Positions 1 through 44,951 of a stretch of 44,951 nt of DNA are shown in pieces. The DNA comes from a virus (taxonomy: Duplodnaviria > Caudoviricetes). The stretch spans positions 1 to 44,951 of the IMG/VR virus record IMGVR_UViG_3300009095_000004, one strand, 5' to 3'. The first letter of the stretch is position 1. Each line of letters starts with the position of its first letter. A model generated the notes under the pieces. It was not told the DNA's origin and did no database searches. It saw only the letters and a program-made list of their open reading frames with translations. Position numbers and translations under genes: made by a program.

Positions 1-123
1 AGCGCGCTGTAATAGTCCAGCCGGAACGAATCGATCCGGCCGGATTCCACGCTGGCGAAGCGATCCATCCCGATCGCGTAGCGCGTTCCGGCCACCGTGA
101 GGGGTTTCTGGACGGACATCGTG
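1..123. repeat. Terminal direct repeat, left copy (circular assembly overlap)
   Basis: nt 1-123 are identical to 44829-44951, and one reading frame runs through the junction. Confidence 0.95.
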
Positions 124-839
124 TCCCCGTTGTCGCCATCCCACTGGGCCCGGCAGATACCGGACGCGAAACTGATCGACAGCGTTCCGGAATGGAACGT
201 CGAATCGGTTCTGTCGCTCTCGGCCGCGATGTCCAGGACCAGGTTGCCGTTCACAAACTGCAACAGCCGCAGGCGGCCGAAGTACGAGCCGGACCGGCGT
301 TCCCGGTAGATGGACGCAATGACCGAGTTCGTGGTCCCGCCCGGGCTGGAATCATCCATGCCGCCGTAGATCCCGTGCAAGGTATGAGTGCCCACGGCCA
401 CAATGGCGGTCGGAATGCGGATGGACGCCGAATGCGGCTGGGCGCCATCCACGTTCTTATCGTCCAGCAGCGCGCCATACAGCCCCGATGTCGGCGAGTT
501 GGCATAGCCGCCGCCGACCGTCAGCGGCCCCGCCATCCACAGAGGCGTGCTCCAGTCAGCCGACAGCGAGCTGCCGTCGAACGGGTCGACGAACGTCTGC
601 GCTCTGGTCGAAACGTGCGTCTCGACACTCGCCAGCAGGCGCACGGGCTCACCGCCGCCGAGCTCCGTGCTCCACGCCTTGATCGTTCCCGGGCGCGAGC
701 CGCCACGTGCGCGGCCGCTGATACTGCGACCGCGCACGTTCACGGCTTCCGGCGTGCTGAACGGCGGCTGCTTCGGGAACGCCGCGCGCCGATCCAAGCC
801 GGCGATCGGAAACTGCAACTCGACCATGCGACGGGCCAT
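1..839 (-). CDS. N-terminal part of tail tubular/nozzle protein (T7 gp12 / P22 gp10-like); continues across the junction into 43289-44951, about 792 aa in total
   Basis: ATG at 837-839 (MARRMVELQFPIAGLDRR...) is in frame with the ATG at 117-119 (=44945-44947); the part checked codon by codon has no stop; size and position fit a podovirus nozzle protein. Confidence 0.7.
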   Translation of the reverse strand, partial: MARRMVELQFPIAGLDRRAAFPKQPPFSTPEAVNVRGRSISGRARGGSRPGTIKAWSTELGGGEPVRLLASVETHVSTRAQTFVDPFDGSSLSADWSTPLWMAGPLTVGGGYANSPTSGLYGALLDDKNVDGAQPHSASIRIPTAIVAVGTHTLHGIYGGMDDSSPGGTTNSVIASIYRERRSGSYFGRLRLLQFVNGNLVLDIAAESDRTDSTFHSGTLSISFASGICRAQWDGDNGDTMSVQKPLTVAGTRYAIGMDRFASVESGRIDSFRLDYYSA

Positions 840-842
840 TCA

Positions 843-1220
843 TCACTCCGCGGCAGCGACCAGACCGAGCGCCTGCAACTTCGCCTCCAGCTCGCCCACG
901 CGCGTCTGAAGGTTCAGGATCACCGCCAACACGGTGTTACCCTCGTCCTTCGTCTTGAATCCGAACCCGCCCGAATCGGTCAGGTCCTGGATCGCGTAGT
1001 CCGGCGTGGTCGGCGCGGTGTGCGTGATCGAGGGCAGTGCCGCCGTCAGTGCCGCCGGCTGGACCACCGGCGTCTCGCCGTAGAAGGCGAGCTTTTCGGT
1101 CGGCGCCGTGCCGATCTTCGTGCCCGTGGCCGTGCCCGTGGCGATGTTCACGCCGTCGTCGAGCGTGATATCGCCCGCCTCGATGGCCTCGATCAGTCGT
1201 TTCGTGTTCGCTGCGCCCAT
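843..1220 (-). CDS. Putative virion structural protein (125 aa)
   Basis: AGGAG RBS; Thr/Gly-rich N-terminus (GTATGTKIGT..EKLAFYG), coiled-coil C-terminus; in the structural operon. Confidence 0.6.
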   Translation of the reverse strand: MGAANTKRLIEAIEAGDITLDDGVNIATGTATGTKIGTAPTEKLAFYGETPVVQPAALTAALPSITHTAPTTPDYAIQDLTDSGGFGFKTKDEGNTVLAVILNLQTRVGELEAKLQALGLVAAAE

Positions 1221-1336
1221 GTCGTTCTCCTTTGGGAAAAAGTATCAATCAGAGGGCATCCGGTGGCCCTTACGGTGACGAGGACGAGAAGCCGCTACCC
1301 CCTTTTCGGAGATGCACTACCCTCTATTATGCTCTG

Positions 1337-2035
1337 TTAAGGACTCAGAGCTGTTACAATACCGCTCTGTCCAATTTGCAAGGTCAACCCACCAAGGCAA
1401 GCGGGATTGCCAGTCACTTGCCATGTCTCACCGAGTACCGAAAAAGCGTATTCGCAAGAGATAGAGTTTGTACCATCTCGTGCGTAGTTTTCCGGGTTCT
1501 GTCCGTTAATTTGCAACCCATCAGCCCCTCCGGGCAACCCCTCCTGTACGGTGACATTTTCCGAAAATATCCAAAGAGCCATGTTGCCGCCCACATCGGC
1601 CACGGCTGACACGATCAAGTCTGGCTCTGCGGGGGATGAATCAATAAACGTACACGGTACATCAACTTTCAGTTGCAAACCGTTAACAAACGGTATCGCA
1701 AAAAATCCACCCTCAGGGTGAGCCACCACACGGGCAGCGTCAGGTTTTTCGTGCACGTCGTAGATCATGTAAGCTACGTTATCCGCTATCTCGTCGAAGG
1801 ATACTGGGCTTATCCATCCTTGATCGGGCGTACGAAGCTGTAGGCCCCAGTAGTCCGAGATGTCGAGAGATGGCTGGTCGCCGACTTCGTGCGTGAATAC
1901 CCACTCTGCCCACCCCTCGCCGAGGTAAATCACCTCGACGACCTCGACCATCTCTGGTTCGGGCTCAGGCTTTGCCGCGCGTGCTGGGATGCTGATCGCG
2001 CCCTTCGTCACCGACGTGCCCGGAAACCAGATCAT
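1337..2035 (-). CDS. Hypothetical virion-associated protein with two similar beta-rich modules
   Basis: Start MIWFPG coupled (TGATG) to the upstream stop; visibly lower GC than neighbours. Confidence 0.55.
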   Translation of the reverse strand: MIWFPGTSVTKGAISIPARAAKPEPEPEMVEVVEVIYLGEGWAEWVFTHEVGDQPSLDISDYWGLQLRTPDQGWISPVSFDEIADNVAYMIYDVHEKPDAARVVAHPEGGFFAIPFVNGLQLKVDVPCTFIDSSPAEPDLIVSAVADVGGNMALWIFSENVTVQEGLPGGADGLQINGQNPENYARDGTNSISCEYAFSVLGETWQVTGNPACLGGLTLQIGQSGIVTALSP

Positions 2036-3423
2036 CAGAGGTCCTTCCTGCTCTCCATCCAGTCGAGGACCGCATCCATCTGCGTGTCGTCCAGCGCGCC
2101 GGAGTACACCACGAGGTCCGCGATCGTCATGGGCGCGTTGCCCGACGCCTGCCCGATGGCGAGCTTCGCGTGGGCATTGGGCACGCCGTTGGCGTGCCAC
2201 ACGGGGTAGTCGTACTCCGTACCGTCCGAGAGCCTGCGCGTGAGGGGGTAGATGTTCCCGACGCCGCATCGCAGGATCAGCGCCCACCGCTCGGGAATGC
2301 CGTTCACAATGGAGAACTGCGTATCGTTCTGGAGCACGCCGCCGCGGAACACTTCCGCGATCGTGTCGGTCTGCGTGTTGTAAATCCGCAGGCCGTCGTC
2401 GCCCTCGTCATCGCGCGTATCAAGAATCGTCTGCTCGGCCGCCAGACCTTGCGGGACCGGCCACGTTGGCACTACGCGGAACGCGATCGTGAAGTCTGAC
2501 GTACCCAGGTCCGCCCCGCTCCACGCGATCTGATCGGCGGCGCGGGTGTTCGCCGTCGCGCCAGTATTGATGATCGGACTCGTCGGCCCGTCGCCAACCT
2601 CGCACTGCGCGTGATGCACCACCAGTCCGGCCGACGTCGAGCCCTCGAAGCTTTCCGTGCTCGAGTCGACCACGCTGTAGATGGCCAGATGCTCGGTCGC
2701 TACGGACGTGGCCGTGACGACGAAGTAGCAGAACCACAAGCCGCCGCCGAGGTCGTGGATGCCGTGCAGCATCGTCGCCGGGCCGGTGGTCTTGGTGCTC
2801 GTCCCGCTAAGCAGGTCGTAGAACACGTCCACCTGCGCACCGAACCCGCTGCTGCTGGCTGTCTTGAGCCGCGCGTGCCGCTGGTTGGCGCCGGAGCCGA
2901 TCGACGACAGCACTGCGTAGAACGTGTACCGCGCCCCGTTGGTGGTCGTGCCGATCGTGCGCTGGCGATGGTGCGTGCCGTTCCCGGTCGTCTCGATGAT
3001 GTTGCGGGCCACCTGAATCGAGCCCAGCCATGACGACAGGGATGATACGGCCGTGAGTGAGCTGTTCGTCCCCGTCCACGTGAACGTCGTCATGGGGGTC
3101 GACGGCGCAATCAGATTCGTGCGTTCCGGCTCAATCACCGCGCCGTTGTGCGCCGGCGTGATCGGCAGCCCGCGGCCGATGCGCAGCTGGTTCGCCTGGG
3201 CCTGTTGCGGGACGCCGTCCGCATCGAAGTAGATCGCGCCTTCCTGCACGACCTGTGTGATCAGGTCGTGATTGCCGCTCGCCGAAAACTCGGCCTTGCC
3301 GCTCTTCGTGCACGAGGCCCAGAACGCGAACGGAACATCGCCCGGCGGCGGATCGACCAGGCCACGCGCAGCGCCCGGCACGTTCACCGCCCCGCGATAC
3401 AGATTGGAAGGGTAATAGATCAT
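2035..3423 (-). CDS. Head/tail fibre-like protein with carbohydrate-binding/LamG-like domains (462 aa)
   Basis: IEPERTNLI and QCEVGDGPTSPI..TRAAD motifs typical of phage fibre CBM-like domains; C-terminal 'LAIG...IADLVVYSGALDD' is LamG-like. Confidence 0.65.
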   Translation of the reverse strand: MIYYPSNLYRGAVNVPGAARGLVDPPPGDVPFAFWASCTKSGKAEFSASGNHDLITQVVQEGAIYFDADGVPQQAQANQLRIGRGLPITPAHNGAVIEPERTNLIAPSTPMTTFTWTGTNSSLTAVSSLSSWLGSIQVARNIIETTGNGTHHRQRTIGTTTNGARYTFYAVLSSIGSGANQRHARLKTASSSGFGAQVDVFYDLLSGTSTKTTGPATMLHGIHDLGGGLWFCYFVVTATSVATEHLAIYSVVDSSTESFEGSTSAGLVVHHAQCEVGDGPTSPIINTGATANTRAADQIAWSGADLGTSDFTIAFRVVPTWPVPQGLAAEQTILDTRDDEGDDGLRIYNTQTDTIAEVFRGGVLQNDTQFSIVNGIPERWALILRCGVGNIYPLTRRLSDGTEYDYPVWHANGVPNAHAKLAIGQASGNAPMTIADLVVYSGALDDTQMDAVLDWMESRKDL

Positions 3424-3677
3424 CAGCCGTTTCCGAGGATCATGAGCACCTGAAGGACCGCGCTCGTGCCGCTGAAGTACAGCGTGCGGCCGCGCATATC
3501 CATGTCCTCGAACGCGATGCCCGGCGCGTCCGCATCGAGCGTGTACGTATCACCGCCCGGCGCCGAAGCCACCGTGATATCCGCGTCCTTCGCCCGCAGC
3601 GCCACCGCCCGAACGTTGTCGGGAAACGTGTACGCCACGTTGTTTGCATTCACAACAAGGTTGTCGATATCGACCAT
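3423..3677 (-). CDS. Small beta-rich structural protein
   Basis: GAGG RBS; translationally coupled between adaptor and fibre genes. Confidence 0.55.
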   Translation of the reverse strand: MVDIDNLVVNANNVAYTFPDNVRAVALRAKDADITVASAPGGDTYTLDADAPGIAFEDMDMRGRTLYFSGTSAVLQVLMILGNG

Positions 3678-3678
3678 G

Positions 3679-4419
3679 TTATTCCTCAACTTCCAGCGTC
3701 AGGCTCGGTCGCAGCGTCCGAATCCGACGCCCGAGCCGGCCGTTGCCCATGCGACCCAGCGAGCGCGGTGCGTATGCCCGCGCGTCGTAGGCGATGCTCT
3801 GCTCCAGCAGCCGCGTGTAGTCGGCCGTGTACATTCCGATCGTGTCGTTGTCGCGCATCTCCGCTTCGGCCAAGCACGCCGCACGAATCGTCTGCGAATG
3901 AGCCGAACCGCCCAGCGCGTACTGCGCCGCGTCAGCCAGCGCGTCCGGCAGAATCCGGTACTTGTAGGTCAGCACGTACTCCGCATCGGGAACCGGCCAG
4001 AAGATGATTTCGTTCTTCTGCCCAGCCGTGCCCGCCGACGTTTTCGGCTGGAGCGCCGCGATCATCGGCACGCCGCCGGTCATCGACTCCTGCCAGTGCC
4101 GATGAACCGTCTCAGCATCCACCGTGCGAATTTCCGGGTAGCCGCTTTCAGACGGGAAGAAGAGCGGACCTTCGATGTACCCCGCGCCGTCGGGAAGGTC
4201 GTAGCTCGCCGTCGACGCCGCCGTGGTGAGGGTCGTCCAGACCTTAAGGAAACCCCACTCCCGCGCGCCATAGAACCGCGCCAGTCCGTCACGAATGCGA
4301 CGATCCACGATCGTCTTTTCGTCCGCGGCCAGATCGTCGTACGCGGTGTTGCCGTAGAGGTAATGGGCCACCTCGTCGCGAATATTGGTGAGCGTCAGCG
4401 TCAGTGTCGGCTCGGCCAT
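3679..4419 (-). CDS. Head-tail adaptor / tail tubular protein A-like (246 aa)
   Basis: 'WGFL...YDLPDG...IIFWPVPDAEYVLTYKY' pattern of podovirus adaptors; lies after the capsid genes. Confidence 0.7.
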   Translation of the reverse strand: MAEPTLTLTLTNIRDEVAHYLYGNTAYDDLAADEKTIVDRRIRDGLARFYGAREWGFLKVWTTLTTAASTASYDLPDGAGYIEGPLFFPSESGYPEIRTVDAETVHRHWQESMTGGVPMIAALQPKTSAGTAGQKNEIIFWPVPDAEYVLTYKYRILPDALADAAQYALGGSAHSQTIRAACLAEAEMRDNDTIGMYTADYTRLLEQSIAYDARAYAPRSLGRMGNGRLGRRIRTLRPSLTLEVEE

Positions 4420-4443
4420 GTCGGGGTACTCGCTGTGTCACAA

Positions 4444-4479
4444 GGAGGGGGGCCGGAATACAAACCCGGCCCACCCTCC
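4444..4479 (-). terminator. Stem-loop after the capsid operon (possible terminator or processing site)
   Basis: Inverted repeat GGAGGG.GGCCGG ... CCGGCC.ACCCTCC; only a weak U tail. Confidence 0.4.
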
Positions 4480-4497
4480 CGCACCGGAACACAAGGA

Positions 4498-5304
4498 TCA
4501 GAGGAGCTGTGCGACCCGCACCCACTGGAACGTGGCGCTGCCCGGGTCCGTGCCCGTAGCGTTGAGCACGGCGAACACGGGCGACAGCGTGACATCGTTC
4601 GGGAAGTCGGTCCCCGCCGCCGACGGGATGACCTTGGAATCCGGCAGGAGCACGCCGTCCTTGAAGAAGAACAGCGTCGTACCGTCGAAGTACATCCCGA
4701 GCTTCACATACGTGTCAGCGGCCAGCGCGATCGCGTCGGCCTTGACCGTCACCTGAGTGACGCCGTTCGCCTTGTACACCGTGTCGATGGCGTCCCCGTC
4801 GCCCTCGAGGCGATGGAAGCCGACCAGGTTCTGGTCGGCCAGCGTGCCGTCCGCCGCGATGGGCACGGTCGCGCTCGGCGTGATCGCGTTGATCATGCCC
4901 ACGAAAATGCCGTGCTTGGTGTTGGCCACCGTGCTCGACTTCACTCGCGCCTCGAACCAGAACGGCTTGCCGCCGTACGCGATCTTGAAGAGCGGCAGCC
5001 ACCGCGTCAGCACGACGCCCTCATCGTCGCCGTCCGCCGACACCGTGATGCCGCCGCCGGGAACGCTGGCGCTGGCCGCAGTGATCGAGCCGCCCTGCGA
5101 GATGAAGGTGCTCCACGGGCCGTTCTTCTCCGTCACCGTGCTGCTGCTCGCCGAGGCGTGCGGCCCGAGCGCGTCGAACCGATCGAAAATGTGGATGATC
5201 CGACCCGGACGCGAATCGATCTCCGACTGAGGCAGGTTGCCCCAGATGCGCGGGCTCGGCCCGTCCTGGTCGTTGTATCCCTGATACTCGAGAATGTGAG
5301 ACAT
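4498..5304 (-). CDS. Putative capsid decoration / minor capsid protein (268 aa)
   Basis: Directly follows the major capsid gene; beta-sandwich-like composition. Confidence 0.5.
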   Translation of the reverse strand: MSHILEYQGYNDQDGPSPRIWGNLPQSEIDSRPGRIIHIFDRFDALGPHASASSSTVTEKNGPWSTFISQGGSITAASASVPGGGITVSADGDDEGVVLTRWLPLFKIAYGGKPFWFEARVKSSTVANTKHGIFVGMINAITPSATVPIAADGTLADQNLVGFHRLEGDGDAIDTVYKANGVTQVTVKADAIALAADTYVKLGMYFDGTTLFFFKDGVLLPDSKVIPSAAGTDFPNDVTLSPVFAVLNATGTDPGSATFQWVRVAQLL

Positions 5305-5378
5305 CGTTCAAATCTCCGTATGCTTCTTTCCGCTTCCCCTGGTCGTATCACTCGAACACGATTTCACTCCCGTGCGGA

Positions 5379-6407
5379 TCAGGCTTCGTAGAGCACGAAG
5401 TTGTGGCGACGGTTCATGCACATGTAGTTGTACGTGGTGTCGTTGTAGACCACGCGGGCGCGATGGTTGGTCGGAACCACCATCTGGCCGCTGTCGCGGA
5501 AGAACGCACCCTGGAGCGTCACCACCTTGAAGGTGTTGTGATTGATCCCGTAGATCGGGTTCTGGGGGTCGCTGTCGAGCGGGTTGGCCCGCATCAGCGC
5601 GTTGCCGCGCACCGTGGTCTGGCCGTCCATCGCGGCGAGGTCGGCGCCCAGGTTCTCGTTCTGCGCCCGGGCCAGGTCCTCGATCGCCAGCTTCGTTTCG
5701 AGGTTGGTGTACAGGCGCCAGCTCTTGCCCTTCATCCCGTAGAACTCGTCCTTGCCGATCGGGCTCTTGAACGCCGTCTGATCCATCGCCTTCCGCAGTT
5801 TGCGAATCAGGTCGCTGGCGCTAATGGCTGTGTACGTGCCCGTGTAGTTTTTGAAGTTGGGATGCTCGTCGAGGTCGAGCCCGGCGATCGTGGTGTGATC
5901 TGCCGGCAGACCGCCGTTGAAGCCCTCGACGGGGTTTTTCACGATCCAGTACGGCACGCCGTACGGATCGACCTTGTTCGCGGCGACGGGGCACGCCCAC
6001 GCCTTGATCTCGAGCACTTCGGCCGTCCTGATCTTCGATGCGTCGCGCCGCGCGCTCAGCAGATCGACGATCTCGCTCTCGCCCGAGTTCATCAGAATCT
6101 CTTCGATGTACCAGGCGTAGTAGCTCTGGAAGTGACGCCACGGAATGGTCATCTTGTCCAGCAGCTTCGCGATCGTCGGGTTGTCCGACTGGTCGATCGT
6201 GATGTGCGCGGCCGAGTCGGGGAGCTGATCCATCAAGCGCATCTCGATGGAGTGCCCGCCCTTCTTCTGCACCTTTTCCTTCGTGAACCACTTGCTCAGG
6301 ATCTCGTAATTCTGAAAGGTCTGAGCCATCTGCGCGAGGTTCCGCTTCGTCAGATGCGGAAGCGTGCTCGCGGTCAAGTCATCAATCTGCTCAACAGTCA
6401 AAGGCAT
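5379..6407 (-). CDS. Major capsid protein (342 aa)
   Basis: Follows the scaffold gene; 'GGHSIEM..W..F....EILMNSGESEIVDLL' and C-terminal 'NYMCMNRRHN' fit HK97-fold MCPs of environmental podoviruses. Confidence 0.8.
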   Translation of the reverse strand: MPLTVEQIDDLTASTLPHLTKRNLAQMAQTFQNYEILSKWFTKEKVQKKGGHSIEMRLMDQLPDSAAHITIDQSDNPTIAKLLDKMTIPWRHFQSYYAWYIEEILMNSGESEIVDLLSARRDASKIRTAEVLEIKAWACPVAANKVDPYGVPYWIVKNPVEGFNGGLPADHTTIAGLDLDEHPNFKNYTGTYTAISASDLIRKLRKAMDQTAFKSPIGKDEFYGMKGKSWRLYTNLETKLAIEDLARAQNENLGADLAAMDGQTTVRGNALMRANPLDSDPQNPIYGINHNTFKVVTLQGAFFRDSGQMVVPTNHRARVVYNDTTYNYMCMNRRHNFVLYEA

Positions 6408-6457
6408 CTCATTGACTCCATATCTGAGCGGAGTGCGTCAGACCGGAGCGCGTCGCC

Positions 6458-7495
6458 TCACCACTCGTCGTCGGCCTCCGGAGCGTCGGTTTTCACGCCG
6501 AACTCCAGGAGCTTGCTGCGAGCGGCCCTGCGGGCATCCTCGAGAGGATCGCCCGTCTCTTTCGGCTTGCGGTGCGTCGGAGGAGAGCTGTCGCCCTTCT
6601 TCCGCTGCGCCACCGCACGCGCGGTCCGCGCCTTCGCGATTTCCAAAACCTTGTCTTGAAACACCGAGCCGATGGCCCGTTTCACCAGCGTCGTCGCGTC
6701 CGGGAGAGCGATCCCCCGGCGCTCGTAGCCCTGCTTGAGCGCGTACGCGGTCTCGACCACCTCCTCGAGCTTCGCCTGCGCCTCCTTCCCTTCGAGCAGC
6801 GACTTGTATTCGTCGCCCATCGACTGGATGGTTTGCGCCGCGAATTGCAGGTCGGCCACTCGGGTCTGCGCCTGCAACTGCTGAGTGATGAACTGATACC
6901 CCTGACGCAGCGCATCGAGCTCCTTGCGATCCGCCTCCCGCTGTGAAGCGAACTGCGAATGCAGGTTCTTGAACGCCGTAATCACCTCGGGGTCCAGGTC
7001 GTCCGGCAGACCCAGCTCCTTCGGGTTGAACTCGGCGTTCGGCGCGGGCGTCTGCTGCGCCGATGCGTTCGGGGCAGTGCTGCTCGGCGTTGTGGCCTGC
7101 TGCGTCGTCTCGGACGACTGCTGGCGGGCTACGCCGATCACGGCGCGATCGAACGCGATCAGGGCTTTCTGAAGATTGACCGGACTGCCGAACGCGCGGG
7201 CTTCCTCTTCGGTGAAGCCTGCGGCCTTGGCATGATCCATCAGCGATGCGTCGAACCCGTCGTCGGCCGGCGCCGGTTCGGAACTCGCCTTGGATTCGCC
7301 GCGGGAATCGCCTGCATCCGCGGCTGGCGTATCGTTCGTCGATGCCGCCGGCTTTTCGGGCGCCGGGGCATCGGGAATATCATCCCAATCGGGATCGAGC
7401 CCGCCGGTGCTGCCGTTCGCGTCCGTCTGTGCGGTCGCCGGTGCATCGGTCGGCGGAGTGCTCGGTGCGTCGATCGTGGTCGTTTCGTCGGACAT
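6458..7495 (-). CDS. Capsid scaffolding protein (345 aa)
   Basis: Acidic Ala/Pro-rich disordered N-terminus plus coiled coil, immediately upstream of the MCP. Confidence 0.65.
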   Translation of the reverse strand: MSDETTTIDAPSTPPTDAPATAQTDANGSTGGLDPDWDDIPDAPAPEKPAASTNDTPAADAGDSRGESKASSEPAPADDGFDASLMDHAKAAGFTEEEARAFGSPVNLQKALIAFDRAVIGVARQQSSETTQQATTPSSTAPNASAQQTPAPNAEFNPKELGLPDDLDPEVITAFKNLHSQFASQREADRKELDALRQGYQFITQQLQAQTRVADLQFAAQTIQSMGDEYKSLLEGKEAQAKLEEVVETAYALKQGYERRGIALPDATTLVKRAIGSVFQDKVLEIAKARTARAVAQRKKGDSSPPTHRKPKETGDPLEDARRAARSKLLEFGVKTDAPEADDEW

Positions 7496-7517
7496 CGTGT
7501 TCTCCTGTGCTCGGCGC

Positions 7518-7892
7518 TTAGTCGCTGTACCCGCCGTCGAGGTCTACCATCCCCCTCGCTCGCAGGTACGCCCTTCGCTGCCCGCGACTCGTGAACTTGA
7601 CGTCACCGCTGGGCAGCACTTCCGCGTTGACGCCATGCTTCCTGAGATGTTCACGCAGCTCGTTCACCTGGCTCGGGTGCACACCCCCGAAGAAGGACGT
7701 CTGCGGCCAGGTGCCCGGAAGCTGCGTCATCGGCAACTCGTTGCCGGTTTCGATCCGCGGCCGTCCGCACTTGCGCCCGCACGTCGGGCACGGGTGCTTG
7801 GCAAACGTCGCGTCCGAACCCCACTTCACAGTCACGTCGAACGTGCCGTGCTCGGGGCAGTGTCGATCTACAGCCTTCGTGTCGCTCATCAC
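7518..7892 (-). CDS. Zn-ribbon protein (FmdB-like)
   Basis: CPEH...CPTCG motif; such genes are common between portal and scaffold. Confidence 0.55.
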   Translation of the reverse strand: MMSDTKAVDRHCPEHGTFDVTVKWGSDATFAKHPCPTCGRKCGRPRIETGNELPMTQLPGTWPQTSFFGGVHPSQVNELREHLRKHGVNAEVLPSGDVKFTSRGQRRAYLRARGMVDLDGGYSD

Positions 7893-8119
7893 TCCCGCTT
7901 CTCGATGAACCTGTCGAGGCGATCGGCCACCGCTTTCAACCAGCCGACCAGCTCATCGAACCTTCGAACCGTTTCATCCCGTTCCGCCTCGTGGCGCGCT
8001 TCCAGCCGTGCGAGTGATTCGCTGATCGTCACCACGCGAATCAGCGCCCATCCGGCCACGGCCAGCGACGCGGTGCCAAAGAATGCCGTCACCACCTCAA
8101 GCAAACGCCACGGGTCCAT
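7889..8119 (-). CDS. Small membrane protein with coiled coil (possible holin-like)
   Basis: One N-terminal hydrophobic helix followed by a charged helix. Confidence 0.4.
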   Translation of the reverse strand: MDPWRLLEVVTAFFGTASLAVAGWALIRVVTISESLARLEARHEAERDETVRRFDELVGWLKAVADRLDRFIEKRE

Positions 8120-8129
8120 ACTGAGCCCC

Positions 8130-9908
8130 TTAGTCGCCCTGGCCGCCGCGACGGCTCAAGAGCGCCTGCATCAACTCCTGGCGTTCCGCCTCCGGGCTGG
8201 ACGCCTTCACGTTTCGGCGGGTGTAATTCCGGTTGGTGACGGGCGGCTTGCGCATCACGTCGCGCCCTGCCTCCTGCTGATCCTGCGGGGCGTACTTCAC
8301 GATGTCCTTGATCTCTGGCATCTGCTGGTACTGCGACCACAGATCGACGAACTTCTGCCAGTCGAGCACGATGCCCTGCTCCTGCATCAGACCGGCAAGC
8401 GGGATCGCAACGCCCTGAATAAAGCTGTTCATGGCGGCCAGACGCGCGGCCGGAGAAGTGAACTTCATCGAGTACGGGTGAATCTGGATGTTGTAATCCA
8501 TGATGTCGCCCATCTGCCGTTCGGGCGTGTACTCGAACGGAACCTCGATATCCGTGCCGTCCACCTGCTTGCGCAGCGGCAGCCGGATCGCCGGGTCCGT
8601 GAGGATCGTCCACGCGATCGAGCGCATCACGCGCTCGGTGAACCGGAACGTGCGCTCCTGCATGTCCACCACGAGCTTGTTGGCCGCGGCGGCAATCAAT
8701 TCGTCCTGGCCGAGCGTCGGCGACTGCGGGCCCAGCCCGGCCAGCACTTCGATGTTGCCATGGAGCTTGTTGAACAGGCTGTCGCAGTAGGTCGTGAACG
8801 CGAGCGTGTTGTTGTCCACGCCGCCGAACGACAACTGAACGGTCGAGCCGGGGTTGTCCGAGACGACGAACTCGCCGTCGCGGGCCTCGAGCACCTGCTT
8901 GCCGTCCTCGACGCTGCGCGCGTTGGTGACGCCCACCTGCTTCTGCCGGAGCGCCTGATCGCCCAGCTTCAGGAACAGCTCGTTCATCAGCTTGTGCAGG
9001 TCGGCCCACTGCAAAGCGGGCGGGAGCGGAAGGAGCTGACCGGGAACCTTGTTGTAGTACAGAATATGGTACGGGCCGTCGGGATGCCCGATGTACGGCT
9101 CATCGCGGAGCGGGGGCAGGTTCTTGTCGAACTCCCGCGAAACGGTAATCATCCGCTTCTGCCGCGGCAGGTACAGGTCGCACAGCTCCACGTAGTCATA
9201 GAACTCGTCCGGCTCGCTGCCGCCGCCGCGCGACACTTCAGACGCCTTTTCCTCGCCCGACTTGTTGTGCGATTCCCGATCCGATCGCGTGAGGCGCTTG
9301 ACCACGCTCTGGTCGTAATCGTCGTTGTCCTTCAGGTCCTCGAGCGGCAGGCGGTAGAAGTTGCCGATGAACTCGATCTCTTCCCACCGCTTCGCGTAGA
9401 AGTCGAACACCAGATCGTCGAGGTCGACCGTGCAGGCGTACGGATACGATCCGCCCTCAAAGCCGTTGATCCGGTAATTCTCCGACGACGTGCGGCCGAT
9501 CTTCACCACGGCCATGCCCACGAGTGCGTCCATCACCGCATCCTCGAGCACCTGGCCGAGGTTCATGCGTTCGCACACATCGTTGAGCGCCACTTCGAGG
9601 TCTGCCGCTCCGCTCTTGAGCGCCGTCGAGCGCGTCGTCACGATTCCCTGCGGATTCTTCGGCGCGAGATACCGGGAGTAGACGTAGAGCGCGAACCGAA
9701 TCTTGTTCAGGTGGACGGGCTCGAGCGTCCCGTTCTTCGAGTAGCTGTCGCCGACGATCTGCTTGATGATCTCGGTGCGGCGCTCGCGGAACGTGCTCAT
9801 GCCCTCATAGGCCACCTCCACCGCGCGGTAGAGACGCGTCATCGACCCACTCGCGTTTTCGCGTTCGGACTTCCGGGGTTCAGTCGTGTACTCCATCACA
9901 TCAGGCAT
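8130..9908 (-). CDS. Portal protein (P22-like, about 590 aa)
   Basis: Size; position after the terminase; helical composition with DALVGMAVVKIG and ELCDLY motifs; start at MPDV chosen. Confidence 0.8.
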   Translation of the reverse strand: MPDVMEYTTEPRKSERENASGSMTRLYRAVEVAYEGMSTFRERRTEIIKQIVGDSYSKNGTLEPVHLNKIRFALYVYSRYLAPKNPQGIVTTRSTALKSGAADLEVALNDVCERMNLGQVLEDAVMDALVGMAVVKIGRTSSENYRINGFEGGSYPYACTVDLDDLVFDFYAKRWEEIEFIGNFYRLPLEDLKDNDDYDQSVVKRLTRSDRESHNKSGEEKASEVSRGGGSEPDEFYDYVELCDLYLPRQKRMITVSREFDKNLPPLRDEPYIGHPDGPYHILYYNKVPGQLLPLPPALQWADLHKLMNELFLKLGDQALRQKQVGVTNARSVEDGKQVLEARDGEFVVSDNPGSTVQLSFGGVDNNTLAFTTYCDSLFNKLHGNIEVLAGLGPQSPTLGQDELIAAAANKLVVDMQERTFRFTERVMRSIAWTILTDPAIRLPLRKQVDGTDIEVPFEYTPERQMGDIMDYNIQIHPYSMKFTSPAARLAAMNSFIQGVAIPLAGLMQEQGIVLDWQKFVDLWSQYQQMPEIKDIVKYAPQDQQEAGRDVMRKPPVTNRNYTRRNVKASSPEAERQELMQALLSRRGGQGD

Positions 9909-10281
9909 GCCGCCGGCTCCACCACCAGACACCCAGGCCCGTCAGCACCACCGCCACCACGCCGCCGGCCACCCACCCGGCGCCGAAGTCGTTCGTCACC
10001 GGCGCGTGCCCTTCGACCTTCACCAGCCCTTCGGGGATGGGCGGTATCTCGATCGCCGGAAGGCTTGTCGCCACGTGCGTCTGAACGGCGCCCGGCTCGA
10101 CCGCGAGCTTGATCGCTTCCGGCGGAATCTCGGGTGCGTGCACCTCAAGATGAATCGCGCCTTCGGTACAGCCCCACGTGCTCGCAATGAGGCATGCGGC
10201 CATTGACGCGGCCAGCGCAGCGAGGAGGAAGGCGGACCACGCCATCACGTTCCACGCACCTTGCAGCAGCCGGCCGTTCAC
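9901..10281 (-). CDS. Membrane protein with lipoprotein-like N-terminus and C-terminal TM helix (possible spanin)
   Basis: GTGA coupling to the upstream gene; hydrophobic stretch ending TWGC; C-terminal WVAGGVVAVVLTGLGVWWW-SRRH. Confidence 0.45.
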   Translation of the reverse strand: MNGRLLQGAWNVMAWSAFLLAALAASMAACLIASTWGCTEGAIHLEVHAPEIPPEAIKLAVEPGAVQTHVATSLPAIEIPPIPEGLVKVEGHAPVTNDFGAGWVAGGVVAVVLTGLGVWWWSRRHA

Positions 10282-10466
10282 GACTTTGACTCCAATGCTT
10301 CGACCACCACGTTCCCGCGGGGCGTTCCGTCGTTCCGGTGCCCGACCCGACGCTCCCAGGCGGCCCAGCACGCGACGCACATCGCCGTCGCTCCGCCGGT
10401 GTCGGTTTTGACCCTCACGCTGGCCTCAAGCGTCTTGCAGCGGCCGCACATCCGGCGTCGGGCCAT
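10278..10466 (-). CDS. Small Zn-finger protein
   Basis: CGRC...CVAC; GAGG RBS. Confidence 0.45.
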   Translation of the reverse strand: MARRRMCGRCKTLEASVRVKTDTGGATAMCVACWAAWERRVGHRNDGTPRGNVVVEALESKS

Positions 10467-10574
10467 TTACGAAACCTCAAAAACCCGCCGGCGCGGTCCG
10501 TGCGCGCGGCGGGGAGGGTCCTGGCCCGGATGTTCGCCGCGCATCGTGCGGGCACAGTCCGGGCAGGTAGGTAG

Positions 10575-10928
10575 TCACTCATTCGGTGCGGAGTCCTCTT
10601 CGGAACTGGCCGCATCGCTGTCGCCCTGGAGGTGCCCGGTGAACTGACCGGCGACGCCCTTGGCGCGGATCGTGGCCTTGCCCTCGAAGCCGTTGACGAT
10701 CTTGCCTTCGACCACCACCTCGTAACCGGGCTCGATCCCCTGCACGCCGCCCTGAATCGTGCCGGTGCGCGTGCCCAGCTCGACGAGCGACTTCTGGACC
10801 GCCGGCCCGATGATTTCGTCGATCGCCCGATTGCCCAGCCGCTCCATCGGCTCGGTGTTGGGCGCGCAGCCCATCGCCGACAGGCACACCAGCAGCACCA
10901 TCACCAGCACGAATCCGTAAGTCCGCAT
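10575..10928 (-). CDS. Lipoprotein (117 aa)
   Basis: Signal peptide with AMGC lipobox-like site; AAGGAG RBS. Confidence 0.65.
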   Translation of the reverse strand: MRTYGFVLVMVLLVCLSAMGCAPNTEPMERLGNRAIDEIIGPAVQKSLVELGTRTGTIQGGVQGIEPGYEVVVEGKIVNGFEGKATIRAKGVAGQFTGHLQGDSDAASSEEDSAPNE

Positions 10929-10974
10929 GTCGTTCTCCTTTCGTTGAAGGCGGATCAGTCCGCCGTTGTTCGCA

Positions 10975-11099
10975 GAGCAGGCGAGCTCATAAAAAACGAC
11001 AGCAGGGTGGATAGGGCACCCTACTGCCGTCGTTTTCTGGCTCGCGCTTCAGGTCCGCTGGCCGGCGTCCCGGAAGTTGCCTGCTCGGTTTTTATGGGC
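10975..11099 (-). promoter_or_regulatory. Structured intergenic RNA element (terminator-like hairpin with alternative pairings)
   Basis: Long stem AAAACGACGGCAG..GGTG / CACCCTGCTGTCGTTTT ending in a U-run on the minus strand, plus two extra complementary segments. Confidence 0.5.
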
Positions 11100-11265
11100 G
11101 GCTCACCCGCCCTTGCGTATCACGTCCTCGTGTTCCATGAGACACAAACCAGCTAGTCGATCATGGATGATCGCCAACGAATCCCGTTCGTGTGCACCAT
11201 CTCGATCAGGTCATTGATCCAGAGCTGCATCACCATCCGGTGCAGGTCCATCGCCGGAATGTCGA

Positions 11266-11604
11266 TTAACTGAAAAACCATCGGCGCCGCCAGCTCCTGC
11301 GAGCACTGCTTTCGAGCTGCGCAATAGGAATCATGAGGCTGCGGCATCCGGGCGTCCACGCTTTCTCCATCAGCTTGTTGAAACGCGCGACTACGGCCTT
11401 ATCGTCCGTCCGGCCGAATGCGGACTTCCCGAGATACACCTTCCGGTTAAGAATACGAACACCCGTGTCGATGACCTCGACCGATTCGCCTGTGTCACTA
11501 TACGCCGCAACCGCGACTCCCTGTTTTGGGTCGTTCACTACCGTTCTCCTGTGTCCGGGTGACGCATCTCGAACTCGAACGGGCGGACCTTCGATGTTCA
11601 GCAT
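11266..11604 (-). CDS. Hypothetical protein
   Basis: ATG overlaps the TerL stop region; plausible composition. Confidence 0.45.
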   Translation of the reverse strand: MLNIEGPPVRVRDASPGHRRTVVNDPKQGVAVAAYSDTGESVEVIDTGVRILNRKVYLGKSAFGRTDDKAVVARFNKLMEKAWTPGCRSLMIPIAQLESSARRSWRRRWFFS

Positions 11605-13493
11605 GCCCGCACCCGCCGCCTCGACCAGAAATCCAACGCCTGCTTCTGCCGCTGCGCGAGCACCTGATCGCGCCACAGCCGACTGCCAGGAACGATGATC
11701 TTCGCCGTCTGCTGCTGGACGATCCGAACCTCCTTCTCCATCGCGAAGACCGCCAGCGCGTCGGCAATCACCTGGTCGCCGTGGAACTGGTTCTTCCCGC
11801 TCGGATCGTCCGCATCCGCATCCCGCTTGTGCTTCACGCCGTGCGTCGTGTAGATGAACTCACGGCATTCGTTCAACGCATCTTCGGACGGATTGATGAC
11901 CGACTCAGCCGCCAACGCATCCCGATACCGCTCGATCACCTCGAGCTTGTTTTCCGGCGTCGGGTGCCAGCCGGGCGTATCCGTCTCTTTCCGACTCAGG
12001 CTCCGCTCATTCGTCTTGTGGTAGACGTTGCGGTAGCCCAGGTCGATCACCCGCTGACCGAACGACGTACCCGGCCCGCGGACTTCCCAGATCATGTACG
12101 CGCCCTGCTCGTTCAATCCCTCGAGCCATCGGGCGATCGCCACCGCCAGATCGGCGAACTCCGTCGCCATGATCCGGTTGTGAATCAGCTTCAACACCTT
12201 CCGCCGCGTCTTGCAGTCGAACACGCTCAACACGCTGTTCGACGCGCCCGTGCCCGCAGATATGTCGCAGCCCATCACGTACAGCCGATCGTCCGGCAGC
12301 TTGCCCTCGTCGTTGCGATTGGCCCACAGCAGAATCTCGGCGTCCTGCGCCCGATTCCAAAACCCCTCGGGCATCGACCGGCTGCGCTCTTCACCCAGGA
12401 ACCGCCGAAGCGGAACCCGCTCGACCGGCGGCGTCGCGTGCTTGGCAATCAGCCGATCCAGCACCGACGAATCGAACACCCGGGTATTCGACCCGCCATA
12501 GTCGATGTCGAGCTCACGCGCCAGATACTGCGGGCTCGGGCTGCGCTTCTCCTCCTCGTCGTAGTACGGGCTCCGCAGCTTGCCATCGAGGATGAACGGG
12601 TAGTCCGCCGGGAACGGGTACCCCTCGTCCAGAATCTTGAGATTGCCCTTCTCTGTCGTGTACAGCCCGCGCGACTGCTCCGGGTGTTCCGACCAGTGAA
12701 ACCGCAGCTTCAACAGGCTCGGATTGTTGTGCATCATATCGTAGTACGCGCCGCTGTCACCCTTGGGCGTACTCACGAAAATGCGGGTCCGGGTGTTGTA
12801 CTGCGTCGAGCTCAGCGCCTCGTAGCCGTCCGCGTACTGGAACGCCGCGAACTCGTCGATCAGGATGGCCGTGTTTCGCCCACCACGACCCGCGTCGCCC
12901 GTCGTCGATGAGCCGGTGATCACACTGCCGTTGTCGTCGTTCGACAGCTTAAGCCGCGTCCGCGTGTACCGCCGCGGCCTCAGGAAACCCGGCAGACGGC
13001 TCAGCATGAAATCCAGCTTCACCATCAACGCCTTGCGGTTCTCGGTCGAATCGACCTCCTCCTCCTTGCGCGACATGATCATGTAGTCGCCCATCGGGAA
13101 GAAGAGCCACCGCCACAGGAACAGGGCCAGGAACAGCCAGCTCGCCCCCATGTCCCGCGACTTCTCCACCCCGATGTCGGTCTTGCCGAATCGCTCGAGG
13201 CTCAGGAGGATCGCGCGGTCCTGATACGGATATGTGTTGAACGGACGAACCTCCGGCGGCTCCGTCCGAGGCTCGTACAAAAGCACAAACGAGTTGAGAA
13301 AGAACAGGGGATCGCGCTTACACATCGTCCGCAGCAGATTCGCCGCTGCTGCCGACCGCGACCCCATCCGAATCAAGTCGATCCGCCACTGAGCGTTCTC
13401 CTTCCACCCCTTCGGAACCAGGTGGTAGAACGGCGCCCTCGGATCGCAATGCGACAAAGTGCTTGATGATGTCTTCAACGCTCTGGCCGTCAT
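11598..13493 (-). CDS. terL: Terminase large subunit (631 aa)
   Basis: Walker A variant VEKSRDMGASW, Walker B ILIDEFA, STPKG coupling motif, RNase H-like VMGCDIS and HGDQVIADAL. Confidence 0.92.
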   Translation of the reverse strand: MTARALKTSSSTLSHCDPRAPFYHLVPKGWKENAQWRIDLIRMGSRSAAAANLLRTMCKRDPLFFLNSFVLLYEPRTEPPEVRPFNTYPYQDRAILLSLERFGKTDIGVEKSRDMGASWLFLALFLWRWLFFPMGDYMIMSRKEEEVDSTENRKALMVKLDFMLSRLPGFLRPRRYTRTRLKLSNDDNGSVITGSSTTGDAGRGGRNTAILIDEFAAFQYADGYEALSSTQYNTRTRIFVSTPKGDSGAYYDMMHNNPSLLKLRFHWSEHPEQSRGLYTTEKGNLKILDEGYPFPADYPFILDGKLRSPYYDEEEKRSPSPQYLARELDIDYGGSNTRVFDSSVLDRLIAKHATPPVERVPLRRFLGEERSRSMPEGFWNRAQDAEILLWANRNDEGKLPDDRLYVMGCDISAGTGASNSVLSVFDCKTRRKVLKLIHNRIMATEFADLAVAIARWLEGLNEQGAYMIWEVRGPGTSFGQRVIDLGYRNVYHKTNERSLSRKETDTPGWHPTPENKLEVIERYRDALAAESVINPSEDALNECREFIYTTHGVKHKRDADADDPSGKNQFHGDQVIADALAVFAMEKEVRIVQQQTAKIIVPGSRLWRDQVLAQRQKQALDFWSRRRVRAC

Positions 13494-14031
13494 CCGTCAG
13501 GCCGTCTCCCGCGCTCGCCGCCGATTCACTCCGCGCCGCCCGGGCATACACGTCCTTGTAGAACTCGCTGCGGTTCGCCCGCGCCCACTGGAGCAGGCCC
13601 ACCGCCGCCGCACTCGGCACCGTCGTCGGATCAATGTCCTCCGGGTCCTTCAGCAGGACGCTGGCGACCCACTCCCGATCCGTCGCCTTCGTGCAGCGCT
13701 TGTCCCCAGCCGCCGCCACCAGCCGCAACCAGACGTCCGGGAGCCCCGCGGCCGGAACACCGGACGCCGTAGGCTCCTCCTCGACCACCTGAACCGCAGC
13801 AGAATCCGCCGCCTTGTCGAAATCGAATCGCTCGGGCTTGCCGGCCAGCACCCACGCGGAAACCGCCTTGTCCGCCAGCCGAAAAGCCTCCAGCACCGAA
13901 CAACGCCGCGTACGCTTGAACCGATCCCGCGTCTGAACGAACACCGGGCGGGTAGCCGCAGAGTTCCACTTGCGGAAAATCGCCTTCTTCTCCGCAACCT
14001 GTTCCTCGGTCAGCTTCTCGCGACCCGCCAT
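13318..14031 (-). CDS. Putative terminase small subunit (237 aa)
   Basis: Directly upstream of terL and overlapping it by 176 nt; 'PSAAAVGLLQWA..N..EFYK' helical motif. Confidence 0.55.
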   Translation of the reverse strand: MAGREKLTEEQVAEKKAIFRKWNSAATRPVFVQTRDRFKRTRRCSVLEAFRLADKAVSAWVLAGKPERFDFDKAADSAAVQVVEEEPTASGVPAAGLPDVWLRLVAAAGDKRCTKATDREWVASVLLKDPEDIDPTTVPSAAAVGLLQWARANRSEFYKDVYARAARSESAASAGDGLTDDGQSVEDIIKHFVALRSEGAVLPPGSEGVEGERSVADRLDSDGVAVGSSGESAADDV

Positions 14032-14296
14032 CCAGCATGAACCCTCGGGTGATATAAGATGAGCTTCACCTAAGTGTGAACCACGTTCCGGTATAAGTCA
14101 AGCTAATTTACCCAAAATCTGGGAATATTGCCCAGAAGTGGGTGAAACGGTGTTGCGCCCTACGCGCGAACGGAATTGCGGGGGCTACACCCGGCATGGC
14201 GGCGTGCTACATCGCGTGTAGCACGGCGTACGGAATTGACTTGCGGAATCCCGTTCGTTCCGTACGTCGACGTGGGGAATGGGGCAAACCACAGCA

Positions 14297-14346
14297 AAAC
14301 CGGATAAAACCGGACAAAACCGGATCAAACCGGATCAAACCGGACC
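14297..14346. repeat. Five tandem 10-bp units (AAACCGGAnn)
   Basis: AAACCGGA begins at 14297, 14307, 14317, 14327 and 14337. Confidence 0.9.
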
Positions 14347-14366
14347 GGCGCCGACACAGCTCGATT

Positions 14367-14639
14367 CTACCCCTCAATGTGGATCAGGCGGATGTGGGTA
14401 ATGTCCTTCCCGAAAACCGGGATCGCACGACCCAAAGCCGACGCCGGAAAAAATCTGACCGGACTCGGGCCCGAGTAGTCACCGCCCAAGGCAACGACCG
14501 CCATCGCCAACTCCTGATCCGGCGGAACGATCACCCAAGGAAGCCCGGACGCCTCATTGCACTCGACCATCAACGGCCGAGGCCCACGCGTCAGAAACAC
14601 GTCCATCCACCTCGTAGTCGGAACAAAAGACGTCGCCAT
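14367..14639 (-). CDS. Hypothetical protein (90 aa)
   Basis: GAGGTG RBS before MATSFVP. Confidence 0.45.
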   Translation of the reverse strand: MATSFVPTTRWMDVFLTRGPRPLMVECNEASGLPWVIVPPDQELAMAVVALGGDYSGPSPVRFFPASALGRAIPVFGKDITHIRLIHIEG

Positions 14640-14939
14640 ACACACCACCTCATCCCGGCGCCGGAGGGACCCAATCAATACCCGAAAGACCACGGAGGGA
14701 CCCATACAAACACAGCCCGGAGGGACCCATTCCACGAAACCATACGACACCGCAATCCAAACGCAAAATTCGAAAAGCGTTGGGAAGGGGTTAACTCGTG
14801 GGGACCCAGGGCTCGAGGGGTGGGGGTCGGGGCAAAAAAGGTCGAACCCCCCCCTGCTCGACCTACTGTAACCCCCGTTCCCACTTAGTTTTAAGGCCGT
14901 AATAGCGGTACTAAGGGTGACGCATTGCACCAAAGAGCC

Positions 14940-14975
14940 GCTTCAATGGGGCCGCCCTGGGTGCAGCACGGAAAG
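14940..14975 (-). CRISPR. Solitary CRISPR repeat-like unit, type I-G (I-U) style
   Basis: Minus strand reads CTTTCCGTGCTGCACCCAGGGCGGCCCCATTGAAGC: 36 nt, internal stem, 3' CCCCATTGAAGC end. Confidence 0.7.
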
Positions 14976-15148
14976 GAAAGCCGAAACCCGCGCGAGGCCC
15001 GGCAAGCGCGGCAGGTTATCCGGATGGCTTCCGGCCGGATGGCTTCATAGCTTCACCGCCGACAGCACTACATAACTTACTTGGCGTGACTGTGATTGAC
15101 GCCGCCGGGTAAGTTATCCGGCTTGGCGACTGCCTTTGACGGCCGGCG

Positions 15149-15190
15149 GTTGTTGTTGTTGTTGTTGTTGTTGGTGGTGGTGGTGTGTGT
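15149..15190. repeat. Microsatellite (GTT)8(GGT)4(GT)3
   Basis: Read directly from the sequence. Confidence 0.95.
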
Positions 15191-15264
15191 TAGGCGGTTG
15201 CGCTGTGACCGTCTTGCATTGGGGAGCGTTTGTTGCGCTGGCGCTTGTTGCGCTGGCGCTCCAT
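15190..15264 (-). CDS. Possible leaderless 24-aa Arg-rich peptide MERQRNKRQRNKRSPMQDGHSATA
   Basis: ATG lies 6 nt after the predicted -10 box; contains a 15-bp tandem duplication. Confidence 0.3.
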   Translation of the reverse strand: MERQRNKRQRNKRSPMQDGHSATA

Positions 15265-15270
15265 ACTCGG

Positions 15271-15299
15271 ATTGTCAAGCCCCCCCCCCTTGCTGTCAA
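15271..15299 (-). promoter_or_regulatory. Leftward sigma70-type promoter
   Basis: TTGACA (15299-15294), 17-nt spacer, GACAAT (15276-15271). Confidence 0.65.
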
Positions 15300-15317
15300 G
15301 CGGAAAACGCGGTTGCC

Positions 15318-15378
15318 AAAAAAATCCGAAAAAAATCTGCAAAAAAAACTTGACTGCGTGTGTTTCTTGATGTAAATG
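15318..15378 (+). promoter_or_regulatory. Rightward promoter for the early arm with phased A-tracts (UP-like)
   Basis: Three A-tracts, TTGACT at 15350-15355, weak -10 (TGTAAAT). Confidence 0.45.
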
Positions 15379-15472
15379 GAACATTAGCTGTACCAGCGAG
15401 CGAGACTGCCTACAGCCGGATGGTGCGGAGCGGTTCCGGCCATCCTTCGCCTCTCGCCGGAGTTCCCCGGCA

Positions 15473-16594
15473 ATGTCACGCACGGAACTGATTTCAGAAT
15501 GCTCGCGCCGATTCGGCAAGCGGGCATGGCTCGGCGCCACCAATGCCGAGCTCGAGGAGTGTTTGGCGACTGGCCATGTGCCGGCCGCGTGGGCTTCCGG
15601 CCGGCCGTCGGCCGCCTCGGCAGCAATGGCCGGCAGCTCGCCTGTAGCCGCGCCAACTAACTTGCTTCCCGGCATGGAATCGTCAGCGGCGCCCACAGCG
15701 GCGCCCACGTCGCCGCGGCCCGATTCGCTGGCCGACGCGATCGCCAGCGCGCTGCAAGGGCGCATCACTGCCGGCGTCGACGCTGACCAGGTGCGAGCGA
15801 TCGCCCGTGAGGTGTTCGCGGAGGAAATGGGCTTGCCGCGGCCGATCGAGGTGAGACTGCCGGACGGCGCCGGCGTAAACGTCGGCGTGCAGCATCGGCA
15901 ATTTCCCGAAGTGCTTACAACGCTGACCGCATGCGGGCAGGTGTGGTTGGCCGGCCCGGCCGGCTCCGGCAAGACGACGATCGCCGAAGCCTGCGCGAAG
16001 GCGCTTGGCTTGCCGTTCCACTTCAACGGCGCCATCGATTCCCCGTACAAGTTGTCTGGCTTCATTGACGCGCAGGGCCGCATCATCCGTCCAGCATTCC
16101 GTGAAGCCTACGAACACGGCGGGGTCTATCTGTTTGATGAAGTCGATGCATCGTTACCGGCGGCCGTGCTCGCATTCAACGCAGCGATGGCGAACGGCAA
16201 ATATGACTTCCCCGACGGCACCGTAAACCGTCACAAAGACTTCTATTGCATCGCGGCCGCCAACACTTTCGGTTTGGGCGGGACCGACGATTACGTAGGA
16301 CGCATGAAGCAAGACGCGGCATTCCTCGACCGTTTCCCGTCGATTCTCCTCGACTACGACGAAGAGCTTGAGCTCGCAATTGCCGGCAACCCTGATTGGG
16401 TAACTTACGTCCAGGCCTGCCGCCGGGCAGCCAAGGCGCGCGGTCTGCGCGTCGTCATTTCGCCGCGCGCGTCGATCTTCGGCGCCAAGTTGCTTGCCGC
16501 CGGCATGCCGCGCGAGCGCGTCGCTGAGCTCACCATCCGCAAGGGAATGTCGGCCGATCATTGGCAGACCATTCAAAACGAGGTAGCCGCATGA
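15473..16594 (+). CDS. MoxR/CobS-like AAA+ ATPase (373 aa)
   Basis: Walker A GPAGSGKT, Walker B YLFDEVD, AAANTFG, DAAFLDRF, ISPRA sensor. Confidence 0.85.
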   Translation: MSRTELISECSRRFGKRAWLGATNAELEECLATGHVPAAWASGRPSAASAAMAGSSPVAAPTNLLPGMESSAAPTAAPTSPRPDSLADAIASALQGRITAGVDADQVRAIAREVFAEEMGLPRPIEVRLPDGAGVNVGVQHRQFPEVLTTLTACGQVWLAGPAGSGKTTIAEACAKALGLPFHFNGAIDSPYKLSGFIDAQGRIIRPAFREAYEHGGVYLFDEVDASLPAAVLAFNAAMANGKYDFPDGTVNRHKDFYCIAAANTFGLGGTDDYVGRMKQDAAFLDRFPSILLDYDEELELAIAGNPDWVTYVQACRRAAKARGLRVVISPRASIFGAKLLAAGMPRERVAELTIRKGMSADHWQTIQNEVAA

Positions 16595-17385
16595 AACGCT
16601 GGGATTTTGACTCACTGGCCGACTTCGTCCGCGCGTGCCACGCGCTGCCCGACGACATCAAGCGCAGATTCTCCGACGAAAGCTGGACGGGCGAGACGTT
16701 CGAGGAAAGCCTGCGGCTTGCCTCATCCGGCGGGACAGAGGCGAACGTGCCGGCGGCCGAAGCGATGCTGTCGCAGATTCACGCGAGCCTGCCCGAAACG
16801 TCCGCGCGACGCTGGGCGCTCGATTATGCGGGCGCTTTCCCCTGCGTGCCGGCCTACTTGGCCGGTCAGCCGGAAAACATGTGGGCCGCGGCCGACATGC
16901 CGACCGACACCAACCCCGTACGGATTTTCGTTTGCTCAACGTCGAGCGCGGGCGTGTCCCATCACGACCTTCAAAGGCGCGGTTGCGCCGCGCTCGCGCT
17001 GGTAATGCTGGCGAGTCGGACCCGGCCGGTTGAGCTGTACAGCTACGCCCACGTCGCGGAAACAGGACGCGGCGTCGGTGACGCGGCGATCGTCCAGCGC
17101 CTGCAGTCTCATCCTCTCATGCTGTCCGAAGTCGCCTATGTACTAACGTCGGCCGGCTGGGCGAGGAATCTAACTTATGCGGTCCTCGCCCACCGCGGCG
17201 CCTCTCTGCATTGGGGCGGGGCGGCCAAACGCGACGGCTACCAGGCCGGGCCGGCGACGCGTAGCTTACTTGGCCTCGAGCCACAGGACGTGTTGATCGG
17301 CCCCGCTCATCTGTACGATCCCGCAGTCTCTGATCCAGTCGGCTTCGTTCACCGGGAATTGGCCCGGCTGAACCTGACAACCTGA
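16591..17385 (+). CDS. VWA-like partner of the AAA+ ATPase (degenerate MIDAS)
   Basis: ATGA-coupled to the ATPase; 'GAFPCVPAYLAGQPENM' and 'VRIFVCSTSSAGVS...RG' resemble phage CobT/VWA-like partners. Confidence 0.6.
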   Translation: MKRWDFDSLADFVRACHALPDDIKRRFSDESWTGETFEESLRLASSGGTEANVPAAEAMLSQIHASLPETSARRWALDYAGAFPCVPAYLAGQPENMWAAADMPTDTNPVRIFVCSTSSAGVSHHDLQRRGCAALALVMLASRTRPVELYSYAHVAETGRGVGDAAIVQRLQSHPLMLSEVAYVLTSAGWARNLTYAVLAHRGASLHWGGAAKRDGYQAGPATRSLLGLEPQDVLIGPAHLYDPAVSDPVGFVHRELARLNLTT

Positions 17386-17476
17386 AAGTGGAACAGTAGA
17401 CGCGCCACGTTCCCGACCGTCTCGCGAGACGGGAGGGAGTTTGACGCGATTTCGAAAAAAAAACTCTAGTTTTTTC

Positions 17477-17504
17477 TTGACACGTGCCGAAACTGTGGTA
17501 TAGT
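17477..17504 (+). promoter_or_regulatory. Strong sigma70-type promoter
   Basis: TTGACA, 16-nt spacer, TATAGT with TGn extension and upstream A/T tracts. Confidence 0.75.
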
Positions 17505-17633
17505 TGGTGCGTCGGCCTTACCAGTCGACGAAAAAAATTGCCCCGGCAACGTGAGCGAGACGTTCCGGGGCGCGGCCCGCGGGAGCGGTTCCCGCCGGCG
17601 CCGAAATCCTATCTCGCTCGGAGACTCCGAGCA

Positions 17634-17816
17634 ATGACAACCCCAGACAAAATCGAGAATGCCCGCAGGGCGCGCATACAGGCCATTAGAGCGGCGATCG
17701 CCGCCGGCACGTACGAGACGCCGGAAAAGATCGATCGAGCCGTAGATGGGCTGATTCTGGACCTTCTGGACGAAACGCCGTCCGGCTGGGAGGTGATCGA
17801 TCCCGCCGGCGACTGA
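17634..17816 (+). CDS. flgM: FlgM-like anti-sigma28 factor, C-terminal domain only (60 aa)
   Basis: 'RRARIQAIRAAIAAGTYETPEKIDRAVDGLILDL' matches the FlgM sigma-binding segment (R..rV..Ir..Ia.GtY). Confidence 0.75.
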   Translation: MTTPDKIENARRARIQAIRAAIAAGTYETPEKIDRAVDGLILDLLDETPSGWEVIDPAGD

Positions 17817-17887
17817 GCCCCTAGGCGAGCCGGCCGTGGCCGGCCAGCCTCGCGGCTCGCGTGAGCCCGGAACACAAGGAGATAGCT

Positions 17888-18229
17888 ATGCGATGGAACA
17901 TTTCAGAAGTCGAAAACGCGGCGGAAGGTCGGGAAAACTACATCGGCGAGGTCGAGGCCGACACCGAGGAAATGGCGCTCTACGAGGCGTCGCACCGATT
18001 CGATTGGGATCGGCGGCGGTGCCACCTGGTCGCATGGCCGCAGACCATCGAGATTGACGGCCACACCATCCAGATTGACCGGAGCGGCCAGGGGCATTGC
18101 TGGGTCGATGCGGACGCGGACAGCTGCCCGCCGCACATCCAGCAGGAAATCGCCGAGCAAATCATCGACGCCAAACGTGAATCCGGCGAGCACATCGCCT
18201 CGAACGGTCTGCGTTATCGCTGGTCCTGA
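17888..18229 (+). CDS. Hypothetical acidic protein
   Basis: AAGGAG RBS before MRWNISEV. Confidence 0.6.
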   Translation: MRWNISEVENAAEGRENYIGEVEADTEEMALYEASHRFDWDRRRCHLVAWPQTIEIDGHTIQIDRSGQGHCWVDADADSCPPHIQQEIAEQIIDAKRESGEHIASNGLRYRWS

Positions 18230-18311
18230 GCACGCCCCGCGCCCGACCGCTCCACGGAGCGGGAGGGCCTGGAGCGTTGGGCTTCGGGAGCCCACAGAAT
18301 GAGGTGAACAC

Positions 18312-19316
18312 ATGAACACGCTGTTTGACAATCTGCCATCCCCCGAATCTCTGCGCGAGAGTGCCGAGCGGGAACGGGCCAGGGCCGTACATGCGGCCGA
18401 ATCGTCGGAATATCCGCGGCTCGCGCGATCGGCTCACAATGGGCTCGCCGATGCCCTGGAAAAGCTCGCCGACACGATCGAATCGACGCCGGCGCCCGAG
18501 ACTACGGGCAATCGGCGCGAGGATCGCCGGGCCCGCCGAATCGCACGGCTGCGGCTGCGTGCGGCCAAGCTGCGGAAAGAGGCGGCCGAGACCTGGGTAG
18601 CCGAACACAACGTCGGCGCCCGCATCCCATTCGGTCAGCCGATTCTCGTCGGCCATCACAGCGAGGGGCGGCACCGGCGCGCGATCGAACGAATGCACCG
18701 GCTGACGGCTAAGGCGCTGGCGCTGCACAATGCGGCCATCGACGCCGAGCAGGCGGCCAGGGCGGCCGAGCGGAACAATGCCATCTATGCCGACGATCCC
18801 GACGCGCCCGACAAGCTGCGCGAGCGGATCGCCGAGCTCGAGCGGAAGCAGGAATTCTTCAAGCGGACCAATGCGGCCATCCGGAAGCGTGACGCCGTCG
18901 CCCTGGCGGATCTGATGGCCAACACGTCCAGCGATCGGCTGCGGGGCATGATCGAACGGCGCGAGACGATTCCGGCCTATGCCCTGTCGAATAACAGCGC
19001 GAACATTCGCCGGCTGCGGGAACGGCTGGCCAAAGTCGAGGCGTTGCAGACGATGACCGAGCGGCCCGAGCGGCGTATCGGTGACGTCGTTGTGCGTGAC
19101 AATCTCGAGTTTCAGAAGGTCGAGCTGCACTTCCCGGGCAAGCCTGACGAGAGCCTGCGGCGTGATCTGAAGAGATGGGGCTTTCGCTGGGTGCGATCGG
19201 CCGGCTGCTGGTCGCGCGGGATCGGCAGCGTGACGGAAGCGCGGCTCGAGATGCTCGCCGAGCGTCTGGGCCAGGAGATTACCAGTGCCGGCCCTGTGGG
19301 CCAGGAGCAGAGCTGA
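18312..19316 (+). CDS. DUF3560-domain protein (334 aa)
   Basis: Signature IPFGQPILVGHHSEGRHRR; DDPDAPDKL; LSNNSANIRR; C-terminal FPGKPD..LK..GFRW. Confidence 0.85.
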   Translation: MNTLFDNLPSPESLRESAERERARAVHAAESSEYPRLARSAHNGLADALEKLADTIESTPAPETTGNRREDRRARRIARLRLRAAKLRKEAAETWVAEHNVGARIPFGQPILVGHHSEGRHRRAIERMHRLTAKALALHNAAIDAEQAARAAERNNAIYADDPDAPDKLRERIAELERKQEFFKRTNAAIRKRDAVALADLMANTSSDRLRGMIERRETIPAYALSNNSANIRRLRERLAKVEALQTMTERPERRIGDVVVRDNLEFQKVELHFPGKPDESLRRDLKRWGFRWVRSAGCWSRGIGSVTEARLEMLAERLGQEITSAGPVGQEQS

Positions 19317-19440
19317 TGCCTGAGGGAAACGAACTGACCAACACGTTTATCGACCTGGAATAACGCCCCGCGCCCGACCGTCTCACGAGGCGGGAGGGCC
19401 TGGAGCGTTGGGCTTCGGGAGCAATGGAAGGAAAAGAGCC

Positions 19441-19767
19441 ATGTCCAAGATCGAAAAGTTCATCTATCCGTGGGGGCGTGAGGAGTTCGAGGCGACGTAT
19501 CATGCTGGCGAGCTGGCCGAGGCGGATCGCGAGTCAGCGAAGGCCGAGGGGCTGACCGAAGCCGATATCATGGCCCGCGTGCGGGAGTGGGCCGACGATC
19601 TGGGCCGCACGATCCTGCGGAAGGATGCACCTCTTGCTGACCGTCTGCGTGAGTGGCTGGACCTGCACTCGCCGGCTCTGTCGGATGCAGAGCTGCACGA
19701 TCGCCTCATGCGTGACCTGCTGGCGGCGCGTGGCCTGACGATGGAATCGGCCGTTTCGCCCGCCTGA
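19441..19767 (+). CDS. Hypothetical protein
   Basis: GGAAGGA RBS before MSKIEK. Confidence 0.55.
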   Translation: MSKIEKFIYPWGREEFEATYHAGELAEADRESAKAEGLTEADIMARVREWADDLGRTILRKDAPLADRLREWLDLHSPALSDAELHDRLMRDLLAARGLTMESAVSPA

Positions 19768-19834
19768 CCGACCATCACCGGCGCCCCTTGCGAGGGGCCT
19801 CGGCCTTGGCCGGGAATGTCGAGGAGGTTCGACC

Positions 19835-20527
19835 ATGAAAGTGATTCTGTACGCCCGTTTTTCCCCGCGCCCGAACGCCGACGAGTGCGATTCCGTCGAA
19901 AAGCAGATCGCTGATATGCGGGAATACTGCCAGCGGAACAAACACGAGATCGTCGCCGAGTTTTTCGACAAGGCGTTGAGTGGCGCCGACGACGACCGGC
20001 CCGGCCTGGCCGATGCGTTCAGTAACTTACGTCGCGGCTACGCGCTCGTCGTCCGCAGCCTCGACCGGCTCGCCCGCGACAATCTGATGTCTGAGGTCTA
20101 CCGGCGCGAGATCGCCCGCCGCGGGGCGTTTCTGCTCACTCTGGACGGCATCGGCGTAGCGGACGAGACGGCCGAACAGGCATTTATGCGGATGATCTTC
20201 CAGGCTCAGGCCGAATATCAGCGCCGCAAGATTCGGGAAACCACGTCGGCCCGCATGCGGCAGCACCAGGCCAACGGCCGGCGGATGAGCGCGCGGACGC
20301 CGTACGGGGTGGTCGCCGATCCGGCCCGGCCCGGCATGATGATCGAGGACGCCGAAGAGCAGGCGAACATCGCGCGGATTCTCGAGCTTCGCCGGCAGGG
20401 GCTGGGCTATCGCGAAATCAGCCGAAAGCTCAATGAGCAGGGCATCACGTGTCGCGGCGGACGCTGGAACCATGTGACGGTGATGCGGATCATCGCCCGG
20501 GCGGAATCGGCTGCGCTCGCCCGGTAA
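19835..20527 (+). CDS. Serine recombinase (resolvase catalytic domain plus short C-terminal DNA-binding domain, 230 aa)
   Basis: YARFS catalytic Ser, D..LSG...RPGL, LVVRSLDRLARD, PYG, C-terminal 'GYREISRKLNEQGI..RGGRW..TV.RI'. Confidence 0.9.
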   Translation: MKVILYARFSPRPNADECDSVEKQIADMREYCQRNKHEIVAEFFDKALSGADDDRPGLADAFSNLRRGYALVVRSLDRLARDNLMSEVYRREIARRGAFLLTLDGIGVADETAEQAFMRMIFQAQAEYQRRKIRETTSARMRQHQANGRRMSARTPYGVVADPARPGMMIEDAEEQANIARILELRRQGLGYREISRKLNEQGITCRGGRWNHVTVMRIIARAESAALAR

Positions 20528-20542
20528 GTTACCGTTCGGCGC

Positions 20543-20578
20543 GAGAGGCCCCGGCATTCATGCCGGGGAGGATGTCAA
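20543..20578 (+). repeat. IS200/IS605-type end hairpin, copy 1
   Basis: GAGAGG-CCCCGGCA-TTCA-TGCCGGGG-AGGATGTCAA. Confidence 0.75.
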
Positions 20579-20602
20579 TGACTGTGCTAAGGGCGAGCCA
20601 TC

Positions 20603-21763
20603 ATGGCGACCACGTGCTCTAAATGTTCAAGGTCGACAGAGAAGGACCGGCTTCCGCCCGGATGGAAGCGGCACCGTGACGAGGTTTGGTGCCGCGAGTG
20701 CTGGGGCCGCGTCTATGTGATGCGAGCCGTCGAGGTGGCGGTCGCTTCGCCGGTCGATTCGACGTGGGAGGAGCTGCGGGCCGTGCTCCGCGACGCGTGG
20801 CGGGACGCAACGCGGCTGGCGAATTGGGCTGTGCAACGGATGTACGCTGCGGAGCCGGCGCATGATCCGGAAGCGAAGAAGGTGCCGAAACATCCGCTTC
20901 CGTACCTGTACCAAGAGGCACGAGTGGTCGCGCCGGCTGTCGATCCGGCCAGCACGACCAGCATTTTGCAGGCGGTGCAGCGCCGCTATATGGCGCGCCG
21001 CATGGACATCCGGCGTGCATCAATCTCGCTGCCGACGGTCCGCTTCCCGATGCCGCTACCGATCCACAACCAGTCATGGAGACTTGAGCGTGACGACGGC
21101 GGCCGCCTGATGGTTTCGTTCCGCCTGGGCGGCGCGCGGCGACGCCTCTACCTGCGCGGCGGGTCGGAGTGGAGGCGGCAAATGGCTGTGATCCGGCAGA
21201 TCGAATCCGGCGAGCTGCTGGCCGGCGAGCTTTCGATCTACCAGCGCCCGTATGTGCCAGGAAAAAACAACCCACTGATGGTCAAGATCGCCGTGTGGCG
21301 TGCGAAGAAGGTAAACGAGCGGCGCGGCGAGACGCTCTACGTGCGCACTGGATCGCCTGCGTTGTGGACCTACCGTGTCGGTGACGGCGAACCTCGACAC
21401 CTCTACGCGGACCACCTGGACAGGTGGATCACCACGTACGAGCAGTGGCGGCAGCGCATGGCCGAGGATTCGAAGTACGAGAAGCGCGTACCCAAATCCG
21501 CACAGCGCGGCATGCAGGAGGCGCGCGACCGACGGGCACGAAAGCACGCGGACCGCATGAACTCGTTCCTGCACATGAGCGCCGCGATGCTGGTGGGGTT
21601 CGCGCGTCGTAACGGCGTGTCGCGTATCGAGTACGACGACACAGATCGGAGCCGGTTCGCGTCGTTCCCGTGGGCCAAAATGTCCCTCATGGTGTCGCAG
21701 AAGGCCGAAGAATCCGGTATAGAGTTTGTTTCGAGCGGCGGCGAGTCGATCGAAGCACAGTGA
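20603..21763 (+). CDS. Nuclease-dead, C-terminally truncated Cas12f (V-F/V-U3)-like effector with N-terminal Zn finger (386 aa)
   Basis: By-eye collinear similarity to AsCas12f1-type proteins (P.D.tWeE, R...SlP, I.SGE, LH..aa.lV.fA...G...I, W......KAEEsGI); RuvC-I Asp replaced (LYVRTG); no RuvC-III or C-terminal Zn finger; adjacent to a CRISPR array. Confidence 0.8.
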   Translation: MATTCSKCSRSTEKDRLPPGWKRHRDEVWCRECWGRVYVMRAVEVAVASPVDSTWEELRAVLRDAWRDATRLANWAVQRMYAAEPAHDPEAKKVPKHPLPYLYQEARVVAPAVDPASTTSILQAVQRRYMARRMDIRRASISLPTVRFPMPLPIHNQSWRLERDDGGRLMVSFRLGGARRRLYLRGGSEWRRQMAVIRQIESGELLAGELSIYQRPYVPGKNNPLMVKIAVWRAKKVNERRGETLYVRTGSPALWTYRVGDGEPRHLYADHLDRWITTYEQWRQRMAEDSKYEKRVPKSAQRGMQEARDRRARKHADRMNSFLHMSAAMLVGFARRNGVSRIEYDDTDRSRFASFPWAKMSLMVSQKAEESGIEFVSSGGESIEAQ

Positions 21764-21878
21764 AAAGTGAATATGGCTACCGCCAAGCCAATCGTGAGCA
21801 AGGCCGGACGCCAGGCGCGCCGGACCGCTCGCGGAACGCCGTTTAAGTGTCGGGGATATCTGGTTTTCCAGCGGACCC

Positions 21879-22352
21879 CGAAGAACCGTTCTTTAAGCTT
21901 GGATCGGGCTGCGGGGACCTTCCCCATGATAGTGCGACGGCTGCGGCCTCTCGAAGAACCGTTCTTTAAGCTTTGATCGGGCTGCGGGACCGCATCGCGA
22001 TTACGCGCACGGCCGTGACAGTCGAAGACCCGTTGCTTAAGCTTGGATCGGGCTGCGGGGAGATGGATCTGCTACTGAGCCACTACACACCCGCAGCGAA
22101 GACCCGTTGCTTAAGCTTGGATCGGGCTGCGGGCTAGGCTCGCGCGGCACGAAGCCCACCCCGTGGTCACGAAGACCCGTTGTTTAAGCTTGGAACGGGC
22201 TGCGGGTGGGTGCCGCAGAAGCGGCAATCCTGCAACTCCTCCATGAAGACCCGTTGTGTAAGCTTGGATCGGGCTGCGGGTTGGCTCTGTCGCTGCGTCG
22301 CGACGCGACACTTCTCGAAGACCCGTTGCTTAAGCTTGGATCGGGCTGCGGG
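21879..22352 (+). CRISPR. CRISPR array: 7 repeats of 37 nt, 6 spacers of 34-37 nt
   Basis: Consensus CGAAGACCCGTTGCTTAAGCTTGGATCGGGCTGCGGG at 21879, 21952, 22023, 22097, 22170, 22244, 22316; unique spacers; orientation inferred from the upstream gene. Confidence 0.95.
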
Positions 22353-22384
22353 CAAGCTGCTCCGCGACCGCCAGGCGGAGAGGA

Positions 22385-22419
22385 GGAATCTCCGGCCTTC
22401 AGGCCGGGGAGGATGTCAA
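22385..22419 (+). repeat. IS200/IS605-type right-end hairpin, copy 2
   Basis: GGAAT-CTCCGGCC-TTCA-GGCCGGGG-AGGATGTCAA (GAAT guide and TCAA cleavage tetranucleotide as in the IS608 right end). Confidence 0.78.
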
Positions 22420-22522
22420 GCTTGCCGGCCTCGCACCCGATCGCCCTACGGGGCGGGAGGGTATTGGGCTGTTTGGGTAGTTTCACGCATGGAGGCGCTA
22501 CGCATGCTTGCCGAGACACACC

Positions 22523-22777
22523 ATGCAGAACGTAATGAAGATAGGCGGAAAGAAGTTGACGGGATTCAAGGTCGTCCAGCCGGCGAGTGTCGAGGATGCG
22601 GCCGTTGTCGAGGCGGTGGTATTCCGCATCGAGGGGCAGCGCCACGAGCTTACGGGCGAACGCCTGGCCGGCTCGGTCCCTCTGCGTGCGCTCATCGAGT
22701 GGGCGCATCGCGAAGGCTATCTGTCGTGGTGCGACGATCCACGCAACCGGGGTGAGCTGGATTGGGTGAGGCGGTAG
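22523..22777 (+). CDS. Hypothetical protein, last gene of the plus arm
   Basis: ORF converging on the minus arm. Confidence 0.45.
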   Translation: MQNVMKIGGKKLTGFKVVQPASVEDAAVVEAVVFRIEGQRHELTGERLAGSVPLRALIEWAHREGYLSWCDDPRNRGELDWVRR

Positions 22778-22788
22778 CCCCACGCACG

Positions 22789-23040
22789 TCAGTACTCCTC
22801 CCCCAGCCGCACCGCGCGGCCATCCAGCAGCGCCCGCGCGGCCTCGGCGGGTGAAGCGTCCTTCCATACACCCACGTACACCTGCCACGTTTCCACCGGC
22901 TCGGGGCCGCGTCGCATGCGCTGCATGTTGATTCTGACCTGGTGTGGTGTCGGGCTGCGGTCGGTGAACGTCGAATTGACCAGGCGCGTTCTGCGCCGCA
23001 TCGACGCCGAGAATGTCTTGTGTTTGCGGGTTGGCCTCAT
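22789..23040 (-). CDS. Hypothetical protein
   Basis: ATGA-coupled to rusA. Confidence 0.45.
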   Translation of the reverse strand: MRPTRKHKTFSASMRRRTRLVNSTFTDRSPTPHQVRINMQRMRRGPEPVETWQVYVGVWKDASPAEAARALLDGRAVRLGEEY

Positions 23041-23474
23041 GCAGACTGCTCCATCCGCCCGACACGCACCCGCGCGCCCGGCTGCTTGTCGGCGTACACC
23101 TTCGATACCGATTGCATGACGATCTGCGCGTCGTCTCGCCAGAGGATGCCGGTCAGCGCGTCCTCGATGCAGCGCAGGAGCTTCGTCGCGTCGGGCTTCG
23201 AGGTCGGGTACGCCGGGGCGGACGCCTTGACGCCGTTACGTCCGAAGTGCCCCTTCGGTCGCGGCATGTGGAAATCGACAGAGAGGTAGAGCGGCCCGTC
23301 GAGCGGGCTCGCATCGTCGCCTACCGCGGTGGTCGCCACGAACCGAACGTCGCCGCGCCAGTCTTTGCCCTTCTTGCAGTCGTCGATGACGATGATCCTG
23401 CCGGTCTTGGCGTTACGGAACGCCCGCTTCGAGCCCGCCGGCTTCGGTACGCCTGGGACGAAAAACTCAATCAT
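23037..23474 (-). CDS. rusA: RusA-family Holliday junction resolvase
   Basis: FFVPGVPKPAGSKR; F.MPRPKGH; KPDATKLLRCIEDALTGILWRDDAQIV. Confidence 0.9.
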   Translation of the reverse strand: MIEFFVPGVPKPAGSKRAFRNAKTGRIIVIDDCKKGKDWRGDVRFVATTAVGDDASPLDGPLYLSVDFHMPRPKGHFGRNGVKASAPAYPTSKPDATKLLRCIEDALTGILWRDDAQIVMQSVSKVYADKQPGARVRVGRMEQSA

Positions 23475-23485
23475 CCGTGATCTCC

Positions 23486-23794
23486 TCACGCTCGCACCCC
23501 GTGTGTGTAGAGGAAGTTCGTCGCGCCATCGAGGCTGTCGTACTCATGCAGGCAGTGCAGACGGATGCGGAAATCGTCCGCGTCGCCTTTGAGTAGCGCG
23601 TTGCAGATACCGCCGATCCAGCGATAGAACGCATCAGAGCCCATCCTGCACGACAAGCAGCACTCCGTGTTGTCGAAGTCGGGCGGGTCGATGAACGGCC
23701 CGTACGCCCCGAGTGCGATGTCTTTCAGTCGTTGCCGCAGCGCCGCCTTTTCGGTGGCTTCGATCTGTGCTTTCGTGGGTTTCTTCTTGCTCAT
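23486..23794 (-). CDS. Hypothetical protein
   Basis: ORF with RBS in the minus-strand operon. Confidence 0.5.
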   Translation of the reverse strand: MSKKKPTKAQIEATEKAALRQRLKDIALGAYGPFIDPPDFDNTECCLSCRMGSDAFYRWIGGICNALLKGDADDFRIRLHCLHEYDSLDGATNFLYTHGVRA

Positions 23795-23838
23795 TGTTCA
23801 TCCTTCCCGATCCGCGTCAGGATCGCGACGAGGTCTTT

Positions 23839-24162
23839 TCATCCCGTCACCTCGCGTTCGGCGTCATTCCGAATCTTGTGCCAGATCGCCGTGTTGCAGA
23901 CGCATCCCCGGAATCCATCGTCGCACACGTGGTTGTAGGCGATCTCCGCGTCCCGCTCCCGCTGCTCCGCCCGCGCCTCGGCCAGGGCGGCGGTGAGGGC
24001 GGAAGCGATTGCGAGGCGAAAGGCCTTCGCGAGCGGACTCGTCTCACAGCCCGGTTCGGCCGCCACGAACTCGTCGGCGATGTAGACACAAGCGAAACCA
24101 TCTTCTGGCTTCACCCTCACCAACTCCCGCGCCACGCGCTCGGCTCGTTCGGCGTCAGTCAT
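23839..24162 (-). CDS. Hypothetical phage protein
   Basis: ATGA coupling; 'QRERDAEIA..C..IR' is a common phage motif. Confidence 0.5.
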   Translation of the reverse strand: MTDAERAERVARELVRVKPEDGFACVYIADEFVAAEPGCETSPLAKAFRLAIASALTAALAEARAEQRERDAEIAYNHVCDDGFRGCVCNTAIWHKIRNDAEREVTG

Positions 24163-24551
24163 GGGGCACCTCCGGTCGAGGCGTCGTAAGCTTCGAGAGC
24201 TTGATCGAGCTTGGTACGGGCACGGCTCCGGCCGACGGGGTCGCCAGTCACCTCCTGGTGCAGCATGCCTTCGACCGCCTCCACCACGCGCCGCGCGGCG
24301 CGGACCTCGGCGAGAAGGGCGGGGAGGGCGTTGACGGCGGCCGCGACAAAGTTGGAGTCATTGCGGAACTGCTCGCCAAAGAACGGCACGCGGCGCTCGG
24401 GGTCGCGATAGACGTACGCGACCGGACTCAGCTCGCCGAATTCGTCCTCGGTGTAGCTGTCCATGTCGGTGCGGCTGTGGCCCCATTCGCCCTGCGTCCG
24501 TGCCGCGTTCAATTTCTCCAGCTCGTCAATCTGCTCGTCGCTCAGTCGCAT
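24159..24551 (-). CDS. Ead/Ea22-like phage protein
   Basis: 'ART.GEW...DSNFVAAAVNALPALLAEVR' motif. Confidence 0.6.
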   Translation of the reverse strand: MRLSDEQIDELEKLNAARTQGEWGHSRTDMDSYTEDEFGELSPVAYVYRDPERRVPFFGEQFRNDSNFVAAAVNALPALLAEVRAARRVVEAVEGMLHQEVTGDPVGRSRARTKLDQALEAYDASTGGAP

Positions 24552-24781
24552 GATGCCTCCAGTTTTCTGCACGCCTCAACGGCGGCGTCGTAGGCGGCGG
24601 CGAAGGTGGGGAAGGATGCGCCTCGTACGTACGGGTCGTGGCTGAACACACCGGATTCGCACAAAGGGGAGTATCCGGTGTCCGCTTTTAACGCGAACCA
24701 CTCACCTGTCCCTTCGACCGTGATCGATACTCCATGCCGCGCCAGCATCGCCATCTCTGCGGCGTAGTCGCGATCGCTCAT
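24542..24781 (-). CDS. Hypothetical protein
   Basis: GGAGG RBS. Confidence 0.5.
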   Translation of the reverse strand: MSDRDYAAEMAMLARHGVSITVEGTGEWFALKADTGYSPLCESGVFSHDPYVRGASFPTFAAAYDAAVEACRKLEASCD

Positions 24782-24808
24782 GATTCCTCCAGTATCCGCC
24801 GCGCTCGG

Positions 24809-25216
24809 CTACGCGACGGCTCCCCGGCAATAACTGCATGACTTGCCCGTTCGGCTGTGAACAACCCGCCCGCGTCCGCAACGGCACGGACGATCTGTCG
24901 GCGGGACAAGCTTGACCTCCGGCACCGGCAGCGATTCCGTCTCTTGCATGATTGCGTCGATGAGATCCTGTCCGACCTGCTGAAGGTGCGTTACGACGGT
25001 TGTGTAGTGGCAGTCGAGCAGTTCGCCGATCAGCATGAGCGTGAGCCCGAGCCGCTTACGCAGTACGTAGGACACAGCCCGGCGGGCTCGCGACTCGACC
25101 ATGCCCTTCCGCCCCGTCAACACGTCCACAACGCTCGCGCCGCACAGCCGGGCGGCGATCCCCGCGACGGTCAGTACGTAGGCGTCAAGGTCCGGGGTGG
25201 GAATGATGCGACGCAT
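24809..25216 (-). CDS. Stand-alone DnaA domain IV-like HTH protein with C-terminal Cys cluster
   Basis: 'SRARRAVSYVLRKRLGLTLMLIGELLDCHYTTVV' parallels DnaA 'RQIAMYL.R....SL..IG..F..RDHTTV'. Confidence 0.7.
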   Translation of the reverse strand: MRRIIPTPDLDAYVLTVAGIAARLCGASVVDVLTGRKGMVESRARRAVSYVLRKRLGLTLMLIGELLDCHYTTVVTHLQQVGQDLIDAIMQETESLPVPEVKLVPPTDRPCRCGRGRVVHSRTGKSCSYCRGAVA

Positions 25217-25287
25217 TACCAATCCTCCTAATCAAACAACCCGACGATCTGCCGTTCCGGGTTGAACCCGGCGGGGCACCTATCTGC

Positions 25288-26763
25288 TCAGTCGCACTCA
25301 CACACGCACGGCCGCCGGATCGGGATCTCGTCCTGCCAATTCGCCGGCCAGAGCCGCGCGAGCGGCAGTGCCACCGAGTCGAACTGCCAGGGCAGATCCG
25401 CGAGCCGGCTGGATTCGTCGCTGCCGCATGCGGCCTGCCACGCCTCGAGCGTCGCCAGGTTCCGTTGGCCCCAGACAAACCGCGTGACGTCGCTTTTCGG
25501 TCCGTACAGATTGCCGCGGCCGCAGAACGTCGCGTTCGTCGTCTTGGCCATGCGGATCACGCTGCTGCTGTTGTAGCCCGCGATCGTGCTCCGTTCGATC
25601 GTCAGCGTGCAGGGAATGTCATGCGCGTAGGTGACGATTGCGTAGCCCCCGCCCGGTTTGTCCACCACGCCGTCATCGTCCCAGTCGGCGGCATGGCGCA
25701 GCCCGACGATCGTGCTCTCGCGCACCGTCACGTCGCAGTTTTCGCGCCAGAGCAGCGCCGCACCGCCGCGTGAATTCGCGGGCGCGATCGTCACGCATCG
25801 CGTCAACTCAAACGTCGCTCGATGCACCGGCCGCGTACCGCCTGAATCCGAGCCCTCGATGCCGCCGAATCCGCGGCAGTAGATCCCGCCGTTGTCGCCG
25901 CCGACCGCCTCGCACTCCTCGAGCACCACGCGGCCGGACGACTTGAGGCCGAAGCAATACTGAGCCGCGTTGCGGCTTCGGCATCTCCGCAGCGTGACGT
26001 CTCCGGTGCAAGGCTGCGTCACGATGCCGCACGACCGATTGTGCTGCGGGTTCACGAACTCGCAGTCTTCGAACAGCAGGTCTCGCGAGGCCGAACCGGG
26101 AATGTCGGCCAGGCGGTTACGAACGCCCTTGAAGTCTTTCCACTCGCCGATGTCGACCGTTCCCTCAGTACCTACGGTGTGATGAAACTTCGTTCGGCGC
26201 ACAATCAGGTTCCGCACGCCGGCATTGCGGGCATAGATGCCCGACTGCACCGCACCCAAGGCCGCTCCGTCGACCTCGCAATCCTCGATCAGCACGTCGT
26301 GCACCTGGTCGGCCGACAGGCACTCGATCACCTCGGCGCGGTCGCGATCGCTGCGGGCGGCACGCTCCGCGAGCTCGGCTGCGGATTCGGGCGTCAGTCC
26401 TTGCGGCCAGGGCGGGTGGAATTGCCAGCCGTAGCCAGCCGTCACGGTTAAGTGCCGGAACACGTAGTTGCCGCTGCCGGGCTCGGGAGCAAACACCGGC
26501 TTACCCGCGCCGCCTGCCCGCACGATCGTCCCGCCGGACGGGTCGCCTTCAATCGTAACGGTCAGCCCGCTCCGGTTGGCCAGCTTCAAGCCGGCCTTCG
26601 TGACGTACTCGCCCTTCGCGAGCCGAATAACCTCCCCGCCGCGAATCAGCTTCGGGATGGATTCAAACTCGGCCGACGTCGTGATGTGGATGATCGTCGG
26701 CTGCGACGTCTGCGCGCCCGCCGTCACGGTCATCGCCAGGAACAGGATCGCTGTGAGTCTCAT
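25288..26763 (-). CDS. Secreted right-handed beta-helix (pectin lyase-like) protein (491 aa)
   Basis: Sec signal peptide ending AGA|Q; repeated strand motifs VLIEDCEV, LLFEDCEF, VTLRRC, VVLEECE. Confidence 0.7.
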   Translation of the reverse strand: MRLTAILFLAMTVTAGAQTSQPTIIHITTSAEFESIPKLIRGGEVIRLAKGEYVTKAGLKLANRSGLTVTIEGDPSGGTIVRAGGAGKPVFAPEPGSGNYVFRHLTVTAGYGWQFHPPWPQGLTPESAAELAERAARSDRDRAEVIECLSADQVHDVLIEDCEVDGAALGAVQSGIYARNAGVRNLIVRRTKFHHTVGTEGTVDIGEWKDFKGVRNRLADIPGSASRDLLFEDCEFVNPQHNRSCGIVTQPCTGDVTLRRCRSRNAAQYCFGLKSSGRVVLEECEAVGGDNGGIYCRGFGGIEGSDSGGTRPVHRATFELTRCVTIAPANSRGGAALLWRENCDVTVRESTIVGLRHAADWDDDGVVDKPGGGYAIVTYAHDIPCTLTIERSTIAGYNSSSVIRMAKTTNATFCGRGNLYGPKSDVTRFVWGQRNLATLEAWQAACGSDESSRLADLPWQFDSVALPLARLWPANWQDEIPIRRPCVCECD

Positions 26764-27088
26764 CGGATGTCTCCTGCGGGATTGCCCCGCGTATCAGGTG
26801 CAATGCGTCGACGAACGCTCTTAAGTGCTCTTCCATCCATGCTTCGCGCTCGCGATTCGCCAGCTCGAACAGCACGCAGTCGCTCACCTCGATGATGGTC
26901 CGGAGCTGCTCGATCGCCTCCGTCCGCCCTCGGCGGAAGTCGGCCAGCACGAGCCGCCCCCGCTGCACGAGGTCACGCAGCCGCTTGAGCAGCACGAGCG
27001 TGCTTCGCTCGTGCAGGATCGCCGTCGCGTCGAGCTGATTCACTGTCGGCGGCGGAAGGAAACGTCGTGGTGGAGGCGGGAGCGGCAT
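26663..27088 (-). CDS. Hypothetical protein
   Basis: Helical ORF whose tail overlaps the start of the next gene. Confidence 0.45.
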   Translation of the reverse strand: MPLPPPPRRFLPPPTVNQLDATAILHERSTLVLLKRLRDLVQRGRLVLADFRRGRTEAIEQLRTIIEVSDCVLFELANREREAWMEEHLRAFVDALHLIRGAIPQETSDETHSDPVPGDDRDGGRADVAADDHPHHDVGRV

Positions 27089-27190
27089 GGGGTTACTCGC
27101 CTCGCTTTCGTGTTCAATTTGGCCCGCGCCGCCCGAGTTGCCCCGGACGACGCGAGCCGGAGGAAAGAGTCAGATTTCCATTCTGGCGGC

Positions 27191-27535
27191 TTATCGGACC
27201 TCATACGGCTGCGGCGCCGGATAAGTCTCGATCGCCCGCCACACGGGCTGAATGGGCGTCCTGCGGGCATCTGGCAGCTCTGCCGTGATCGCCAGGGGCA
27301 CAGAATCGCCCTTTGGGGGCACCACAGGCACCAGGTCGAGCCTCAGCGAAACCAGTGTGGGCGGCGGGTCGTCGACCTCCAGCCCGAAGTACACCGTCCA
27401 CCGCCAATACCCCACCCGGACGAACAGCTTGGCCCGGTAACGCGCGTGTCCTGCGTCACTCCGGCCTTTCAGCCCGATCGAAAGCTCCGGACAGGTCGAC
27501 CAGAACGACACGGACCAAATTCGTCTGCGGATCAC
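27191..27535 (-). CDS. Hypothetical protein
   Basis: GTGA coupling with a GGAGG RBS. Confidence 0.35.
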   Translation of the reverse strand: MIRRRIWSVSFWSTCPELSIGLKGRSDAGHARYRAKLFVRVGYWRWTVYFGLEVDDPPPTLVSLRLDLVPVVPPKGDSVPLAITAELPDARRTPIQPVWRAIETYPAPQPYEVR

Positions 27536-28059
27536 TTGCGACCTCCTGCCCATTGGGGCTTCGCCGCCTTCTGCGGCTTTGGGGCAGCCTGCTGTGCCGC
27601 GATCTGTGCGGGCGTCATGGGCCGTTGCACCATGCCCATCAGCGTGCGCCGGGCGGACTCCCTTTCGCCCGGCGTCGGCGCCCGCGGCCGGCCCCAGCGT
27701 TCGCAGACGACGTACTCGACCGTCGGCAGCGGCAGGCCCCGCCGCTCGTACCAGTACAGCGCATGCGACAGCTCCGATTCGTCCGCCGCCGTCCACGTGA
27801 AGGCGTCGCACGCCTCCCGGTGCTCCGACGCGACCATCGCCCGGATTTCCTTGAGGTTGGGCTTGTTCGCATCCGGCTGATCCATCTGCCAGGTGTGCAC
27901 GCACCGCTCGACGGTTTCGCGGTCGTAATTCCCGAACAGCGCGAACAGCAGCGCCCGCCGCTCATCGTTCCGCTGGGGCGAGTCCGTGTGAACCGCCTTC
28001 TCCCACGGGAACCGATTGGCGAATGCGTTGCAGAACTCGTTGAACTCGACCTCGGTCAT
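27532..28059 (-). CDS. Putative helicase loader-like protein (175 aa)
   Basis: Directly after the initiator; 'MTEVEF...W...P.LKEIR' resembles phage loader/inhibitor proteins. Confidence 0.45.
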   Translation of the reverse strand: MTEVEFNEFCNAFANRFPWEKAVHTDSPQRNDERRALLFALFGNYDRETVERCVHTWQMDQPDANKPNLKEIRAMVASEHREACDAFTWTAADESELSHALYWYERRGLPLPTVEYVVCERWGRPRAPTPGERESARRTLMGMVQRPMTPAQIAAQQAAPKPQKAAKPQWAGGRK

Positions 28060-28853
28060 GTCCGTCTCCGCATGAGCCTTTCGTGCATCTCCTTCGCCGA
28101 TGGCCGGTCCTTCGGCGGCCGGGGCTTAAGGCCTACCCCGTTCCGCAGGATGCCGTCGACGTAGTGCCACTTCGTGTGACAGCCCCGGGACACTGCCTGC
28201 TGCAAGGCGTACCGGACGGCATCGAGCCCGTGATCCCGGATACGCACCGCGGCCATCTCGTAGGCGAGGCCGCCCACGAAACCACGCGTGAACTCTTTGA
28301 GCAGGGGTTCCAGGTCCGCAGGGACCAACGAGAACGGGTCTGCCGGCGGGGGCGGAAGGCCGGAGTGCTCGGGCAAAGGTTTCTCTTCCCCCTGCACCCC
28401 CTTCTCTTCCAAAGACATACCTATATTTAAAACTACAGGTTTGGTTGGAGGTTTGGTTATCCCTTTGCTTGAGGTTTGGTTGGACTTTTGGTTAAGCAAA
28501 ACGGGATTACCGCCTTTCTTGCCGGATTCCCGTCTCTTTTGAGAGATTTGGAAGCGGCGGAACATCATCCGGCACAGCACGGCACCAGTCCCTTCTTCGC
28601 GACTGGCGACGCCTTTGCCGAGAAGCTCCGTGATGTCTGCAAGGTTTTCGCTTGTGTCGCCAGGAACCGCGGCAGCGATCTCTTCGAGAGTCCACGCGCG
28701 GCTACCGGTTCGAAGCACACCCTTAACCTCGCACGAGTGCATCACGCAGAGAATGTCCATCCACGTCGCTCGTGCTCTCTTCGAACAGGAGCGCAGCTCA
28801 GGGTCTGTGAGCCACTTGGCCGGCTCGAACGGAAACCAAAAGTCCTTCGCCAT
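28056..28853 (-). CDS. Phage replication initiator (N-terminal wHTH, C-terminal DnaD-like)
   Basis: WFPFEPAKWLTDPELRSCS..AR..WMDILCVMH N-terminus; 'ALQQAV....KWHYVDGILRN' DnaD-like motif. Confidence 0.7.
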   Translation of the reverse strand: MAKDFWFPFEPAKWLTDPELRSCSKRARATWMDILCVMHSCEVKGVLRTGSRAWTLEEIAAAVPGDTSENLADITELLGKGVASREEGTGAVLCRMMFRRFQISQKRRESGKKGGNPVLLNQKSNQTSSKGITKPPTKPVVLNIGMSLEEKGVQGEEKPLPEHSGLPPPPADPFSLVPADLEPLLKEFTRGFVGGLAYEMAAVRIRDHGLDAVRYALQQAVSRGCHTKWHYVDGILRNGVGLKPRPPKDRPSAKEMHERLMRRRT

Positions 28854-28950
28854 CCCTGCCTCTGAACCACCAACCCTGACGATCATCGCCAGGTTCTCGA
28901 GCCTCTATCGGAGGCCCGGGAACGCAGCGACGATGCTGCGTCACACCCCG

Positions 28951-29364
28951 TCAGAACGGGATGTCGTCGCCTGTGACCGGCGGAAGCTCGCCCCCGGCCG
29001 TGTCCCCGGCCTCAGCCCGGCCCCGTGACGCGCCGCCGCTCCCGAGGAACTGGAAGCTCTCGACCGCGATCTCATGCTTGCTGCGGCTCTTGCCCTCCTT
29101 GTCCGTCCACTGCTGGTAGCTCAGACGCCCCTCGACCAGCACCGCCCGGCCCTTCGACAGGTACTGATTGATGGTCTCAGCCGTCTTGCCGAACGCCGTG
29201 CAGTCGACGAAGCAGGTTTCTTCCTTCTGGTTGCCGTCGCGGTCCTTCCACTTCCGGCCCACGGCGATGCCGAACTTGCACACGGCCGTATTGCTCGGCG
29301 TGTACATGAGCTGCGGGTCACGGGTCAGATGCCCCGCCATGATGATCCGATTGAAGTCTGGCAT
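28951..29364 (-). CDS. ssb: Single-stranded DNA-binding protein
   Basis: FNRIIMAGHLTRDPQL, VLVEGRL, acidic DDIPF tail. Confidence 0.97.
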   Translation of the reverse strand: MPDFNRIIMAGHLTRDPQLMYTPSNTAVCKFGIAVGRKWKDRDGNQKEETCFVDCTAFGKTAETINQYLSKGRAVLVEGRLSYQQWTDKEGKSRSKHEIAVESFQFLGSGGASRGRAEAGDTAGGELPPVTGDDIPF

Positions 29365-29376
29365 TGGTCCTCCTGG

Positions 29377-30669
29377 TCAGGCGATCACGGGTTCCCACTC
29401 GAGCACATTGAAGAACTTGCCCTTGCGTTCGAGGGCGCGGACATAGACCTCTGAGCCCTGAACCAGCCACTCGGGCATGGAGCCCCAGGCGCTGACCCGG
29501 ACCTCGTACGGACCGTCGTACAGCATGGCGTCGACGATCGGCGTCTGCTTGTCTTTGCCACCCAGGGATGGCTTCGCGGTCTTCACCCGGCCCTGGGTGC
29601 TGACGATCGCGCCGTCGGCGATGTTCTTGAGATCGCTAATCGGACAGAACGCCGGCGGCTCGGCCTCGCTGGGCGGGGCCTCCGTCTCTTCGGCGGGAGC
29701 AGGCGCAGCCTCGGGCGGTGCCGTCGGCTCGGCTACCGGCGGGGCATCGGCGGTCGGAACCGCCTCGGGCGCCGGGGCCGGGTCCGGTTTCTTCCCGCCC
29801 GCCGCGGCCTGCTTCTGCTGCAGCGCCTGCGTTACCGCCGCCCGCGGGTCCTTCCCGGCCGGCTCGCCGCCCTGGGCGCTCGCACCGAACGCCTCCTCCA
29901 CCGTCGTCTCGCCGTCTTTGATGGCGTTATAGAGCCCCAGCAGCCGGGCCCGGTCGCTCTTGTTCCAGCTCGCCATCGGCTTGCGCAGGTTGGCCTCGAG
30001 CATCGCCTGGGTGACGCCGCGATTGGCGAACGTGCCGACGATGCGGAGCTGCGTCGCCTCGTCGAGCCGGCCCTCGATGATCTCCTCGGCCTTCTCCTCG
30101 ATGGCCTGTTTGAGGCCGGCAGGGATGCACCGCAGGATCGCCTCGCGCACGCACTTAGACGACTCGGCGGCGCACACGACGTTGTAGAACCGATCGTCGT
30201 CGTGCCTCCGCATCCCGCCGCCGCGAGCCCTGTAGAACTTCGAGAGCAGCTTCGAGCTTTCCCACACCCGGCCGTTGCAGTAGTCCGTGAACGTGGCCGA
30301 CACGCGGACCGTGTCCGGGTCGCCATCCACCGGGTCGATCGACGTGCGGACCCGGTTGAACCCGTACGCCTCGGCGAGCGTCTCGGCCATGCGCACACTC
30401 AGGCCCCGGGCGTACTTCATATCGCCGTTCTGGTCCTTGCCCACCGGCTTCTGGTAGATCGCCTCGGCGGCCAGGTCGGGGAACATCTCGAGCTGCTCGA
30501 AGACCGTGTCGCGCACCAGGGCAAGCTGCCTCGGATGCTTCATGGCCATCGCCATGATGCTCTCGTTCTCCATCTTGACGAGGAGCGCATCGCGCGGGAT
30601 GCCGGCGTACTGGCTGGGGGCCGGGGCCTCCATCAGCTCCGTCTTAGACTTGGGTGCCATCTGGCTCAT
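29377..30669 (-). CDS. Putative ssDNA-annealing protein with C-terminal OB-fold-like domain (430 aa)
   Basis: Lies between YqaJ and ssb; 'GLSVRMAE.LA..YG' N-domain, Pro/Ala linker, beta-rich C-domain. Confidence 0.55.
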   Translation of the reverse strand: MSQMAPKSKTELMEAPAPSQYAGIPRDALLVKMENESIMAMAMKHPRQLALVRDTVFEQLEMFPDLAAEAIYQKPVGKDQNGDMKYARGLSVRMAETLAEAYGFNRVRTSIDPVDGDPDTVRVSATFTDYCNGRVWESSKLLSKFYRARGGGMRRHDDDRFYNVVCAAESSKCVREAILRCIPAGLKQAIEEKAEEIIEGRLDEATQLRIVGTFANRGVTQAMLEANLRKPMASWNKSDRARLLGLYNAIKDGETTVEEAFGASAQGGEPAGKDPRAAVTQALQQKQAAAGGKKPDPAPAPEAVPTADAPPVAEPTAPPEAAPAPAEETEAPPSEAEPPAFCPISDLKNIADGAIVSTQGRVKTAKPSLGGKDKQTPIVDAMLYDGPYEVRVSAWGSMPEWLVQGSEVYVRALERKGKFFNVLEWEPVIA

Positions 30670-31603
30670 TTGCTTCCTTTCTGATCTGGAGCTCCTTGGG
30701 CCGGTTTGCTTTGCGGAGGGTTCGATGCTGACCCTGGGAGCAATAGAGCTCGAACACTCCGTCTGCCTTCATCCGCGCGAAGTCGGTCCTGGGCGTGCTG
30801 TTCTGCAGCCGGTACGTGAGGATCTTCTCGGCGTCGCCGTAGTCGCCGTACTCCGCATCCCCCAGGGCGAGCAGCACGGCGTTCTTCGCGGCCTCCTCGG
30901 CCTCGATCGCGAGCTTGAGGGCCTTCTTCGCCTCGTCCCACGACGCGATCAGCCCGGCGTCGATCTGGGCCACCTTGCCCGCCTCCCGCACCACCCGGCG
31001 GAGGATGTCCGTCCGGCAGTCGCCGGTGCAGGGCTCACCCTCGACGATGTGCCGCTTCCACCACTCCGAGCCGAAGTCCACGAGCGATTCGATCAGCTCG
31101 TTGTCGCGGTCGATCGGGTAGACGCGATGCTCGAAAGACATGGACGCGAAGCCGGCCCCGACCCACACGCGCGACAGGTCGGACACGTACATCTGCATCT
31201 GGGCCTGGACCAGCACGGCGGGCGGGACCTCGCTGGAGCCGTCCTCGCCCCACTGGTCGGCGTAGTACCCGCCCACAAACTTCGTCTCGATCGCCTCGGT
31301 CGGCCGGCCCACGATCCAGGCGTCGTGCGTGGCCCCGAAGATCGGATTCCTCTCCGACACCCGGAAGAGATTCGCCCGGCTCGGCCGGGCCCGCAGCCGC
31401 TTGGCGGTCAGCCCCACCAGCACCGACTCGAGGACGTTGCCCGGCCGGGTGCTGGCCGTCTCGACGTCGATCGTCTGCCGCTGCTTGGAGATCTGGATGT
31501 CCACCTCGGAGGCGTAGGGCGACAGGCCCATGATGCAGGGCATGTCGCTCGCTTGGAGGTGTCTCCGCCGTAACTCTCGCTGACGTTCCGTTAGTGGCAT
31601 CAT
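30644..31603 (-). CDS. YqaJ-like (lambda-type) recombination exonuclease
   Basis: RRRHLQASD..IMGLSPY, GNVLE, ATHDA, IETK, VQAQMQMYV. Confidence 0.85.
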   Translation of the reverse strand: MMPLTERQRELRRRHLQASDMPCIMGLSPYASEVDIQISKQRQTIDVETASTRPGNVLESVLVGLTAKRLRARPSRANLFRVSERNPIFGATHDAWIVGRPTEAIETKFVGGYYADQWGEDGSSEVPPAVLVQAQMQMYVSDLSRVWVGAGFASMSFEHRVYPIDRDNELIESLVDFGSEWWKRHIVEGEPCTGDCRTDILRRVVREAGKVAQIDAGLIASWDEAKKALKLAIEAEEAAKNAVLLALGDAEYGDYGDAEKILTYRLQNSTPRTDFARMKADGVFELYCSQGQHRTLRKANRPKELQIRKEANEPDGTQV

Positions 31604-31626
31604 GCCTCCTGTTTGAAAGTGTCGAC

Positions 31627-31699
31627 AGCGGCGGGCAGGACTCGAACCTGCGACGCGCGGATCACACATCCGGCGCTCTGCCTACTGAGCTACCGCCGC
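31627..31699 (-). tRNA. tRNA-like gene with atypical anticodon loop (nominal TGT, Thr; possibly pseudo)
   Basis: GCGGCGG acceptor stem, GCTC/GAGC D arm, GCAGG-TTCGAGT-CCTGC T arm; loop TGTGTGA lacks U33; no encoded CCA. Confidence 0.65.
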
Positions 31700-31902
31700 G
31701 TTGGCCCAGCGCGATGCGGTGGACGTTCTGGCTTGGCTTCGGCGCGGCGGTTCCACTTGGCGATCATCGCATCCTTGCCTTTGACCCAAGGACCAATCGC
31801 GTCGCACTTCTTGCACTCAAACCCCCATCCCCAGTCGCCGTGCAGTAGTTGCAACTTGGTCCCGCCACAGAACGGGCACGGCAGGGGCTTGGTCTTCGCC
31901 AT
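31690..31902 (-). CDS. Lar-family restriction alleviation-like Zn protein
   Basis: LPCPFCGG...C..C.A.GP......AKWNRR. Confidence 0.75.
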   Translation of the reverse strand: MAKTKPLPCPFCGGTKLQLLHGDWGWGFECKKCDAIGPWVKGKDAMIAKWNRRAEAKPERPPHRAGPTRR

Positions 31903-32039
31903 CACGCACCGCCTTTCGGTTGCAGCGCGTTCCACCGCTCGATAGATGGTTCGATACCGCCGTCCTCGATGCAATCGGCGGCCTCTTGGGCGGCGTTGGC
32001 CATCTGACTCTTTGGCGTTGTGACGATGATGCCCATTGG

Positions 32040-32321
32040 TCATTGCCCCTTGTGTCCTGGCTGTTTCTCGGCCTGCCGCCTGTTGCGCAGCTCCTGAATC
32101 TGATTCGCCATTGCAATGATGTCGTCGCCCGCTTCGGTGTCGTGACAGAGTTCGGCGACGAGGCGTCGAATCTCATCCGCCTTGTCGCAATCCGTGTCCG
32201 TCGCCTGCAATAGGCACGCTGCTACGGTCGCCGCAATGCGATGTGGTGCCTCGTTCATGAACACCTTCTCGAACAATGCATAGTCGAGCGTGTGAACCTC
32301 TGTGATGATTGCGTAACTCAT
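32040..32321 (-). CDS. Hypothetical protein
   Basis: AAGGA RBS. Confidence 0.5.
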   Translation of the reverse strand: MSYAIITEVHTLDYALFEKVFMNEAPHRIAATVAACLLQATDTDCDKADEIRRLVAELCHDTEAGDDIIAMANQIQELRNRRQAEKQPGHKGQ

Positions 32322-32333
32322 TGGTTGTCCTTT

Positions 32334-32654
32334 CTAATATGTCGCCTTGCCAAGTGCTGCATCTGCCAGCTTTAGCGACAAACACACAGCGCAATCGTTG
32401 CATCGTTCGTCGCTGCCAACGTGCGTCGTCTGCACGTCATCCCGCAGCCTCTGAAGCGCGGCCAGTAGGTCCGGGGCGGCGGCAATGAGCCTGGCATCGT
32501 TTTCGCAATCGGCGATGTCTCGGCCCTCTCTGGCGACCGTGAAAGCGACGGCCGTTCCTGGCGGGTTAGCAGGGTCGGTACAAATAACCGTTGGATGTCC
32601 ACCATGGCCCAGTCCAACATGCCATCGCCGGGGCGTATGATTTCTCGTCGTCAT
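32334..32654 (-). CDS. Hypothetical phage protein
   Basis: HTP..W and 'NDARLIAAAPDLLAAL', a widespread phage motif. Confidence 0.65.
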   Translation of the reverse strand: MTTRNHTPRRWHVGLGHGGHPTVICTDPANPPGTAVAFTVAREGRDIADCENDARLIAAAPDLLAALQRLRDDVQTTHVGSDERCNDCAVCLSLKLADAALGKATY

Positions 32655-32699
32655 GTCTATCCTTTCGCGTCGGCAGATGAAATCGGGATGCCGTTTCCG

Positions 32700-32900
32700 T
32701 TAACAGCACACAACGGCTTCAATGCGCTCGACCTTGAGTATGCGGCAGCGACTGAGTGACGCCGGCAGGAGTTTCAGAAGCGATCGCCTGCCTTCCGGTT
32801 CCATGGGGTACTCGATGGATAGACGCGTCTTTACGGCGCACCTAATCAGGTCCTCGTCTCCCTCAAGCAGTGTGAGCAGGTAGTAAGAAAACTCGTCCAT
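32700..32900 (-). CDS. Hypothetical protein
   Basis: AAGGAG RBS before MDEFSYY. Confidence 0.4.
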   Translation of the reverse strand: MDEFSYYLLTLLEGDEDLIRCAVKTRLSIEYPMEPEGRRSLLKLLPASLSRCRILKVERIEAVVCC

Positions 32901-32910
32901 CTTCCGCTCC

Positions 32911-33159
32911 TTAACGCTGGCAAATGAAGTCCGGTGGTCCAAGTTCTGGCTCTTTGAGAGCATCTGCCGCATGTGATGCCATTACTCGCGCATCAGAGAT
33001 TCTAACGTTGGCGTTCGCCAGGGACTGCAACACAGACCTCAGACGCTCGACTTCATCCACCAACTCACAGCAAAACTTGTTCAGGAGGTCGGCGGACTGA
33101 TTCTCGTTGGACGGCGAGATGTACGACTTGATTCGTTTCAATCGGCCTTCTCTTAGCAT
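32911..33159 (-). CDS. Hypothetical protein
   Basis: AGGAG RBS. Confidence 0.5.
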   Translation of the reverse strand: MLREGRLKRIKSYISPSNENQSADLLNKFCCELVDEVERLRSVLQSLANANVRISDARVMASHAADALKEPELGPPDFICQR

Positions 33160-33177
33160 GATTTTTTCTCCTGTCTG

Positions 33178-33528
33178 CTACCCTGGTCGCTCAAAGTGCC
33201 TCGCGTTGTCCATCATTCGCTCCAGCTCACTCACCCGCGCCTTAACTCTCCGCCCGAGACAGTAGGGGCAGTTATCCGGATCGTGTTTCCCCCTGCATGG
33301 AACATCCGTCACCATGTCGAGCAGGATCGAAAGGTCGTCCGATCGGATGAACCTCACGAGTTCTGCGATGCCGGGGTAGGCGTTCCAGCGCCGGACCAAT
33401 TCGGCGGCGGTGGCATCACGCGAGTCGAGGGGGCCATACACGACGGCGAGCGCGTTACCGAAGGCGTCGAAAATCAGCCCCTCTTTATCACTGAGGCTGC
33501 CCGTGTATGGCGTGAAGTTCTTGGGCAC
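33178..33528 (-). CDS. Hypothetical phage protein
   Basis: 'AAELVRRWNA' motif and C/H cluster. Confidence 0.5.
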   Translation of the reverse strand: MPKNFTPYTGSLSDKEGLIFDAFGNALAVVYGPLDSRDATAAELVRRWNAYPGIAELVRFIRSDDLSILLDMVTDVPCRGKHDPDNCPYCLGRRVKARVSELERMMDNARHFERPG

Positions 33529-33686
33529 GGCGGCATCCTGCCTTTCATCGAATTGACCGCTTGCGACCGCGTCGTGGACGCCTCTGATCCGCTTGAGGAG
33601 ACGTGCGCCGAAGTGGGTAAGATAGGTTATGTTGCGTTCGATTTATCGGACGCAGAGCATAACCCATCTTATCGGCGCGTTTGGAG

Positions 33687-33929
33687 CTACTTCACTCCCG
33701 CCTTCTCCCGCACTTTGACGGTTTCCGATGGATTGACCGAGAACCTGGCGTTGGCCAGCAGTGCCTCAGTCCGATCCTCCTCGGACATGCGCATAAGTGC
33801 GAGGAGTGCGGCGTTTATGACGCTCGCCCGACCACGCCACATCGGAACGATCTTCTCGACCTCCCGCAGAATGCGGTCGTCGATATGAGCGTTGATGAGC
33901 GTGGCGGGTGCGATGCGTGCTCGCGCCAT
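33687..33929 (-). CDS. Ribbon-helix-helix transcriptional regulator
   Basis: 'LINAHIDDRILREVEKI....GRASVINAAL' RHH pattern; GAGGTG RBS; first gene of the replication arm. Confidence 0.6.
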   Translation of the reverse strand: MARARIAPATLINAHIDDRILREVEKIVPMWRGRASVINAALLALMRMSEEDRTEALLANARFSVNPSETVKVREKAGVK

Positions 33930-34148
33930 ATCACACCTCTTTCCAAAAGGGACGTCGAACCCATGCCACGAATATACATCAAGAACGCGATGAGGCAAGG
34001 ATAAAAACGCGACAATTGCACGCGATTTTATAAGACGTGACTATTCGTGTGGTTGCGTAAACTTTTCCCTTGTGAGTTTCTGAAATCGGCGTATATTTAA
34101 GAGGCAGACGGGGGGACCGAGAACACTCAACCTGTGGAGGAAAGACAC

Positions 34149-34685
34149 ATGACAGCCATCCGACTCATCGTCGCCGTCGCCCTGCTGGCCGGGATCATGG
34201 GGCAGGGGTGCCCGGCGCCGACGCCGCAGGGGAGCACTCCCCCGCCGATCTGCGACCGCGACTATCACCACGATCTCGGGTTCGGCGTGAACCCCGTCCC
34301 GAACAGCGTCGGTTCACTCCAGCCGCCCGCGACGGCGAACATGGCGCTTCTGGTCCACTGGGATAGCCCGATCGCCCTGGCGAGCATGTCCGTCAGCGTC
34401 CCGCTGGTGGGCGTCACGCTCGAAGCGTACCGGCAGTATCGCCTTGAGGCCCACTGGTCGGCTGGAGAGATCGTGACAGAGGAAACGTTCTTCGATATGC
34501 CGAGTGGCGTCCGGGCGTGGTACCACGAAATCTATACGCCCGAGCTCGACACGTACACGGCGTCGGTCGATGCCGTCGCCCGGAACCGGGTATTCGGGAT
34601 GTCGTGGTTCTACAGCCCGCGTACGTCGCCCGGCGACGCGGCCCTGATCGGCCAGTCGGTCCAGTCGTTCTGCGTCGAACCCTAG
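34149..34685 (+). CDS. Lipoprotein, lone plus-strand gene (possible superinfection exclusion)
   Basis: Signal peptide ending MGQGC; GGAGG RBS. Confidence 0.6.
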   Translation: MTAIRLIVAVALLAGIMGQGCPAPTPQGSTPPPICDRDYHHDLGFGVNPVPNSVGSLQPPATANMALLVHWDSPIALASMSVSVPLVGVTLEAYRQYRLEAHWSAGEIVTEETFFDMPSGVRAWYHEIYTPELDTYTASVDAVARNRVFGMSWFYSPRTSPGDAALIGQSVQSFCVEP

Positions 34686-37600
34686 TCGCCGAGCTCCTTG
34701 AGCCGTGCCCGCAGCCGGGCCATGCGTGCCGCGCGGGCGTCGAGGGATTTGACGTCCTTCTTGAGCTGCGTCCAGTAGGTGCTCCGGACCGTATCGGCGT
34801 CGATCCCCTGCTCCCGGAACCACGCGAGCGCGTCGTCCACGTCCTTCTGCCATGCGGCCTGCTTGTCGGCCAGCGTGATCCCCTTCTCCCGATCCTGCGC
34901 TGTGCGCGCGATCGGCTTCGGGCGGGCCAGGATGTCGGCCTTGCGGGCCACCTGCTTGACCCGTTCGGCGTCCAGCGATGCCGATGCCTCGGGTCCAGCC
35001 GCCTCGGAGAACGCCGCCAGCCGCCGATCCGTCTCGGCCGGGCTGCCCGCAGCCGCCTGAATCCGTTCCAGCAGGGCCAGGCTGATCCCGCGCTCCGACT
35101 TCGTGCCGTCGTAGAGGGCCTGCGCGTCCTTTGCCGGGATGCCCGCCTCGCGCACGATCTGGAGCACTTCGCTCTGGGGCACACCCAGCCGCACGGCCGA
35201 GTGCATCATCTTGTGGATGTTCGTGTCGATCCGCTCGCCGGCCCGGGCCGACCGGCGGTAGTCGTCGATGATCTCGCCGGCGCCGACTGTCCCGCGCCGG
35301 GTGATCGTCGATGAGAATATGCGGCCGGCGTCCGATCGGCTGTCCACCAGCTCCCGCGCCCGGAACGACAGGGATTGCCGCACGTCGAGCTCGCTGAGCC
35401 GATGGCCGGTGAATACGGCCAATGCCTCGAGCTTCGGGTCGTACGCCTTGCCGTAGGCCGTCGTCGTGCCCTCCAGCCCCTTCACGATGCGGCGGGCGCT
35501 GGTCATGATGCCGGGCTCGATCGCGCTGAGCAGGTGCATATGCGACTTCTTCAGCTTCGTCCACGTGTCGTCCTGCGGGTTGAACACCTTGCCGTCGCCG
35601 TGGATGCTGTTGCGGACCTCGACCACCTTCGCCGCCAACAGCTCTTCGCCGAGGAACGGCGACAGCAGTTCGGTGCTCGCCTCAATGAACCCATCCTCCC
35701 ACGACTCGCCGTTCAGCATGGCCAGGACGGGCTTCCGCAGTACCGACCACGGATCGGTGTACCCGAGGTCGATGTACTTGTAGTTGCCCTTCTCGTCCTT
35801 GCCCATATGGATGATCGGGCTGTTCTGGCTCCACGGCGGCAGGAACTGCCGCATGTCGCGGTCCTCGTCGTCGGTGACACCCATCAGGTGTCGGCTGACC
35901 ATCGTGGCGATGCCGGTCAGCGATGACGCCGCCAGGATGCCGACCGCCCGTTCGGCGCCGATCGCCCGGGTCGCCGGGTTCTTCATCTCATCCGCGGCCA
36001 GCTTGATCGTGTGGAAGCCGACGCGGATCACCTCGGCGGGGAACGACACGAACGTGCCCAGCAGCGGGAACCGCCGGAGCTTCTGAATGAACTCCGGGAT
36101 CATCGAGTACGTCGGGTACGTGTTGCGCACGATCTCCGACGCCTTCGCGAACACCTGCTCGTCCGTCCAATGGGGGAACGCGCGGCGGTAGCGGTTGTAC
36201 TCGTGACGGTGGGCGTAGACCTTCCAGATTTCGTCCTCAGCCGAATAGAGCTTGATCGCCGCCTTCGCCGCCCATGCGGTCAGTTTGCTCGCCGGCCCCT
36301 CGAAAACCGTCGGGTCCGCCGGCACGTTGGCGTCTTTGAGGACGTCGCGGAGCTCGCCGGCCCGCGTGCCTTCGCCCACGACGCCTGCCTTCGTCAGCCG
36401 CTTGTAATACGCACGCTCATCCGCCTTGTTGCGCCACCCAAGCCCCGCCAGCGTCGCCTTTGCCGCCGGCGCCGCGTGCACCACGTTCCAGTGCCCGTTG
36501 GCAATGGCGAACCCGATGTTGCCGACCAGGTTCCTGATCTGCGTCATCAGGCTCAGCACGGTCTTGGAGAACTTCACCGTGCCGTTCACCCGCATGTACG
36601 CCTCGAACAGCGCGCCGCCGGCCGGACGGGCGTACACGCGATCGAACGCCGCCTTGATCTCGGGGGTCGTATAGAGCCCGTTGAGCGGGTGCATCGCGTT
36701 GCTCTCGTCCGCCGCGATGCGCGTCTTGTACTCGCCCGTCTCGTTGACGATGGGCGTCTCATGCAGCCACTTGCCCAGCCCGAGCGAACGCACCTCATGC
36801 AGGAACTGGTGGTTCCCGATGAGATTCGCCTGCTTGGCCACGCTGCGGACGTAATTCACCACGGGGTCCTTGTACTCGCCCCAGAGCGCCCGAATCTCCT
36901 TCGGGATGTCCTTCCGCCGCATCAGGATCGACAGGTCTTTCTCGCCGAGCTTGTGCTGGCGGATGAGCGCAATCGGGCTTTCGGCCGCCTTCGCCTCGTA
37001 CAGCAGCGCGGCGATCCGCCCCTCGATCTGCTCGTCGGTGTCGTTCGGATACTCGGAACGCAGCAGGGCCTTCGCCTTGTTGCGGATTTCGATGGGCACC
37101 GATTCCGCCCACTTCGGGTCGTCGAACACGCGGTAGGATCGCGTCAGATAGACGCCCTGGTTCGCGGCCACGGTCGCCGCCAGATCGCCCTCGACCGCGC
37201 CGATGTCGATAAGCCGCTGGCTGAGCGCGTCAACGTGCGTGCGCATGTTCTGCAACGCCGGGCGCAGGGCCTCGGGCGCGTCGATGAGCGGGGCCTGCCC
37301 GTGCAGGATTTCGTTGAACAGCAGTCGGTCGGTTTCGGGAACGGCGCTGAGCCGGCCGTACACGCTGCGGAGCGCCTTCCGCAGGTCGCGCACGGCGAAC
37401 TCGGACTCCTTGAGTATCGACTGGATCAGGCCGTCGCGCCGGATCTTGGCCCGGAACACCTCGGCGGGCAGATCGCCGCGGCTCGTGAAGAACCGGCGTG
37501 CCAGCGACGCCGCGCGGGACAGACCGCGCTTCGCGTCGTTCCAGATGTCGTCGAGCGAGATCACGCCAGCCGGGCGGATGATGCCCATGCCGCCGCCGAA

Positions 37601-40315
37601 GAACGTCTGCTGCCCCTCGATGTCCGCCGCCGCCGTCTTGGACTGGCTCTGCTGGAGGTCGAGCCGCAGCTTGCCCCCGGCCGTAATCACCCCCTGCTCG
37701 GTGACCTGCTCGCCGCGGGTGGTCGATCCGAACTCGAGCCCGCGCTGCTCGCCCGTCAGCGGCTCGTAGGTGCGTTCGCCCAGCAGGTTCGTCGTCGGCG
37801 CGGAGGCCGTCTCGAACTGCGCCGGGTCGAAGCTGTCGTCCAGCTCCGGCTCGGTGAGCGAGCCCTTGTCGATCGCCAGCGTCGCCGCTTCGGGCAGCGA
37901 CAGCGTAACGCCGTCCTCGATCGTCACCTCTTCCCGTTCCGGGTCGATGTCGGTGACCTTGTGCGGCTCGCCGGCGATAGTGAACTCCTGGCCGACCGCC
38001 AGCTTGCCCACATCGACCATCTCGGGCGTCTTGCCCTTGGCCTGCTTGGCCGTCTCGGGCGAATACGCGATCATCTGGTACTGCTTGGCCGCGTACAGCT
38101 CCTCCGGCTGAACTTCGAGCGGGTGGGCGAGAATCCATTCGACGGTGCGTTCGATCGTCCGCTTTTTCCCCTGCTCGGCGAACCGCATGATGCTCTCGAC
38201 CATGCGATCCGTGCCGATCGCGGCGTGAACATCCGCGCCGTCGGCGGATGATGCGCCGGGTGCGCCCTTGGGCACGAGCTTGAGGTTCGCGTGCAGGTGC
38301 TTGGGCAGCCGGTCGGCCAGCTCCCGCAGCAGCGAGCGATTGTTCGGCGTGTCGAGGAAGGTATAGCCCGGCCGTTCCATCGGGCTTGATCCATCCTCTG
38401 CCGACTCGAGCCCCAGGGCGTCGAAGCCGGTGATCAGATCCTTGTAGCGATCGTGGATCGCCAGCAGTTTCTTCTCGACCGCGCCGATGCCCGATCGGCC
38501 CCGCGGCTTAGCTGGCGGGGTGGGCGCGGCGGGCGCGTCAGTCGTCACGGAATCCTTGACCGCTTCGGCCTCCCGAATCCGCTTGATTGCCGTGCTCTTG
38601 CGTGCCGGCTGCTTCAGCCCCAGCTCTTTGAGCCGGGCCTTGATGTCGGACCAATCGCTGTCCTCGGTCAGCGGGGGCCGCGCGGGGGCTGCGGCGGGCG
38701 CGTCGACCGTCTCGGTCGCGGCCTCCGCTTCCGGCGGGGTCGGCGTTTCCTCCACCTTCGAGTCGGTCGCCGCCGGGGTTGATTCCACCGGCGGTTCGAC
38801 CAACTCCAGTGATTCGGGCGGCGCGGTGATCGACCGGCCGGTAGACAGGCGGACAACGTAGTTGCCGTCCTCGTCCACCTTGGTCACCGTGCCGGTGCGC
38901 TTCGTGCCCGCCCGCGTGGCGTAACTTACCTTGTCGCCCGGCCGGAACATGAACTCGTCAGCCGGGCCGGGCGTGTCCGGCGTTACTTGCGCTTCTTGGC
39001 CGCCTTCTTGGACTTCTTGGCCGCCTTCTTGGCGGACTTCTGGCCCTTGGTGCACTTGCCGTTCTTCATCACGGTTCTCCTTCGTAACAGCTTCCCCTTG
39101 TGCCGGGTCACGCGACTCGAACAGCTCGGGGTGAACTCGCTCTGCGAACTCCTGAAACTCCTTCTCCTGCTCGGCACGCAGGGCCTCGGCCAGCGCCTCA
39201 CGATCCGCGCGCGTCGGAAACTCCTTCGGGTCGAGCCCGGCGTCCTGAATATCCTTGCGGCTCGGCGTGGTCATCTTCGACAGCCGATCCGCCGCCTGCG
39301 GGTTCTCCCGGCGCAGGCGACTCGCGCCCGCCGATATCGCACCACCCGCACCCATGAGCACGGCGAGCGGGCCCGCGGCATCAAGCGTCTGATCGATCAC
39401 CTTCCGCACGGCAGCGGCGCCATCGACGTCGAGCCCGACGTGCGCCTTGGCGAGCGATTCGACCGCCTGCTCGGTGATGGCCTGCGCGGCCTCCTCCCCC
39501 AACTCCTTGCCGTAGTTTTTCACGAGACGGGCGACGGTATCGCGGACGGTCTTTTTCGCGACGCCGGAGAGCGGGTTGATCTGGACAACTTCGATCGCGG
39601 ATTCAATCACCGACGAAATGGCCGACGCACCCCGCGCGGTCTCTTCAGGCAGTCCCGCCTCCAGCATCGACTCATAGCGTTCCGGCCACGTCTGGGATAC
39701 CCAGAACGCCGCGCCGCCCGCGCCGCCGGTAACGGCTGCCGCCCCGATCCCTGCCGCCATCGGCGGAACAATAGCTGCGGCCTTGATCGTCCACTTCTTG
39801 TACCACGGGTCGTCGGGGTGGATGAGAGGCTGCTGCTCGTCCCGCGTGGCAAGCATCTGATTCACGAACGCGCGCTGCTCGGGGCTCAGGCTATCGAGAC
39901 TCTTTGCCCCGAACGCCTCAAGTGCGATCATCTCGGCCGTGCGGTCGATGGATTTTCCCGCGCCGACTGTGCTGCGCGCCACCGCACGCCCCATCCGGGA
40001 CGCCATTCCCGCCGGTTCACTCGGACGGGTCCGCTCCAACTCGTCAAGGTACGCCGCCGCGATCTGCTCACGCTCCCACGGGCCGGCAGACTGCGCGATC
40101 TCCTCGAGCCGCCCGGGCAGCGTCGCGTCCGCAGACGCCAACTCCTGCGCGCGTCGCTGGATCGGCGACGGCTCGCTTGGCAGCGAGCGCAGCCGGGCCA
40201 GAATGGCTTCCATCTCATCGTACGACGGCAGCTTCGGGCCGGCGTCCTCTTTCGGCTCGCCGCGAAGCTGCGTCAGGATGGATTCCATTTCGTCGTAGCT
40301 GGGCAACGTCGACAT
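34682..40315 (-). CDS. Large internal virion / DNA ejection protein (1877 aa, polyvalent-type)
   Basis: Last gene of the virion module; helical C-half (YLTRSYRVF, YIDLGYTDPW); embedded KOW/SH3-like modules. Confidence 0.7.
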   Translation of the reverse strand: MSTLPSYDEMESILTQLRGEPKEDAGPKLPSYDEMEAILARLRSLPSEPSPIQRRAQELASADATLPGRLEEIAQSAGPWEREQIAAAYLDELERTRPSEPAGMASRMGRAVARSTVGAGKSIDRTAEMIALEAFGAKSLDSLSPEQRAFVNQMLATRDEQQPLIHPDDPWYKKWTIKAAAIVPPMAAGIGAAAVTGGAGGAAFWVSQTWPERYESMLEAGLPEETARGASAISSVIESAIEVVQINPLSGVAKKTVRDTVARLVKNYGKELGEEAAQAITEQAVESLAKAHVGLDVDGAAAVRKVIDQTLDAAGPLAVLMGAGGAISAGASRLRRENPQAADRLSKMTTPSRKDIQDAGLDPKEFPTRADREALAEALRAEQEKEFQEFAERVHPELFESRDPAQGEAVTKENRDEERQVHQGPEVRQEGGQEVQEGGQEAQVTPDTPGPADEFMFRPGDKVSYATRAGTKRTGTVTKVDEDGNYVVRLSTGRSITAPPESLELVEPPVESTPAATDSKVEETPTPPEAEAATETVDAPAAAPARPPLTEDSDWSDIKARLKELGLKQPARKSTAIKRIREAEAVKDSVTTDAPAAPTPPAKPRGRSGIGAVEKKLLAIHDRYKDLITGFDALGLESAEDGSSPMERPGYTFLDTPNNRSLLRELADRLPKHLHANLKLVPKGAPGASSADGADVHAAIGTDRMVESIMRFAEQGKKRTIERTVEWILAHPLEVQPEELYAAKQYQMIAYSPETAKQAKGKTPEMVDVGKLAVGQEFTIAGEPHKVTDIDPEREEVTIEDGVTLSLPEAATLAIDKGSLTEPELDDSFDPAQFETASAPTTNLLGERTYEPLTGEQRGLEFGSTTRGEQVTEQGVITAGGKLRLDLQQSQSKTAAADIEGQQTFFGGGMGIIRPAGVISLDDIWNDAKRGLSRAASLARRFFTSRGDLPAEVFRAKIRRDGLIQSILKESEFAVRDLRKALRSVYGRLSAVPETDRLLFNEILHGQAPLIDAPEALRPALQNMRTHVDALSQRLIDIGAVEGDLAATVAANQGVYLTRSYRVFDDPKWAESVPIEIRNKAKALLRSEYPNDTDEQIEGRIAALLYEAKAAESPIALIRQHKLGEKDLSILMRRKDIPKEIRALWGEYKDPVVNYVRSVAKQANLIGNHQFLHEVRSLGLGKWLHETPIVNETGEYKTRIAADESNAMHPLNGLYTTPEIKAAFDRVYARPAGGALFEAYMRVNGTVKFSKTVLSLMTQIRNLVGNIGFAIANGHWNVVHAAPAAKATLAGLGWRNKADERAYYKRLTKAGVVGEGTRAGELRDVLKDANVPADPTVFEGPASKLTAWAAKAAIKLYSAEDEIWKVYAHRHEYNRYRRAFPHWTDEQVFAKASEIVRNTYPTYSMIPEFIQKLRRFPLLGTFVSFPAEVIRVGFHTIKLAADEMKNPATRAIGAERAVGILAASSLTGIATMVSRHLMGVTDDEDRDMRQFLPPWSQNSPIIHMGKDEKGNYKYIDLGYTDPWSVLRKPVLAMLNGESWEDGFIEASTELLSPFLGEELLAAKVVEVRNSIHGDGKVFNPQDDTWTKLKKSHMHLLSAIEPGIMTSARRIVKGLEGTTTAYGKAYDPKLEALAVFTGHRLSELDVRQSLSFRARELVDSRSDAGRIFSSTITRRGTVGAGEIIDDYRRSARAGERIDTNIHKMMHSAVRLGVPQSEVLQIVREAGIPAKDAQALYDGTKSERGISLALLERIQAAAGSPAETDRRLAAFSEAAGPEASASLDAERVKQVARKADILARPKPIARTAQDREKGITLADKQAAWQKDVDDALAWFREQGIDADTVRSTYWTQLKKDVKSLDARAARMARLRARLKELGD
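38983..39069 (-). CDS. Nested out-of-frame Lys-rich peptide MKNGKCTKGQKSAKKAAKKSKKAAKKRK
   Basis: AAGGAG Shine-Dalgarno 7 nt upstream of the ATG; all Lys codons are AAG. Confidence 0.5.
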   Translation of the reverse strand: MKNGKCTKGQKSAKKAAKKSKKAAKKRK

Positions 40316-40318
40316 AGA

Positions 40319-41563
40319 CTACAGCCCCAAATCCTTGAGCACCTGCCGGGCATGCGCGCCGTTCACGCCGGGGCTCTTGGCGATCTCCCGAAGCTCCTGA
40401 ATCTGCTCGGGCGTGGCGGGTCGCACGGGCTTCGATGAACTCTGCTGCGGTGCCGCTGATGCAGACGGCGGCTTGCCGGTCAGCGCGTCGAAGAACATCT
40501 GGTAGGTCCGCCGGAACTCATCAGGGTCGATCGTGGCCTCGACGCCGGTTTCAGGATCGATGCGCCGGAGCGTGTTCTGTGCCGCCTGTAGCGCCGCCTT
40601 GGCGACCTCGATATAGCCCTGATCCGCCGTCAGCTTCCCGGTCTTGGGATCGACCGTGTACGGGATGCCGCCGATCCGGGTGAACTGCTCTGCCGCGGCC
40701 ACATCGGCCATGTTGCCGCCCGCCCGCTGGATCACCGCCGCCTTGAGCGGATCGGGCATGGTCGCCGGCCACGATGCCGGATCGCTACCACCGCCGCCGC
40801 CACGCTTCGTCGCCATTGCCATCGCGGGCGTATCGGTCGGCTTGACGATCGGCTTCCACGAACCGTCCTTGCTGCGGGTGACGCGCGTGCCGAGCTGCGG
40901 ATCGACGAACGTTTCCTGCTCGTACATTTCGGCAGCCGTGAGCTTCTGCCGCGGGTACCACCCCTGCTTCGGGGCCGACGCCATCAGCGCGTCCCGCGCG
41001 GCGACGCCTTCGGGCTTCCATGAGCCGTCCGGGTTGATCCACTTCGGGTTCGACCGCATGGCATTGACTTCGGCCATGATCCGTTCGTACTCAATGCGAT
41101 CGGCGTCCGTCGCAAACCGGAACTCCAGGTTCTTCGCCTGATATTCCGCAGCGATGTTCTTCTGCTGGAGCTGCGCATAGGCTTCATGAAACGGGATGGG
41201 CGTCCCGCCCGGCCCGGCGGTCGCGGCGTACTGCTCCACGTCGGCCAGCCGCATCTTCGTGTCGGTGAACGTCTTGAGATCGAGCGCCTGCCGCTGCCGG
41301 TGGTCCAGTAGGCCGATCGCTTGCGTATGTGCCAGGTTGTGCAACTCGACCTGGTTCTGGTGGTCGAGCACCTGCGACGCCGTGCGGCTGTAGGCGTCGA
41401 CCATCTGCCGCGTCATCTGCGCCGTCTGCGCGAACTGCTGCATGTTTGATTGATGCAGCATCTGCGCCTGCTGCATCATGCCCTCGCCCTTGCCGCCGAT
41501 GTAGGCGGACAGGCCAAGAGCGATTGGCGCCATGCCTTGTCGCGGATAAATATTGATCGCCAC
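40319..41563 (-). CDS. DNA ejection (internal virion) protein (414 aa)
   Basis: Gln/Ala-rich helical protein between pilot-like and giant genes. Confidence 0.55.
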   Translation of the reverse strand: MAINIYPRQGMAPIALGLSAYIGGKGEGMMQQAQMLHQSNMQQFAQTAQMTRQMVDAYSRTASQVLDHQNQVELHNLAHTQAIGLLDHRQRQALDLKTFTDTKMRLADVEQYAATAGPGGTPIPFHEAYAQLQQKNIAAEYQAKNLEFRFATDADRIEYERIMAEVNAMRSNPKWINPDGSWKPEGVAARDALMASAPKQGWYPRQKLTAAEMYEQETFVDPQLGTRVTRSKDGSWKPIVKPTDTPAMAMATKRGGGGGSDPASWPATMPDPLKAAVIQRAGGNMADVAAAEQFTRIGGIPYTVDPKTGKLTADQGYIEVAKAALQAAQNTLRRIDPETGVEATIDPDEFRRTYQMFFDALTGKPPSASAAPQQSSSKPVRPATPEQIQELREIAKSPGVNGAHARQVLKDLGL

Positions 41564-41604
41564 GGTCCACTCCTGTTAGGGCAGGCAGAACGCCGCGCCA
41601 GTCG

Positions 41605-42792
41605 TCACTTGAACCAGCCCTGCGCCGTTTTACTGAACCCCTTGGTGATTCCGGCGCTCAGACCGGCCACCGGGGAGAACGCCAGCCCGCCGATCGCAGC
41701 CGAGCCCGCACCCGCCAACGGGCTCAGGAATGACATCTCCCGGTTCTTGCGGGCCTCCTCCTGCTGCCAGTCGAGCACCCTGGCCGCCTGCTGCGCTGAT
41801 CCGAGGCTAGCGTTGACCGCCAGGTAATCGTTCGACGGCGGCACGAAGTTGGTGCCCGCAATCGCGTTGAGCATGTTCGTCGCTGCCGTACCTGTAATAT
41901 TCACTCGATGCTGGCCGACACCCGCTAAGAAATTCGTCAAATCTCGACGGTTGGCGTTCTGCATATCGACAAGGCCCGCAGAAAGGCTGTTCTGCGTATT
42001 CATGAGGTTATGCCCGAGCTGGGACTGAAGGTCGAACGCGCCCTGCTCTAGCCCGCCCATCAGGTTCATGCGGTTGACGAAGTTCTGGCCCTGCATGTTC
42101 AGCAGGTCGCCCGACAGCGCCGCGTCGGTGTCGAGCCGCTGCTGGCGAAGGCGCTCCTCCAGCCGCCCGAGATCGGCCGTACGCTCCCGCTCGTTGCCCT
42201 GCTGCATCGACTGCGCGACAGTCGAATTGCGGATACCGCGGCTGATAAGGTCCTGATTCAGCGCGCCGCTGCGGGCGTCGTACCGCTCGTTGATGTCGCG
42301 ACGCTCCTGATCGCCCATGCCTTCTAGATTGGCAAGCCCGCGGTTGTAGCGGTCCAGAAATCCCTGCTCCAGTGATGAAGCGCCTTGGTTATAAGCGCCA
42401 AGCAGCCGATCGGAGAGACCGCTATATGCGCTCGTCAAATCGCCGATCAGGCCGTGCATCCGGTCCAGGACGCCAGCCGAATGCTGCTGGTACGCATTCT
42501 CCTGTGCCGCCGAGTCCGCCTGCATAAGCCCGCTGATATCAGTAGCGTATCGATCCAGCGTCCCCATCACGTCGGGAAGCAGGTGGTAGTTGCCCGATGA
42601 ATCCATGAGCCCCGGCTGCCCACCGTTGCCCACTGCCGCCCAGCCGCCGAGCACGTTGCTGTACTGCTGGTCGGAGAAGTCTCGAATCTCGTCCGCCTGC
42701 TGCTGATAAAACAGCGAGTTGAGGATGCTGAGGCCAAGACCTGGCAAATCTTTGAACGACAGCACACGTGGATCCAGCCAAGGTAGACTCAT
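41605..42792 (-). CDS. DNA ejection / pilot protein
   Basis: Gln/Gly-rich with a Gly/Ala hydrophobic C-terminal segment; 'RGIRNST' motif; position. Confidence 0.55.
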   Translation of the reverse strand: MSLPWLDPRVLSFKDLPGLGLSILNSLFYQQQADEIRDFSDQQYSNVLGGWAAVGNGGQPGLMDSSGNYHLLPDVMGTLDRYATDISGLMQADSAAQENAYQQHSAGVLDRMHGLIGDLTSAYSGLSDRLLGAYNQGASSLEQGFLDRYNRGLANLEGMGDQERRDINERYDARSGALNQDLISRGIRNSTVAQSMQQGNERERTADLGRLEERLRQQRLDTDAALSGDLLNMQGQNFVNRMNLMGGLEQGAFDLQSQLGHNLMNTQNSLSAGLVDMQNANRRDLTNFLAGVGQHRVNITGTAATNMLNAIAGTNFVPPSNDYLAVNASLGSAQQAARVLDWQQEEARKNREMSFLSPLAGAGSAAIGGLAFSPVAGLSAGITKGFSKTAQGWFK

Positions 42793-42803
42793 CACAAATC
42801 TCC

Positions 42804-43292
42804 TTATCCGACGCGATGCACCGTGAGGTTGCAGCAGATAAACGTGAACGTCGCGCCCGATCCGGTGGCGTACACCTCGATGTAGTCGCCCGCCTCGCAG
42901 TCAACGATGGCCGACACACTGCCCGCGCGCTCCTCGGTGTTGACATAGAACCGAGTCACGCAGCCCGGGATCGCGACGCCGTTCTTGCGTCCTTCTATCG
43001 TCACGCCGCCGGCCGAACCCTCGGTCAGCAGCCCCATATCCACCAACACCAGGTATCGCCCGCTGTGCTCGACCGTGATCCGCCCGTTCGCCTTGTCCGG
43101 CGTCGTTCCCTGCGCCGGACCGTTCGTGTCGTAGCCGAGCACCTTTTGGAACGTGCCGCCGATCGTCTGCGTCGTCGCGCCTACCCGGTACAGCGATCCG
43201 TACGCGGTCAGCCGATCGAAGTGCATCTTGATCGCCTGCAAGGCACGGCGCACGTCGTCGATGTTCGTGACATTCGGATTGAGTGCAATCAT
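42804..43292 (-). CDS. Tail needle/spike-like protein with C1q/TNF-like domain
   Basis: GRITVEHSGRYLV...SVSAIVDCEAGDYIEVY; ATGA-coupled to the nozzle gene. Confidence 0.55.
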   Translation of the reverse strand: MIALNPNVTNIDDVRRALQAIKMHFDRLTAYGSLYRVGATTQTIGGTFQKVLGYDTNGPAQGTTPDKANGRITVEHSGRYLVLVDMGLLTEGSAGGVTIEGRKNGVAIPGCVTRFYVNTEERAGSVSAIVDCEAGDYIEVYATGSGATFTFICCNLTVHRVG

Positions 43293-44951
43293 CGTCGCTG
43301 CCCCGCCGGCTGCATCGACACCATCAGCTCTTCGAGCTCCCACGGTGCTCCACTCTGTAGTTGCAGGTAGATCGCGTTTCCCCGTACCCGCGGACGCACC
43401 CGCCGGTTGTGTCCACCCGACCACGTGCCTACTTGCCGGGCCGATGACCGGAGTGCATCCTCCGGCGTCTCGCCCACGTACAGCGCCCAATTGACTGAGC
43501 CTGAATCCCTGGTGAGGTTGGCGATCATCTCGGTGAGGTTACCGTCCTGCGCCATGCTGCCGCCGGGGCGCAGTGGTCCGATCATGACGTTCGAGAGAAT
43601 GGGCGTGCCATCATCGGTTGAAGCACTATCGCTGTAGCGGCGGATATACCCGTCCCGGCAACCTAACAGCACGTCGCTATGACTACCGGAGCCGATCTTG
43701 CGGAACGCCAGCAGTGCGGTCGGGTCAAAGCTGTTGGCGCCGAACCGAACCGGCCAGAACGATTTCGTGTTCCAGTCGAGGAACCAGTGCGTCGGAAGGC
43801 CCGATGTGCTATCCGGCGTCAGGTAAATATGAATGCCCTGATCGTACAGGTCGTACGCCATCGTGATCGTAGTGCTGAGCGGATCGACGCCCAGCAGCTC
43901 GCGCGGGATCGCATCCGAAACCCGAACCGGGAACCCTCCCGATCCCGGCGCAATCGCGTAGAGCCCGCCGGCCGACAGGAACACCATCGTTCCATCCGGC
44001 AGCCGACACCACGCCGTGCGCGACAGAATGCCGATCTCCCGGGATCGGTTCACGATGACACCGCCGTAAGTGATGTCGCCCAGCATCACCCACAACTCGT
44101 TCCGACAGCCGAACACAAGGAAGTCGTCCGCGAACGCCACCACCGCATGGATGGGCACGCCCGTACCGCCTGCCGTGCTCAGCACGCCGCTGTACGCCCG
44201 CGCCGGATCGAGGTCGGACGCGCCGTAATTGAAGTCGTACGGGTCGCCCTGCCGGGAAGCGTAGAAGCCCGGCGTGCCGTCGCCGGCGAGGATGATCCGG
44301 TCGCGGTAGCACGCGATCGCGTGACAGCCGACAGGAACCGAGCCGGTGGTCGCCGTGTACGGCGTCAGGCTCGCCGTCGACGCCTTCCAGACCTTCGGGC
44401 CGCGCAAGATACGGAACGACACGTCGCCATCGGCGCCCGCGCCCGTCGCCAGCGTGAGCGAGCCGGACGCGATCGTGGCGATCTTGTACATGCCGAGCAC
44501 GATCGACGGATTGGACGCCGCCGTGATCTCCACCACGTAGTCGTCCTTGTTGATGGCGAGCTCCGTCCAGTCGGTGTAGGCGGGCGAGTCCAGTGAGTCA
44601 TGGCTCACGCCGGAGATAGTGCCCTTGCTGCCCGCATCGTCCTTGTCGCCCTGAGCCACCACGTCGCTCACGTCGGCGATGAACAGCTCGCCGAGCCGTT
44701 CGGCGGCACAGAGCACACGATCCGAGGCGAGTGTTTCGTCGCCGTTGTATTGCTCCAGCGAATTGTTCGCGTCGAGGTAGTACACGTCCCCGCCCGCCGA
44801 CGCGACAAGCTGGAACGGTGCGATCGACAGCGCGCTGTAATAGTCCAGCCGGAACGAATCGATCCGGCCGGATTCCACGCTGGCGAAGCGATCCATCCCG
44901 ATCGCGTAGCGCGTTCCGGCCACCGTGAGGGGTTTCTGGACGGACATCGTG
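43289..44951 (-). CDS. C-terminal part of tail tubular/nozzle protein (joined to 1-839)
   Basis: Beta-propeller-like motifs (YRDRIILAG, FYASRQGDP, LVFGC), C-terminal RVRGNAIYLQL. Confidence 0.75.
   Translation of the reverse strand, partial: TMSVQKPLTVAGTRYAIGMDRFASVESGRIDSFRLDYYSALSIAPFQLVASAGGDVYYLDANNSLEQYNGDETLASDRVLCAAERLGELFIADVSDVVAQGDKDDAGSKGTISGVSHDSLDSPAYTDWTELAINKDDYVVEITAASNPSIVLGMYKIATIASGSLTLATGAGADGDVSFRILRGPKVWKASTASLTPYTATTGSVPVGCHAIACYRDRIILAGDGTPGFYASRQGDPYDFNYGASDLDPARAYSGVLSTAGGTGVPIHAVVAFADDFLVFGCRNELWVMLGDITYGGVIVNRSREIGILSRTAWCRLPDGTMVFLSAGGLYAIAPGSGGFPVRVSDAIPRELLGVDPLSTTITMAYDLYDQGIHIYLTPDSTSGLPTHWFLDWNTKSFWPVRFGANSFDPTALLAFRKIGSGSHSDVLLGCRDGYIRRYSDSASTDDGTPILSNVMIGPLRPGGSMAQDGNLTEMIANLTRDSGSVNWALYVGETPEDALRSSARQVGTWSGGHNRRVRPRVRGNAIYLQLQSGAPWELEELMVSMQPAGQRR
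44829..44951. repeat. Terminal direct repeat, right copy
   Basis: Identical to nt 1-123. Confidence 0.95.

Follow-up and report, generated by a model that had tools for sequence, protein, structure and literature searches.

Two probable IS200/IS605-family scars on a phage CRISPR cassette with a predicted nuclease-dead Cas12f-like effector

The DNA analyzed in this work, referred to as the window, comprises 44,951 nt and is a complete phage genome with direct terminal repeats. The genes present in it include those for terminase, tail, RecE, SSB and RusA proteins, and no Y1 transposase gene was found in the complete genome. A cassette formed by an effector gene and a CRISPR array is located in a variable early region, where a repeated hairpin motif (family D3) lies between genes, with copies at 17403, 18233, 19364 and about 22426-22427. 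The features of the locus are the following; labels beginning with X denote sequencing runs.

19835..20527, + strand: serine recombinase gene, with Pfam matches to Resolvase (9.4e-27) and Recombinase; its stop is the left breakpoint of the insertion
20528..20532, + strand: the 5 nt with which the inserted cassette begins, among them the TTAC that would later have served as IS target; absent from the empty site of X6 and X11, present in the hairpin-less allele of X9
20533..20578, + strand: 46 nt read as a collapsed IS605-family scar, with a left-end arm, the guide GAGG, a hairpin (20549-20568) and a right-end tail ending in TCAA
20579..20602, + strand: remainder of the effector leader, 4 nt shorter in relatives
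20603..21763, + strand: gene for a 386-aa Cas12f-like effector, predicted to be nuclease-dead, with an N-terminal CxxC-CxxC zinc ribbon
21764..21879, + strand: intergenic stretch of 116 nt, a candidate tracrRNA or leader
21880..22352, + strand: CRISPR array, with seven repeats of 36 nt and spacers 1-6 of 35-38 nt
22207..22244, + strand: spacer 5, whose target lies 101-63 nt upstream of the sigma-factor gene of another phage; 5' flank TTG
22353..22383, + strand: spacer 7, truncated to 31 nt, with its match on the coding strand of that sigma gene; the best match has TTC as 5' flank
22384..22419, + strand: solo IS605-family right end, with the guide GAAT, a hairpin (22390-22409) and the cleavage site TCAA
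22420..22425, + strand: the 6 nt that close the inserted DNA, beyond the right end; not present in the empty site
22426..22461, + strand: early-region repeated hairpin motif (family D3), the right flank of the insertion

The arrangement of this region recalls the PeSL shuffling described in PMC2839356 for the hyperplastic regions of T4-like phages, with which it shares a variable early region, a repeated stem-loop and gene swaps. However, the phage and the motif are unrelated to those, the cassette junction abuts the motif and does not lie inside it, and a promoter or terminator role of the motif is only putative. The adjacent serine recombinase was also considered as a partner of the cassette. 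Such a tie, IS607-like or by guided recombination, was discarded given that the match to the IS607 profile was weak and far below the cut-off, that no resolvase was found near 28 homologous effector loci and that relatives keep the recombinase without the cassette.

As the earlier note on this DNA had described, the effector and the array lie between two same-orientation hairpins with TTCA loops (20549-20568 and 22390-22409), each followed by the identical tail AGGATGTCAA (ending at 20578 and 22419), and TTAC is present at 20529-20532. In the 44,951 nt the hairpin-plus-tail pattern has only these two matches, and none of 100 shuffles contained two. In the IS608 model, as presented in PMC3201880, the ends carry a subterminal hairpin and a 4-nt guide 5' of it, with TTAC outside the left end and TCAA inside the right end; the ends of IS200/IS605 elements described there and those at this locus are alike in these four traits. 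The assignment of both ends to this type was borne out by viral loci. The right copy (34 nt, 22386-22419) was found exactly in 13 viral loci on 12 contigs, mostly as the right end of TnpB elements, and the left arm and hairpin match those of the element L077. The left hairpin was found exactly in 26 viral loci, 24 of left-end type with other tails and two that are right ends with a GAAT guide, and in none of the 26 is the left arm combined with the right-end tail. Judged by these loci, the identical tail is abnormal for a left end, which the earlier note overlooked.

L077 is a TnpB-only element of 1.3 kb with a TTAC target, a GAGG guide, a hairpin identical to that of the left copy, and an arm identical at 14 of 16 nt; in the left copy the sequence 3' of the hairpin is the right-end tail instead. 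Since natural left ends carry a different tail, the left copy is, on this comparison, a left-end arm fused to a right-end tail, that is, a single-hairpin hybrid, and it could have arisen within one element by a deletion that ran from one of its two similar hairpins to the other. Stand-alone hybrids were found in two other phages (L093 and L094, both of the matches given by the viral scan). Two other assignments were discarded: that of the left copy as a decayed right end, once L077 revealed the true left arm, and that of the 33 nt behind the last repeat as a decayed left end, as this sequence is spacer 7. Next to the hybrid, 4 nt are missing at 20579 in X2, X3, X4, X5 and one allele of X9.

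The right copy carries all the traits of a right end, namely the guide, the hairpin and the TCAA cleavage site. In L055, L060, L061, L064 and L066 a left end cut after TGAC is located 1.7-2.3 kb upstream of the same right end, and among the matches listed TnpA and TnpB reading frames lie between the ends in L055, L064 and L066. We take this TGAC-targeting group to be IS609-like. L063 is a gene-less mini-element with the right end downstream of a TGAC left end, and gene-less, PATE-like derivatives of the IS200/IS605 family are known (PMC10055086). A separate locus, L054, resembles a solo right-end remnant.

In the window this right end interrupts the array. Spacer 7 matches the locus L097 exactly over 31 nt (22353-22383), and L095, L096 and L098 at 29 nt, after which the window switches to the IS right end; spacers 1-6 are 35-38 nt long against the 31 nt of spacer 7, and the terminal repeat is missing. 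Given that the right end cuts spacer 7 short, it arrived after the array. In L097 the protospacer continues so that nt 34-37 of a full-length spacer would read TGAC. The + strand of the window contains 129 copies of TGAC, so the odds of finding it by chance within a few bases are a few percent. TGAC follows protospacer 7 in one of the four target loci (one of two alleles); the other target allele has no TGAC, and beyond the spacer it resembles the right end at 10 of 15 nt. This allele, together with a record in X5 that has the same left and right ends around other sequence (joint 20571 to 22385, side 23), makes the identity of the donor element less certain than the order of the events.

The 6 nt behind the right end (22420-22425) equal the middle of the CRISPR repeat, just after TTAA, at five of the six positions, and they are also an inverted copy of 22352-22357 and part of an 8-bp stem (z -2.4). 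They are possibly a remnant of the lost terminal repeat, and fold-back filler fits as well. Such filler would leave an inverted copy of this kind, and spacer 7 and the right end occur together in X3, X4 and X6; from these observations it might be proposed that only the right end matters, either because it is kept to terminate the array or to signal its processing, or because it provided the cut end through which the cassette was captured, in a one-ended move with short filler. We regard this as quite unlikely, given that the right end destroyed a spacer and the terminal repeat, that the same 6 nt also fit a repeat remnant, that none of 40 homologous effector loci ends in a right end, and that one-ended moves are not part of the IS608 cycle as outlined in PMC3201880.

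Scans of viral contigs yielded no relatives of the recombinase and no exact match to the core of the CRISPR repeat; therefore, relatives were obtained only from the contigs of sequencing runs. Of the 23 runs listed eight were examined, as assembled contigs, which drop rare variants, and not as reads. The hybrid and the effector occur at the same site in six of the eight: X1 (possibly the source), X2, X3, X4, X5 and X9. X6 and X11, runs from two studies, show the site without the cassette, with the breakpoints 20527|22426. In X6 a single contig of 4,987 nt joins 20527 to 22426 (depth 8.1, shorter side of at least 255 letters), and in X11 the sequence that follows 20527 is a variant of this right flank. 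From this empty site it follows that the inserted DNA is 20528-22425. Its breakpoints lie 5 nt (left) and 6 nt (right) outside the hairpin ends, and no TTAC is present there; the earlier note had named breakpoints elsewhere in such relatives as grounds against its reading, and on this count the reading fails. In X6 and X11 the recombinase stop directly precedes the early-region motif, with a gap of 10 nt. The gaps at the other copies are 26, 12 and 9 nt, and the 10-nt gap fits the 9- and 12-nt copies, so that the empty state looks ancestral; the 21 nt that would result from removing 20533-22419 do not have the spacing of the other copies, contrary to what had been claimed. The empty allele was seen in two of the eight runs, from studies of the same year and possibly of one campaign, and the hairpin-less allele described below in one of the eight. 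The empty alleles are explicable in principle as precise excision plus an 11-nt deletion.

In X9 two alleles branch at 20532, the hybrid allele (depth 3.7) and a hairpin-less allele (depth 6.7). In the latter the cassette is present, and 10 other letters replace 20533-20574, running to the native TCAA. The hybrid allele could be derived from this plain allele by standard steps; the reverse would need a source for the 10 letters.

These alleles bear on the proposal that TnpA inserted the whole of 20533-22419 at a phage TTAC as a non-autonomous IS605 element. The TTAC and the GAGG guide match the natural left end of L077, the right end is complete, both ends tightly flank the effector and the array, elements with these ends are present in the same communities (as loose ends and as the joint 20571 to 22385), and the X5 record indicates that the two ends can belong to one natural element. 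However, IS608-type insertion retains the target, with no sequence gained or lost (as stated in PMC3201880), and an IS605 empty site is expected to keep the target and to join it to what follows TCAA; the empty site found here lacks TTAC and implies 5 and 6 additional nt outside the ends. Moreover, the cassette occurs at this site without the left end in X9, the right end truncates spacer 7, and no joint of 20532 to 22420 was found among the joints listed in the eight runs. An insertion as one unit is thus very improbable. The eight runs yielded no cassette allele that lacks the right end, and the same ends with this cargo were seen at one site only, in six of the eight runs and in none of the 40 homologous loci, which represents a limited sampling.

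The effector is matched by the PADLOC Cas12f profile (1.6e-14), and its match to the TnpB profile is weak (E 0.0034). Searches with its predicted fold (pLDDT 85) in Foldseek gave AsCas12f at 3.8e-19, TnpB at 4.5e-8 and Cas12m at 3.5e-5. A Cas12f fold of about the 400-500 aa range with an adjacent CRISPR array is in agreement with Type V-F, but the intact RuvC D-E-D triad and the C-terminal zinc finger of that type are absent. The position inferred as RuvC-I (assigned by motif and strand position) is R248, and only one of the 159 members of the family has Asp there; D345 stands where RuvC-II has its Glu; and the chain ends before the C-terminal zinc finger and RuvC-III, the finger being present in none of the 159 members. 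The N-terminal zinc ribbon is found in 129 of the 159. At E 1e-30 or better the family comprises 695 clusters (50% identity). Substitution and C-terminal truncation that inactivate RuvC, together with an array, are the features of dCas12f repressors, and the effector has a weak profile match to the dCas12f 9n9c (E 0.0012). It is predicted from its sequence to be non-cutting on DNA.

The effector is similar to the CRISPR-associated dCas12f proteins (Hoffmann et al., PMC13472631; Altae-Tran et al., PMC10691335) in the Cas12f fold, the C-terminal truncation, the adjacent array and the promoter-region guides. Compared by description with the dCas12f cluster of PMC13472631, the family analyzed here differs in being phage-borne with a likely planctomycete host, in the N-terminal zinc ribbon, and in the lack of an adjacent rpoE. 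Inactivated Cas12f branches are noted in PMC10691335, where this clade may already be named. Cas12m and TldR proteins are alike in using RNA-guided binding without cleavage to silence mobile elements or genes (as reported in PMC11656645 and PMC13472631); in contrast, Cas12m is larger and the weaker fold match, and TldR uses an omegaRNA and not a CRISPR array. The family would represent a large, little-described set of compact, predicted non-cutting Cas12f-like proteins from phages, and a 386-aa RNA-guided DNA binder, as predicted here, could serve as a small CRISPRi chassis.

The 40 homologous effector loci, which remained from 53 fetched after removal of 12 apparent duplicates and of the record of the window itself (L014), still include a few near-duplicates. 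Arrays lie downstream of the effector in 27 of them, and IS605-type ends in none, in a hairpin scan that covers one IS end group and in which many loci are short contigs; the earlier note had taken the presence of the hairpins at such loci as a test of its reading, which thus fails here too. Among 116 neighbor ORFs of 28 of these loci no Y1 TnpA, resolvase, Cas1 or Cas2 was found, and the named neighbors are mixed (terminases, a portal, one integrase and one sigma factor). One of the 40 has a chance-like hairpin inside the gene.

It had been suggested that the unit represents a stage in the evolution of a type V CRISPR system from an IS605 TnpB element, for which a protein of TnpB fold between IS605 ends and the weak TnpB profile match could be invoked. 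Nonetheless, the Cas12f fold is far ahead of TnpB, the family is uniformly inactivated and has mature palindromic arrays without ends, the CRISPR repeat is unlike the right end, and the elements that carry these ends have an ordinary TnpB. We therefore consider this origin extremely improbable; by the predicted fold and its family, the effector is not a TnpB in transition but a derived Cas12f, predicted to be dead, whose arrays are mature.

For the stretch 21764..21879, pairing with the repeat was no better than that of shuffles (162 and 378 of 500 as good), giving no indication of a tracrRNA there; its fold has a z of -1.2, and an Rfam search of the cassette gave no match. Self-targeting by the spacers was discarded, as their best matches in the genome have 12-16 mismatches. 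When the array was compared with phage and plasmid collections, all matches were at chance level (E 0.5 to 6), and in the databases searched targets were found for two of the seven spacers and for none of the other five. Spacer 5 matches L097 with one mismatch, and L095, L096 and L098 with four; the target of spacer 7 is near codon 74 of the same gene, which encodes a sigma-70 region 2 protein. In L097 both spacers match the coding strand of the sigma gene or its leader. Cas12 roadblocks are most effective when the guide pairs to the template strand. At the best protospacers the 5' flanks TTG (spacer 5) and TTC (spacer 7) suggest a candidate T-rich PAM, read from two sites only, and CAG is present in the other target-7 allele. 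Records with both protospacers, as deduced from joints with short sides, are present in X1, X6 and X11; the joints 22244 to 22353 in these runs were considered as an array allele, but they are better read as target-phage contigs with both protospacers.

In G004 the sigma gene is the first of a series of genes in the same orientation that serve replication and packaging and include those for exonuclease, RusA, helicase, primase, terminase, portal and capsid proteins. Three of the 120 homologues of the sigma factor that were listed carry an organism name and all three are Phycisphaerae or Sedimentisphaerales; therefore, the host is probably a planctomycete (Planctomycetota). The pair of spacers against the sigma-factor gene of a rival, tailed phage is a new observation that, by sequence matching, likely points to a CRISPRi-like competition between phages. 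We lean towards a mechanism in which the crRNA would mature, the effector would recognize 5'-TTN and bind the DNA behind it without cutting, and transcription of the rival sigma-factor operon would be blocked, with polar silencing. In this the target differs from that of the dCas12f cluster described in PMC13472631, which is a host efflux promoter. Viral CRISPR mini-arrays, as described in PMC11656645, are also short phage arrays with spacers against another phage; in contrast to these, the cassette brings its own effector, which is predicted to repress and not to borrow a host nuclease.

Taken together, the empty-site breakpoints outside the hairpins, the hairpin-less allele of X9, the truncated spacer 7 and the absence of ends from the 40 homologous loci argue that the cassette was not brought in whole by TnpA and that it is not a TnpB-to-Cas12 intermediate. 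By the sequence comparisons above, the hairpins are genuine IS200/IS605-family end sequences but not what delivered the cassette. We favor, with a probability of roughly 0.8, that they are the scars of two separate, later IS605-family insertions into a dead-Cas12f CRISPR cassette which was already present and whose likely effect is the silencing of a rival phage. According to this proposal the effector and the array would have entered the early region at breakpoints outside the hairpins. A TTAC-targeting, TnpB-only element would then have landed in the leader of the cassette itself, and it would have collapsed to 46 nt by a deletion between its two similar hairpins; the scar would subsequently have lost 14 nt of flank, to the native TCAA, through a 5-nt microhomology. 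On the right side, an element, most likely TGAC-targeting, would have entered where spacer 7 ends, and a deletion would then have taken all of it except the right end, along with most of the terminal repeat. Both scars face the same way, as the lagging-strand orientation bias reported for the IS200/IS605 family (PMC5027513) predicts.

What holds from the idea of a cassette mobilized by TnpA is that the cassette is an insertion in the phage and that the genome lacks a Y1 TnpA. Unlike IS200/IS605 elements, the locus has a hybrid with a single hairpin as its left copy, its insertion boundaries do not coincide with the ends, and its cargo appears to be older than the ends. A literature search, in which few subscription journals were covered, gave no report of a Cas12 cassette within IS605 ends. 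IS605 scars can mimic a packaged CRISPR transposon, hence bracketing hairpins call for a check of the empty site.

Of the suggestion that transposon ends recaptured a CRISPR module, all that is left is a possible excisability, which would be accidental and of which no product was seen. Accordingly, it may be asked whether scars that arose separately now form a working composite that the TnpA of a host or of a co-infecting element excises, spreading the CRISPR unit. The left end keeps the cleavage site, the guide and the hairpin as in L077, and the hybrid is kept at the site in five runs besides the possible source. In addition, the inner TCAA has no GAAT guide, so that, extrapolating from the model in PMC3201880, cleavage would favor the distal right end; and X2 has a second context in which the effector again lies behind a right end. 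On the other hand, the eight runs gave neither a donor joint nor a circle junction nor a second flank for the hybrid and the effector, the leader in the second context (X2, X11) is a different one and the left hybrid is missing there, and in the hybrid the sequence that follows the left hairpin on its 3' side is gone, a removal that in IS608 lowers complex formation. We judge a working composite unlikely. If the accidental end pair were excisable, it would show how IS605 ends acquire a kilobase cargo.

In X6 and X11 the effector is about 8% diverged, and in X11 it has a different leader; in the second context of X2 the right end precedes the effector with this same leader. By its sequence, the right end upstream of the effector in X2 looks like another independent insertion, into promoter-like sequence. 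A doubtful extension of this would be that the hybrid works only as a left end, so that TnpA in trans lifts only the whole of the effector and the array, and that the repeated arrival of ends (at two leaders and one array end) makes the dead Cas12f mobile between planctomycete phages. The X2 junction itself (right end, 29 letters, effector start) was also considered as that of an excised circle, which was judged less likely than an IS insertion in the leader.

At both scars that flank the cassette carrying the Cas12f-like effector and its CRISPR array, the TCAA of the IS605-family right end appears to be joined to sequence that originally lay past a TCAA or TTAA located 14-18 nt downstream of it (20575-20578 in the left scar; 22416-22424 in the right scar). 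These junctions were possibly produced by re-cleavage by TnpA at a secondary site, or by a microhomology deletion. At the left junction (20522-20534), 6 bp on either side of a single base form a perfect inverted repeat, which covers the recombinase stop and the TTAC and is possibly filler from the capture. Left/right hybrid mini-elements of approximately 50 nt also stand alone in two viral loci, L093 and L094; in both, the insertion site is TCAT, immediately behind an opposite-strand start codon, and L093 repeats the initial 13 nt of its left arm after the right end.

In contigs of related phages from three sequencing runs (X2, X6, X11), an approximately 8% diverged effector was found in a second context upstream of position 20601, with a 29-nt leader that resembles a sigma-70 spacer plus a -10 box. 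Given that this leader is preceded by C in X11 and by an IS605 right end in X2, the sequences suggest a further insertion, independent of the others, that hit the -35 box.

In other phages, loci L010 and L012 carry an effector and array inserted between the terminase and portal genes or between the genes for the small and large terminase. In L002 (5143-5311) and L003 (4862-5287), arrays with a different repeat are located approximately 0.9 kb from homologous effectors; their period is 64-66 nt, in contrast with the 72-74 nt usual for the effector family.

The related run X5 carries a different spacer 1 (21916-21952), and in X4, X6 and X11 the match to the window ends at the first repeat; these comparisons suggest that new spacers join the array at its effector-proximal end, although no adaptation genes were found nearby in the phage. 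In the target allele of the rival-phage loci L095, L096 and L098, protospacer 5 has 4 mismatches and protospacer 7 is flanked by CAG, not TTN, differences that would be expected from escape or from simple divergence.

Other features of the window are:

17403-17437, early-region hairpin motif
18233-18267, early-region hairpin motif
19364-19398, early-region hairpin motif
22427-22461, early-region hairpin motif
31627-31699, minus strand, the one tRNA gene of the phage genome

Adjoining the repeated hairpin motif, a gene replacement was observed in X2, where 185 letters give way to 570 others, and a reordering in X4; both are reminiscent of PeSL shuffling.
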